64,000 bases of DNA from Mobula hypostoma (Eukaryota): NCBI RefSeq assembly GCF_963921235.1, contig NC_086097.1:156428001-156492000 (forward strand), in the 5' to 3' direction. The notes beneath the pieces were generated by a model, which worked only from the letters and a program-made list of their open reading frames with translations, had not been told where the DNA came from and searched no databases. Of the stretch, positions 1 to 64,000 are shown piece by piece (within the stretch, counting starts at the first letter, position 1; each line of letters begins with the position of its first letter). The position numbers and the translations under genes are program-made.

Positions 1-440
1 TTTTATAAAGCTGTTTCCTGCAATTCCCCTTGAAATTAAATTGAGCAAAACTTCACAGCAAGTATCAATCCTAATATAATAAAATTATCTTCAAAATGCA
101 GCTAAGCACTCATATCAGAATGCAAACGGCTTTGTATATGAAGCCTCACGTGTATCAATATGAAGATAATACAAACAATAAAGTCAAAGCTGGTGATGAT
201 GGGTCCAGGATGAAATGGCGAACAATTTCAAGTTCATAATGTTGAAAGTTCTTCCTTATTTAATAAATTATTTCAGTAAACTATTTGAAGACCTTCTGTA
301 AAGGGGAGGGGGCAGTGGGAATATAGGTTGCCAGTCTTAGGTCCTGAAGCTTATGGCTGCACAACTGAGACTGAAGATAAAATATACTGTGAGCAAAATC
401 TGTACAATATCAATATGCAAACTTCCGACTGTTTACTTCT

Positions 441-3064
441 TCAGAATCAGAATCAAAATCAGATTTAATATCACTGTTGTGAAATTTGTTAACTTTACAG
501 CAGCAGTACAATGAAATACATGATGCATAAATATAGGGGAAGACTGAGTTACATTAGGTATATATATATATATATATATATATATCTATTAAATAGTTAA
601 ATTTGTAGGCATTTTTGAATGTTTTAGTTGACAAACCAAATCTCCTCAAACCCCTAATGAAATATAGGTGCTGTTTTGCCTTCTTTATAGCTGCATCAAT
701 ATGTTGCGTCCAGGTTAGGTCCTCTGAGATATTGACCCTTGGGAACTTGAAATTGCTCATTCTCTCCACTTCTGATCCCTCTATGAAGACTGGCTTGTGT
801 TCCCTCGTCCTATCTTTCCTGAAGTCCACAATCAGCCCTTTGGTCTTGCAGATATTCAGTGCAAAGTTGTTGCTACGACCACACTCAACTAACTGGTATA
901 TTTCAGTTCTGCATACTCTTTCGTCACCATCTGAGGTTCTGACAACAATTGTTGTATCATCAGCAAACTTATAGATGCTGTTTGAACTAGCCACACAGTC
1001 ATGAATGTAGAGAGGGTAGAGCAGTGGGCTAAGCACATGTTATTTCCAATCCGCAACAGATTGCAGTCTTCTGGTTAGAAAGTTGAGAATCCGGTTGCAG
1101 AGGGAAGTACATGGGCCTAGGTTCTGTAGTTTTTCAATCTTGACATAGCTATTTGCATTGTCCCGGTGATTCAAGGCTGCGTGAGGTGCAATTGAGATCG
1201 CGTTATCAGTAGACCTATTGTGGCAATATGCAAATTGCTGAAGATTCAGGTACTTCCATAGACAGGTGTTGATTCTAGCCATGACTGACCTTTCAAAACA
1301 TTTCATCACTATAGATATGAACGCTACTGGATGGTAATTGCTGAGGCAGGTCACACTGCTTTTCCTGGCATTGGTATAATCGTTGCCCTTTTGAAGCAGG
1401 TGCAAATGTCTGACTGTAGCATTGAGATGTTTAAAATGTATTTGAATACTCCTATCAGTTGGTTGGTACAGGTTTTTAGAGCCTTGCAAGGTACTCCATT
1501 GGGCCCTGCTGCCTTGCGAGGGTTCACTCTCTTGAACGACAGCCTGAAGTCCACCTCCAAGACACAGATCACAGGGTCATCAAATGCTGCATCAATCCTC
1601 ATAGCTGTGGTTTTATTCTCCCTTTCAAAGTGAGCATAAAAGGTATTGTGCTCATCCGATAGTGAAGCATTGGTGCCATTCATGATGTTGGGTTTTGCTT
1701 TGTAGGAAGTATTAGCCTGCAAACCCTGCCACAGTTGATGGGCACCCAATGTCGCCTCCAACCTCTCCCAGAATAGTTTTTTGACTCTTGAAATAGCCCT
1801 CTACAAGTCATACCTGGTTTTCTTATACAAGTCTGAATCACTAGACTTGAATGCCTCAGAGCTAGACCTCAGCAGTCTACGAACCTCCTGGTTCATCCAT
1901 TGATTTTTGTTTGGGAATGTACAGTAAGTTTTCGTAGGGACATACTCATTCACACAGGTTTTAATGAAGTCAGTGACAACTGTAGCATACTCATCCAAGC
2001 TTGAAGATGACTCCCTGAACACTGTCCAGTCTATTGATTCAAAGCAGTGCTTGTGCCTCCCTCGTCCACGCCTTCTTGGTCCTCACCACTGGTGCTGCAG
2101 TCTTCAGTCTCTGCCTATACTCAGGGAGTAGAAGTACAGCCAGGTGATCAGACTTACCAAAGAGTGGGTGTGGGATAGCACAGTAGGTACTCTTGAATTA
2201 GTGTAACAGTGGTCCAGTGTGTTATTTCCTCTGGTACTACAAGTGATTTGTTCGTAAAAATTATTTATTGACTTCATTGAGGAACCTGGTTAAAATCCCC
2301 CAAAATGATGGGGATGGCATCAGGATGTGCTGTTTCATGCCTTTTTACATCGCTCAGTTCGTCTAGAGCCTGCTGGACATTAGCCTGAGGTGGAATGTAC
2401 ACCGCTACCAAAAAGATCACTGAAATCTCTCATGGCAGGTAAAATGGCCGACACTTCATTGAGAAGTATTCCAGGTCTGGTGAGCAACATTGCGACATCA
2501 CTGACACATTAGTACAGCACAAGGAGTTGATCATGAGGCATACCTCTCCACCTCTGCTTTTGAGAGACTCAACCGACCTATCTTGATGGAGTGTTGTGAA
2601 CCTGTCTATTTGAATCGCTGCATCTAGAAAGGAAGGGGTTAACCAAGATTCCATTAAAAAATGGATGCACAAATTCCTAACATCCCTATCATACTGCACT
2701 GTAGCTCTGAGATTGTCAATTTTATATACCAGAGACTGTACATTTGCCAGCAAGATACTTGGTATCAGGAGTCAAAAACCTTGTTTATTTTAAATGCACC
2801 TTGGGACCAGAACGCTGACCCCTCTTTTGCCGGAAACTTCTTAAAGGGGTAGTGTGCCGCCCACAGTCCGATCTATTTCCATTAGTTTTAAGCAGCGACA
2901 GATCATTCAGTCACATTAGAACTTAATCACTGACTGTACACATCATAGATGCAGTTATGGTTCTCAGCTGTAGGAGGCTAAAATGAGAATATTTGATATT
3001 TTCCATCATTTTCAATGAGAGATGCTGTTAGGGTTATCTGTGATGTTGGTGCCCAAGAAGTGAA
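441..3064 (-). mobile_element. Rex1/Babar-type LINE, near full length, decayed
   Basis: Minus ORFs in order: APE endonuclease (2430-2753, LANVQSL..ESWL..GGEVC), linker, RT (KAAGPNG; NYHPVA..MKCFER; SPLLY..KFADDTTIV). (CTGATT)n tail at ~441-462. 5' end resembles that of the copy ending at 48240. Confidence 0.9.
559..585. repeat. (TA)n microsatellite
   Basis: Direct reading of the sequence. Confidence 0.95.
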
Positions 3065-3089
3065 TGTAACCAGCATTATTAGATTTAGA

Positions 3090-3285
3090 GCAACCTACAA
3101 AGCCCTGGTGGAACTCAGCAGGTAAGTCAACATCCATGAAGGGAAATGGACTGTCAATGTTTTGACTTGAGACCCAGATGATGAGTCTCCACCCAAAATT
3201 TTAACTGTCCATTCCGCACCCCCCCGCCACTTAGATATTGGCTGACCCACTGAGCTCCTCCAGATTTACAGCATTTCCAGTCTTG
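3090..3285. mobile_element. Penelope-like terminal fragment forming an inverted repeat
   Basis: ctggtggaactcagcagg... is inverted with ...ccactgagctcctccag. Degenerate hammerhead-like core cagatga-tgagtctccaccc-aaaa at ~3175-3198. Confidence 0.6.
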
Positions 3286-3356
3286 CCTATCTTCATTATG
3301 CAATTTAGTCTGCTTTGGTTATTTTCCATTTTCAGCTGGAGTGAGAGGAGTTAAAG

Positions 3357-4085
3357 ACAGTGCCAGAGATTTTGGCAGACCCAGGCGACTTCTTCAAGTT
3401 TATCCACCGAACAATTTCTTCTTCTTTTTTAATTTTTTTTTCTTTTCAAGGTGGGGTTTGGGGTCCTGTTGGAGTCCATGATCTACAGCTGTAGCTCAAA
3501 CGATGGTTCTCCACGGGTGGCGGGTTGTCATCCTCAGACTCGCTGTGCGGCCTGGCGTTTCAATATCTCCAGATATGGCCTGGAAGACATGTGCCTTCAG
3601 AGTGCTGACCCATGGACGACCCAGTTCCTTGCCGATGTCACTGACTGAAGCATCGCAAGAGATTGAAACATCGAGACAGCAGGTGGTGTGAGCTGGTGTT
3701 GGAAGGCCCCTGCACTCTCTCCCTGCCCCCCCTCTCTTGCTCTCCCCCCCCTCTCTCTCTCTCTCTCTCATGAGGCAATATCTCTCTCTCCCTCGCTAGT
3801 GAGAGAGAATCTGTCTGAGATGGCAAAGTGTTGGGACGGACAGTAGTTTTCATGGACTCTAGATCGTGGTCTCTTGGGGGGGTTTTGCTATTGCTAGTGG
3901 GGCAGGGTGAAGGTGGGGTTGATGCTTTTGTTGCTGCCTGTGCATGGGGGGGGAGGGGGAAGGGGGAATTTGGAGTTCTGACATTTTCTGTCATTTTTTT
4001 TCTTTGTTTTTTTCCCCCTGTTTTGTGGATGTCTGCAAAGAGTAAGAATTTCAGTTTGCATACTCTATACGTTCTCTGATATTTA
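3357..4085 (+). mobile_element. Probable non-autonomous retroelement with Rex1-like 3' end
   Basis: GC-richer block with CT microsatellite and a T-rich 3' end resembling Rex1-type 3' UTRs; no coding similarity. Confidence 0.4.
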
Positions 4086-4147
4086 CTGCAACCAGTTGAA
4101 CAATGATCCAGGCTGCCATTGTTTCATTATTATTTTTATTAATTCTT

Positions 4148-4385
4148 AGAATGTAGACATTGTTGGCAAGGACCGCATTTATTGCTCATTTCTAAATGCT
4201 CTTGAGAAGGTCGTGGTGAGTCACCCTCTTTAAGTGCTACAGTCCTTCAGATGAAGAACCTCACTCAGATCTCATGGTTAGAAAATTCCCACCTAGCCAT
4301 GACCTAACCACACATTTTATAGTCAGAATGAAGAGCCACTTGGAGGGGAACACATAGGTAAGGTTGCTCCTAAGCTTTGGAATCC
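4148..4385 (-). mobile_element. 3' end of old LINE (CR1/L2 group)
   Basis: Similar to the block starting ~18412 (gttggcaag..c.gc.tt.a.tgc) and to a common chondrichthyan LINE 3' end as recalled. Confidence 0.45.
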
Positions 4386-4555
4386 TTTAGCATTTTTATT
4401 ACTTTAATTATCAATGATTTCTTTCATTTTTTACATTCTTATGTACACATAGTAATTCCCAGTAAGTCTACTTTCTGAGTAAAGTTTAACTGAAACATCA
4501 TTCTTCATTTTTCCACTAATGACTAGATTGTTCATGTATCACTCTTATCTCAGCA

Positions 4556-4815
4556 GAAGTTACATTTGAGAGAAATGATTTACAATGTGTTTCACAGCCA
4601 ATTAAGAATTTTTTAAATGTAGTCACTCAATGTCGCACCGCAGGGGTACTATTTGTACAGAGCAAGACCCTGCATGTGGTATTGATTTAAATGGGCAGTT
4701 TATCTGCTTTAGGGATGTTTAGATGATAAATATTAATTAGGAGAGTGAGAACAAGAACAGTGGGATCTTGTGTATCATCTGATCAGGATAGTTAGACCCT
4801 AATCATCCAAATGGA
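4556..4815 (-). mobile_element. Deu-SINE/SacSINE1-like fragment
   Basis: Reverse complement resembles 30255-30425 (agtgact..., gctgt.aa.c..ttt; gatccca). Confidence 0.55.
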
Positions 4816-4861
4816 AAAATTAAAAAAAAGGACCAGATGAAAATTGTGATCTTTGTTATCT

Positions 4862-5021
4862 GCAACACACATAAAAGTTGCTTCGTCAGTACTCAGAGTC
4901 TTGGCCCGAAACATCGACTGTACTTCTTCCTACAGATGCTGCCCGGCCTGCTGCATTCACCAGCAACTCTTATGTGTGTTGCTCGAAATTCCAGCATCTG
5001 CAGATTTCCTCGTGTTTGCGT
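4862..5021 (+). mobile_element. Penelope-like element 3' terminus with short inverted 5' piece
   Basis: gcaacacacataaaagttg (4862) is inverted with caactcttatgtgtgttgc (~4964). Contains ggcccGAAAcatcgact and ends ccagcatctgcagatttcctcgtgtttgcgt. Confidence 0.7.
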
Positions 5022-5544
5022 CTCGTTATCTGATTCTCTTTTAAATTTTCCCAGTTGGCTGCAGGTATTATTTTGGCAGTTCTTTGAGACTGCAAGCTCA
5101 GTGACGGATCTTGGAGGAATATTTTGCTGCTGACTACCCGGATATTATAATAAATGAATGGAAGTGGGTTTGCTGGAGCCAAGTGCTTAAGGTGACTTTT
5201 TCTTGCCCTGATTCCTGACTCTGGCATTCAGTTTCCAGGCAATGAACTGGGCCAGATTATTTAGAAATTCCATAGCATTCATCCCATTTATTTACGAATG
5301 TTTCATGTTCCATTGGTGTCTCTTTAGAACTCCCCATATGTAGATCTATCTCATTAGACTATTCTCATTTTACACTGAGTAAAATGGCCTTTACACTATT
5401 CTCAGTAACTAACAGGTTTGCAAACGATCACAAACAGGCTCACAGAAAATGAATATGAGGCATTGACATACTGTACTTAAGATGCTGATGGAAATGCTTT
5501 TATAGAATTATATGATATTCTGTTGTATTATTGCACTCCAGATA

Positions 5545-6206
5545 GAGTGCTGCTTCACATTCCACTGCATGGAGAGAACAGCAGATTCACATAAAGGTAG
5601 AGGAGGTAGTGTTTGCTTCACAATCAACTTATGGTGCACAGACATGGCAGTTCTGTCTCAGTTCTGCTCCCCTGACCTGGGACATCTCATGGTAAAGTGT
5701 GAAGCATTTTATCTGACAAGGGAATTTTCTGGTGTCATCCTGGCTGCAGTCCATCTCTACCCAACATCAGGCCAGCGCTGGAGGAGATGCGCTAGTGGAT
5801 GGTGCAATAATCACTCCTTATGCCTCCCTGATCATTGCGGGGGATTTCAGCCAGGTCAGCTTGAAAAAGCTTCTGACCAGTCAACACTGGTGCACCTCAA
5901 GGATGCGTGCCCAGCCCACTACTCTACTCTCTCCACACCCATGACTGTGCAGCTAGGCACAGCTCGAATGGCACCTATGAACTTGTCAATGACACAGCTG
6001 CAGTTGGGAAGATCTCAGTAGCAATGTGGCATACAGCAGTGAAATAGAGAGGCTGGGTGAGTGGTGTTGTGACAAAAACCTTGCACTCAACATCAGTATG
6101 ACCGAAGAATTGATTGTGGGCTTCAGGAAGGGTAAGTCAGGGAAACATAAACCAATACTCACCAAGTGATCAGCAGTGGAAAGGGTGAAAAGTTTCACAT
6201 TCCAGG
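5545..6206 (+). mobile_element. Rex1/Babar LINE fragment (endonuclease and RT with internal deletion); resumes at ~12033-12125
   Basis: KGRGGSVCFTINLWC, IIAGDF, PQGC-like and ERVKSF segments. After 12032 the sequence resembles the Rex1 C-terminus (RSLKTH..NSNFIPSA..FLNG). Confidence 0.75.
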
Positions 6207-7466
6207 TGTCATGTACCCCATGACGGGTTAAAGAACCAGCAGAAACGGAAAACACCTTGGAGTCCAGTATTGCTATTAACTAATGGTATTTATTAGTAAC
6301 TACGCAATACAGTAATATAAATGCAGATAAATTATACAGGTTATCAATGAATATATATAAGTAAGTATATCAGTAAGTGTGGAAATATATGAAAATCAAG
6401 CTTCTTCAAGTCTAGGGGTAAATAGATACAGTCTTACGATGATGAGTAAAGTTCAGTTCAGTTTGTGGTATTGAGCTGAGTTGAGTAGTCATTAACAGAC
6501 AGAAAGACGAGCACATACACTAAAAACAGAATACTGCAGTGCTACACTTATTCTATCCTGACTTATGGAAGTGAATGCTGGACTATTTCTCCAGCAATGG
6601 AAAAGAGACTAGAAGTAGTTGAATTATGGTTCTACAGGAGAATGTTAAAAATATCATGCACCACACACACATCAAATGAAGAAGTTCTCAGAAGAGCCCA
6701 AGCAGTTCGATCACTCATACCAACAATAAGAGAAAGACAACTCAGATTCCTAGGACACATCATGCAGAAAGATGAACTAGAAAAACTCATACTCTCTGGA
6801 AAGATTGAGGGGAGTAAACCTAGAGGAAAACCTCAGCTTATGTACATCAAAAGCATAGCCAGGTGGCTACACATCGAGGAAATGGAAGTCATCCAAAAAA
6901 TGAAGGATAGATCTATGTGGAAAACCATGGTCACCAGTGTCCACATTGGATATGGTACCTAGACAGACAGAAAGTGATGGAGAGAGAGAGAGGGAGAGAT
7001 TTGAGTCTTCAGGTGAGCTGATGCCGTCGATCTTCCCGTGGTCCTCCGAATTCCTTTAGAAGTCACCGACCGTGACCACAACAAAGGGAACCATTCTTCT
7101 GTGGTGGAGCTATCAACGCAGGCAAGGGTTGATCACACACAAAACTCCCCACTGGTCACACCTTCTCCACACTGTGAGAGCCACTGGTCGATCCACCTGA
7201 TCGATCCTCCAAAACCCACTTTTTCTGTGGGCACAACAAAGGTCATTCAGTGTCCAAAATCATGTGTCCCGGGTCTATCATCTGATCTTCTATTTATCTC
7301 CCCGTACTGAGTACCGACTGTCTCTCAAATAACAGCTTCTCCCTTCTCTGTCTGTAAGAACGTAGAGGCAGGCAATGTCCTTGTAGAAAGTATAAACAAA
7401 CTGTGAGCAGTCTTCATCTCTCTCTTTCTCTTAAAAACAAGATGTTGGTGTTAAATAACTCTCTCT
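6207..7466 (-). mobile_element. Truncated LTR related to the Gmr1-like LTRs at 48551/52504
   Basis: Starts TGTCATGTACCCC versus TGTTATGTACCCC. Shares ccagcagaaa, ttggagtc, gtctaggggtaaat, gtcaccgacYgtgacc and ggtcgatcc with those LTRs. Interrupted by an RTE and cut by a CR1. Confidence 0.8.
6490..6972 (+). mobile_element. RTE-clade LINE 3' fragment inserted in the LTR
   Basis: SILTYGSECWT..KRLEVVELWFYRRMLKIS..RQLRFLGHIM..GKIEGSKPRGKP; (AGAC)n tail; possible AGT duplication. Confidence 0.85.
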
Positions 7467-10400
7467 ATTGGCCCTGGATCTCAAGAGAGAGAATTTGTAG
7501 AATGTCTGCGAGATGGCTTTTTAGAACAGCTTGTTGTTGAGCCCACTAGGGGATCAGCTGTACTGGATTGGGTATTGTGTAATGAACCGGAGGTGATTAG
7601 AGAGATTGAGGTGAAGGAACCCTTAGGAGGCAGTGATCATAACATGATTGAGTTCACTGTGAAATTTGAGAAAGAGAAGCCGAAATATGATGTGTCGGTA
7701 TTTCAGTGGAGTAAAGTTAAATTACAGTGGCATGAGAGAGGAATGGCCAAAGTTGACTGGAAAGGGACACTTGCGGGAAGGACAGCAGAGCGGCAGTGGC
7801 TGGAGTTTATGTGAGAAGTGAGGAAGGTGCAAGACAGATATATTCCAAAAAAGAAGAAATTTTCAAATGGAAAAAGGATGCAACCATGGCTGACAAAAGA
7901 AGTTAAAGCCAAAGTTAAAGCAAAGGAGAGGGCATACAAGGAAGCAAAAATTAGAGGGACGACAGAGGATTGGGAAGTTTTCAAAAGCTTACAGAAGGAA
8001 ACTAAGAAGGTCATTAAGAGGGAAAAGAGGAACTATGAAAGGAAGCTAGCAAATAATATCAAAGAGGATACTAAAAGCTTTTTCAAGTATACAAAGAGTA
8101 AAAGACAGGTGAGAGTAGATATAGGACCGATAGAAAATGATGCTGGAGAAATTGTAATGGGGGAAAAAGAGATGGTGGAGGAACTGAACGAGTATTTTGC
8201 ATCAGTCTTCACTGAGGAAGACATCAGCAGTATACTGGACACTCAAGGGTGTCAGGGAAGAGAAGTGAGTGCAGTCACAATTACGACAGAGAAAGTACTC
8301 AGGAAGCTGAATAGTTTAAGGGTAGATAAATCTCCCAAACCAGATGGAATGCACCCTTGTGTTCTGAAGGAAGTAGCTGTGGAGATTGCAGAGGCATTAG
8401 CAATGATCTTTCAGAAGTCAAGAGATAGATAGATTCTGGCATGGTTCTGGAGGACTGGAAGATTGCAAATGTCACTCCGCTATTTAAGAAGGGGGCAAGG
8501 AAGCAAAAAGGAAATTATAGACCTGTTAGCTTGACATCGGTGGTTGGGAAGTTGTTGGAGTCGATTGTCAAGGATGAGGTTATGGAGTACTTGGAGGCAT
8601 ATAACAAGATAGGCAGAACTCAGCATGGATTCCTTAAAGGAGAATCCTGCCTGAAAAACCTATTGCAATTTATTGAGGAAATTACAAGTAGGCTAGACAA
8701 GGGAGATAGAACATAGAACATAGAAAAATAGGTGCAGGAGTAGGCCATTCGGCCCTTCGAGCCTGCACCGCCATTTAATATGATCATGGCTGATCATCCA
8801 ACTCAGAACCCCGCCCCAGCCTTCCCTCCATACCCCCGATCCCCGTAGCCACAAGGGCCATATCTAACTCCCTCTTAAATATAGCCAATGAACTGGCCTC
8901 AACTGTTTCCTGTGGCAGAGAATTCCAGAGATTCACCACTCTCTGTGTGCAGAGGTTTTTCCTAATCTTGGTCCTAAAAGGCTTCCCCTCTATCCTCAAA
9001 CTGTGACCCCTTGTTCTGGACTTCCCCAACATCTGGAACAATCTTCCTGCATCTAGCCTGTCCAATCCCTTTAGGATTTTATACGTTTCAATCAGATCCC
9101 CCCTCAATCTTCTAAATTCCAACGAGTACAAGCCCAATTCATCCAGTCTTTCTTCATATGAAAGTCCTGCCATCCCAGGAATCAATCTGGTGAACCTTCT
9201 TTGTACTCCCTTTATGGCAAGGATGTCTTTCCTCAGATTAGGGGACCAAAACTGCACACAATACTCCAGGTGTGGTCTCACCAAGGCCTTGTACAACTGC
9301 AGTAGTACCTCCCTGCTCCTGTACTTGAATCCTCTCGCTATAAATGCCAGCATACCATTCGCCTTTTTCACCGCCTGCTGTACCTGCATGCCCACTTTCA
9401 ATGACTGATGTATAATGACACCCAGGTCTCGTTGCACCTCCCCTTTTCCTAATCGGCCACCATTCAGATAATAATCTGTTTTCCTATTTTTGCCACCAAA
9501 GTGGATAACTTCACATTTATCCACATTAAATTGCATCTGCCATGAATTTGCCCACTCACCCAACCTATCCAAGTCACTCTGCATCCTCTTAGCATCCTCC
9601 TCACAGCTAACACTGCCACCCAGCTTTGTGTCATCCGCAAACTTGGAGATGCTGCATTTAATTCCCTCATCCAAGTCATTAATATATATTGTAAACAACT
9701 GGGGTCCCAGCACTGAGCCTTGCGGTACCCCACTAGTCACCGCCTGCCATTCTGAAAAGGTCCCGTTTATTCCCACTCTTTGCTTCCTGTCTGCTAACCA
9801 ATTCTCCATCCACATCAATACCTTACCCCCAATACCGTGTGCTTTAAGTTTGCACACTAATCTCCTGTGTGGGACCTTGTCAAAAGCCTTTTGAAAATCC
9901 AAATATACCACATCCACTGGTTCTCCCCTATCCACTCTACTAGTTACATCCTCAAAAAGTCTATGAGATTCGTCAGACATGATTTTCCTTTCACAAATCC
10001 ATGCTGACTTTGTCCGATGATTTCACTGCTTTCCAAATGTGCTGTTATCACATCTTTGATAACTGACTCCAGCAGTTTCCCCACCACCGACGTTGGGCTA
10101 ACCGGTCTATAATTCCCCGGTTTCTTTCTCCCTCCTTTTTTAAAAAGTGGGGTTACATTAGCCACCCTCCAATCCTCAGGAACTAGTCCAGAATCTAACG
10201 AGTTTTGAAAAATTATCACTAATGCATCCACTATTTCTTGGGCTACTTCCTTAAGCACTCTAGGATGCAGACCATCCGGCCCTGGGGATTTATCTGCCTT
10301 CAATCCCTTCAATTTACCTAACACCACTTCCCTACTAACATGTATTTCGCTCAGTTCTTCCATCTCACTGGACCCTCTGTCCCCTACTATTTCTGGAAGA

Positions 10401-12032
10401 TTATTTATGTCCTCCTTAGTGAAGTCAGACCCAAAGTAATTATTCAATTGGTCTGCCATGTCCTTGCTCCCCATAATCAATTCACCTGTTTCTGTCTGTA
10501 GGGGACCTACATTTGTCTTTACCAGTCTTTTCCTTTTTACATATCTATAAAAGCTTTTACAGTCAGTTTTTATGTTCCCTACCAGTTTTCTCTCATAATC
10601 TTTTTTCCCCATCCTAATTAAGCCCTTTGTCCTCCTCTGCTGAACTCTGAATTCCTCCCAGTCGTCAGGTGAGCCACTTTCTCTGGCTAATTTGTATGCT
10701 ACTTCTTTGGAATTGATACTATCCCTAATTTCTCTTGTCAGCCACGGGTGCACTACCTTCCTTGATTTATTCTTTTGCCAAACTGGGATGAACAATTGTT
10801 GTAGTTCATCCATGCAACCTTTAAATGCAGTGGATGTTGTATATTTGGATTTTCAGAAGGCCTTTGACAAGTTGCCACACATGAGGCTCCTTAACAAGAT
10901 AAGAGCCCATCGAATTACGGGAAAGTTACATTCTTGGATAGAGCGTTGGCTGATTGGCAGGAAACAGAGATGGAATAAAAGGATCCTATTCTGGTTGGCT
11001 GTGGGTTACTTGTGGTGTTCCACAGGGGTCCATGTTGGGGCTGCTTCTTTTTACGTTGTATATCAACAATTTGGATTATGGAATAGATGGCTTTGTGGCT
11101 AAGTTTGCTTATGATAAAAGATAGGTGGACGGGCCGGTAGTGCTGAGGAAGCAGAGAGTCTGCAGAGAGACTTGGATAGTTTGGGAGAATGGGCAAAGAA
11201 GTGGCAAATGAAATACAATGTTGGAAAGTGTATGGGTATGCACTTTGGCAGAAGAAATAAACTGGCAGACTATTATTTAAGTGGGGAGAGAATTCAAAGT
11301 TCTGAGATGCAACGGGACTTGGGAGTCCTCATGAAAGATACCCTTAAGGTTAACCTCCAGGTTGAGCTGGTGGTGAGGAATGTGAATGCAATGTTGGCAT
11401 TCATTTCCAGAGGAATAGAGTGCAGGATCAGGGATGTAATGTTGAGGCTCTATAAGGCGCTGGTGAGACCTCACTTGGAGTACTGTGGGCAGTTTTGGTC
11501 TCCTTATTTAAGAAAGGATGTGCTGACATTGCAGAGGGTACAGAGAAGATTCACTAGAATGATTCTGGGAATGAGAGGGTTAACATATGAGGACCGTTTG
11601 ACCACTCTCGGACTGTACTCCTTGGAGTTTAGAAGAATGAGGGGAGACCTCATAGAAACATTTCGAATGTTGAAAGGCATGGACAGAGTGGATGTGGCAA
11701 AGTTGTTCCCCATGGTGGGGGAGTCTAGTATGAGAGGGCATGACTTAAGGATTGAAGGGCGCCCATTCAGAATAGAGATGTGAAGAAATTTTTTCAGCCA
11801 GAGGGTGGTGAATCTATGGAATTTACGGGCGGCAGTGGAGGCCAAATCATTGGGTGTATTTAAGGCAGAGATTGATAGGTATTTGAGTAGCCAGGGCATC
11901 AAAGGTTATGGTGAGAAGGCGGGGGAGTGGGACTAAATGGGAGAATGGATCAGCTCATGATAAAATGGCGGAGCAGACTCAATGGGCCAAATGGCCGACT
12001 TCTGCTCCTTTGTCTTATGGTCTTATGGTCTA
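7467..12032 (+). mobile_element. CR1 LINE (5'-truncated ORF2), split by an inner CR1
   Basis: EPLGGSDHN, KSPKPDGMHP, NYRPVSLT, QHGF; continues after 10826 with DVVYLDFQKAFDK and LVRPHLEYC. (TCTTATGG)n tail at ~12013-12030. Confidence 0.95.
8708..10826 (-). mobile_element. Young CR1 LINE, 5'-truncated, RT intact except one frameshift
   Basis: ORFs 9944-10813 and 8784-9980 (VPQGSVLGP, FADD, RPHLEYCVQFW); (TTCTATG)n tail at 8708-8725; splits the outer CR1 at gat|gcagtggat. Confidence 0.97.
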
Positions 12033-12889
12033 AGAGGTGCAGGATCTGAAGACACACATTCAATGTGTTAATAGCAACTTCATTCCCTCTGCCAACAGAT
12101 TCTAAACGGGCAATGAACCAACCCACAAACAGTACCTCACTACTTTTGTTCCTGGTGCACTTCAGACAATAGCCAGGGATTTCAATGTTCCAAGTTTGAA
12201 ATACATTCGTTATCACAATATGTATACATTATACAACCTTGCGATTTGTCTGCTTAAAGGTAGCCACTAAACAAAGAAACCTCAAAAGAACCCATTAAAG
12301 CCTGTCAAATATCCTGTTTGCAGTGAGAGAAATAAAACCAAAACATGTAAACAATAGAAAGTAATAAAATAACTTCAGAAATGAAATTTTCGGAACTACA
12401 TGAGGCCAGGCATCACTACAGTGGGAGCAGGGCACAGCTTCAGTTTAGCATGGAGCTGCAAGTAGAATGAGGCAGAACTGGTCCTCGTCTTGCTTCCGAT
12501 GCTTATACCCTGGCCTTTTCAATCTGGCCTGGCACTTAAGTCATCTAAGCATTGGGTTGTTCCTCACTCTTAGACCGTTCTGAAACCTGAACCCCACTAC
12601 CGTGATTCAGCCCATACCTGACCATTCCATTTCACCCAGTACTTAAATCGATCCGGCATCGGGACATCCCTCACTCTTGAGAACACCATGACTCTGTCTC
12701 AATCCTGCCTCCCCTTCTGCTTTCCATGACCATGTCTCACATGCACCTCTGTCTCTGCCACCACTCGCTTCTCTATTGTTAACGTTGATCATTAAGAATA
12801 AGTGTCGTAAATAAGCTATTCAGTAATTTTCTTTCTTTGTTTTGTTTTATTTTGTTTGGGCATCATCAGCACCATCATAAACTGTTTTG

Positions 12890-15372
12890 TTTGAAGAAAT
12901 CCCTGCCCAATTAACATCACGATATAACCTGTAGCACCAAAGGTCCCAACACACTAAACCACTGTTACACTAAGATATGGAATGCCTTCCATTCCATGTC
13001 AATAGACAATATAGACAATAGACAACAGGTGCAGGAGTAGGCCATTCAGCCCTTCGAGCCAGCACTGCCATTCACCGTGATCATGGCTAATCATCCACAA
13101 TCAGTACCTGTATCCAGTTCCTGCCTTATCCCCATAACCTTCGATTCTGCAATCTTTAAGAGCTCTATTCATCTCTTTCTTGAAAACATCCAGAGACTTG
13201 TCCTCCACTGCCTTCTGGGGCAGAGCATTCCACATATCCACCACTCTCTGGGTGAAAAAGTTTTTCCTTATCTCCGTTCTAAACGGCCTACCACTTATTC
13301 TTAAATTGTGGCATCTGGTTTTGGACTCACCCATCAGCAGGAACGTGCTTCCTGCCTCCGGTGTGTCCAATCCTTTAATAATCTTATATGTTTCAATCAG
13401 ATCCCCTCTCATCCTTCTAAATTCCAGAGTATACAAGCCCAGGCGCTCCAATCTTTCAACCTATGACAGTCCCGCCATCCCGGGAATTAACCTTGTGAAC
13501 CTACGTTGCACTCCCTCAATAGCAAGAATGTCTTTCCTCAAATTTGGAGACCAAAACTGCACACAATAATCTAGGTGTAGTCTCACCAGGGCCCTGTACT
13601 GCTGTAGAAGGACCTCTTTGCTCCTATACTTAATTCCCCTTGTTACGTCCAGAATGTATTTTGGGAAATCCTACCTGCATTCAGGCAGAGGTTCCAGAGA
13701 TTAATGCAACAAAGAGGTGGTCGTGGGAGGCAGAGGAACGGCTATGAGGTGTCTTCCAGTTGGTAGACTGGGCCATGTTCGAGGACTCATCTGTGGATCT
13801 GAATGAATACACAATGGTTGTAATGGACTTTATAAAAATAGATGTAGATGAACACACAAAATCATTAGAGTCTTCCCCAACTGGATATCTTGGATGGACC
13901 ATAAGATTGGCAATCTGCTAAGGGCCAGTCGAGAGGCATTCAAGTCTAGCGACAAAGGAAGTTACAAGAGGTCCAGACACAATCTCCGGAAAGCAATCTC
14001 ACAAGCGAGGTGGCAATTCCAGACTAAACTTGAATCAACAAAGGATGCTCGACAGGGGTGGGAGGGATTGAATGCCATCACCTCTTATAAAGTAAAATCA
14101 AGTGACATAGGCGACAACAGGGTTTCACTTCCAGATGAGTTAAATGCCTTCTGTACTCATTTTGACTGTCAAAACATGGAGCTCTCACAGCATCCATTGG
14201 TCCTGTGACTGCAGCCTCTGAGGCTGACGTCTGAGAATCCTTCAGGAGGGTGAACTCTGAACATGCATTCAGCCCAGACAGAGACCTGACCAAGCATTAA
14301 AGGCTGGAGCGTTCACTGAGATCTTTAACCTCTTGCTATGGGAGTCTGAGATACCCACGGACTTCAGGAAAGCTTCACTTACACCGTTACCTTAGAAGAA
14401 TATACTAACCTGCCTTAATGATTATTGGCCAGTTGCAGTTATATCCACAAAGATGAAGTGTTTTGATGAAGCGACAAAACATATCAACTCTTGCTTGAGA
14501 AGCAACACAGAACCACTCCAAATTGCCAACCGGCACAACAGGTCTACAGCAGATGCCATCCCAATGGCTCTTCGCTCAACCTTGGAACATCTCGACAGCA
14601 AAGAAGCATACATCAGGATGTTTTTTATCAACTACAGTTCAGCATTCAATACTATCTCCTCACAAAACTAATTAATAAGCTTCAAGACTTTGGCCTCAAT
14701 ACAGTCTTCTACAACTGGATTCTCAATTTCCTCACTTGCAGACCCCAGTCAGTTTGGATAAGCACCAATTTCTCCTCCAAAATCTCCATCAGCACAGGTG
14801 CACCACAAGGCCGCGTGCTTAACCCTTGCTCTACTCACTTCACACTTATGACTGTGCGGCTAAGCACAGCACAAATACCATCTTCAGCTGTGCTGTCGTA
14901 AGCCAAATCAAAAGTGATGATGAACCAGCAAATGGGAGGGAAACTGAAAATCTGGCTGAGAGGTGCAACAACAGCAAATTCTCCTTGCTCAACGTCAGCA
15001 GTCCCAAGGAGCTGATTGTTGACTTCAGGAGGAGGATACCAGTTTTCATTGGAGGATCAAAGGTGGAGAGGGTGAGTAACTTTAAACTATTTGATGTTAT
15101 CATTTCAGAGGATCTGTCCTGGGGTCAGCACATGTGTGGAATTCTGAAAAAAGCATGACAGCATATTGACTTCCTTAGGGGTTTACGAAGATTTGGGATA
15201 ATATTTAAAATATTACAAACTACTATAGATGTGTGGTGGAGAGTATATTGACAGCTTGTATCATAGCCTGGTATGGAAATCCCAATGCCCTTGAATGGAA
15301 AATCCTACAGGAAGCAGTGGACACTTACATATATAAAACAACAAATTTTAGTGATATTAAACCCAATTGTGA
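12890..15372 (+). mobile_element. Rex1/Babar LINE, decayed
   Basis: SLPDELNAF, MKCF..HIN..PLQ..RSTADAI, YSSAFNT, TGAPQG, ERVSNFK motifs in ORFs 13894-15158. Confidence 0.9.
13001..13645 (-). mobile_element. CR1 3' fragment inserted in Rex1
   Basis: ORF 13101-13451 (LEFRRMRGDLIETYK..FFTQRVV); (TTGTCTA)n tail; probable aYgtc duplication at the junctions. Confidence 0.92.
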
Positions 15373-15390
15373 TTTTTATTGCCTTCCTTT

Positions 15391-17618
15391 TTAGACCATA
15401 AGACCATTAGCTATAGGAGCAGAATTAGGCCACTTGGCCCATCGAGTCTGCTCCACCATTTCATCATGGATGATCCAATTTTCCTTTCAACCCCAATCTC
15501 CTGCCTTCGCCCTGTACCCCTTCAAGCCCTGACCAATCAAGAATCTATCAACCCCTGCCTTAAATATACAAAAAAGTCTTGGCCTCCACAGCTGCCTGTG
15601 GCAAAGAATTCCACAGATTCACCATCCTCTGGCTAAAGAAATTCCTCCTCATCACCATTCTAAAAGGCAGCCCCTCTATCCTGAGGCTGTGTCCTCTGGT
15701 CTTAGACTGTCCCACCATAGGAAATATTCTCTCTACATCCATTCTATCAAAGCCTTTCACAATTAGATGAGGTTGCTCCTCATTATTTTGAATTCTAGTG
15801 AATACAGGCGCAGCTCCATCAGACACTCTTCATATGACAAGCTATTCAATCCTGGAATCATTTTTGTGAGCTTCCTTTGACTCCTCTCCAGTTTCAGCAC
15901 ATCCCTTCTAAGATAAGGGGCACAAACCTGCTCACAGTACTCCAAGTAAGGCCTCACCAGTACTTTATAAAATTTCAACATTACATCCTTGCATTTATAT
16001 TCTAACATTGCGTTTGCCTTCCTCACCACAGGCTCAACCTGCAAATTAGCCTTTCGGGAATCCTGCACAAGAACTCCTAAGTCCCATTGCATCTCAGTTT
16101 TTTGTATTTTCTCTCTATTTAGATAAAGTCAACACCATACACTTTGCAACATTGTATTCCATTTGCCATTTCTTTGGGCATTCTGCTAATCTGCTCAAGT
16201 CTTCTGTAGCCTCTCTACTTCCTCAAAAATAACTTCCCCTCCATCTTCATATCGTCTACAAACATTGCAACAAAGCCATCAATTCCATCATCCAAGTCAT
16301 TGACGTATAATGTAAAAAGAATCGGTCCCAACATAGACCCCTGTGGAAAACCAGTAGTCACCAGCAGTCAGTCAGACAAGGCTCCCCTTATTCCCACTCT
16401 TTGCCTCCAGCAAATCAGCCACTTCTTTATCCAAGCTAGGATCTTTCTTATAATACCATGGGCTTGTAGCTTGTTAAGTAGCCTCAGATGTAGCACCTTT
16501 TCAAAGACCTTTTGAAAATCAAGTACACATCAACCAAATCTACTTTGTCTGTCCTGCTTGTTACCTCTTCAAAAAACTTCAACAGCTTTGTCAGGCAGGA
16601 CCTTCCCTTGAGGAAACCATGCTGACTACAGCCTATTTTGTCATGTGTCTCCAAGTAGCCAGAGTCCTCATCCTTAATAATTGACTCCAACATCTTCCCA
16701 ACCACTGAGGTCAGACTAACTGGACTATAGTTTCCTTTCTTCTGTGTCTCTCCCTTCTTGAAGAGTGGAGTGACATTTGCACTTTTCCATTCTTCTGGAA
16801 CCATTCCAGAATCTAGTGATTCTTGAAAGATCATTAATAATGCCTCCACGATTGCTTCGGCCACCTCTTTCAGAAGTCTGGAGTGTACCATGCTCAACCT
16901 TTTGATTCTTAACTTTGTCCGGGGTCTTATCAATATCTGCCTCCACAACATTTTAACTAAATGTTCGGTCAATCTGGTCCCCATCCCCCATGCAGCTTTG
17001 ACGAGCCTTCCCACTAAGATATTAGTCCCTGTCCAATTCAGGTGCAAACCGTCCTTTCTGTACAGGTCCCATCTTCTCTGGAAGAAAGTCCAATGATCGA
17101 AAAATCTTATGCCCTCCCTCCTACACCAACTCCTTAGTCACATATTAAACTGTATAATCTTCTTACTTCTAGCCTCACTAGCTCATGGCATAGGTCGCAA
17201 TCTGAGACCACAACCCTGGAGGTCCTGCCCTTTAACTTAGAACCAAACTCCCTGAACTCCAAATGCAGAACTTCATTACTCATCCTACTCATGTCAATGG
17301 TATCCACATGTTCCATGACTTCTGGCTGCTCACCCTCCCAGTTAAAATTTCTGAGGATATCCATCCAAGATATCCCGGACGCTGACACCCAGGAGGCAAT
17401 ATACCATCTGAGAATATCGTTCTCGCCCTCAGAACCTCCTGTCCATTCCCCTAACTAACGAATCCCCTATCACCACGGTGTACCTCTTCTTCTTCCTTCC
17501 TGTCTGAGTCGCAGAGGCATCTTCAATGCCAGAGACCCAACCACTATGACTTTGTTAGGTCATCCCCCTCCCCCGACAGTATCCAAAGTGATATACCTGT
17601 TGTTGAAGGGGATGGCCG
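15391..17618 (-). mobile_element. CR1 LINE with internal deletions, including ORF1 SGNH-esterase remnant
   Basis: RT pieces at 15560-16880. ORF1 VVIGDSLVRG (~17476-17447) and YRKDGLHLNW (~17060-17030) are joined directly to ORF2 LLKEVAEAI. Tail at ~15392. Confidence 0.9.
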
Positions 17619-18411
17619 TGTATTGTTGCTCATCTGTTGAAGAAATGCTATGCTAATCATTGAATCTCAGTGTATGTTAAACAAATTAATTATGCAACAG
17701 TTACACATGTGATTTCTTCTACACTCATGTCTTCCTAAAGGGATGAATAACAGAAACAAGCTATTAAGAAAGGTTATGTTGCACTGTGCTCACATTGCTA
17801 GTATCTTTGATTCTACACTTGCAGATAGAGATAACTTCACTGCCAGCTACCAATGGAGAAATGCTTCTACAAGTTGTGATTTATAAGATAGCATGAAGCT
17901 AAGTTAGATCACAAGCGGCGAAGTGACTTGCTGAAAAATTCATCCAGTTACAGAACTGACAATGTGTACGTCAGAATATTCTTACCTTTACCTTCAGATC
18001 AATTCAAGGTTCATTCACTCACATTAATCAATCACAGTACTTAAAAATATAAAGTAATTGAGGGTCGTCTTGTTTCCTTGAGCAAGCAATTACATATCCT
18101 TCATCAGCAAGCAGTAACATCATGATATGCCTGTGAAATTTTGCTGATTGGTAGGCCCCAAAAGGCCATGGAGGTCACTGATTGCATCGGCATGGTTTGT
18201 TGAACAGAGAATTATCTTATACAAATCTAAAAGATTTCCATTGACGGAAAGTTCAGGGCATCAGCACTTGTATGTCAATGCACACTTTTAGAGCAGCTGT
18301 TGCAATGTGTTCAACTTAAAGTGTTGTCATAAGCAAAGTGAAATGCACAAGGTAGGAAAACAAGTAGGCTTGGTTGTATCATTTAAAAAAATAATAAAAT
18401 ATGGAGTTATG

Positions 18412-20260
18412 GCAAGTGTTGGCAAGACTAGCTTTTAAATGCAGATCCCCACTTGTCCTTGGGTTAAATTACAATCTTGAACCATTTATGGAGAAAGTAC
18501 TTGCATTATGCAGTTAGTTGTTGAGTCCTAAGAATGCTTTATCCACTGTCGATGAAGGAATGGTAATCCTTTTCTAAGTCAGGGAATGGAAAGTGTTGAC
18601 TTCCCCATGCTTCTGCTGTCCTTGTCTTTCCAAACCTCTGAGGTTGTTCACTTGGTGCGATACCACCTTTCCTCTGACATCTTATATGCACCAAATGCTT
18701 CAGAAGAAAGGTGAACCCCACTTTGGAACAGATGATTTTTCAAGCCAGTCACCTGTACGTTAATGAACACGTTGATGTTTGCTTTTGGATGTGTCAGCAC
18801 ATCAGGCATTAGGCAAGCTGTTGTTAAGTTCTGTTGGCAAAGAAGCAGTGAAGAACTCTTATCTTCCATGAGCTGGGTTGATCTAATAAGACTTCTAGGT
18901 ACCTGACAGGGGAGAGGTTCTAATCTTAGTTGCCATGGCAATGCAATCTCTTCACACTGTGCATAGTATACAGAACACCATACACATCCCTGTGACACCT
19001 GATGGAAATGCCGCACTTAGAGAGTGAGATACCTTCATGAAGGTGTAGCTTGAGACATGTGACTTCAGACTATAAGAGATCTTTGCGTTTCTCTGGCAAT
19101 GTCGCCCTTCAAAAAACACGTGGCTGCTTGCGGATACAAAAGTCCCTTTTAGAGGAAGATTAAGGACACTCTTTGTCATTGCTCAATGTGGAGACTTTCA
19201 TCTAGGTGCCACAAAAAAAACCAAGAAAACCATGTTTTATCACATGCTTAAACGTTTTGTGCCAATCTTTGTCATTCTCATGATCTTCAGAGCTTCAACA
19301 GCAAAAAGCTTTAGTATCAAAGATACAGATGGCGTCAGGACTAGGCAATAAGGGCAGCATAGAAGTAAAGCTAGAGGTGGATAAGAATAGAAACACTGAT
19401 CACCAGCCTTCAGTATTCTCCACTGACATGAGTTGGAGGCTGCGTAGTTTACCAGGGTCATCCCAGAGTGTGCTGAACCTGTGGAAAACCCCAGCGTGAA
19501 ATGGCCAAATGTACGGTGATCATCTCAAAATTACAGAGAGAGGAAACATCAAATATTTGACTGCCAGAAACTTAAGTGCTGCAGCGTGGGTGGGCAGACA
19601 GGTCATTCTACAAAGCACTGCCTGGTTAAGAGCAGACAGTGAGATGAAAGAAGAGTCAGGAGTAGATGGTGGCAGTTGAATTCTGATCCAAAAGATACCA
19701 GATATCCCACTACTACCATCACCCAAAATCATGAGCATTTCTTTATGTCTGCAATGTTTGAAGCACTGCTTGATGGTTTGGAACATTAGGTTACCTCAGC
19801 AAGTTTAATACTGGTGTAGAGTGCATTTGCAAAGATTCAGTCTTTTGCACCTCAACAACTGTCATCAGTGTTTTCAAACAGACAGTCAATCTAGTCAAGA
19901 GGAAATAAGAACTGTTCATGTGACTTGTGAGAGCAAAACAAATCTTCACCATCACTGGCATAGTAGAGGAGAGCCAGCTCTTTGTACATTTTTACATCTG
20001 ATGTAGTGTGCAGGCTTCTCAGTGAGTGCAATCCAGCTCTAGGGAATGAAAGGCTGGCTGTAATCTAGCAGCTCCCACTTTTGCCAGAATATCCCCAACT
20101 AATTGTTCTGAGCAATATCATCATCTGCATCGGAGAGGTAGCCGAATCAGCCACCAGACTTATTAAACTTGAGGTCCTGTGCAAATTCCCGAATGGAACT
20201 GTTACTGGGGTAAACTAGGGTAATATCTTTGACAACCATGCAGATGAGGCACAGTGGCAA
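18412..20260 (-). mobile_element. Old LINE (CR1/L2 group) remnant, split by the Tx1 fragment
   Basis: Same 3' end as 4148-4385; the sequence resumes at ~19776 (ggtttggaa). Confidence 0.45.
18648..19775 (+). mobile_element. Tx1/L1-clade element 5' part: decayed ORF1 (ZCCHC3-like, triple zinc knuckle)
   Basis: gccATGG at 18935. Manual translation across stops and frameshifts: IQNTIHIPV..LETCDFRL*EIF..SIKDTDGVRT..VKLEVD..HQPSVFS..VVYQGHPRVC*TCGKP..KC..HQIFDCQKLKCCSVGGQTGHSTKHC. Confidence 0.7.
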
Positions 20261-20434
20261 TGCCAGAGGGCCAGTCCATTCCAGAATATGTTTTCTTTAA
20301 AAAAAACTATTAAATCAAGAAAAACAGAGTGTGCTTCTGTGACTGCTGCCTTCTGCTGGCTGACTGCTGCCATTGCTACATATTATGCCTTAAAGATAGT
20401 TGATATCATTATTTTTGTAGTTTTATCCTATCTT

Positions 20435-20648
20435 TCATTTATTTATTATTTATTGAGAATAGTCCCTTTTGGTCCTTCAAGCTGCGCTGCCCAGCAAACT
20501 CCCCCCCACCCCAATTCACCTTAACTTAATCAATAAGCAATTAACCTCCCAAATGGTACATCTTAGGACTGTACAGGCAATGGCAGGAATTGAACCCTGG
20601 TTGCTGGTACTGTAAAGCATTGTGCTAACCACTATGCTACCATGCCAT
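20435..20648 (-). mobile_element. tRNA-derived SINE (V-SINE/HE1-like), internally deleted
   Basis: Minus-strand head ggcatggTAGCATAGTGGttag..agGGTTCAATTCC (pol III A and B boxes); (AAAT)n-like tail. Confidence 0.75.
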
Positions 20649-20669
20649 TCCAGGCCTTTAACGACTCTG

Positions 20670-20860
20670 CAGTTCTCCTACTTGGCAGCCACAACTTTGG
20701 CTTTGAAGCTCCTAAATTCCCTCTCTAAACTCTCTCACCTATGTCTCTTCATTTTTAAATCCAATTAAAATATCAAAGCTTTTAGTCCAATATCTACTTT
20801 CTCATTCCATGTCCTTTGCTTACTCTAATCTAATTACACTTCCACAATAAAATTGCAATA
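20670..20860 (+). mobile_element. L2-like 3' end remnant
   Basis: aagctcctaaattccctctctaaact..aaagctttt resembles L2 3' ends as recalled. Confidence 0.4.
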
Positions 20861-22116
20861 TCAGTAAAAGTTGCATAGCCACACCCCTAAGTAGTTGAAA
20901 TAGAAATGTTTACATTTTAGGTATAGTATTAGTTTGGGTACAATTCTGCTTTTTGCAAGATGCTCATAATAAAAAGAAAGTAACGATGTTATATAAAATT
21001 CTAATGAGACGCAATGTATTTGATCTCAATTTTCCTAATTCTGTGAAATGCATAATGTCAAGATGGCAGCGTGTCCAGTCACAGCATCCACTCCAGCTCC
21101 AATTAATGGTGTAATTGTTTATCCTTTACGTCTTTCTAATAATTGCAAGACAGTGCTGGATATTAAAGTACTGAGTACTGCAGGTCTACCTCACTAGCGA
21201 GTCATTGGATAGCAGATGAGTTCCGCAGCATGGGCTTACGGTGTTCTGTGTTATCACCTGCAACAGCACCCAGGGGAGATGCCACTGGAAGCGATGTGAA
21301 AGGAATCAGAAGCTTGCAAGGTCTGCTAGTATTTGTGTGAGACTAAAGGTGAAATACTGCTTTATATCCCATATCCCTGGTGCATAAAAAGCTGCTTCCC
21401 TGTCCTCACCTTGGATTCTCGGACCACTTATCTGTTATGTTAATTCCTGCATATCTACCACTGATTAAAGGAGTTAAACCAGTTCGAAGGAAGTTAAGGA
21501 CCTGACCAGAAAGAGCAATGCCAGCATTGTGGAAATGTTTTGGAAAATGTTGTGGAAAACACACGTTCGAGGAGGTTGTTGCCTGTGACCATCATATTAA
21601 CATTGATGAATATACAAGACCTGTGACTGGCTACGTAGAGAAGTGCATTGAGGACGACACATTATTAAACACATCCATATGAAGGCAATCGGAAGCCAGG
21701 GCTGACAGCAGGGTGCAGGCACAGCTGAGAAATCAGAATGCTGCCTTCAGATCGGGGGATAAGACAGCTCTCAGGTCAGCAAGAGCTGTGCTTTTCTGCA
21801 TCATCGGGAAGGCAAAACAGGGTTATTCATGGAGAATATACAGTATTTCTGTGACACTGGAGACATGAAGTCCATGTGGCAGGGTATTCAGACCATAATT
21901 GACTGAAAGTCCACCCTGTGCATTAACGACAGTGATGCTTCCCTTCCTGATAGATTAATTATCCTTTACACTCAGTGTGATGCACGCAATAATGTGCTGG
22001 AGAGGAAAAGTACCCCCCTCCGCCCAACCCAAGGAGCAGACACTCTGTCTGGCTGCAGTTGATGTGTGAAAGATGCTCACTAGAGATAACCCATGTAAAG
22101 CTGCAGGGCCTGATTA

Positions 22117-22891
22117 CTCTGGACAAGAACAAATTTGTTTCCTGAATACCTTTGGGTATAACTTATGGATTTTGGGTGGCTGATCATGAAAATCACCATG
22201 AAACCTTGCATCACACACCATTTTTTTGAAATTGTCTGTATGTGTTATTTCAATTCATAATTCAAGCCAGAATAAGTGATGCAACAATTAAGGAAGCCAT
22301 TTTTGTTGGCCCACAAATCAATGAGAGGTAATTCAAAGAACTTCCAGTGGGACCGGAGAAAATCGCATGGGAAGAATTCAAAGATGCTGTTCAAAATTTC
22401 CTTGCCAACTACAGAGCACCAAACTTTGTGCAGCTGGTTGACAACATGATTAAAGCATACAAAATTGTGAAGTGCAAATGTCACTAAAGAATAATGTTCT
22501 GTATTCCCATTTAGACTTCTTCCCTGCTACTCTTGGTGCTGTCAGTGACGAGCCTGGTGCAAGGTTTCACCAGGATACTGTGGTCATTAAGAAATGGTAT
22601 CAGGACAATTGGAATCAACCAATGCTGAGTGGTTATTGTTGGACACTCAAGCATGAGTGAGTAGAAATGAAAATCATCAACAAAACATTTTTAACTTAGT
22701 TGAACTATTGCAAAGTGTCAGCACCGTTATTAAACACATTATATTCAAAACAAGTTAATTTCTTGTTTCTGCAAATTCCGACATGATACAAGTAGTCTGA
22801 AATTATTTTTGTGTTCAGCTTCAAGCGGTCTATCATAAACCAAAAAAAAATTCTAAGAAAGCAACACTTCAAAAAAAATTATTGTCCAGTG
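22117..22891 (+). mobile_element. Chapaev3-type (CMC) DNA transposon, internal-deletion derivative
   Basis: TIRs C(T)CTGGACAA...TTGTCCAGTG flanked by TTA/TAA. Transposase C-terminus MSLK..LYSHLDFFPATLGAVSDEPGARFHQD..YCWTL (22472-22660). Confidence 0.8.
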
Positions 22892-22956
22892 TAATAAATC
22901 TGGTGGCGTTCTGAGGGACTGTGCAGCCCAATTAACATAGATTCCAACAGATACCT

Positions 22957-23378
22957 CAGAATCAGAACCAAAATCAGGTTTAATATCACTGAAATTTGTA
23001 ATTTGTGTAATGTGACAGAAGTACATTGCAATATATAATAATATAAACTGTCCATTCAGAAATCTAATGGCGGGGGGGGGGGTGGGATACTGTTCCTGAA
23101 ACATTGAGTGTGTGCCTTCAGGCTCCTGTTCCTCTTCCATGATAGTAGCAATGTGAAGAGAGCATGTCTTGGGTGAGAGGGTTCTTAACTATGGATGCTG
23201 CCTTTTCGAGGTATCACTCCTTGAAGATGTCCTGGATGCTGGGGAGTCTAGTGCCCATGACGGAGCTGACTGAGTTTACAACTGGCTGCAGCTTTTTTTG
23301 ATCCTGTACAGTGCCTTACCTCCCCATATGAGACAGTGCTGCAGTCAGTGTGAATGTTCTCCACAGTACATTTGTAGA
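22957..23378 (-). mobile_element. Rex1/Babar 3' fragment inserted in Rex1
   Basis: cagaatcagaac tail as at 441 and 45809; host Rex1 continues on both sides. Confidence 0.8.
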
Positions 23379-24907
23379 CATCTCTCTGGAATAGTCCACT
23401 GTCCCCTCATGCCTCAAGGCACCCACCAACATCCCAGTGCCCAAGAGGACGGCAGAAACCAGCCTCAAAGACTACCATCCAGTGGCACTGACCTCAACAA
23501 AAATGAACCGCTTTGAACGGCTGGTAATGGATTGCATTAAATTCCACCTTCCTGCTACACTGGATCTTTTCTAGTTTGTTTATTGCTCAAGTCAGTCCAC
23601 GTATGATGCCATAACCTCTGCACTCCAATCTGTCCTGTCTCACCTTGAAAATGGGGCCTCATATGCCACGATGCAGTTTAATACAATCATCCGTCAGAAG
23701 CTACTAGAGCAGCTGGTAGGGTGGCGCAAGCACAACAAGTTGAATCTCAACATGAACAAGACCAAAAAGCTGATTGTGGACTTTAGGAAGGTACAGGCTG
23801 ACCACTCCTCATTGCACATACATGGCTGCTTTGTGGAGAGAGTTAACAGCACCATGGTTCTGGGAGTATACATAATGCACAATCTCAACTGCTCCTTCAA
23901 CACCACCTCTTTTGTCAAGAAATCACTTCAGCTTCCCCACTCCCACCCCTAATATTCTAACTAATTTTACAGAAGCACCATCAGGAATGTCCTGACCAGC
24001 TGCATCACTGTTTGGTACAGCAATTGCAAGGCATCGGACAGCAAGTCCTTACAAAGGATTATGAAGACTGCTGAGATGATTATCGGGGTCTCTCTTCCAC
24101 CTATTAGAGGTATTTATCAGGTGCAGGGCCCTTAGCACTGTCAATGATCTCTCCTATCCATCCAACCATCTCTTTGACCCCCCTGCCATGAGGCAGGAGG
24201 TACCCCTAGCATTAAGACAAGGTCTGTTAGGATGGGAAACAACTTCTTCACCCAGGCTGTAACTGAGCCCCCTGCCAGCAACCGGGTCTTTTCATGCATG
24301 AAACACCAGTAACGTCATGCTGCTTACTTTTTACCTTGTGTTATAAATGCACCTTGGCATTTGTTAATTTACTTGTGATATTATTACTTTATGTGCTAGC
24401 TGTGCAAGTTATATGCACTGTGTTGTGTGGTATCCGTGCGTACGGTTGGAAGATAATGAACTGAACTTGAACGTAAACTTATTTAATGAGAAAGGGCTGT
24501 GGCTAATGAATGTAGTATTGATGCTGCTAGCTTTACTTACATCAGTTAGGTCTCAGATCAAATACTGACAGCATGCTCTTATAGAAATCAATTTCTCAAC
24601 TATGCTATTGGAAAGAAAGTTACGCTTTCATTTGGATCAAATTTGTCAAGGGCGCCAAGAAAGGGAGTACACGATGAGCCAAGTATTGCCAGCACAAGCC
24701 TGCTGCTCAAAATTGATATTGATAGTTATACCTACCTGGCTGGAATGCTCATAGAGTATCCAACAGCACACTTACAAAACCCTGTTCTGAACATACTCCT
24801 GGAAGCTCTGATTGTGGCAAAGCCTCGTCCCCCAGCTTTGAGAGTTGTCAAAGTTATCAGCATTCTATACCACCTGGGAAGGTGCTGATATTCATAAACT
24901 ATTTTAC

Positions 24908-25150
24908 AACAGTAGCATAGCAGTTAGCTTAACGCTGCTGTAGCACCAGCGACTGGCTTTAATTTGCACTGCTGTCTGCAAGGGGTTTGTATGCTCTCCC
25001 TGTGAATGTGTGTGTTTCCTCAGGGTGCTCTGGTTTCTTCCCACATTCTAAAACCATGTGCGTTACTGGGTTAATTGATCACCAGGGTGTAATTGGACAG
25101 TGCGGGTCATTAGATCAGAGCACCTGCTACCATATTATATCTCTAAGTAA
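24908..25150 (+). mobile_element. V-SINE-like tRNA-derived SINE
   Basis: A-box-like tagcatagcag; V-domain-like tttgtatgctctccctgtg..gtttcctcagggtgctctggtttcttcccac. Confidence 0.75.
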
Positions 25151-25498
25151 AATTTTAAAAATAATCATCTCCTTAAATTACTCAAACATGGTTATTTTGA
25201 ACAGACTTGAATAAAATTAATTAACCAGCTAGAATTCATAAATGTTGAGCATAACCAAAATAATTTCAAAAGACCATTTCTTTCAAAGTTCAAAGTAACT
25301 TTATAATCAAAAGTACATACATATCACCATATACAAGACAGAGATGCATTTACTTGCAGGCATACATAACAAATACAAGAAACATAATAGCATTAATGAA
25401 AGACTGCCCCCAGTAAGGTGGGCAAACAACCAAAGTACAGAAGACAACAAACTGTTCAAATAGAAAAAGAAAAAAAAAGAAAAAATAATAATTATATT

Positions 25499-25830
25499 AA
25501 CATTTGGTTTAACAGGGTGACACTTATCAAGAAGCAAGCTGGATTAGGGAGTAAAAAGAATGACCCCACACAAGTGAAGAGTTGGAAATACCTAAAGTTA
25601 CACTGGATATACTAAAAGTAGTTATAAAAAAATACCCACAACTGGAAAAGTACCGGCAGTGATAATATTCCTAATTATTGGTATAAAATTTAATTGTCTT
25701 CATCCACACCTAATAATACATATCAACAATTTTCGAAAAAATCTCGAAACAGTGCCCGTATTTTTGACAGAATGTAAATCATTTCTCCTACCTAAAGGAG
25801 AAATCACAAATAACCAATCAAAAAGGCCCA
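25499..25830 (+). mobile_element. R4/Dong-clade LINE fragment (N-terminal part of RT)
   Basis: Manual translation with frameshifts: NIW..ASWIRE..VTLDILKVVIKK/THNWKSTGSDNIPNYWYK/FNCLHPHL..VPVFLTECKSFLLPKG..SKRP. Confidence 0.65.
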
Positions 25831-26289
25831 GGGAGATTGGAAAGACAAGGCTTTGGGATCTGGGGTGAGAGATGATTTTTCTTGCTCTCTGCAATGGTCA
25901 CTCCTCTCTCTATGGCACTGAGTCTATGACGACTGTTAGGCTGCTGTGCTCCATGCCCACTAATATGACAAAATTATAAGTGAGGCTGCTCTGGATTTCA
26001 AGGACTCAAAGTACATTTATTATCAAAGAATGTATAAATTATACAACCTTGAGATTTGAGGTTCTGAGAATCTGATAACTCAATGTGGTTCAGAATGTTG
26101 TTGTCCACTTCATTTGTTTGCATGTTTTGTGTTTTTCTTTCTCTCTCTTGCTCATCGGGTATTGGTCTTTTATTATTTTTATCCTTTAATTGGGTTCTTT
26201 GAGGTTTCTTGCTTTGTGGCTATACAGATCTCAAGATTGTATAGTTTTACATTCGTGATACTAAATGTACTTTGACTCAAAATATGGCG

Positions 26290-26966
26290 AATGCTGCTTT
26301 CCTGTGACAGCGCTCCAAGTGGATGTGCTCAATGGGGTAAAGAGTTTTATCTGTGATAGACAGGGCTTATCCACTACTTTTTCTAGTTCCTATGTTCAAT
26401 GGTATTGATGTTTTCATATCAGTGCAACCAGTTAGTATACTCTCCACTACACCTCTATAGAAGTTTGTCAAAGTTTTAGTTGACATGCTAAATCTTCACA
26501 ATATTTTAGGAAAGTAGAGGCACTACCATGCTTTCTTTATAATGGCACTTCCGCTCTAGACACAGGACAGGTCCTCTGAAATGAAACCACCAAGGAACTT
26601 AAAGTTGCTGATCCTCTCCACCTCTGATCCCCACGTGAGGACCAGCTCTTTGTTGCCGACAGCTGGACATTTCTGTGCAACTGGATCCTTGATTTCCTCA
26701 CTAGCAGACCCCAGTCAGTTTGGATGGGCAACATTTCCTCCACAATCTCCATCAACGCAGGTGCACCACAAGGCTGTGTGCTTAGCCTCCTGCTCTGCTT
26801 GCTTTAATCCTATGACTGAGGCTCAGCACAGAATTCTTAGTTTTGTTGACACAGGTCGAATCAAAGGTGGCAATGGATCAGCATATAGGAGGGAGATTGA
26901 AAATCTGGCTGACTGATGTTCAATGTCAGCAAGACTAAGTAGCTGATTATTGGCTACAAGAAGAGG
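26290..26966 (-). mobile_element. Rex1/Babar fragment with inverted 5' segment
   Basis: Minus piece 26290-26645 begins [11 protein letters not shown]. Plus piece 26646-26966 runs from [16 protein letters not shown] to NVSKTK.LII. Confidence 0.8.
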
Positions 26967-27459
26967 TTTCTGGATGTCCAATCTTTCCGGCAACGATACA
27001 ATTTTCATTGAAATTAATAAGGTTGTCCCTGTATTAGGTCTACCCAGCATGGAGACTGGCGGTCTATTTTCCAATGGAAAATTCAGCTTCCGCACTGAAC
27101 TCTATGCTGCTCCCTATTGGCAGAAGTTTAGGACTTCAATAATTTACTCAAATGGGTAGATTTCTCAGATTCGTCTGCATTAAAATGGATAAATCCCTGG
27201 GATTAATCAGTAAAGTCTGAATCATATTCTTATTATTTTATAACTGACGATGCTCAGCAATTAATAAAATTACTGGGCAATAAATCCAAAGGCCTATGAG
27301 AATCATTACAAAATGATCCTGTGACTTCAGTGTTTGTTTTTGTGTTTTTTGATATAATGAAATTTGGCAATAATACTGAAATATCAGCAGTAAACACTAC
27401 CAGATCCTAACACTCTCAACCAATAGCTGTTTTCAATTCCAGACCATCCTTTAGTATCA

Positions 27460-29111
27460 GATTCCACTCTCCCCTCCTACCCCTCCTCGCAGTCCCCCAC
27501 CCTGCTCTCATGACTATACTCCTTCCCCACATGAAACCACCACGGTGGGATTCACAGCTGAACAGGTGAGAAGACAGCTGAAACGTCTCAACCCAAGCAA
27601 GGCTGCAGGACCAGATGGTGTCAGTACCAGGGTGCTCAAAACCTGTGCCCCTCAGCTATGTGGAGTACTTCCCCATGTATTCAACCTGAGCCTAAGGCTC
27701 CGGAGGGTTCCTGTGCTGTGGAAGACGTCCTGCCTCATCCCTGTGCCGAAGACGCCGTGCCCCAGCGGCCTCAATGACTACAGACCGGTGGCGTTGACCT
27801 CCCACATCATGAAGACCCTGGACAGACTTGTTCTGGAGTGGCTCAGGCCTATGGTCAGGCCACACTTAGATCCCCTCCAGTTCGCCTACCAGCCCCGACT
27901 AGGAGTTGAGGATTCCATCGTCTACCTGCTGAACCGTGTCTATGCCCACCTGGACAAGCCAGCGAGCACTCTGAGGGTCATGTTTTTTGACTTCTCCAGT
28001 GCGTTCAGAACCATCCACCCTGCTGTGCTGGGGGAGAAGCTGACAGCGATGCAGGTGGATGCTTCCCTGGTGTCATGGATGCTTGATTACCTGACTGGCA
28101 GACCACAGTACGTGTGCTTGCAACACTGTGTCCGACAGAGTGATCAGCAGCACTGGGGCTCCACAGGGGACTGTCTTGTCTCCTTTTCTCTTCACCATTT
28201 ACACCTCGGACTCCAACTACTGCACGGAGTCTTGTCATCTTCAGAAGTTTTCAGATGACTTTGCCATAGTTGGATGCATCAGCAAGGGAGATGAGGCTGA
28301 GTACAGGGCTACGGTAGGAAACTTTGTCACATGGCGTGAGCAGAATTATCTGCAGCTTAATGTGAAAAAGACTAAGGGTCTGGTGGTAGACTTGAGGAGA
28401 GCTAAGGTACCAGTGACCCCTGTTTCCATCCAGGGGGTCAGTGTGGACATGGTGGAGGATTACAAATACCTGGGGATATGAATTGACAATAAACTGGACT
28501 GGTCAAAGAACACTGAGGCTGTCTACAAAAAGGGTCAGAGCCGTCTCTATTTCCTGAGGAGACTGAGGTCCTTTAACATCTGCCAGACGATGCTGAGGAT
28601 GTTCTACGAGTCTGTGGTGGCCAGTGCTATCATGTTTGCTGTTGTGTGCTGGGGCAGCAGGCTGAGGGTAGCAGATACCAACAGAATCAACAAACTCATT
28701 CATAAGACCAGTGATGTTGTGGGGATGGAACTGGACTCTCTGACGGTGGTGTCTGAAAAGAGGATGCTGTCCAAGTTGCATGCCATCTTGGACAATGTCT
28801 CCCATCCACTACATAATGTACTGGGTGGGCACAGGGGTACATTCAGCCAGAGACTCATTCCACCGAGATGCAACACAGAGCGTCATAGGAAGTCATTCCT
28901 GCCTGTGGCCATCAAACTTCACAACTCCTCCCTTGGAGGGCCAGACACCCTGAGCCAATAGGCTGGTCCTGGACTTATTTCCTGGCATAATTTACATATT
29001 ACTATTTAACTATTTATGGTTTTATTACTATTTATTATTTATGGTGCAACTGTAACAAAAACCAATTTCCCCCGGGATGAATAAAGTATGACTATGACTA
29101 TGACTATGACT
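27460..29111 (+). mobile_element. Young Rex1 LINE, 5'-truncated (RT), one frameshift and one stop
   Basis: ORFs 27545-28258, 28128-28481, 28590-28961 (KAAGPDG, DYRPVALTS, DFSSAF, GAPQGTVLSP, FSDD); AATAAA followed by (ATGACT)n tail. Confidence 0.95.
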
Positions 29112-29684
29112 AGAATCAGGTTTATTATCACTGGCATGTGTGGTGAAGTTTGTTTGTGAATATGTGAATACTGATAAAAGATCATTCTAAATGGATTGAC
29201 TTACTTTACTTTATTTTTGTGTTTGTATTCCTCTAATATGTACAGATATTCTATATAATTTAAATTCCTAAATTTATTTTTTTCATTGGCTCAGACTTTC
29301 TAAAATTCAGTTTCATATATTAAATCAGCTTAAGTGCACACTAGAGCACCTAAGAAGATTGATATGCAAACTATCAGATCATGATTTCATTCTTAATGGC
29401 AATTTTGTTAAATTATTCCAGTGCAGAATGAACAATTTTAAGTTTTCTTATTTAATATTTATATCTGGATATTTTGAAAATCTAGTTGATTAATACAATT
29501 CTTACAAAGACCGTTTCAGTCCTGGTACTACATTGAGTTATGTAATCTAATTTGGGCAAACACATATGTTGATGCAATTTATTACCACTTCCCATGATAC
29601 AAAGCAGGAATGATTCCTGTCTCTTCCTGTCTTGTTCTTCATTGGTGTCCAGACAGGACATATATTTTGGATGAGGACAGGTTT

Positions 29685-30425
29685 TGATGTAGAGCTAATC
29701 TTGCATCAGTGATAGATCCTTGTGGGTTTAGATCGCACTCTGGAGACCTGTGCAAAACAGATGTAACCGAACACACTTCAGTATTGAGAGAATCTTACAC
29801 CAGCAGTGGTGCTCTCTTTTAAATATGGTATAATTAAAATTCCACCCGCTCTCTCGGATAGATGTAAAAAAAAATTCCCATGGCACCCTGTCAAGGAAGA
29901 CCAAAAGATTTATTTCTAACTTCAGTGTTATTTTTATTGTCACGTGTACATCGACACACACAGTGAAGTTGCGTCATTCGGCATCAGCGACAACTACAGT
30001 CTGTGGATGTGCTGGGGGCAGCCTGCATGTGTCACATGCTTCTGGTGCTAACATAGCATGCCCACAACATACTAACCCTAACCATACGTCTTTTGGAATA
30101 TGGGAGGAAAGCACGTGGTCAGTGAGAGAATGTACAAACCTTCTTCCACCCCCGCCACAGACAGTGGTAGGAAACGATCACTGATCTCATTGCCGGCACT
30201 GTGAATCATGACATGAGCTGCTATGCCACCATTTCACTTTAATATACTGACAACTATTTAGACTTAATATCTCAGTCAATATCTACAGTCAATCACACTA
30301 AGTATCTGGCTATTATCACATTGCTATTTGTGGGAGCTTGTTACAGGCAATTTAGCTTCTGCATTGCTTACGAGAGTGACTTTTGCTGTAAAGCAATTTG
30401 GGTTGCCCTGAGATTATGAATGTCA
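29685..30425 (+). mobile_element. Deu-SINE/SacSINE1-like element interrupted by a V-SINE-like copy (~29910-30235, minus)
   Basis: B-box-like ttgtgggtttagatcgcactc, then cccatggcac, then attatcacattgctatttgtgggagcttg (Deu-domain-like) and gctgtaaagcaatttggg 3' end. Confidence 0.6.
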
Positions 30426-30893
30426 TTCACTCTAAGCTCATGTATAGAAGTGATCATAAGTATCTATGAATCCCTATACCAGCTGTCTTTATTACCCTTA
30501 AGAAACAAGAAAGCCTTTTACTATTAAAACTGCAAGAATTTGTTCAACCAAAGAGGGTAAAATAAGCAGTGAAGCCAAACTTTTAATTAAGGCAAATCAT
30601 ATTAATTATTATCTATCTTCAAATATTGTTTAAAAAGTTATCAAAGAAATGGACAATGTCAATTTTAAAGGAGATTATACCATTCTATAACAATTTGAAA
30701 AAGTAATGCTATCTTTTGGGAATATTTGATAGCAATTAAAAATACGGACTTCTTTATGATATAAAAATAGCAAAGTTTCATTCTCCAAATTTTTATAAGC
30801 TCTGATTCCTTCAAGATATATTACTGAGTTTTTATTTATTTGCTGCATTCTATTAATCTCTGTGAAATTGTTATATGCTTACATTTATAATTA

Positions 30894-31898
30894 CACTGGA
30901 CAACAAATTTTTTTCAGAAGTGTTGTTTCCTCAGAATTTTTTTTGTTTATGATAGACTGCTTGAAGATGAACACAAATAACTTCAGACTACTTGTATCAT
31001 GTAGGAATTTGAAGAAACAACAATTTAGCTTTTATTGAATATAATGTGTTTAATTGCATAATGGTGCTGATGCTTTGCAATAGTTCGACACAGTTAAAAA
31101 TATTTTGTTAATGATTTTCATTTGTACTGAGTGTCTGAGACTTCTTGCTTAAGTGTCCAACAATAATTCACCAGCATTGATGAATTCCAGTTGCCCTGGT
31201 AGCTTTTCTTCATGACCACAATGTCTTGGTGAAACCTTTCACCATGTTCCGCACTAACAGCACCAAGATTTGCAGGGAAGAAGTATAAATGGGAATGCAG
31301 AAAATGAATCTTTAGCGGCATGTTGCACTTCATGGTTTTATATGTTTGAAGCGTGCTTTCAACCAGCTGGTGTAGCTCGATGCTCTGTAGATGCCGAGAA
31401 AAATTTCAGCAACTTTTTTGAATGCCTTCTGTGTGATTTTCTCTGGTCCCACTAGAAATTCTTCAAATTGCCTGTCATTGATGACCTGTTTGATTTGTGG
31501 ACCAACAAAAATGCTTTCCTTAATCTTGGCATCAGTTATTCAGGGAAGCATCTGTCTCAAATATCAAAATCCTTCATAGAAATTTTTGTGCCTGGTGACA
31601 GCAAATTCCATCCTTACAGTCCTGAACCCAATAATTATTACTAAAACCTGTCCTGCCATGCAGCAGCCATGCCGCGTAAGCATGTCCAAGCATGCCTGGA
31701 CAAGATAGGAAACTTTCCAGCTTACATTATAGGCAACATTTTAATTGACTTGAATTATAAATTGAAATAATAAACATAAGTGATTTCAAAAAATGGTGCA
31801 TGATAGGGAAATTTCATGGTGACTTTCACGATCAGTAGCCCAAAATTCATAAGGTACACCTAAAGGTATTCAGGAAGCAAAATCTTTGTTGTCCAGTG
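30894..31898 (-). mobile_element. Chapaev3-type (CMC) DNA transposon, internal-deletion derivative
   Basis: 14-bp TIR CACTGGACAACAAA / TTTGTTGTCCAGTG; exact TTA duplication (30891-30893, 31899-31901); ORF 31118-31333 KIHFLHSHLYFFPANLGAVSAEHGERFHQDI..YCWTL. Confidence 0.88.
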
Positions 31899-32159
31899 TT
31901 ACTTTTCCTTAGCCTGCAGGAGTAGTTCCCTGTTGTACAAACTTCATGGACAAATCGCTATTTCGTTTAGAATAGGCTGAAGTATGATTGAAAAGATTAG
32001 AGTGCATTTTGGTAAAATACGTTTTGATCCTTTTTGCAGGTTAAACCTTGAACTGAGAAAGATCAGTGCTAGTTTCATAGCTAATTTAATGCCTTAGTTT
32101 TAGAACTGGCTATCACTGAACGATATGTATATACTATGAACACTACATATTGTCTTTTG

Positions 32160-33130
32160 GAAATTACCCACATTGAACCATATAGCTGAGTATGGAGAAA
32201 AGAACGGGAATGCACAGTATAGATAGTGTAGTTGGGGTGGATTAATGGCAATAGTATTCAATCTGTTAAAAGTGTGAGCTATTGCATTTGGGAAATTATA
32301 ATACACAAGGGAATATACAATAGATGTTAGATCTTGAGAGGTTTAAAGGAGCAGAGAGACCTGAGAGTTCAAGTTCACATATACTTAAAAGTAACAGAAA
32401 TAAATAGAAAATACCACAAGTACTTAACAGATTGGGCATCTGTGGAGAGAGAAATAAAATTAATGTTTCAAATCATTGGTCTTTCATCAGAACAAGGAAG
32501 AGTCAGAATTTCAAAATTTTAAGAAGAAGGGATAACTAGAACCAAGAGAATGTTGTGATGAGATGGAGGCCAAAAGACAAAATGATAATGGAAGTGTTGT
32601 CAGTTGAGAAAGGATAGTGAAGGCACATTAATTGCTTTAAAGTTAATAGAGCATGTTATTAAAATGGTTAAAAAGGCATATGGATGTTTTACTCTAATAG
32701 CTGCAGAATAAGAGCAAGAAGGTTAAACTTGGACTGTATAATACATCAGTTAGGACACAGTGTGAGAGCATAAAAAAGACATGATTACATTGGGGATGTG
32801 TGGAGGGGTCTTGCAAACAACAGAAAATCGTAGTTATAATGAAAGATTGGAAAGGCAACAGTGGTTTTCTCTGGAAATTAAGTTGTGGGAGAGTGGGAGG
32901 CACAGAGTTAAAACATATAATAAAACTGAGGTGGAAATGATGAAGATATTTTCATCCAGAGGGTAGATGGACTCTGGAGCTCCCTCAAAACATGCAGAAG
33001 AAGAGCACTTAAAGAGTATTGGACGTGGAGCTGAAGAGATCAGACTGGAAGCAATATGGATCTTCAGTTGGAAAGTTGGATTAGTCTGTTTAGTTCTTTT
33101 TTGTCTGACCTGGATGTGACAAGTCCAAGG
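32160..33130 (+). mobile_element. Old CR1 fragments with a Penelope-like terminus inserted at ~32390-32500 (minus)
   Basis: EQRDLRVQVH and SYNERLE-like pieces; minus strand gttCTGATGAaagaccaatgatttGAAAcattaat. Confidence 0.55.
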
Positions 33131-33824
33131 GCCTGGTTATACACTCTAATTTTTTTGATGGTTCTATGAAACAAAGGTCAAGAGAACCATAACTCAAATC
33201 CTTTGAGAGTAGATGGAGAATTTTAGGGCAGATTATGGTAAGATTTTGGAAAAAAAAAGTTACACATTTAAATTCAGATTCTACTTGAAGACATAAATAA
33301 ATTCTACATAAAACTCACTGGTACCATTGTATTGAAATGTATAATATTATAAGTGGTCTTAGCAGGTTAGATGTTAAGGGAGTAATTCCCCTGGAGAGGG
33401 ATTCTCAAAAAGAGGAAATACCAACTTAGGATAGCATATCATCTCATTAAGCCTGGGACAAAGAACAAATTATTTCTTTCAGAAGATTGTGAATCTTTGT
33501 AGTTCTGTGTCACACAAAGTTCTGAATACCAAGTCATTAACAAAATTTATAGCTTACATAGATGTTGAGATTTCAGGTGAATTGAGCCCTATGGAAATCT
33601 GGCAAGTATAGAAGCCCATTTTAGATGAGTCATAATCTTCATGATTAGCAGAGCAGGCTCTAGGGTTTACTTGGCCTATTCCTAATTCTATTTCTTACAT
33701 TGTTAAATTTTTATGAGATTGTTATATCACATAAAATTTTAGCAGTGTAAGAAATAGAAGTATTAGTAAGCAATATACCTTTGGTAATCATCTAGAATTT
33801 ATGAATATAAAACATATGAAAAAA

Positions 33825-34262
33825 ATTTAAAAACTGCGAATGCTGGAAATGTGAAACAATTTTCAATAACCTGCTTCCTTTTGCATCAAAACTAGTCCTA
33901 CTGTTGGTTATTTATTTGTAATATCAACTCATTTTATCTCTCTTCACTGACACTGCATGACCTGCATTTCCTTCCGCTCTGACCAACATTTCACATCTTT
34001 TATATGTTCCTTTATTTGGTTTTTCTCTCTATTCTCTTCTTCAGTATATCACCAGCTTATCACCACAGTCCAACCTGTTAGAGATATTGTTTTAATCCTG
34101 TCTATATCCCCACACCTGCTGCACTATAAAATTGACCTGTTTCTCTCTTTCCCAAATCTGTAGAATGATTTCTGATCTGAAATACAGGTATTCACTTATT
34201 TCTTGTTTCACAGATGCTGCTTAATCTATGAAGTGTTTCCATCATTTTCCATTTGTTTCATG
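33825..34262 (+). mobile_element. Old Penelope-like terminal region
   Basis: Inverted piece actgcgaatgctggaaat, CT-rich body, and cacagatgctgc..tgtttccatcatttt end as in the other copies. Confidence 0.45.
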
Positions 34263-34852
34263 TTATCAAAGCCTGGTTGTTTGGAAGTAACCAATCATAT
34301 TCATCCTCAGATTAATGTCCATTAACATACTTGTAGTTACCTGGAGTAATATATTATTTCATTTGTGTTGGAGACAAAAATCACATCAGAAAACTAAGGG
34401 CAATTTACTGTAGGAAGCGTCCCATTAGAAATAGCACAATCCAACACTGAAATAGTAACCATCACATTTCATTTCAGAAACAGACATCCTCAGACACACT
34501 TCTTACTTAATTATTTGTCAAAATAGTAAAACTATGAATATTTTTGATTTTGTTCTGTCGTTAAGAAACATCTATAGCCATCAAAATTCTAAACAATTTT
34601 TAAATATTAAAAATAAGGTAATTTCTCATAAAATCTATGTCAATATTGAATACAAGTTCAAATTTAATAGAAAAAAGCAAGCTTCATGGCAAGTTGAAGG
34701 CAATGTATTCATAATGTGAAAAAATAAGAAATGTGACAATCGGAATTGACTACACATATTTACCAAACAAATCGGTTTAAATGGAGGGGTGTGATGTATT
34801 TATTTTTAATACTGCTTCCTGGGAAACAAGTAAGTTAACATTTCCTGTGACC

Positions 34853-35030
34853 TTATTTAAGGCAGAGTTTGATAGGTTCTTAATTAGACATGGCATCAAA
34901 GGTTACAAGGAGAAGGCCAGGGGGTGGGGCTGAGGAGCGGAATCGAAAGATCAGCCATGATTGAATGCCAGAACAGACTCGATGGGCCAAATGGCCTAAT
35001 TCCGCTCCTATATCTTATGGTCTTAAGGTC
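34853..35030 (+). mobile_element. CR1 3' end
   Basis: atttaaggcagag..gatgggccaaatggcctaattccgctcctatatcttatggtctt matches the 3' ends at ~12000 and ~45170. Confidence 0.85.
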
Positions 35031-36534
35031 TTTAGAAGACTGGGAAATCATTTCTGCACAAACTTCATCCTCCCAAAATGGTCAAGGCATTGTTCCTCCA
35101 CTACAAATAAAAGAATTACATCCTAAATTCACCACATCCTGAAATCCAGGGCTGTCTTCCATCATCTTAATTTACTTGATGACATCCAAATGAAGCTTAA
35201 ACACTCATTTTGATGACCTTCCAAAATTAGCACTTTCACCATTACTCAATCACAACAGCAAGCAATTGAGTAAATGATCAGACATACAATGCTTTCCCTT
35301 GGGAGCAATTAGAGGAATGACTGATAGTATTTAGATCATTGTATAAAAATATTAATAGCTGAAAACAGAATAAAGTGCCTAAAGAATAAATACATAATAA
35401 GAATGAGGCAAATATTCCTGGTGTTTGAGAGTTTTTAAATGTAATTAGGAACTATACCTTCAGAGATATGCATTCTGTACGATGTTCTCCAATTAGTTGT
35501 GCATTTTAAATTGGAGAACAGCTGAGTTGATGTTGTTGATATCATTTAAAGGAATAAATTAAGTAAGTCTGGGTCATCTTTATTCAGTTCCCAATGAATT
35601 TATCTCACCAAAGTGTCTAGAATCATACATTTTCTATTAGTTTATGAGAAAAAAATATTGTAGCCTTTTGGGAAATGATTCAAAGAGGTAATAAATAATT
35701 TAATTTGAATTGGTGGAAAAACATATTTTGCTTACAAATGATATCGACCATGATTTGCTACTGATTTAATTTTAAAATATTTTAGACATGTTGCATCTAT
35801 ATATGAATCAGTGAGTGTAAATTATTGATTTCTAAATAATGGGCTTGAACTAAAGAAGTCTGTTTTAGGTTTGATGATATAACTACATAATGCAGTGTTG
35901 TGCTGTTCCCTTGTAACCCCTTTCAATTGTGTTTGTGGTACTTTCATATGATTTTTAAAACACTGCTGCAGGTGATCCAGGTGATCAGCAAGGCAAGAAA
36001 TTGATTTGTTGTCTCATCCAAAGGAAGGCAATATCTCCTTCGTCATGCACGGAGGTGTCAGACATGTCTATGTGCTAAAGCTGTTGTAATGTGGTTGAAA
36101 GCACAACATTCTTACTACCATAAGTCATGCTGAGTCATGACTTAAATGCTTATCCATATTGAGACCGGGATGTACAAGCAACAAAACAAGATTAGTTGAA
36201 TGTCTTCTTTAAAACTTGTGTGAATATCACAAGCCTACAGTCTAGCTAGATTATTTGCACTCAAGGGAACTATAGCAACAACTCTCTACTGAAGTCTGCT
36301 TCAGAAAGACTGTTCTACTTCTTTTAAAATATGTGAAAGTTTAAAAATTTCCCATAATACTACTTCGCAATTGCCTACATTTACACATTTAGTTATAAGG
36401 GAAGCTATATCCAACTCACAGTACAATCTTCAGTTATTTTATAGTTCTTAATTCTACACCTAGAGAATTTTAATTCCAATGCTTCCTTCAGGATTGAATG
36501 ATTTCCTCACTCTATCTATCTATCTATATATAGG

Positions 36535-36629
36535 TAGAGCGCAGAGAAGGCCTATCCGACCCTCTGAGACACACCTCCCAACAACTCACTGATTTAACCC
36601 TAGGCTAATCATGGGACAATTTACAATGA

Positions 36630-36683
<54 letters not shown>

Positions 36684-36758
36684 CACCACCAGAATTGAGC
36701 TCTGACCCCTTGAGCTGAAATAGCATTGCATTAACTGTTAAGCTACTGTGGCACACCA
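36535..36758 (-). mobile_element. tRNA-derived SINE containing a (CA)n microsatellite (36632-36681)
   Basis: Same body as 20435-20648; CA tract read directly. Confidence 0.65.
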
Positions 36759-36896
36759 TATTATATCCAAATGTACTTACTTAGCATTCCAATTGTTTCG
36801 CAATGAAATCCTGATAAAATTCCACAATGTTATACCTTCTCAGTAAAAGTTGCTCTTTAGGTCCTAGTAATGGAAACTGCAAAACTGAACGTAACT

Positions 36897-37165
36897 AAGG
36901 AGCAGCCCAGTAGTGTAGCAATTAACGTAAGGTAACTACAGCGCCAGGGACCTGGGTTCATTTTTGCAGTTGTCAGTAAGGAGATTGTACATTCTCCCAT
37001 TACTGTGGGTTTTCTTTAGGTCTCTGGTTTCCTCCCTCATTTCAAAGACTTATGAGTTAGTAGATTAAGGGAAGTTATATCCATATCTCATAGTCGTGCA
37101 ATTGGGTGGTGTGTGTTTGTTGAGCCAGAAGGGCCTGTTACCAATTTATATCTCCAAAAAAAATA
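36897..37165 (+). mobile_element. V-SINE-like tRNA-derived SINE
   Basis: tagtgtagc A box, gggttcattt B box, ttgtacattctccc..tggtttcctccc V-like core. Confidence 0.7.
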
Positions 37166-37670
37166 ATATTCTGTTTTAGCAGTTATTCGTGCATTTCTCA
37201 TTCCTTTAAGAAGAAGAGTACTATTAGAAGAGGGCTCAAGAATCAGGACTTGTAAGGTATTTTATCAACCTGCAGTCACTCCTGAAGATACTCAGACTAG
37301 ACTCCCAATATCAGTAGAGTGCCCTTTAACAATGTGCTCCTAGTTTTACTGAGCATATTCAGCATTAGCTGCAGCATGAAGCTAGGAGCAACAATTAATG
37401 TTGCTACAGATGAAAATATTGGTTATGTGAATAATAACATTATCTCTCAAGCAGCAAAACTAATACTGGGTCAAGATTAGGAGCACTAAAATATTCCACT
37501 CAAAATTTTATAATCCAAATACTTACCAGTGCAATCTATGTATATTGATTGAAATGGTTGAATGACAATAAACTGAATTTAAACTTCAGCTTGCTTTAGG
37601 ATGATTAGCACCTAAACCAACAACATGGAATGCATTGCTCAGGTAACATTTTTCTGCCATATCTTAGTTT

Positions 37671-38692
37671 ATTAGATTAGATTAGATTAGATCATCATTG
37701 TGCTGAGTACAGATACAAAGCCAATGAAATGCATTTAGTATCTGACCAGAAATGCAAAGAATAGTGTTATTTACAAAATAACTGCGAATAAAAAAAGTAC
37801 TACAGCACACAAATATAAAAGTACTGAGACAGTACAATATGGGTGCAACACTGCTTAGTGCTGTGATGAGAGGTTCAGCAGTGTCACAGCCTCAGGGAAG
37901 AAGCTCTTCCTGTGCCTGCTAGTGCGGGAGCGGAGGCTCCTGTAGCGCCTACCTGATGGGAGGAGAGTGAAAATTCCATGGTTAGGGTGAGGTGCATCCT
38001 TGATAATGCTTTTCGCCCTGCCCAGGCAGCGTTTGTGGTAGATGTTCTCAATAGTGGGCAATTGGGTGCCGATAATCCGCTGGGCAGTTTTCACCACACG
38101 CTGGAGTGCTTTGTGGTCCAATACGGGACAATTGCCATTCCGCGCTGAGATGCAGTTGGTGAGTATGCTCTCAATGGTACAGCGGTAAAAGTCCATCAGT
38201 ATCCTGGGACAGAGGTGAGCTTTCTTCAGCTCCGCAGGAAATAAAGGCGCTGTTGCACCTTTTTGATCAGGATGGAGGAGTTCAGGGACCAGGTGAGATG
38301 CTTGGAAACGTGGACACCAATGAATTTGAAGCTTGATACACACTCCACTACAGTTCTGTTGATGTAGATGGGGACTTGAGTGTGACTCCTGGCATGCCTG
38401 AAGTCCACAATGATCTCCTTGGTCTTCTGGGTGTTAAGGGCCAGATTGTTGTCGGCACACCACGTGGCCAGGTGCTGGACCTTGTCCCTGTAGGCCCTCT
38501 TGTCATCCCCTCTGATCAGTTCAACCACCGTGGTGTTGTCTGCGAACTTGATTATGGAGTTAGAACCATGTACAGGAACGCAGTCATAGGTGAAAAGAGA
38601 GTACAGAAGAGGGCTCAGCACACAGCCTTGAGGCACGCCAGTGTTCAGGTGAGAGTGAAGGAGGAGAAGATGTCTAACTTTACTGATTGGGT
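37671..38692 (-). mobile_element. Young Rex1/Babar 3' fragment
   Basis: ORFs 38226-38636 (PQGCVLSPLLY, KFADN) and 37855-38343 (LLPSGRRYRS..SFFPEAV); (CTAAT)n tail. Confidence 0.95.
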
Positions 38693-38942
38693 CCTATATA
38701 ATTCATTTCTATATTTTTCTTTACTCTAGAATTTACTCACATGATCTTGCTCTGAAAACTGATAAATTTACACAGTGCAACATCAGAAGCCCAATTTACT
38801 ATCTCCTGCATCAAATACCACCCCTACTCAATGCTCACGTTAACATAACATTTAAGTTACACTCTAATCCCATTGCCCTAGAACACAGAGATCAGTAACA
38901 TCTTTATAAACTGTGTGGATCTGCATCATAATCTAATGTATC

Positions 38943-40645
38943 ATAATCTTCCAGAAATAGTACGGGACAGAGGGTCCAGTGAGATGGAGGAACTGAGTGA
39001 AATACATGTTAGTAGGGAAATGGTGTTAGGTAAATTGAAGGGATTGAAGGCAGATAAATCCCCAGGGCCAGATGGTCTGCATCCTAGAGTGCTTAAGGAA
39101 AGTAGCCCAAGAAATAGTGGATGCATTAGTGATAATTTTTCAAAACTCGTTAGATTCTGGACTAGTTCCTGAGGATTGGAGGGTGGCTAATGTAACCCCA
39201 CTTTTTAAAAAAGGAGGGAGAGAGAAACCGGGGAATTATAGACTGGTTAGCCTAATGTCGGTGGTGGGGAAACTGCTGGAGTCAGTTATCAAAGATGTGA
39301 TAACAGCACATTTGGAAAGCGGTGAAATGATCGGACAAAGTCAGCATGGATTTGTGAAAGGAAAATCATGTCTGACGAATCTCATAGAATTTTTTGAGGA
39401 TGTAACTAGCAGAGTGGATAGGGGAGAACCAGTGGATGTGGTATATTTGGATTTTCAAAAGGCTTTTCACAAGGTCCCACACAGGAGATTAGTGTGCAAA
39501 CTTAAAGCACACGGTATTGGGGGTAAGGTATTGATGTGGATGGAGAATTGGTTAGCAGACAGGAAGCAAAGAGTGGGAATAAACGGGACCTTTTCAGAAT
39601 GGCAGGCGGTGACTAGTGGGGTACCGCAAGGCTCAGTGCTGGGACCCCAGTTGTTTACAATATATATTAATGACTTGGATGAGGGAATTAAATGCAGTAT
39701 CTCCAAGTTTGCGGATGACACGAAGCTGGGCGGCAGTGTTGGCAGTGAGGAGGATGCTAAGAGGATGCAGGGTGACTTGGATAGGTTGGGTGAGTGGGCA
39801 AACTCATGGCAGATGCAATTTAATGTGGATAAATGTGAAGTTATCCACTTTGGTGGCAAAAATAGGAAAACAGATTATTATCTGAGTGGTGGCCGATTAG
39901 GAAAAGGGGAGGTGCAACAAGACCTGGGTGTCATTATACACCAGTCATTGAAAGTGGGCATGCAGGTACAGCAGGCGGTGAAAAAGGCGAATGGTATGCT
40001 GGCATTTATAGCGAGAGGATTCAAGTACAGGAGCAGGGAGGTACTACTGCAGTTGTACAAGGCCTTGGTGAGACCACACCTGGAGTATTGTGTGCAGTTT
40101 TGGTCCCCTAATCTGAGGAAAGACATCTTTGCCATAGAGGGAGTACAAAGAAGGTTCACCAGATTGATTCCTGGGATGGCAGGACTTTCATATGAAGAAA
40201 GACTGGATGAACTGGGCTTGTACTCGTTAGAATTTAGAAGATTGAGGGGGGATCTGATTGAAACGTATAAGATCCTAAAGGGATTGGACAGGCTAGATGC
40301 AGGAAGATTGTTCCAGATGTTGGGGAAGTCCAGAACGAGGGGTCACAGTTTGAGGATAGAGGGGAAGCCTTTTAGAACCGAGATTAGGAAAAACTTCTTC
40401 ACACAGAGAGTGGTGAATCTGTGGAATTCTCTGCCACAGGAAACTGTTGAGGCCAGTTCATTGGCTATATTTAAGAGGGAGTTAGATATGGCCCTTGTGG
40501 CTACAGGGGTCAGGGGGTATGGAGGGAAGGCTGCGGCGGGGTTCTGAGTTGGATGATCAGCCATGATCATAATAAATGGCGGTGCAGGCTCGAAGGGCCG
40601 AATGGCCTACTCCTGCACCTATTTTCTATGTTTCTATGTTTCTAT
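38943..40645 (+). mobile_element. Young CR1 LINE, 5'-truncated, with a 491-aa open RT region; same subfamily as 8708-10826
   Basis: ORF 39072-40547 with complete RT motifs; (TTTCTATG)n tail; near-identical to the reverse complement of ~8720-10400. Confidence 0.97.
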
Positions 40646-40942
40646 AATATAGATATAAAGTCCAGTTACTTCAAAGCATTTATATTTCCTAGAGAACTAT
40701 GAGAATAGAAATGCTCTTGAAGGCCCATGTGGAAAACTTGATTCTACCTTGCCTTGGTTTGCTTCCCTTCTGTTCTGATCTGTTCTGCCTATCCAAAATG
40801 GATAAACTCAACCCACACTACCTGACGCACTGCAGCACAATTCATACTTCCAGTGCAAGTTTGGGTTCAAGTCTGCATGGGGGGTTGGTAACAAAATCCA
40901 AATTAATGTGTTTCTTTTGACAAGGTAATGCAATCTTGTACA

Positions 40943-42455
40943 CATTCAAAGTTCAAAGTAAATTTATTATCTAAGTATGTCAATGTCACCATATTAAACT
41001 CTGAAGTTCATATTCTTGCGAGGATACTCAAGGAATCCGTAATAGCATCAATGAGAGACCACACCAACTTCTGCGATCAACCACTGTGCAAAAGACATAA
41101 AATTGTGCAAATACAAAAAGAAAGAAATAATAGTATTTAATAAGTAATCAATAAATATGAAGGACATGGGATGAAGAGTCCTTGAAAGTGAGCTTGTAGA
41201 TTGTGGAAGCATTATTGGAAAATGTAAACGCATACATTGTATTTTCTATGTATTACAGTATTTACAATATTTACTCAACAGTATTTCAGTATTCACTCAA
41301 ATGCACACATTATATTTTCTATATTTACTATGTAACCACTGCTAGCTGAATAGAGGGTATTCACTATGTAGCCATGACTTTTGACCTAATCACTATTAAT
41401 TCATGAAGAGAACTAGAATGAAACCAAGTAGGAAGATAACGGTGGCGAGTAAGGTAATGAAATATGTGGCAGTATGTCAAAACAAGACCAATTAAGAAAT
41501 AACTGTGGTTAGGGATGAGGGGACACCTGGTCTAAAAAAAGTAAACTAGGACATAATTAAATTGGGGAGTAAAACAACAGTGGAAGGTCGAGAGCGGATG
41601 TATTGATGATATGTGATCACAGGCCGTCTGGATATGATAATGTAGCTAAGATAGGAGATTGCTATAAAAAATGCTGTGTACAAGCCTCGATGGGCAGTCA
41701 GCTACTAGCTTTCTGATTGTCTCAGCTTTGATTTGCAAATTAAAGTTTAGAACGTCTTGAAGGATTTTCTGCGTCTCCTTGTTGTTCGTAAGAAACGAGA
41801 AACCATGACAGCATTTCAGGGATGGGGCAAGTGAGGTCAAGTTAATTTATCCCCTTTGGTTCAAGAGCCTGGTGGTTCAGGGGTAGTAACTCTTCAAGAA
41901 ACTGGTGGGCTGAATCCTGAGGCTTACATAACTTCTTCCTGATAGCAGCAGTGAGAAGAGAGCATGAGCTGGGCGGTGCAGGTCACTGACTCTGGGTATT
42001 GCTTTCCTGCAACAGCACTCCGTGTAGATCCACTCAATGGTAGGTGGGGGGGGGGGGGCTTTACCCATGATGGACTGGGCTGTTTCCACTACTTTTCGTA
42101 GAATTTTCCATTGAAGGGCATTGGAGTTTCCATACCAGGCTGTGAAGTAGCCAGTCAATATATAGAAGTATGTCAAAGTTTTAGATGCCATACTAAATCT
42201 TCAGGAATTCCTAAGGAAGTTGAGGTGCTACTGTGCTTTCTTCATAAGGCACTTAAATGCTTGGCCCCTGAAATCAGAACAGTGTGGAATTTAAAGTTGC
42301 TGACACTCTGCAATCTGATCCTCTGATAAGAACTGGCTCAAAGACCTTTGGTTTCCACCTCCTGAAGTCAACAATCAGCTTATTCGTCTAGCTGACAGTG
42401 AATAAGACTGTTGTTGTGGCGCCTCTCAGCCAGATTTTCATTCTGCCACCTATGA
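40943..42455 (-). mobile_element. Rex1/Babar 3' part, split by a solo LTR and a CR1 (resumes ~45184-45240)
   Basis: ORF 41877-42191 (TAWYGN..LFSLLLSGR..FLKSYYP); actttgaa tail; the VDDSTVI-like piece follows the CR1 tail. Confidence 0.85.
41213..41810 (+). mobile_element. Solo LTR, unclassified family
   Basis: GCAT duplication at 41209-41212 and 41811-41814; ends ..ACA; starts TA (possibly mutated TG); TATAAAA at ~41663 and ATTAAA at ~41739; host Rex1 UTR rejoins seamlessly. Confidence 0.7.
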
Positions 42456-43179
42456 GGTGGAGGCATTAGTAATGATCTTTCAAGAATCGGGAATAGTTCT
42501 GGATAACTGGAAAACTGCAAATGTCACACCACTCTTCAAGAAGGGAAAGAAGCAGAAGAAAGGAAACTTTTGGCCAGTTATTCTGTCCTCAATGATTGAA
42601 AAGATGTTGGAGTTGATTGTTAAGTATGAGGTCTCAGGGTTCCTGGAGGCACATGATAAAATAGGGTTCCTCAATGAAAAATCTTGCCTGACAAACTTAT
42701 TTGAATCGTTTGAAGAAATAACAAACAGGATAGACAAATGAGAAAGGCTTTGACGAGGCACCACACATGAGGCTGCTTAACAAGCTATGAGCCTATGGTA
42801 TTGCAGGGAAGATTCTAGAATGGATAAAGCAGTGGCTGATCAGCAGGAGGCAAAGCGTGGGAATAAAGGGAGCTTTTTCTGTTTGGCTGCCGGTTGCTAG
42901 AGGTGTTCCACAGGGCCTGTGTTGGACTGGTTCTTTTTATTTTATATGTTAACAATTTGGATGGTGGAATTGATGGCTTTGTTGCAAAGCTTGCAGATGA
43001 TATGATGGTAGGTGGAGGAGGAAGTAGTTTTGAGGAAATAGAGATGCTATAGAAGGAGAATGGGCAAAGAAATGGCAGATGGAATACAGTGAAAGGAAGA
43101 GTATGGTTATGCACTTTGGTAGAAGAAATGAAAGGGTTGATCAGTTTATTAATGGAGCGAAAATACAGAAAACTGATAT

Positions 43180-44460
43180 AGAAACCATAGAAACCATAGA
43201 AACTACAGCACAGAAACAGGCCTTTTGGCCCTTCTTGGCTGTGCCGAACCATTTTCTGCCTAGTCCCACTGACCTGCACACGGACCATATCCCTCCATAC
43301 ACCTCCCATCCATGTATCTGTCCAATTTATTCTTAAATGTTACAAAAGAACCCGCATTTACCACCTCGTCTGGCAGCTCATTCCATACTCCCACCACTCT
43401 CTGTGTGAAGAAGCCCCCCCTAATATTCCCTTTAAACTTTTCCCCCCTCACCCTTAACCCATGTCCTCTGGTTTTTTTCTCCCCTTGCCTCAGTGGAAAA
43501 AGCCTGCTTGCATTCACTCTATCTATACCTATCATAATTTTATATACCTCTATCAAATCTCCCCTCATTCTTCTACGCTCCAGGGAATAAAGTCCTAACC
43601 TATTCAACCTTTCTCTGTAACTGAGTTTCTCAAGTCCTGGCAACATCCTTGTAAACCTTCTCTGCACTCTTTCAACCTTATTTATATCAAGTCCCGGCAA
43701 CATCCTTGTAAACCTTCTCTGCACTCTTTCAACCTTATTTATATCCTTCCTGTAATTTGGTGACCAAAACTGAACACAATACTCCAGATTCGGCCTCACC
43801 AATGCCTTATACAACCTCATCATAACATTCCAGCTCTTATACTCAATACTTCGATTAATAAAGGCCAATGTACCAAAAGCTCTCTTTACGACCCTATCTA
43901 CCTGTGACAACACTTTTAGGGAATTTTGTATCTGTATTCCCAGATCCCTCTGTTCCACTGCACTCCTCAGTGCTTTACCATTAACCCTGTATGTTCTACG
44001 TTGGTTTGTCCTTCCAACGTGCAATACCTCACACTTGTCAGTATTAAACTCCATCTGCCATTTTTCAGCCCATTTTTCCAGATGGTCCAAGTCCCTCTGC
44101 AGGCTCTGAAAACCTTCCTCACTGTCTACTACACCTCCAACCTTTGTATCATCAGCAAACTTGCTGATCCAATTTACCACATTATCATCCAGATCATTGA
44201 TATAGATGACAAATATCAATGGACCCAGCACTGATCCCTGTGGCACACCACTAGTCACAGGCCTCCACTCAGAGAAGCAATTCTCTACCACCACTCTCTG
44301 GCTTCTTCCATCGAGCCAATGTCTAATCCAATTTACCACCTCTCCATGTATACCTAGCGACTGAATTTTCCTAACTAACCTCCCATGCGGGACCTTGTCA
44401 AAGGCCTTACTGAAGTCCATGTAGACAATATCCACTTTCCTGGTAACCTCCTCAAAAAAC
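43180..44460 (-). mobile_element. Young CR1 (different subfamily), open RT ORF 43260-44435
   Basis: YMDFSKAFDKV, VPQGSVLGP, FADD; (TTTCTATGG)n tail; TAT duplication at 43177-43179 and 44461-44463. Confidence 0.96.
43631..43744. repeat. 57-bp in-frame tandem duplication within the CR1 RT
   Basis: DINKVERVQRRFTRMLPGL x2; the units differ by one base. Confidence 0.97.
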
Positions 44461-45507
44461 TATGCAAAGGGACTTGGTAGTCCTCCTGCAGGATTCCGTA
44501 CAGGTTAATTTGCAGGCTGAGTCTGTGGTGAGGAAGGTAAATGCAATGTCAGCTTTCATTTCAAGTGGACTAGAATATAAAAGCAAAGAAGTAATCTTGA
44601 GACTTTATACAGCACTGGTGAGGTCTCACTTGAAGTATTGTGAGCAGTTTTGGACTCCTTATCTTAGAAAGGATGTGCTGAAATTGGAGAGGGTTCACAA
44701 GGAGATTCACAAAAATGATTCCAGGATTGAAAGACTCCTCATATGAAGAGCGTCTGATGGCTCTGGGCCTATATTCACTAGAATTCATAAGAAGGAGGGG
44801 TGACCTCAAATGGTGAAAGGCCTTGACAGAGTAGATATGGAGAGGATGTTTCCTATGGTGGGAGAGTCTAAGACCAGAGGACATAGCCTCAGAATAGAGG
44901 GATGTCCTTTTAGAACAGAGATGAGGAGGAATTTGGAATTTCTTTAGCCAGAGAGTGGTGAATCTGTGGAATTCTTTGCCATAGGCAGTTGTGGATTTCA
45001 AGCCGTATATTTAAGGCAGAAGCTGATAGATTTTTGATTGGTCAGGGTATGAAGGGATATGGGGAGAAGGTAGGAGATTGGGGCTGAGAGGAAAATTGCA
45101 TCAGACATGATAAAGCGGTGGAACAGACTCAATGGATTAAATGGGCTAATTCTACTCCTATATCTTATGGTCTTATGGTCTAAAATGTTGGTTCATCATT
45201 ACCTTTGATTCAGTCAATTACAGTGCTGTCATCAACAACAGGCTGCTAAGAAGATATACAGATATACTTATTTGTGGCAACAGCAATATTTTCTGTTTCA
45301 AAATCCTGTCAAATAATCACAGCAATTAGAGTTTGAACTGATGAAAAGCCTACAATGGATTTGAATCAAAAGTCATAATACTGCGGTTTACTTCATGCAT
45401 ACAAAATATGAGCAAATAATCAAATTAAAAATTTGTAGAAAAGGTTCCCAGTTTATCATTTTTTTCACTGGATTGAATCAAATGTTCATAATATTATAAA
45501 AACAATA

Positions 45508-48449
45508 TGGGTTGAGAACCCCTATCTGAAATGTTTGGGAGGTGATACAGATTTTTTTGGATTTTGGAATATTTGCATCTATATATTGAGATAGCTTGTG
45601 CATGGGACCCAAATCAAAACACAAAATCCATTTACATTGCATATAAAGCTTATATATATTTCAGGGTATATACATCGCCATCAATCCAGACTCTGAATTT
45701 GTGTGTGACTGGTAAGCAGTCTCTGTCTTACAGTTGTTCATCACACATATATACTTAACAGTAAAAATTATACTCAAACACGGGTTATCAGGAGGAGATG
45801 AAATTCAGAATCAGAATTAAATCAAGCTAAACATCAATGGCATATGTCATAAAATGTGTTGTTTTTGCCACAGCAGCGCAATGCATTACTGTTCCTGAAT
45901 CACTGAGTGTGTGCCTTCAGGATCCTGTACCTCCTTCCTGATTGTAGTAATGAGAGCAGAGCATGTCCAGGGTGAATGGGGTCTTTAATGATGGATGACA
46001 TCTTTTTGAAGCATCACTCCTTGAAGATGTCCTGGATGCTATGGAGGCTAGTGCCCAAGATGGAGCTGACTGAGTTCACAACTTTATGGAACTTCTTTTG
46101 CTCTGGATAAGTAGTCCCCACCCCCCAAACCAGATGGTGATGCAGCCAGTCAGAATGCTCTCCATGGTACATCGGTAGAAATTTGTGACATGCCAAATCT
46201 CCTTAAACTCTGAATGAAATACACCCACCATTGTGCTTTCTCTAACAGCATCGATATGTTGGGCCCTGGATAGATCCTCAGAGAAGTTGTCACCCAGGGA
46301 CTTGAAATTGCTCACCCTTTCCACTCCTGACCGCTCTGTGAGGACTGGTTTGTATTCCCTTGCTGAAGTCCACAGTCATTTTTCTTTGGTCTTACTGATA
46401 CTGAGTGCATGGCGACACTACTCACCAAGCTGAGTATATCTCGCTCCTGTATGCCTTCTCGTCACCATCTCAAATTCTGCCAACAATAGTTATGTCATCA
46501 GCAAATCTATAGATGTCATTTGAGCTGTGCCTAGCCACACAGTTGTGTGTGTAGGAATGTAAATATTAGTATTGCCCAGTTGATTCAAAGCCGCACGAAG
46601 AGACAATGAGATCGCATCCTCTGTAAACCTACTGTTGTGATAGGCAAATTACAATGGGTCCAGATCCTTGCTGAGTCAGGAGTTTATTCTAGCTGAAATC
46701 AACCTCTCAAAACACTTCATCACTTCCGACATGTGTGCAGCTGGAAGATAGTCGTTACGGCAGCTCACTCTGCTCTTCTTGGGCACTGGTATGATTGTTG
46801 CCCTTTTGAAGCAGGCGGGAACTTCTGACTGTGGCAAAGAGAGACTGAAAATGTCTTTGAATACTCTGCCAGTTGATTGGCACAGGTTATCAGAGCCCCA
46901 CCAGGCGCTCCATCACCTTGCGAGGTCTCACCCTGTTGAAAGACAGTCTGATGTCAGCCTCCGAGACAGAGGTAACAGGGTCAAGAGTTGCTGCAGCAAT
47001 TTTCATAGCTGTAGTTTTATTCTCCCTTTCAAATCATGCATAAAAGACTTTGAGCTCATCTGGTAGTGAAGCGTCACTGCCATTCATGATGTTAATTTCG
47101 CTTTGTAGGAAGTAATGGCCTGCAAACCCTGCCAGTGTTGACGTGCATCTAATTCCGTCTCCAACCTCATTCACAATTGTTTCTTTGTTCTTGAGGTAGC
47201 CCTCCGTAAGTCATACCTGGCCTTCTTGCATAGTCCTGGGTTTCCAGACTTGAATGCCACAGATCTAGCCCTCAGCAGACAATGAATCCTCTGGTTCATC
47301 CACAGCTTTTGATTTGGGTGTGTACAGTATGTTCTCATAGGCACACATTCATCCACAAAGGTTTTAATAACGTCAGTGACAACTGTGGCGTACTCATTCA
47401 GATTCAAAGATGAATGCCTAAATACAGTCCAATCCACTGACTCAAAGCAGTCCTGTAAGTGCTCCTGCACCTCCAGTGTCCGTACCTTCTTTGTCCTCAC
47501 CACTGCTGCTGGGGTCTTCCGTTTCCACCTATATTCAGGAATTAGAAGTACAGCCAGGTGATCAAACTTCCCAAAGTGTGGGCTTAGATGGTATAGTTAT
47601 CTCTCTTGATTATCACCTAACAGTTGTCCAAACATGTCTGGTTGTACAAGTAATATGTTGGTAATAATTTGAGATTTTTCAAGCTGCCCTGGTTAAGATC
47701 CCCCAAAATGATGGTGAAGGCCACTCAGCTCATCTAGAACCTGTTTGACATGGGCCTGAGGTGGGATATACACCACACCAAGATGATGGCTGAAAACTCC
47801 TGTGGCAGATAAAATGGACCACACTTGACCACAAGATGGCAGGGGACAGCCAAGTCTCCATAAAACAAAAAATGCAACAGCTTTTAATGTACCTCTCATA
47901 GAACAATCTTGCTCTGAGATCTTCGATTATACTTAACGGAGACTGTACATTTGCCAGTAGGTTAGTTGGTATTGATAGCAGAAAACCATGCTTCCTTCAG
48001 TGAACTTTGAAACCAGCATGGCATCCTCTCTTCCACTGCCTTAAAGGGGAATTGCACCAGCAACCGGAGTCAATTCAAGTTTCGTCAACTTTGAGTCACA
48101 ATAATTTTTTAATTGCCTTAAAGCGATGTTATTAACTGTAAGATCTACGGATGCAGCTGTGCTTTTCAGCTGTAGCAGTTAAAAGCTGATTTCTGTTGGA
48201 GCTATTCACATGAATCACCTTCTTGATGGCACCCCAGAAGTGAAATTCAGCTTTCATGTAAAAATAATGCGTTTTTTGTGAGGTGACTTTTCAAAACGGT
48301 CTGTGGTGCACAGACACTTGTGCATCACCTGAGAACATTCCCAGTGTCTTTGGAATTTTCTATTTGTGGCATCAGGAGAGAGCTTAAATTTGTTTTGGAT
48401 TTCAGAGGTTTTCAGCTTTTGGATTTTTGGATAGGAAGTGTTCAACCTG
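45508..48449. mobile_element. Tigger/pogo-type non-autonomous DNA transposon (MER46/Tigger4-like TIR), split by Rex1
   Basis: ta|tgggttgagaaccccta.. and ..taggaagtgttcaacctg|ta termini; ggatttt-rich subterminal motifs. Confidence 0.7.
45809..48240 (-). mobile_element. Rex1/Babar LINE, full extent, decayed
   Basis: TGAAATTCAG direct repeat at 45799-45808 and 48241-48250; LQDCFESVDW, VVYIPPQA, ERVSNFK motifs; (CTGATT)n tail. Confidence 0.9.
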
Positions 48450-48550
48450 TAATATGCTCTTTAATGAAATGTATCTCATGCAGCACTTTTACAGAAAAAT
48501 ACTCATAATGTGACGCAACTTTGGTTATGTAAGAAGTATCCTGTCACTTA

Positions 48551-49414
48551 TGTTATGTACCCCGTAACTGGGTTGCCAAACCAGCAGAAATGGATCACTC
48601 AGTTGGAGTCTGGAGTACTAGAACTAAGAAAGTTTTATTAAAGAAACAAGCAACACAGTAATCGAAAGGATAATAAATGCAACAGTTCAGCAATGATAAA
48701 CACACATGTGCACAGAATTAAGATAACAGCATCAATCAAGCTCTATCGTTGTCTAGGGGTAAATGACCAATTTCAAAGTGACACAAAAGTCCAGTTCAGT
48801 TTAGTTCAGTTCTCAGCAATCGTTGCCATGGCGATGGACAACGTGGGGGGAGAGAGAGAGAGAGAACGAGAATGACTGATCATTCAGAAACGGCTTCCAC
48901 TCACAGACTGGCGATATTGCTCACAAGCAGCTTTCGGGCGGGTCCTTTGTGATGTCACCTGAGGTCACCGACTGTGACCCCTCCTCCAGATGCGGTCGAT
49001 CCTCTGCAGTGAACCCGGCACCCAAGCGAGGGTGGACACACACCGGGTTCCCGCTGATTGTACCTTTCTACCCTGTGCGTTTAAGGTCCGATACTTCCCA
49101 CCAACTCGTGAGAGGTGCACCGCTTCCAGGGTCTCGTTACCTCGGGTGTCGTGTGTGTGTCCTGCCTTAGCGAACCTGTCCCTTTTTATCCCCCTGCTGG
49201 GGTATCGCCTGTCCATCACTTCAAACAGTTCAGGGTTCAAAGGGGGAGCCGCTCCAGACAGCTCTCTGTCCCGTCCCTTCATTACACATCTCCAGATGCT
49301 GCTTCATTGTTCCTTATCTCTCCTTCCCCTGAGGACAGGTGGCAGACCACTGCTGATGCCACTGATGCTAGCCCAGGCCAGCAAACATCTTAATTTATGT
49401 GTATTCTCGTCACA
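48551..49414 (-). repeat. 3' LTR (864 bp)
   Basis: Direct repeat of 52504-53370; minus-strand GATAAAAA at ~49185-49192 and AATAAA at ~48634-48639. Confidence 0.97.
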
Positions 49415-49426
49415 CTTCCCCCCTTT
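49415..49426 (-). promoter_or_regulatory. Polypurine tract
   Basis: AAAGGGGGGAAG immediately before the TGTG start of the 3' LTR. Confidence 0.9.
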
Positions 49427-49539
49427 AAGGATTTTTACCGGGAGGTAAAAATTACAAACATGAATACATTATTTGATACACACACAAATATACATCTTTA
49501 TCAGCTATTTGGCTAACACAGCGAGTTTGAAGTTGTCAA

Positions 49540-50535
49540 CACCTTGACAGACAGTCATCACATTTTCTGTTCCTTTTATATGTGTTATTAATAATCCCTT
49601 AGACCAGGCTCCAACTCAGCAAACTTCATAGTGGCTAAAAACACTGATGAATTGCAATCAATGTAACCTCTCATTTGGTTTCGTCCCGGACCACAATAAC
49701 AAGGGTCGTCCCATTCCGACTCAGTTTTCTCTCACAAGGGCTTAGTAGGAGGGGGAGGGGTAGTGACCGCAGAGTTATTGCAAAACTTCCTACAGTACCC
49801 CACCATCTCCAAGAGCCTTCTGAGGGCCCTCTTGTCTGTCGGGGTTGGGAGGTCAGCGATAGCCTGCACTGTAGCTTGCATCGCTGCCAGCTGCCCCTGT
49901 GTCACCACAATTCCCAGGTAAGTGACCCTCGCGTGGCCGAATTCATTTTTTTCAAGGTTCACTATCAAGCTGGCTTCAGACAGCCGTATTAAATTGCCAA
50001 TACACACCTCTGTGTTCGTCAGCCCTTTAGTCACTGAATTACTCATTATATATGGATGTTGTTTACTAGGCTCCCCTATTGTAACAGACATCACCCAACG
50101 TCCCAGTTCTTTACATTGCCTCGGGACAATCAAACACACGGGTGCGAGTCGTTTAATTACTTTTTCTAAAGAGCCGCTTTGTTCGGGGATTAAAGGAGAG
50201 ACCTTATCAGTAGACCTGGCCAAAACAATAGCCTTCTCCCATCTGATCGATCCCATACTAATCTTTTCAAAATGTTTTTTTTCTCTTATCAGGGGGCCCC
50301 TAGCTTCATTGATTTCCATGCTAACACCGACTAGGTTTGTTAGCTTATCAAAAGCCTGTGATCGTCTCAGTTCGCGTCGGTCATGATCAATAACATCCTT
50401 CCCCCTGGGCAGCCGGTAAACCTCTTTCATGATTCCACCAACTGTTTCCTCCAGCACCGCAAAATGTCCACCGGGGGGTACCTCATGGGCCATGTTAAAA
50501 ACCTCATCCCCATAACTCTTTTGCACCACCCCCAC
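49540..50535 (-). pseudogene. Deleted pol: integrase N-terminal piece, RT scraps, RT thumb, RNaseH C-terminus
   Basis: AHEVPPGGHF (IN zinc-binding His pair); QHPY; GLTNTEVCIGNL at the YxDD position; LIVNLEKNEFGHARVTYLG..ALRRLLEMVGYCRKF; LLSWSLV..HIKGTENV..DCLSRC. Confidence 0.8.
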
Positions 50536-52405
50536 TCCTCATCTGCGGGTACTGAACTTGATTTCCCTTTTTTCCTTAGCACTTCCTCCTCCGCACAATA
50601 GCTTGTCAAGGCTGTGTCAGAGAGAGCGGTCTCGGCAAAAACCATCAGCCCCTCGTCTCGCTCCTGCGTCTGCACAAATTCTTTCCTGGCTACTGCTACG
50701 TCCGTCCCAGCTCCCTCACTACCTCTTATCTCACTACACCCTGTCTCATACAAGGTTGGCAGAAATGTTTCAGCCAAATTCACCATCGCGGGCGGGGCCT
50801 CCATGCTGGCAGGCTGACCCGTCAATCTCACGACTGGGAACACGATTCCTCCGGCGATGTCATTACCGAGCAAGACTTCCACGTCTTTCATCGGTAATTC
50901 GGACCTCACCCCGATCGTGACTAGTCCAGAGACCAGGTTGCTCTGTAAGTGTATCTGGTGCAAAGGGACTGACTCTGTCCCTTCCCCAACACCTTTGACC
51001 TCTACCTCCCCAGTCTGGGTCTCTGAGCTAAACTGTAATACACTCTTCAGTATTAGTGACTGACACGCTCCCATGTCTCTCCAGATCCGCACTGGAACTG
51101 GTTTTAACCCCTCCTTCACTGACACCAATCCGGCCGAGATAAACCTCTTGCGCCCTTCCTGAACTTTGGCAGACCTGTCCTTCCCTAGCGGTTCGCTTAA
51201 CAGCTCGATACAGCCATTCAGAACCCCCATTTTTCCTTTCTCCGTCTCCTTCCTTGGGGCAAAGCACCTGGACGCAAAGTGTCCGACTTTCCCGCAATTA
51301 TAACAGACGACCCCAGGAGACTTCCTGCCAGACTGCTCCCGGTCTACCTTATCCTTCTCACTAGACCCCGGCTTACTTTCTGACTTTTCCGGCGGACTCT
51401 CTCCACCATCCTGACTACCCTTCTAGTATCCTTTACTCGGGGCAAACTTCATTTTATGCGTCAACGCATACTCATCTGCTAACTTAGCAGTTTTGGCTAA
51501 CGTGGCTGCCTCTTTCTCATCGAGGTAGGGTCTCATGCCCTCAGGGACACAACCTTTAAACTGCTCAATCAGGATGAGCTGCAGCAGTTTGTCATAATCC
51601 CCCTCTACCCCCTTCGAGGTGGACCAACGCTCACAATATGTCTGCATCTCACAGGCAAACTCCAAATACGTGCGATCCCACTGCTTCCTCGCATTCCGGA
51701 ACCTCTGCCGGTATGCCTCCGGGACCAACTCATAAATCCTGAGGATGGCCTCTTTCACCACCTCATACCTCTGGGCATCTTCCGCGGACAAAGCAGAGTA
51801 CGCTTCTTGGGCTTTCCCTTTCAGTACACTCTGAAGTAAAACAACTCACTTATCCCTCGGCCAGTCCTGACTTATAGCCACTTTTTCGAAATGGAGGAAG
51901 TACCGATCCACGTCGGTATCGTCAAATGGGGGAACCAGCCTAACCTCCTGGGTCGCCCGGCACCCTCCACCTTGGTTCGGCACGAGCCCCTGCTCTGCCC
52001 TTAACCTTAACTTCTCCAGCTCGAATTCCCTTTCCCTCTGTTTCTCCAACTGCTGCAACTGTCTCTCTCTCTCTTTCTCTTCTCTCTCCAACTGTCTCTC
52101 TCTCTCTTTCTCTTCTCTCTCCAACTGTCATACCCGGGGAACTCATACTCGAGTCTCAGTTTTTCAAGCTGCACCTGTACCGCGTCTCCAGCAGGTTTTT
52201 CAATAGACACCACCCCCAGCTCGCCTTGGGGAAACACACCCTTAGATACATAGTGCTCTACGATAGCTCTGTGTATCTCCTCTCTCCTCATTGTCGTCTT
52301 CCCCTTAGCAAGATTCAACCTTTTGGCCACAGCTACCAATTCAGATTTCCTGGCATCCTCTAATGCCTCCAAGCTTGGCGCCTTTATAAATTCCTCAGCC
52401 TCCAT
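50427..52405 (-). pseudogene. gag-protease (one frameshift at ~52135; stops at 51846 and 51423)
   Basis: ATG at 52405; coiled-coil repeats; LVPPF..FEKVA..WP; YELVPEAYRQRFR..LILIEQF..AKLADEY (SCAN-like capsid); CYNCGKVGHFASRC; protease RDMGACQSLI..LLGNDIAG. Confidence 0.9.
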
Positions 52406-52481
52406 TTCTGCTGTTTGTCTTTTCTTTTTTTCGGGAATTTTAACCCAATCAATTTACTCCATCCCAAATTTAGCATTCAAA

Positions 52482-52499
52482 ATCCCGGACGAGCCCCCA
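52482..52499 (-). promoter_or_regulatory. Primer binding site, tRNA-Pro
   Basis: TGGGGGCTCGTCCGGGAT, the canonical 18-nt tRNA-Pro PBS, 4 nt (TAAG) after the 5' LTR. Confidence 0.95.
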
Positions 52500-52503
52500 C
52501 TTA

Positions 52504-53370
52504 TGTTATGTACACCATAACTGGGTTGCCAAGCCAGCAGAAATGGATCACTCAGTTGGAGTCTGGATTACTAGAACTAAGAAAGTTTTATTAAAGAAAC
52601 AAGCAACACAGTAATCAAAAGGATAATAAATGCAACAGTTCAGCAATGATAAACACACATGTGCACAGAATTAAGATAACAGCATCAATCAAGCTCTATC
52701 GTTGTCTAGGGGTAAATGACTAATTTCAAAGTGACACAAAAGTCCAGTTCGGTTTAGTTCAGTTCGCAGTAATCGTTGCCATGGTGATGGACAATGTGGG
52801 GGGGGGGGAGGGAGAGAGAGAACGGGAATGACTGATCATTCAGAAACGGCTTCCACTCACAGACTGGCGATATTGCTCACAAGCAGCTTTCGGGCAGGTC
52901 CTTTGTGATGTCACCTGAGGTCACCGACTGTGACCCCTCCTCCAGATGCGGTCGATCCTCTGCAGTGAACCCGGCACCCAAGCGAGGGTGGACACACACC
53001 GGGTTTCCGCTGATCGTACCTTTCTACCCTGTGCATTTAAGGTCCGATACTTCCCACCGACTCGTGAGAGGCGCACCGCTTCCAAGGTCTCGTTACCTCG
53101 GGTGTCGTGTGCGTGCCCTGTCTTAGCGAACCTGTCCCTTTTTATCCCCCTGCTGGGGTATCGCCTGTCCATCACTTCAAACAGTTCAGGGTTCAAAGGG
53201 GTAGCCGCTCCAGACAGCTCTCTCTCCCGTCCCTTCATTACACATCTCCAGATGCTGCTTCATTGTTCCTTATCTCTCTTTCCCCTGAAGACAGGTGGCA
53301 GACCACTGCTAATGCCACTGATGCTAGCCCAGGCCAGCAAACATCTTAATTTATGTGTATTCTCGTCACA
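52504..53370 (-). repeat. 5' LTR (867 bp)
   Basis: About 27 substitutions plus a G/GA tract length change versus 48551-49414 (manual count). Confidence 0.97.
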
Positions 53371-54016
53371 CTATGGCTACCAACATTGTAAATTCACTTG
53401 TGCAAGTGTCATCTTCTGAGTATTTGATATCTATTGTTCAATGAATCCTAAAGCTGTAGCTGATATTCCAATAGTTGAAGACCATTGTCAGAGATTCTTA
53501 TCTGTCTGTGGTGCTTTTAAAATAATAAATTGTGCCTGCTTGTACCTAAAATGTCAGTATGAGCTCTTTCAACAAATTGTGGAAACTGTTTTTATAAAAC
53601 TCCAAGTCCACAGGAAGAAGATTTTGCCTCAGGATGTCTGTATCAAGTGAATACTAATAGGGCATTGTTCACCAAATGCAAGTTTATGCAATATTCTTTC
53701 CATATTAATGATTCACGGCATAGTAGATGGGTTTCACAGTTTTAACCATATATATTATGTGTAACTGTGTAGCTTGCTCTCTGACTGTGGTACTTTATCC
53801 CACCCTGTCCTTCAATACAGACTATTCCACAGTTCAGATGCAATGTTCCAACTTTATTGTCAGTTACATGAGAAAGAGGGAGGCAGAAGATGACTCACGG
53901 AGGATCCCAAGGGTTAGGTTGTGGAAGAAGACAGGCGATGAGGAGAAGTGGAAGAGAATAAAAATAGGAGCTGGAGAACGCTGTATGGCTGCAGCAGATC
54001 CTGTGCCTATTTTAAA

Positions 54017-54220
54017 CACAAGAGATTCTGCAGGTGCCTGAAATCCAGAGTAACACTTACAAAATGCTAGTGGAATTCACCACTTCAGGTAGCATTTATG
54101 GAAATGAATAAACAGTTGTTATTTTGGGTTGAGACCCTTCATCAGAACTGAGGTGCTGACTGTTTATTCACATCCACAGACGTTGCTGACCTGGTAAGTT
54201 CCTCCAGTATTTTGTATGCA
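54017..54220. mobile_element. Penelope-like terminal inverted repeat
   Basis: acaaaatgctagtggaattcacc..aataaacagt is inverted with actgtttattc..gttcctccagtattttgt; minus strand agttCTGATGAagggtctcaacccaaaa. Confidence 0.7.
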
Positions 54221-54567
54221 TAACCCCATGCCCACATTGTTGTTTAGTTCCCTCATCCTCCAAATAATGAAAATCAAATCAACAAAAGATTCAAGATCAA
54301 GTTCGACATCAAGTTCTCCATCTTTAGGTTAATTGCCTTCTTCATCAGTAGAACAGTTAGTTCATCAACCATTTTTGCTCAGTTTTCCTCCCTCTATTAG
54401 TGGATCTTGACAACTTGCACACCTCCGACAGCCTTGCCATTAACAGCACATGCATGAATAAAAAAACGTGTCACCATCTAGCAGACCCCAACCCACTCTT
54501 CTAACATCTTCCTTTGTCCCATCCATCCAGCCATTTTCTTGGCAAAAAAATGGTGTACTTTTCTTTA

Positions 54568-57445
54568 AAGTCATAGAAAGGTACACACAGAAACCAGTGC
54601 CAAACTATTTAATCTGCCTACTTCCATCAAACTGCAGTGTGACCATCATCCTTCATTCCCCTACCATCCATGTACCTACCCAAATTTCTCTTAAATGTTG
54701 AAATCAAGCCTGCATGCATCACTTGCACTGACAGCTTGTTCCACACTCTCAAGACCCTCTGACTGAAGAAATTTCCCTTCCTGTTCCCATTAAGCTTTTC
54801 ACCTTTCACTCATATCCCATAACCTCTAGTTGTAATCCCACCCAACTTCAGTGGAAAAAGGCTGCTTGCATTTACCTAATTTATATCCCTGATAATTTTG
54901 TATACCTCTATCAAATCTCCTCTCAATCTTCAACATCTAATGAATAAAGTGCCAACCTATTCAATCTTTCCTTGTAACTCAGGTCCTTCAGACCCAACAA
55001 CATCCTTGTGAATTTTCTCTGTATTTTTTCAACCTTATGTACAACTTTTCTGTTGGTAGGTGAACAAAACTGCACACAATGCTCCAAATAAGACCTCACC
55101 AATGTCTGATACAACTTAAGCATAACATCCCATCTTCTGTACTCATTACGTAGATTTATGAAGGCCAATGTTCCAAAAGCTTTCTTTATGACCCTATCCA
55201 TCTATGAGACCACGTTCAATTAATTATGGACCTGTATTCCCAGATACCTTTGTTCCTCAGCTCTCCTCAGTGCCCCACTGTTCACTGTGTAAGACCTACC
55301 TTGGCTGGCCCTGCTGGAGAAGCACCTTGCACTTGCCTGCATTAAATTCCACCTGTCAATTTTTAGCCCATTTTTCCAGCTGGTCCGGATCCCACAGCAA
55401 GCTTTGATAGCCTTCTTCGCTGTCCACTACAACTCCAAGCTTAGTACCATCTGCAAATTTGCTGATTCATTTAACCACATTATCATCCAGATCATTGATA
55501 TAGATGACAAACAACAATGGACACAGCACTGATCCCTGTGGCACTCCATTTGTCACAGACCTCCAGTTAGAGAAGCAACCATCTACTACCACATTCTGGC
55601 TTCTTCCACAAAGCCAAAATATAATCCAATTTACTACCTCATCTTGAATGCCGGGTGACTGAACCTTCTTGATAACCTCCCATGCAGGACCTTGTCAATT
55701 GCCTTGCTAAAGTCCATGTAGACAACATCCACTGCCCCGTCTTCATCATTTTTCCTGGTAACTTCCTTGAAAAACTCTACAAGTTTGGTTAGACATGACC
55801 TACCACACACAAAGCCATGATGCTGACTATCCTTTATCAGTCCCAGTCTATCCAAATATTCGTATATTCAGTCCTTCAGAATACTTTTCCCACTACTGAT
55901 GTCAGGCTCACCAGCCTATAATTTCCTGGTTTATTTTTAGAGCCTTTCTTAAACAGCAGAACAACATTAGCTATCCTCCAATCCTCTGGTACCTCACCTG
56001 TTGCTAAGAATGATTTAAATATTTCTGCTAGGGCCTTGGTAATTTCTACACAAGCTTCCCACTGTTTTTGAGGGAATAATTTGTCAGGGCCTGGGGATTT
56101 ATCCACCCTAACTTCCCTCAGAATTGCAAACACCTCTTCTTCCATAATCTGTGTGGTGTCCATGAAGTTGATGCCACTTTGCCTTGTTTGTATATAATCT
56201 GTGTCAATCTCCTGGGTAAATACAGATGCAAAATATTCATTTAAGATCTCCCCCCATTCTTTTTAATTCTACATATGGATTACCATTCCAGAAGACCAAT
56301 TTTGTCCCTTACAATCCTTTTGCTCTTAACATATCTCTAAACTCCCCTAAGATTCTCTTTCACATTGTCTGCTAGCCCTTCTGATTCTTTCTTAGGTGTC
56401 CTCCAGCATTTCGTATACTCCATAGGCACCTGATTTGTTCCCACCTCCCTATGCCTACTGTGCACATCATTTTTCTTCTAAACCAAGGCCTCAATATCTC
56501 TTGAAAACTAAAGTTTCTACACCTGTGATCTTTACATTTTATTCTGACAGGCACATACAAGCTTTGTACTCTCAAAATTTCTCCTTTGAAGGCCTTCCAC
56601 TTGCCAAGTACACCGTCGTGAGGAAACAGCCTGTCCCAATCCACACTTGCCAGATCCTGTCTGTTACTATCAAAACTGGCCTTTCTCCAATTTAGAATCT
56701 CAACCTATGGACCTATCATATTTACTTTGAAACGAATGGCATTGTGGTCACTGGATGCAAAGTGCTTCTGTACACAAACTTCTGTCACTACCATCTTATT
56801 CCCTAATAGGAGACCAAGTATAGCATGCTCTGTCACTGGAACTTCTACGTACTAATGAAAGAAACTTTCCTGAATGCATTTGACAATCTCTATCCTCCTA
56901 GATATTTTACAGTATGGGAGTCCCAATCAATATGTGGAAAGTTAAAATCCCTTGCTATAACAACCTTATGTTTCTTGTAACTGTCTGCAAACTCTCTAGA
57001 AACTTGTTACTCTAAATCCCTCGGACTGTTGGGTTGTCTGTAATATAACCCCATTAACAAATTCATACCTTTCTTATTAATCCTCATTTCTGTACATAAC
57101 ACCTCACTTGATAAGTTCTCCAGTCTATTCTGAGTGAACACTGCCCTGACATTTTCCCTGACTAGTAATACGACCCTCCTGCTCTGTCACGTCTATTGAG
57201 CTGCAAGTTTTGCTCCTCCATCAACCAAGCTTACAAATGATGACAATATCATACTTCCATGCCCTGAGCTCATCCGCCTTTCTTACAATACTTCTTGCAA
57301 TGAAATATACACAGCTTAGGACGTTAGTCACACTATGCTCAACCTTTTAATTCTCACTTTCTCTAAGGTCTTACATCAGTCTCCACAATCTATTCTGGTA
57401 CCCTTGTTCCCATCCATTGCAACTCGAGTTTAAAGCCCCCTGCAT
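54568..57445 (-). mobile_element. CR1 LINE, long decayed copy
   Basis: ORFs 54627-56644: KSPGPD, NYRLVSLT, YMDFSKA, LVRSYLEHCVQF, FFSQRV; endonuclease region upstream. Confidence 0.9.
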
Positions 57446-58139
57446 AGCTCCAGTTCTGATAGTTCTTTGAATAGTTTTTTGATAGTTCTGATGAATGCTA
57501 GCTCAGTTTCATTTTCTACCAATGCTGCCTGATTTGCTGAGAGTTCCCAGGATTTTCTGTGTTTTTGCCTAATATTCTCCAATTTACCTTGCTCCACCTT
57601 CAACATCTTTAACAACTAAGAATTCGAAGCTCACTGAAAGAGAACATTGCAAAGTTTTACAATTCTCTGCATATTTTTGACTCTTCCTTGTCCTGATTGT
57701 ACCGACCTTTACATAAAGTCTACTGTCTCCATTTCTTCTCCTATTCTTGACTATCTATTTAAACGTCAACATTATTAATCCATTCCTGGGGTGTTTTGGC
57801 TATGCATTGCTATGAAAAGAGCCAAAAGAGAGACCTAGGAAAATGAGAAGACTAAGGAACTAATTCCAAGTCAGAGAATGCCTGCCTTGCGCTGATGGAC
57901 AAGGGGGTGGGAAGTGGTTTGGTTACTGGCTTTTGCTTGATCAGTCTCAGATTGCCTCAAACTTTTACCTTTGTGACTGAAAATGTAGTAGTCCATAATT
58001 AGCTGAGAGTCACTGGATGTTGCATTGTAATACAATTGTCACATGGCTCCTTGACCTGGGTTCATTCCTGACTTCCAATTCTGTGTGGAGTTTGCATATT
58101 CTCCCTGTGATTCCTCTCACATCCTAAATACTTCAGAAA

Positions 58140-58835
58140 TGGGAAATGAAAAGGGATACCATAGTTCAGGATTCCTTTAAAGGTTAATTTGCAGGTTGAG
58201 TAGGTAGTAGGGAATCCAAATACAATGGTAGCATTTATTTCCAGTGGAAAAAGATATAAAGCAAGGGTATACTCTTGAGACTTTATGTGACACTGGTCAG
58301 CCAGCATTTGAAACATTGTGAGCAACTTTGGGTCCCTTATCTAAGGAACAATGTGCCGACCATGGAAAAGGTCAAGAGAAGGTACACAAGAACACTCCTG
58401 GGAATTGAAGGTTTAACATAAGAGGAACATTTGAAGGCTCTGAATTCTGAAGGGTGAAGGGAATCTCATCGAAAATGACTGAATATGGAAAAGGCTAAAA
58501 AGAGTTGATATAGAAAGGATGTTTCCATTAGTAGGACCATCTAGAGTCTGAGATCACATCCTCAACATAAAGGGGCATCTACCTGAAAAAAAAGTCAGAG
58601 ATGACAAGGAATTTCTTCAGCAACAGTCTGTGAATCTATAGAGTTTGTTGCCATGGAGGTGTGTGAAGGGCAAGTTACTGGGTGTATTTCAGGCAAAGAT
58701 TAATTGGTAAGGGGGTTAAGGATTACAGGGTAAAGGCAGGAGAACAAGGTGTATAAAAAGCAAGGGTTAAATGGTAGAGCAGACTCAATGGGTTGACTGG
58801 TATAATTCTCTAACCAATATTTAATGATCTTGTGG
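58140..58835 (+). mobile_element. Old CR1 3' fragment
   Basis: Degenerate match to 11330-12030. Confidence 0.75.
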
Positions 58836-59299
58836 ACTTTCAGTTATTAGACCAAGTAGGCAGAAGGAGAATGTATGAGTTGAGGTTCCAGGAAATAAGT
58901 TGGTGGTGGAATTGATGGCATTGCTCTGAGGGCCAATAAAGGTGAGGTATTAAATTCCCCCCTTCTATATCTTAAAGAAATATGGTGCAATTGACCTCCT
59001 ACTGTGCCTCTGAACTTACAGCTGTGTTCAGCAGCAAAAGATTGAGCAGCTGAAACAAAGAACTAGTCATAAGAACATAGCCATAAAAAGTAAGTTATTT
59101 AGCCCCTTAAGCCTGTTCAGTGATTATTAAGATCATAACTGATCCAGTTTTGGGTGATGTATTTCATGCTTGCTTGGCAATAGTGATTATAAGAGTCAGG
59201 GCCATTCATGGACCCTGTTTATATGGAAGGAAGGCTTGCAGGAGGAGTGGGAGAGGGTTGGGTGTCAGAGAGGAAAGTAAAATAATTTTTTTTCCAATT

Positions 59300-60160
59300 A
59301 AAGCATAGAAAAGTTCCTTTTGGACACTATGACTGGACTAACAATGATGTCAATCTATAATCCTTCATTCTCTGTTGTTCGTGTGCCTATCTAAATGCCT
59401 CTTAATTTTTGTTGATGTGTCAGCTTCCACCATCTCCCATGACAGCATGTTCCAGGTGCCTACCACTCACTGTGTATTAACAAAATTTTTTTCCCTCCCA
59501 TCTCAAGGTTAGTCGCTTCAATATTTGAAATTTCTATTCTGGGGAAAAAAGAGAAATTCACGATCTACCTTGGCTATGACTCTCATAATTTTATATACTT
59601 CGATCAGATCACCCCTTAGCCTCAATCGCTCCAGTGAAAATTATCCAACTTCTCCTTATAGGTATTACTTTTAAGACAAGAACTCTTATGATGGGAAACA
59701 GCTTCTTCTCCCAACCTGTAAGACTACTGAATTTCCTGTCACCACCCAGGTCTCATCAAGTATGAAGTGCCATTATACTTGTGTTGTAAATGGGATTTAT
59801 TATATGTCAATTTATTTGTGGTAAAATTTCTTTACGTGTTATGTGTGTGAGTTGTATATATTATGGTGTGCACCTTGGCCCAGAGGAACATTGTTTCATT
59901 TGATAGTATGCATGTGTACTGTTGAAAGACAATAAACTGAACTTGAAGTTAAACATTCTGATGACCCTCTTCTGCACTCTCTCCAAACCCTCCATATTCT
60001 TCATCCCATGCGATATCAAGAACAGCACATAATACTCCAAATGTGGCCTAACCAAAATTTTATACAGAGGTCACATGATTTGCTAACTTTTCTATTCAGT
60101 GCCTGAACCAATGAACACAATTATACATTTTACCTTTTTTTACCACCCTGTTTACTTGAT
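59300..60160 (-). mobile_element. Old CR1 3' fragment interrupted by a Rex1 3' end (~59665-59950, plus)
   Basis: VRPHLEYY..LERVQKR; the insert resembles 24210-24470 with an aataaactgaacttgaa tail. Confidence 0.75.
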
Positions 60161-62334
60161 TATTTGCTGCTAAATTGGTTGCCATCATTTAAGTGTTCTT
60201 AATTTCTGATTAAGTTTTTAAAATATTTAAATCCGTCAAAAGGTCATAAGAAGTAGGAGTAGCAACTCCCTTTGAGTGTGCTTTGCTATCCATGAAGATA
60301 GTGACTGATCTACTACCTCAGTGCTATTGACTTGCACTCTCTCAATATTCCTTTTTTCCTTTAAGATCTGGATGTCTATTGAACCATATTTTGTCTATTC
60401 AGCCCATTTTAATTGAATTCATTAACTGAGTCTTTACAATCCTCTGGCATAGATACTGTGATTCAAAAGATTCAACAGCCTCTAAGTGAAGATATTTCTC
60501 TTCATCTCTGTTCATCTTGGTCATAAACACATCCAAAGAAAATGTTCAACCTATCAGGTTCTGTCAGTATTTTGTCCAGTTTCAGTGATATTTGCCTTCA
60601 TTCTTTAAACTGAGTCAACTCTTTTCTCGAATTTCTCCTAACATGGCAAATCTGCCATCCCAAGAAAAAGTCCAGTGAAGCTTCTCTGCATTCCCTCAGC
60701 TCATTTCTAAATGGCCTAATCATTCTTCTGAGAACTTTTTGACCCCTTGAACTAGATTCTTCAGCACCCCACTCTCTCTCCACCAAGAATCTAGCCTGTT
60801 GAACCCTGTAAGAACATTTAAAATTACTTGAGACCATCTCTTATCCTCCAAATTTTAGAAGCCAGGCACAATCAACTACATCTTCTGTTATGAAAAATAC
60901 ATCATCTCAGGGACCAGTATTTCCTTCCTTAGACAGCAGAACTAAGTGCACCATATTCCAGTTGCTGTCATGTCAGGACTTTGTATAAATGGAGTAAGAT
61001 ATCTCCACCTGTATTCAAATTCTCTGGCATCAAAGGTCAATGTTTTCCTAATTACTTACTAAATATGTACGTTGAATTCCACTGATTCATGTATGTAAAC
61101 TGTAGTGTCCCTCAGAACACCAACATCTTTCAATACTTCAGCATTTTAAAAGGAATATTTTGCCTTTCTTATACTCTACTCTGATAAACTCTTACAACAA
61201 TATCTTGGGCTGCGATGATTTTCTTCCAGCAATCAAAGGTCCAGATGTGAATATAGGAGCAATGATTAATAAGACTGCAGATGACAAATAAATTGGTTGT
61301 GTTTTTGTTGGAGAGGATAACCTCCAGATACAAAATAATAAAGAAAGAACAACAATAATATCAATAATATAAAAAAATCGATATACAGAACAATAAAGAA
61401 TAAAGAAAGCAATCTGCCGGAGCAAATCAGTGAGTCAAGCAGCATGTGTGGAAGCTGAGGGATAGTTGTTGTTTTGGATCAATACCCTGCATTAGGACCT
61501 CATATAAACCAGACACAACCCTTAGAGCTATCTGCAATTCCTGAGCACTGTTCAAAGTCTCTGAAGTCACTTCACAGGAAAACAAGAAACCACAGGCTCT
61601 TATATGATACAGACCCAAGACTTAATAACTGAGAGCTTACAAAGTTTTCAAGATTATTAACTTATAAAGTAAATAGATTAATTTCACTCGTACAAGCTAT
61701 CAACAAGAGGATAACATTTCAATCACTCATTAAAAAAAAACTAAAGAGGTAGTTACAAGATGATTAGAATTTGAAATTATTTACAAATCTTTGAAACAGA
61801 ATTCATGAGTTATTTAAAAGGTAACTAGATAATTGTTTATAAATAGATCAAACAATTAAGGAGGTAAGCAGAGCAGTAGAATGAGAGTGTATGTTTTATG
61901 TAAGAAAGGGTTTAAATCTTGAAAAGCCAAGTTGCTTGTTTCTATATTTTTTCTATCACATTGGTGAGCCTAGAATTGCATTCTCATCAAAATGTTCCTA
62001 TTTTCTTATTCTCTATCTTGCATTACCTTCAAAAATTTGCCACTTCCAAATTGAAATCTATTTCTGACCACACCCACCCTGTTACAGAATCTCTAACTTG
62101 CCTTTCTTTTCAGTTTATGAAGAACTAGTAAGTGCAAAACATTTTCTGTCTAATTAGCAATGCTTGACACATTGGACTTTTACGTTGTTAAGTTTGTGTT
62201 ATACATTTGAATTTGCAGCAACAATTCACCAAGTTTACTTACAATTGTCATGAAGAATAAACTAAGTTTGCCTACGCAGAAGGTTGTAGTGTTTTGCTTC
62301 ACCAAATGATGGCAAATAAGAAGATGAAAAAGGG

Positions 62335-64000
62335 GAATTAATATTGGGTAATATGAACATGGCCAAGGCCTTGAGCAACTATTTTGTGTCGGGCTTCACA
62401 GCCAACATGCCTGAAAGAGATGGTATGGATGTGATGACAGATGAGGATCTTGTTACAATTGTTGTTACCGAAGAGGAGCTGATGAGCAAACTAATGGCAT
62501 AAAGGTAAACGAGTTCCCTGGTGCTGATGAGATGCATTCCAGGGTACTGAAAGAAATGGCGGAAGCTATAGCAGAAGCACCTGTGGTAATTTAACAAAAA
62601 TTCTCTGGACTCTGGGCAGGCCCTGGTGGATTGGAAGACAGCGAATGTCAAATAACTGTATTAAAAAAAAAGAATGTAGTCAAAAGACAGGAAACTATAG
62701 GCTAGTTAGTTTAAAGTCTTCAGTCAGGAAAATGTTTGAAGCTATCCTTAAGAAAGAATTAGTGAGGTATCGGGATATAAGTGGTCCCATCAGCAGATAT
62801 GGCATGAGTTCATGAAGAGCAGGTCCTGCTTGATAAAATTACTGGTGTTCTTTGAGAATTTGATGTGTGCATTGGAGAGATGTGAATGGGTGGATTTCAT
62901 AGATTCAGATTTTCAGAAAGCATTTAATAAGTTGTCATATAGAAAGGCATCCATAAGATAAGGGTGCATCGTGTTGGGGTAATGTATTCGCATGGATATA
63001 AGGTTTGCTAACCAATAGAAAACAGAGGTTTGAGATACATGTATGGTTGGCAATCAGAGGTGCATGGGGTGCTGCAGGGGCTGGTGCTGGGCCTGCACCT
63101 TTTCATGAGATACATTGTCGATTGGAAGATGCAACATCGTATGGACTACCTAAGTTTGCTAAGTACACTAAAGTGAATGGAAAAGCAAATTGCATAGAGG
63201 ACGTGGAGAGTCTGCAGAAAATTATAGATAGGGCGGTATCTGGGAGATGGAGTACAACACAGGTAAATGTGCAGTAACCCACAATGGAAGGAAAAATAAA
63301 ATGTAAAATTATTATTTAAATTGTAAAAGATTGCAGCATGCTTTTGCACAGAGGGATTTGAAAGTATTTGTGCATGAATCACAAGAAGTTAGTTTGCAAG
63401 TGCAACAGGTTATCAGGAAGGCAAATGGAATGTTGACCTTCATTGCTAGAAGGATTGAATTTAAGAGTGGGAAGATAGTGCAGATGAGAATGCATCTGGA
63501 TTACCGGTTGCAGTTCTGTTCTCCTTAACTGAAGAATAATTACATGCTTTGGAGTCAGTGCGGAAGAGGTTTACCAGGTTAGTTCTGGAAATGCAGAGGT
63601 TACTCTATGAAAAGCAATTGAGTCGCCTGGGACTATACTTGCTGGAATTCAGAAGAATGAGAGGGGATCCTCTAGAAACATATAAAATTATGAAATTGTT
63701 AGCTAAGACAGAGGCAGAAGAGTTCTTTCCAATGGCAAGTGAGATTGGAACAAGCGGACATACTGTAGTCTCAAGATTTGTGGTAATGCTTTTAGGATGG
63801 AGATGAGGAGAAACTTCTTTTCCTAGAGAGTAGTGAATCTATGAAATCCTCTGTCTAGAAAGCAGTAGCGGCTACCTCATTAAACATATTAAAAGCACAG
63901 TTTGATACAGTTTGATTTTTGCGCAGCAGGAGAATTAAGGGCTATGATAAAAGGCAGGTAGGTGCGGCTGACTCTACAGCCAAAACATCCATCCATGATC
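62335..64000 (+). mobile_element. Old CR1 LINE, running to the window end
   Basis: VLKEMAE, DWKTANV, DFQKAF, QVQQVIRKANGML, LEFRRMRGD fragments. Confidence 0.88.

Follow-up and report, generated by a model that had tools for sequence, protein, structure and literature searches.

A probable non-autonomous Gmr1-like Gypsy family of mobulid rays that keeps gag, protease and an in-frame remnant of pol

The window, a stretch of 64,000 nucleotides on contig NC_086097.1 of Mobula hypostoma, contains an LTR element (Table 1) that, judged from its sequence, is a dead genomic copy broken in six places. It very probably belongs to an old, high-copy non-autonomous family of Gmr1-like Gypsy elements of mobulid rays, which would supply Gag and protease and borrow RT and IN. 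The comparisons below show that this family originated from an autonomous lineage, was eroded stepwise and multiplied in its deleted form.

Table 1. Features of the LTR element in the Mobula hypostoma NC_086097.1 window
Feature	Position	Strand	Remarks
Whole LTR element	48551-53370	-	
Left copy of 4-bp duplication (CACT)	48545..48548	.	same 4 bases inside the element adjoin both LTRs
3' LTR	48551..49414	-	ends read as TG...CA; with TG...TA ends, 48549-49412
Polypurine tract (PPT)	49415..49426	-	directly precedes 3' LTR
RNase H C-terminal scraps after deletion 3	49540..49731	-	two frame shifts; family ORF end near 49650
RT remnant	49735..50046	-	degenerate YxDD position, then 18-aa loss, palm end, thumb
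Last IN C-terminal-domain motif, IN-RT linker, RT start	50047..50373	-	
Deletion 2, about 120-127 aa of RT	near 50047	-	
IN N-terminal remnant	50374..50702	-	zinc-binding segment eroded, no CxxC left
Deletion 1, about 290 aa including DDE core of IN	at 50373/50374	-	
Aspartic protease, predicted retropepsin fold	50826..51143	-	active-site triad altered in window copy
CCHC zinc knuckle (NC)	51264..51305	-	
gag, ATG at 52405	51423..52405	-	N-terminal domain, Glu/Arg-rich coiled coil, capsid with SCAN-like C-terminal domain
PBS for tRNA-Pro, 18 nt	52482..52499	-	
5' LTR	52504..53370	-	AATAAA at 52592 (minus strand)
Right copy of 4-bp duplication	53369..53372	.	a relative's contig stops matching, continues into non-LTR sequence

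The internal region of the element is 3.1 kb. Its LTRs differ at 29 of 864 aligned sites (p = 3.4%), with 24 transitions (11 at CpG) and 5 transversions. This agrees with the roughly 3% given in an earlier note on this DNA, which was also right that PBS and PPT are intact. The PBS, found after the 5' LTR, is identical to the MLV PBS-Pro probe in the available text of PMC4587795. The 4-bp duplication is perfect with TG...TA ends (48549/53368) and mismatched for TG...CA ends. Neither a second copy nor a solo LTR is found within the 64-kb window.

A domain search identifies the SCAN domain of gag (PF02023, E 7.6e-14) and the zinc knuckle (E 2.1e-6). No protease domain is reported by Pfam in the ORFs of the window. 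The predicted protease fold has a pLDDT of about 90 over residues 1-90, and only retroviral proteases appear among the 49 matches listed in a fold search (E 0.003-0.009, none of those listed at E 0.001 or better). The gag of the window copy has a frameshift near 52135 and stops at 51846-48 and 51423-25. These are three frame-breaking lesions, as had been counted for gag-pro; that count left out the altered protease triad and missed a frameshift near 50530 and a stop at 49732-34. The triad is canonical in 11 of the 12 family proteins that reach it.

The pol remnant retains the order IN, linker, RT, RNase H and is colinear with P0027, P0040 and P0188. It is a colinear deletion series, not a shuffled mosaic. 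The deletions took the DDE core from IN and the larger part of both RT and RNase H, and no aspartate pair is left at the YxDD position; intact IN DDE, RT YxDD and RNase H are absent in the window element, as first seen. The remnant had also been taken for scraps. It is one open frame of 268 aa in the window (49735-50538), and in the family a single ORF of 939-1004 aa takes in gag, protease and remnant (six loci, five of which share the same end), which had been overlooked. The RNase H scraps match P0187 and P0188 by tblastn in frames -1, -2 and -3. An alignment of remnant residues to the start of the IN core was rejected, as P0041 and P0188 map them to the IN C-terminal end and the linker. The fold model of the remnant (pLDDT 34, built from only 14 close sequences) is uninformative. 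Both marks on which the Gmr1-like assignment had been based, SCAN in gag and the PR-IN-RT-RH order, are present.

The deletions are shared among loci. Of 27 Mobula-named proteins, the IN junction occurs in 17, the RT junction in 14 and the RNase H junction in 10. Among the 246 proteins fetched, every carrier of deletions 1, 2 and 3 is Mobula-named, and other family proteins end earlier. The 17 junction carriers comprise 15 M. hypostoma loci on 12 contigs and two loci of RefSeq 'M. birostris'; the same defective structure is found in many dispersed copies (17 loci, two species). DNA contigs of one related organism bridge the deletion junctions. Contigs of three organisms cover the pol remnant at a very high summed depth, 0.79-0.82 of the gag-protease depth and thousands of times the flank depth, which is not a copy number. 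Sequencing run X9, whose RNA status is only guessed, has coverage over the element and none over the unique flank. By contig evidence the insertion site appears empty in a relative.

Rates of change differ between the two parts of the ORF. A relative-rate test with a stingray outgroup set P0002 against autonomous-type Mobula relatives: the remnant evolved 5-10 times faster, whereas capsid and protease did not. P0002 has 39 vs 4 changes in the IN remnant (p 3e-8) and 28 vs 5 in the RT remnant (p 7e-5); the values for the capsid C-terminus (2 vs 4) and protease (16 vs 10) are not significant. Conserved columns are hit in 19 of 55 cases in the remnant and in 2 of 52 in gag/protease (p 5e-5, pooled); on single segments such tests are mostly not significant, and significance is reached only in pooled tests. 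On the other side, ratios of shared to private changes in seven copies do not differ (gag/protease 9:28, remnant 16:33, p 0.48). The rate and conserved-column comparisons show a capsid and protease that stayed constrained while the remnant residues were released. With the junctions common to 17 Mobula proteins, they support the earlier proposal that the element transposed in its deleted form. Private junctions and full-pol copies at 97% identity had been named as evidence against that proposal; the junctions are shared, and no such copy was found in three protein searches and a representative search.

In a tree with full-length relatives as outgroup and no named Gmr1 reference included, the family is sister to the autonomous-type P0031 (support 97/98), and the tree of the remnant branches like a ladder. 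Three large in-frame deletions (of the IN, RT and RNase H cores) arose in an element descended from an autonomous Mobula lineage. Further erosion led in steps from P0041 through P0193 and P0238 to window-like copies and then to the P0002 clade, and the deleted form itself multiplied. The family RNA may be translated as one Gag-protease-tail polyprotein, which would build particles around the family's own RNA; RT/RNase H and IN of a related autonomous element would then copy and insert it. Two points of the earlier interpretation are inferences: RT and IN would come from an active helper, and the ray family may be a pure parasite and not a donor of Gag and protease. No intact helper was found in the protein searches. 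The autonomous-type Mobula proteins found (P0029, P0031 and P0187) are all broken fragments; P0187 has YxDD and RNase H and appears broken elsewhere.

Why the tail remains open is less certain. We give about an even chance to the reading that its frame is preserved for a cis benefit of translating nearly as far as the PPT, and not for its residues. The benefit might be RNA stability against nonsense-mediated decay or co-translational packaging, as reported for mouse IAP IΔ1. An in-frame bias and a deficit of stops bear on this indirectly. At least 10 in-frame length changes, counted by eye, lie between protease and RNase H (a count inflated by RefSeq models, which are selected for open frames), while both of the two changes seen at and beyond the family ORF end are out of frame. 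It is also rather unlikely, though less so than the readings that follow, that the open tail of such a non-autonomous family is a by-product of in-frame microhomology deletions and of annotation showing only open copies. Large junctions 1-3 fall at repeated residues; microhomology may thus bias deletions towards the frame even where selection plays no part. The stop-codon test is weak alone: 2.6-4.9 stops are expected for 67-90 residue changes, and the probability of none is 0.008-0.075. The sisters P0003 and P0004 have a common early frameshift in the thumb, so that retention of the final ~95 residues is not universal, and P0001, P0005 and P0245 also depart from the frame. Against a by-product, the in-frame changes include small ones and occur in window DNA that was not selected for an ORF; of the best 12 of 21 contig indels only one is in the coding span, and it is the window copy's own break; and stingray proteins have an unrelated junk tail that is likewise in frame. 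This unrelated tail, together with conserved columns within the remnant that are not significantly spared (19/55 vs 42/89, p 0.17), makes it improbable that the ray tail is a working protein part (e.g., one that docks helper Pol via the RT thumb or IN-RT linker, or activates the protease), even though the thumb is still 50-57% identical to autonomous RT and persists in two species.

Other alternatives concern the element itself. It is doubtful that the family or the window copy inserts without integrase, by short homology of unprocessed cDNA ends to the target. The 4-mers outside the element equal those inside at the PBS and PPT sides (chance about 1 in 256, noticed post hoc), and insertion flanks of IN-less Tf1 match PBS/PPT in the available text of PMC11042837. 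However, this is a single locus. Neither LTR is shortened, whereas most of the Tf1 events are tandem or truncated, and the same letters would also arise from target preference, from gene conversion or, with a TG...TA end, from a true TSD. Retention of the Gag-protease ORF for a host function is very improbable: copies annotated as host-gene isoforms and the precedent argued for zebrafish Bhikhari Gag (PMC12067270, available text) would suit it, but many dispersed young copies, the dead window copy and the seemingly empty site in a relative fit selfish spread. The six breaks in the window copy might suggest a single decayed autonomous copy with private deletions, a reading already refuted by the same junctions at 17 other loci in two species and left with almost no probability.

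Annotation lists several family copies as host-gene isoforms. In RefSeq the ORFs stand as uncharacterised ray genes or host-gene isoforms (MACC1, PPM1L, UBE2G2), and they may mislead gene-family studies.

The family offers a staged natural series from autonomous to helper-dependent elements in a vertebrate Gypsy lineage, with intermediates preserved in slowly evolving genomes. A parallel family, with a different junk tail, apparently exists in stingrays. Tentatively, and with somewhat less than even confidence, we suggest that the ray family, lacking RT and IN, may have persisted as a donor of Gag and protease for at least 20 million years, that selection may act on the frame of the dead pol and not on its residues (a translated spacer), and that stingrays may have separately reached the same solution with a degenerate gag-protease duplicate as tail. 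If true, selection on nothing but the frame of a junk tail would recur as a rule among single-ORF LTR parasites, and helper and donor may share labour. The claim from one mouse family that translation in cis drives the spread of defective elements becomes testable with in-frame and out-of-frame changes in many copies of two independent lineages.

No report on the ray family or on non-autonomous Gmr1 elements in cartilaginous fish was found in the literature, covered largely as titles and abstract openings; the family may exist as an uncurated repeat-library entry. In the available text of bioRxiv 10.1101/2025.03.03.638093, Gmr1-like Ty3/Gypsy elements have the order SCAN-PR-IN-RT-RH. The ray family resembles them in its SCAN capsid, zinc knuckle, protease, IN before RT-RH and single ORF as in full-length P0027. 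Unlike them, it has its IN, RT and RNase H cores deleted and no independent movement, and is a derivative rather than an autonomous member. The element class is already known in plants, where the accessible parts of the sources describe GAG/PROT non-autonomous families as TR-GAG (PMC4350172), wheat Fatima subfamilies (PMC6097303) and sugar beet families, 8 of 115 of which keep GAG/PROT and a decayed POL domain (PMC13570524). As in these families, LTR, PBS and PPT are intact, Gag is kept with or without protease, and RT/IN would be borrowed. The plant remnants are described there as patchy, whereas the ray remnant is one conserved in-frame tail. TR-GAG is defined as without protease similarity (PMC4350172), and the gag-only analogy drawn earlier does not fit a family with a protease fold and an in-frame pol tail. 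Zebrafish BHIKHARI, as far as given in PMC12067270, is likewise a vertebrate non-autonomous LTR family with its own Gag, but it is Lokiretrovirus-related and gag only, without protease or pol remnant. Mouse IAP IΔ1 is also non-autonomous, with an in-frame deletion that creates a gag-pol fusion; it spreads with a helper, and the fusion is reported to act in cis (PMC6466679 and PMC7411935, in the parts available). IΔ1 is betaretrovirus-like and young, with one 1.9-kb deletion in which a portion of gag and pol is lost, while the ray family has whole gag and protease, three large and many small deletions, and a tail that has lost about 30% of its residues.

The LTRs of the Gmr1-like element differ at 29 of 864 sites (3.4%), 11 of them by CpG transitions, and PBS and PPT are located, in agreement with the ~3% LTR divergence and the retained PBS and PPT of the earlier note. 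Protease lies downstream of gag; its predicted fold is modelled with confidence, and its matches to retroviral proteases are weak but consistent. The copy in the window is dead. Three gag-pro lesions had been counted before; one frameshift and two stops are indeed found in gag, to which an altered protease triad has to be added, while the frame is broken again near 50530 (frameshift) and at 49732 (stop).

Positions of the element, its parts and other repeats in the window
Feature	Position	Strand	Remark
LTR element	48551-53370	minus	surroundings LINE-rich
LTRs	48551-49414, 52504-53370		
PBS		minus	18 nt; same as the MLV PBS-Pro probe in an excerpt of PMC4587795
PPT		minus	directly 5' of the 3' LTR
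gag	start 52405	minus	SCAN and zinc-knuckle matches
33-bp coding repeat	52050-52127		in Glu/Arg-rich coiled coil of gag
LINE copies, presumably CR1 type	8706-10404, 38943-40645	opposite to each other	97% identical; long RT ORFs (412 and 499 aa)
Short, very high-copy repeat, probably a SINE or LINE tail	54013-54145		in flank; hundreds of loose contig ends

Compared with autonomous-type relatives, three stretches are missing from the family: ~290 aa of IN, with CxxC, the DDE core, and the bulk of the C-terminal domain; ~120-127 aa in RT; and ~86 aa in RNase H. The pol remnant has neither YxDD nor DDE core, as had been noted. The relatives are two full-length SCAN-PR-IN-RT-RH elements (P0027 and P0040) and broken autonomous-type fragments from Mobula (P0029, P0031, and P0187) and Hypanus (P0019 and P0188). 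Note that RefSeq presents the retrotransposon ORFs P0002, P0013, P0187, P0188, and P0245 as isoforms of the host genes MACC1, UBE2G2, HSPB1-associated protein 1, TRIC-A, and PPM1L.

With the 268-aa remnant ORF as query, six proteins matched among 2841 candidates (86-95% identity), all from M. hypostoma; after cluster look-ups and two further searches the Mobula-named set has 27 proteins. Among the 246 proteins fetched, the IN-deletion junction is found in 17, the RT junction in 14, and the RNase H junction in 10. Of the IN-junction carriers, 15 are M. hypostoma loci, spread over 12 contigs, and the other two are loci named M. birostris. Judging by the identities, the host of the window is probably a mobulid ray. 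Contigs from four coded runs were aligned to window 49415-54400; those of organism B (records 17-19) run across the junctions near 50374, 50047, and 49987. Run X1 is identical to the window flank; it may be the source of the window and is therefore not independent of it. Independent copies thus have the deletion junctions in common, as the earlier note expected. Summed depth of the remnant is 0.79 (organism A) and 0.82 (organism B) of that of gag-protease. Against the unique flank it is ~17,000x (A) and ~3,800x (B), which is not a copy number but implies hundreds of family copies even with 31-fold counting of each place. In six family proteins gag, protease, and remnant form a single ORF of 939-1004 aa. 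The coiled-coil repeat of gag differs widely in length among family proteins, explaining most of this range.

P0041 has all three deletions, but 18 residues behind the YxDD position and seven in the linker are still present; later family members have lost all of them. Rooted at midpoint, the remnant tree is ladder-shaped: P0041 comes first, followed by P0193 and P0238; next is the window copy with P0003 and P0004, and last a close-knit clade around P0002. The NC-protease tree has P0031 as the sister of the family (97/98), with P0029 next (83/89). It is reported in part of a preprint (10.64898/2026.10.27.761883) that the two sequenced mobulids split ~20 Mya; the same part assigns the RefSeq assembly of 'M. 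birostris' to M. yarae. Since the junctions are common to both species, the deleted form seems to predate this split, barring transfer between species.

Lineage-specific changes were compared between P0002 and an autonomous-type sibling, with stingray outgroups. P0002 has 39 changes in the IN remnant and 28 in the RT remnant, against 4 and 5 on the sibling; a significant excess on P0002 is absent in capsid (2 vs 4) and protease (16 vs 10). Pooled, P0002 is changed at 67 of 222 remnant sites and 18 of 178 capsid and protease sites (p = 7e-7). Of the columns conserved across 20 full-length elements, 19/55 are altered in the remnant and 2/52 in gag/protease. Because of these contrasts, Gag and protease are considered to be in use and the remnant residues largely free to change. 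The high rate in the remnant but not in capsid or protease, together with the shared junctions, supports the proposal that the element probably transposed in its deleted form.

Between protease and RNase H, at least 10 changes in length (counted by eye) are in frame, and the remnant has no fixed stop against 2.6-4.9 expected; in the scraps at and beyond the ORF end, the frame shifts twice. A frame kept while residues are free is a sign of frame-only selection. Against such selection, open copies are the ones that annotation tends to pick, the large junctions coincide with repeated residues, P0003 and P0004 have a late frameshift in common, and the shared:private comparison of changes between gag/protease and remnant is null. 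Under frame-only selection, the best explanation of the kept frame would be that translation is of benefit in cis, as given for mouse IAP IΔ1 in parts of two reviews (PMC6466679 and PMC7411935). Escape from nonsense-mediated decay may be such a benefit.

Beyond structure, family spread, released remnant, and constrained gag/protease, which the data establish, particles would be assembled from the Gag-protease polyprotein that the family itself encodes, and a related autonomous element would supply RT, RNase H, and IN. Protein searches found no intact helper, an absence weakened by repeat-masked annotation. Since a full Gmr1-type element has a single ORF (P0027), surplus Gag/protease could serve the helper too, as proposed for wheat Fatima subfamilies in an excerpt of PMC6097303. 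In run X16 (organism C), a loose end behind 53372 has an LTR connected with 3' sequence and a PPT variant, which may belong to a diverged subfamily or to the autonomous partner.

A perfect 4-bp duplication exists only with LTR ends read as TG...TA, and the duplicated bases are those inside beside both LTRs. The 4-mer has the same letters on either side of both LTRs (48545-48548, 49413-49416, 52498-52501, and 53369-53372). Target preference and conversion are possible explanations, as is IN-free joining of the kind an excerpt of PMC11042837 gives for Tf1. A single-copy flank contig of organism B (run X5 record 23; window 53369-54071) differs at 10 of 703 bases; its match ends at 53369 and 718 nt of non-LTR sequence continues beyond, suggesting an empty insertion site there. 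These 718 nt would extend to 47827, the edge of the adjoining LINE. Organism B apparently lacks the insertion; yet divergence between the LTRs (3.4%) is greater than that of the A-B flanks (15/1015; p = 0.009), though not after removal of CpG changes (p = 0.38). The LTR clock probably overstates the age of this copy.

Six stingray RefSeq proteins from Hypanus sabinus and Hemitrygon akajei (P0020-P0025) have gag-protease and then an in-frame tail instead of pol (~340 aa in P0020 and P0023). The tail resembles a degenerate second capsid C-terminus, NC, and protease (E 1e-6 to 1e-16; 3/6 tested) and has no match to IN-RT-RH of P0188. Five of the six form a separate clade (100/98; P0025 left out of the tree); in P0025 the tail of P0020-P0024 is joined to another type of gag and a short piece from the IN N-terminus. 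Judged by sequence, they are probably a second, independent non-autonomous family, and the sign of frame-only selection is perhaps seen twice.

The observation is real, and the reading of the element as a member of a non-autonomous family holds. No paper on this family came up in the literature searches, which covered neither Repbase nor Dfam. In sugar beet, according to part of PMC13570524, 8 of 115 non-autonomous families have GAG/PROT with decayed POL, and the non-autonomous LTR class has precedents in TR-GAG, IΔ1, and Bhikhari. The class is therefore already known; novelty lies in the lineage, in the erosion series with its stages, and in the sign that selection acts on the frame only.
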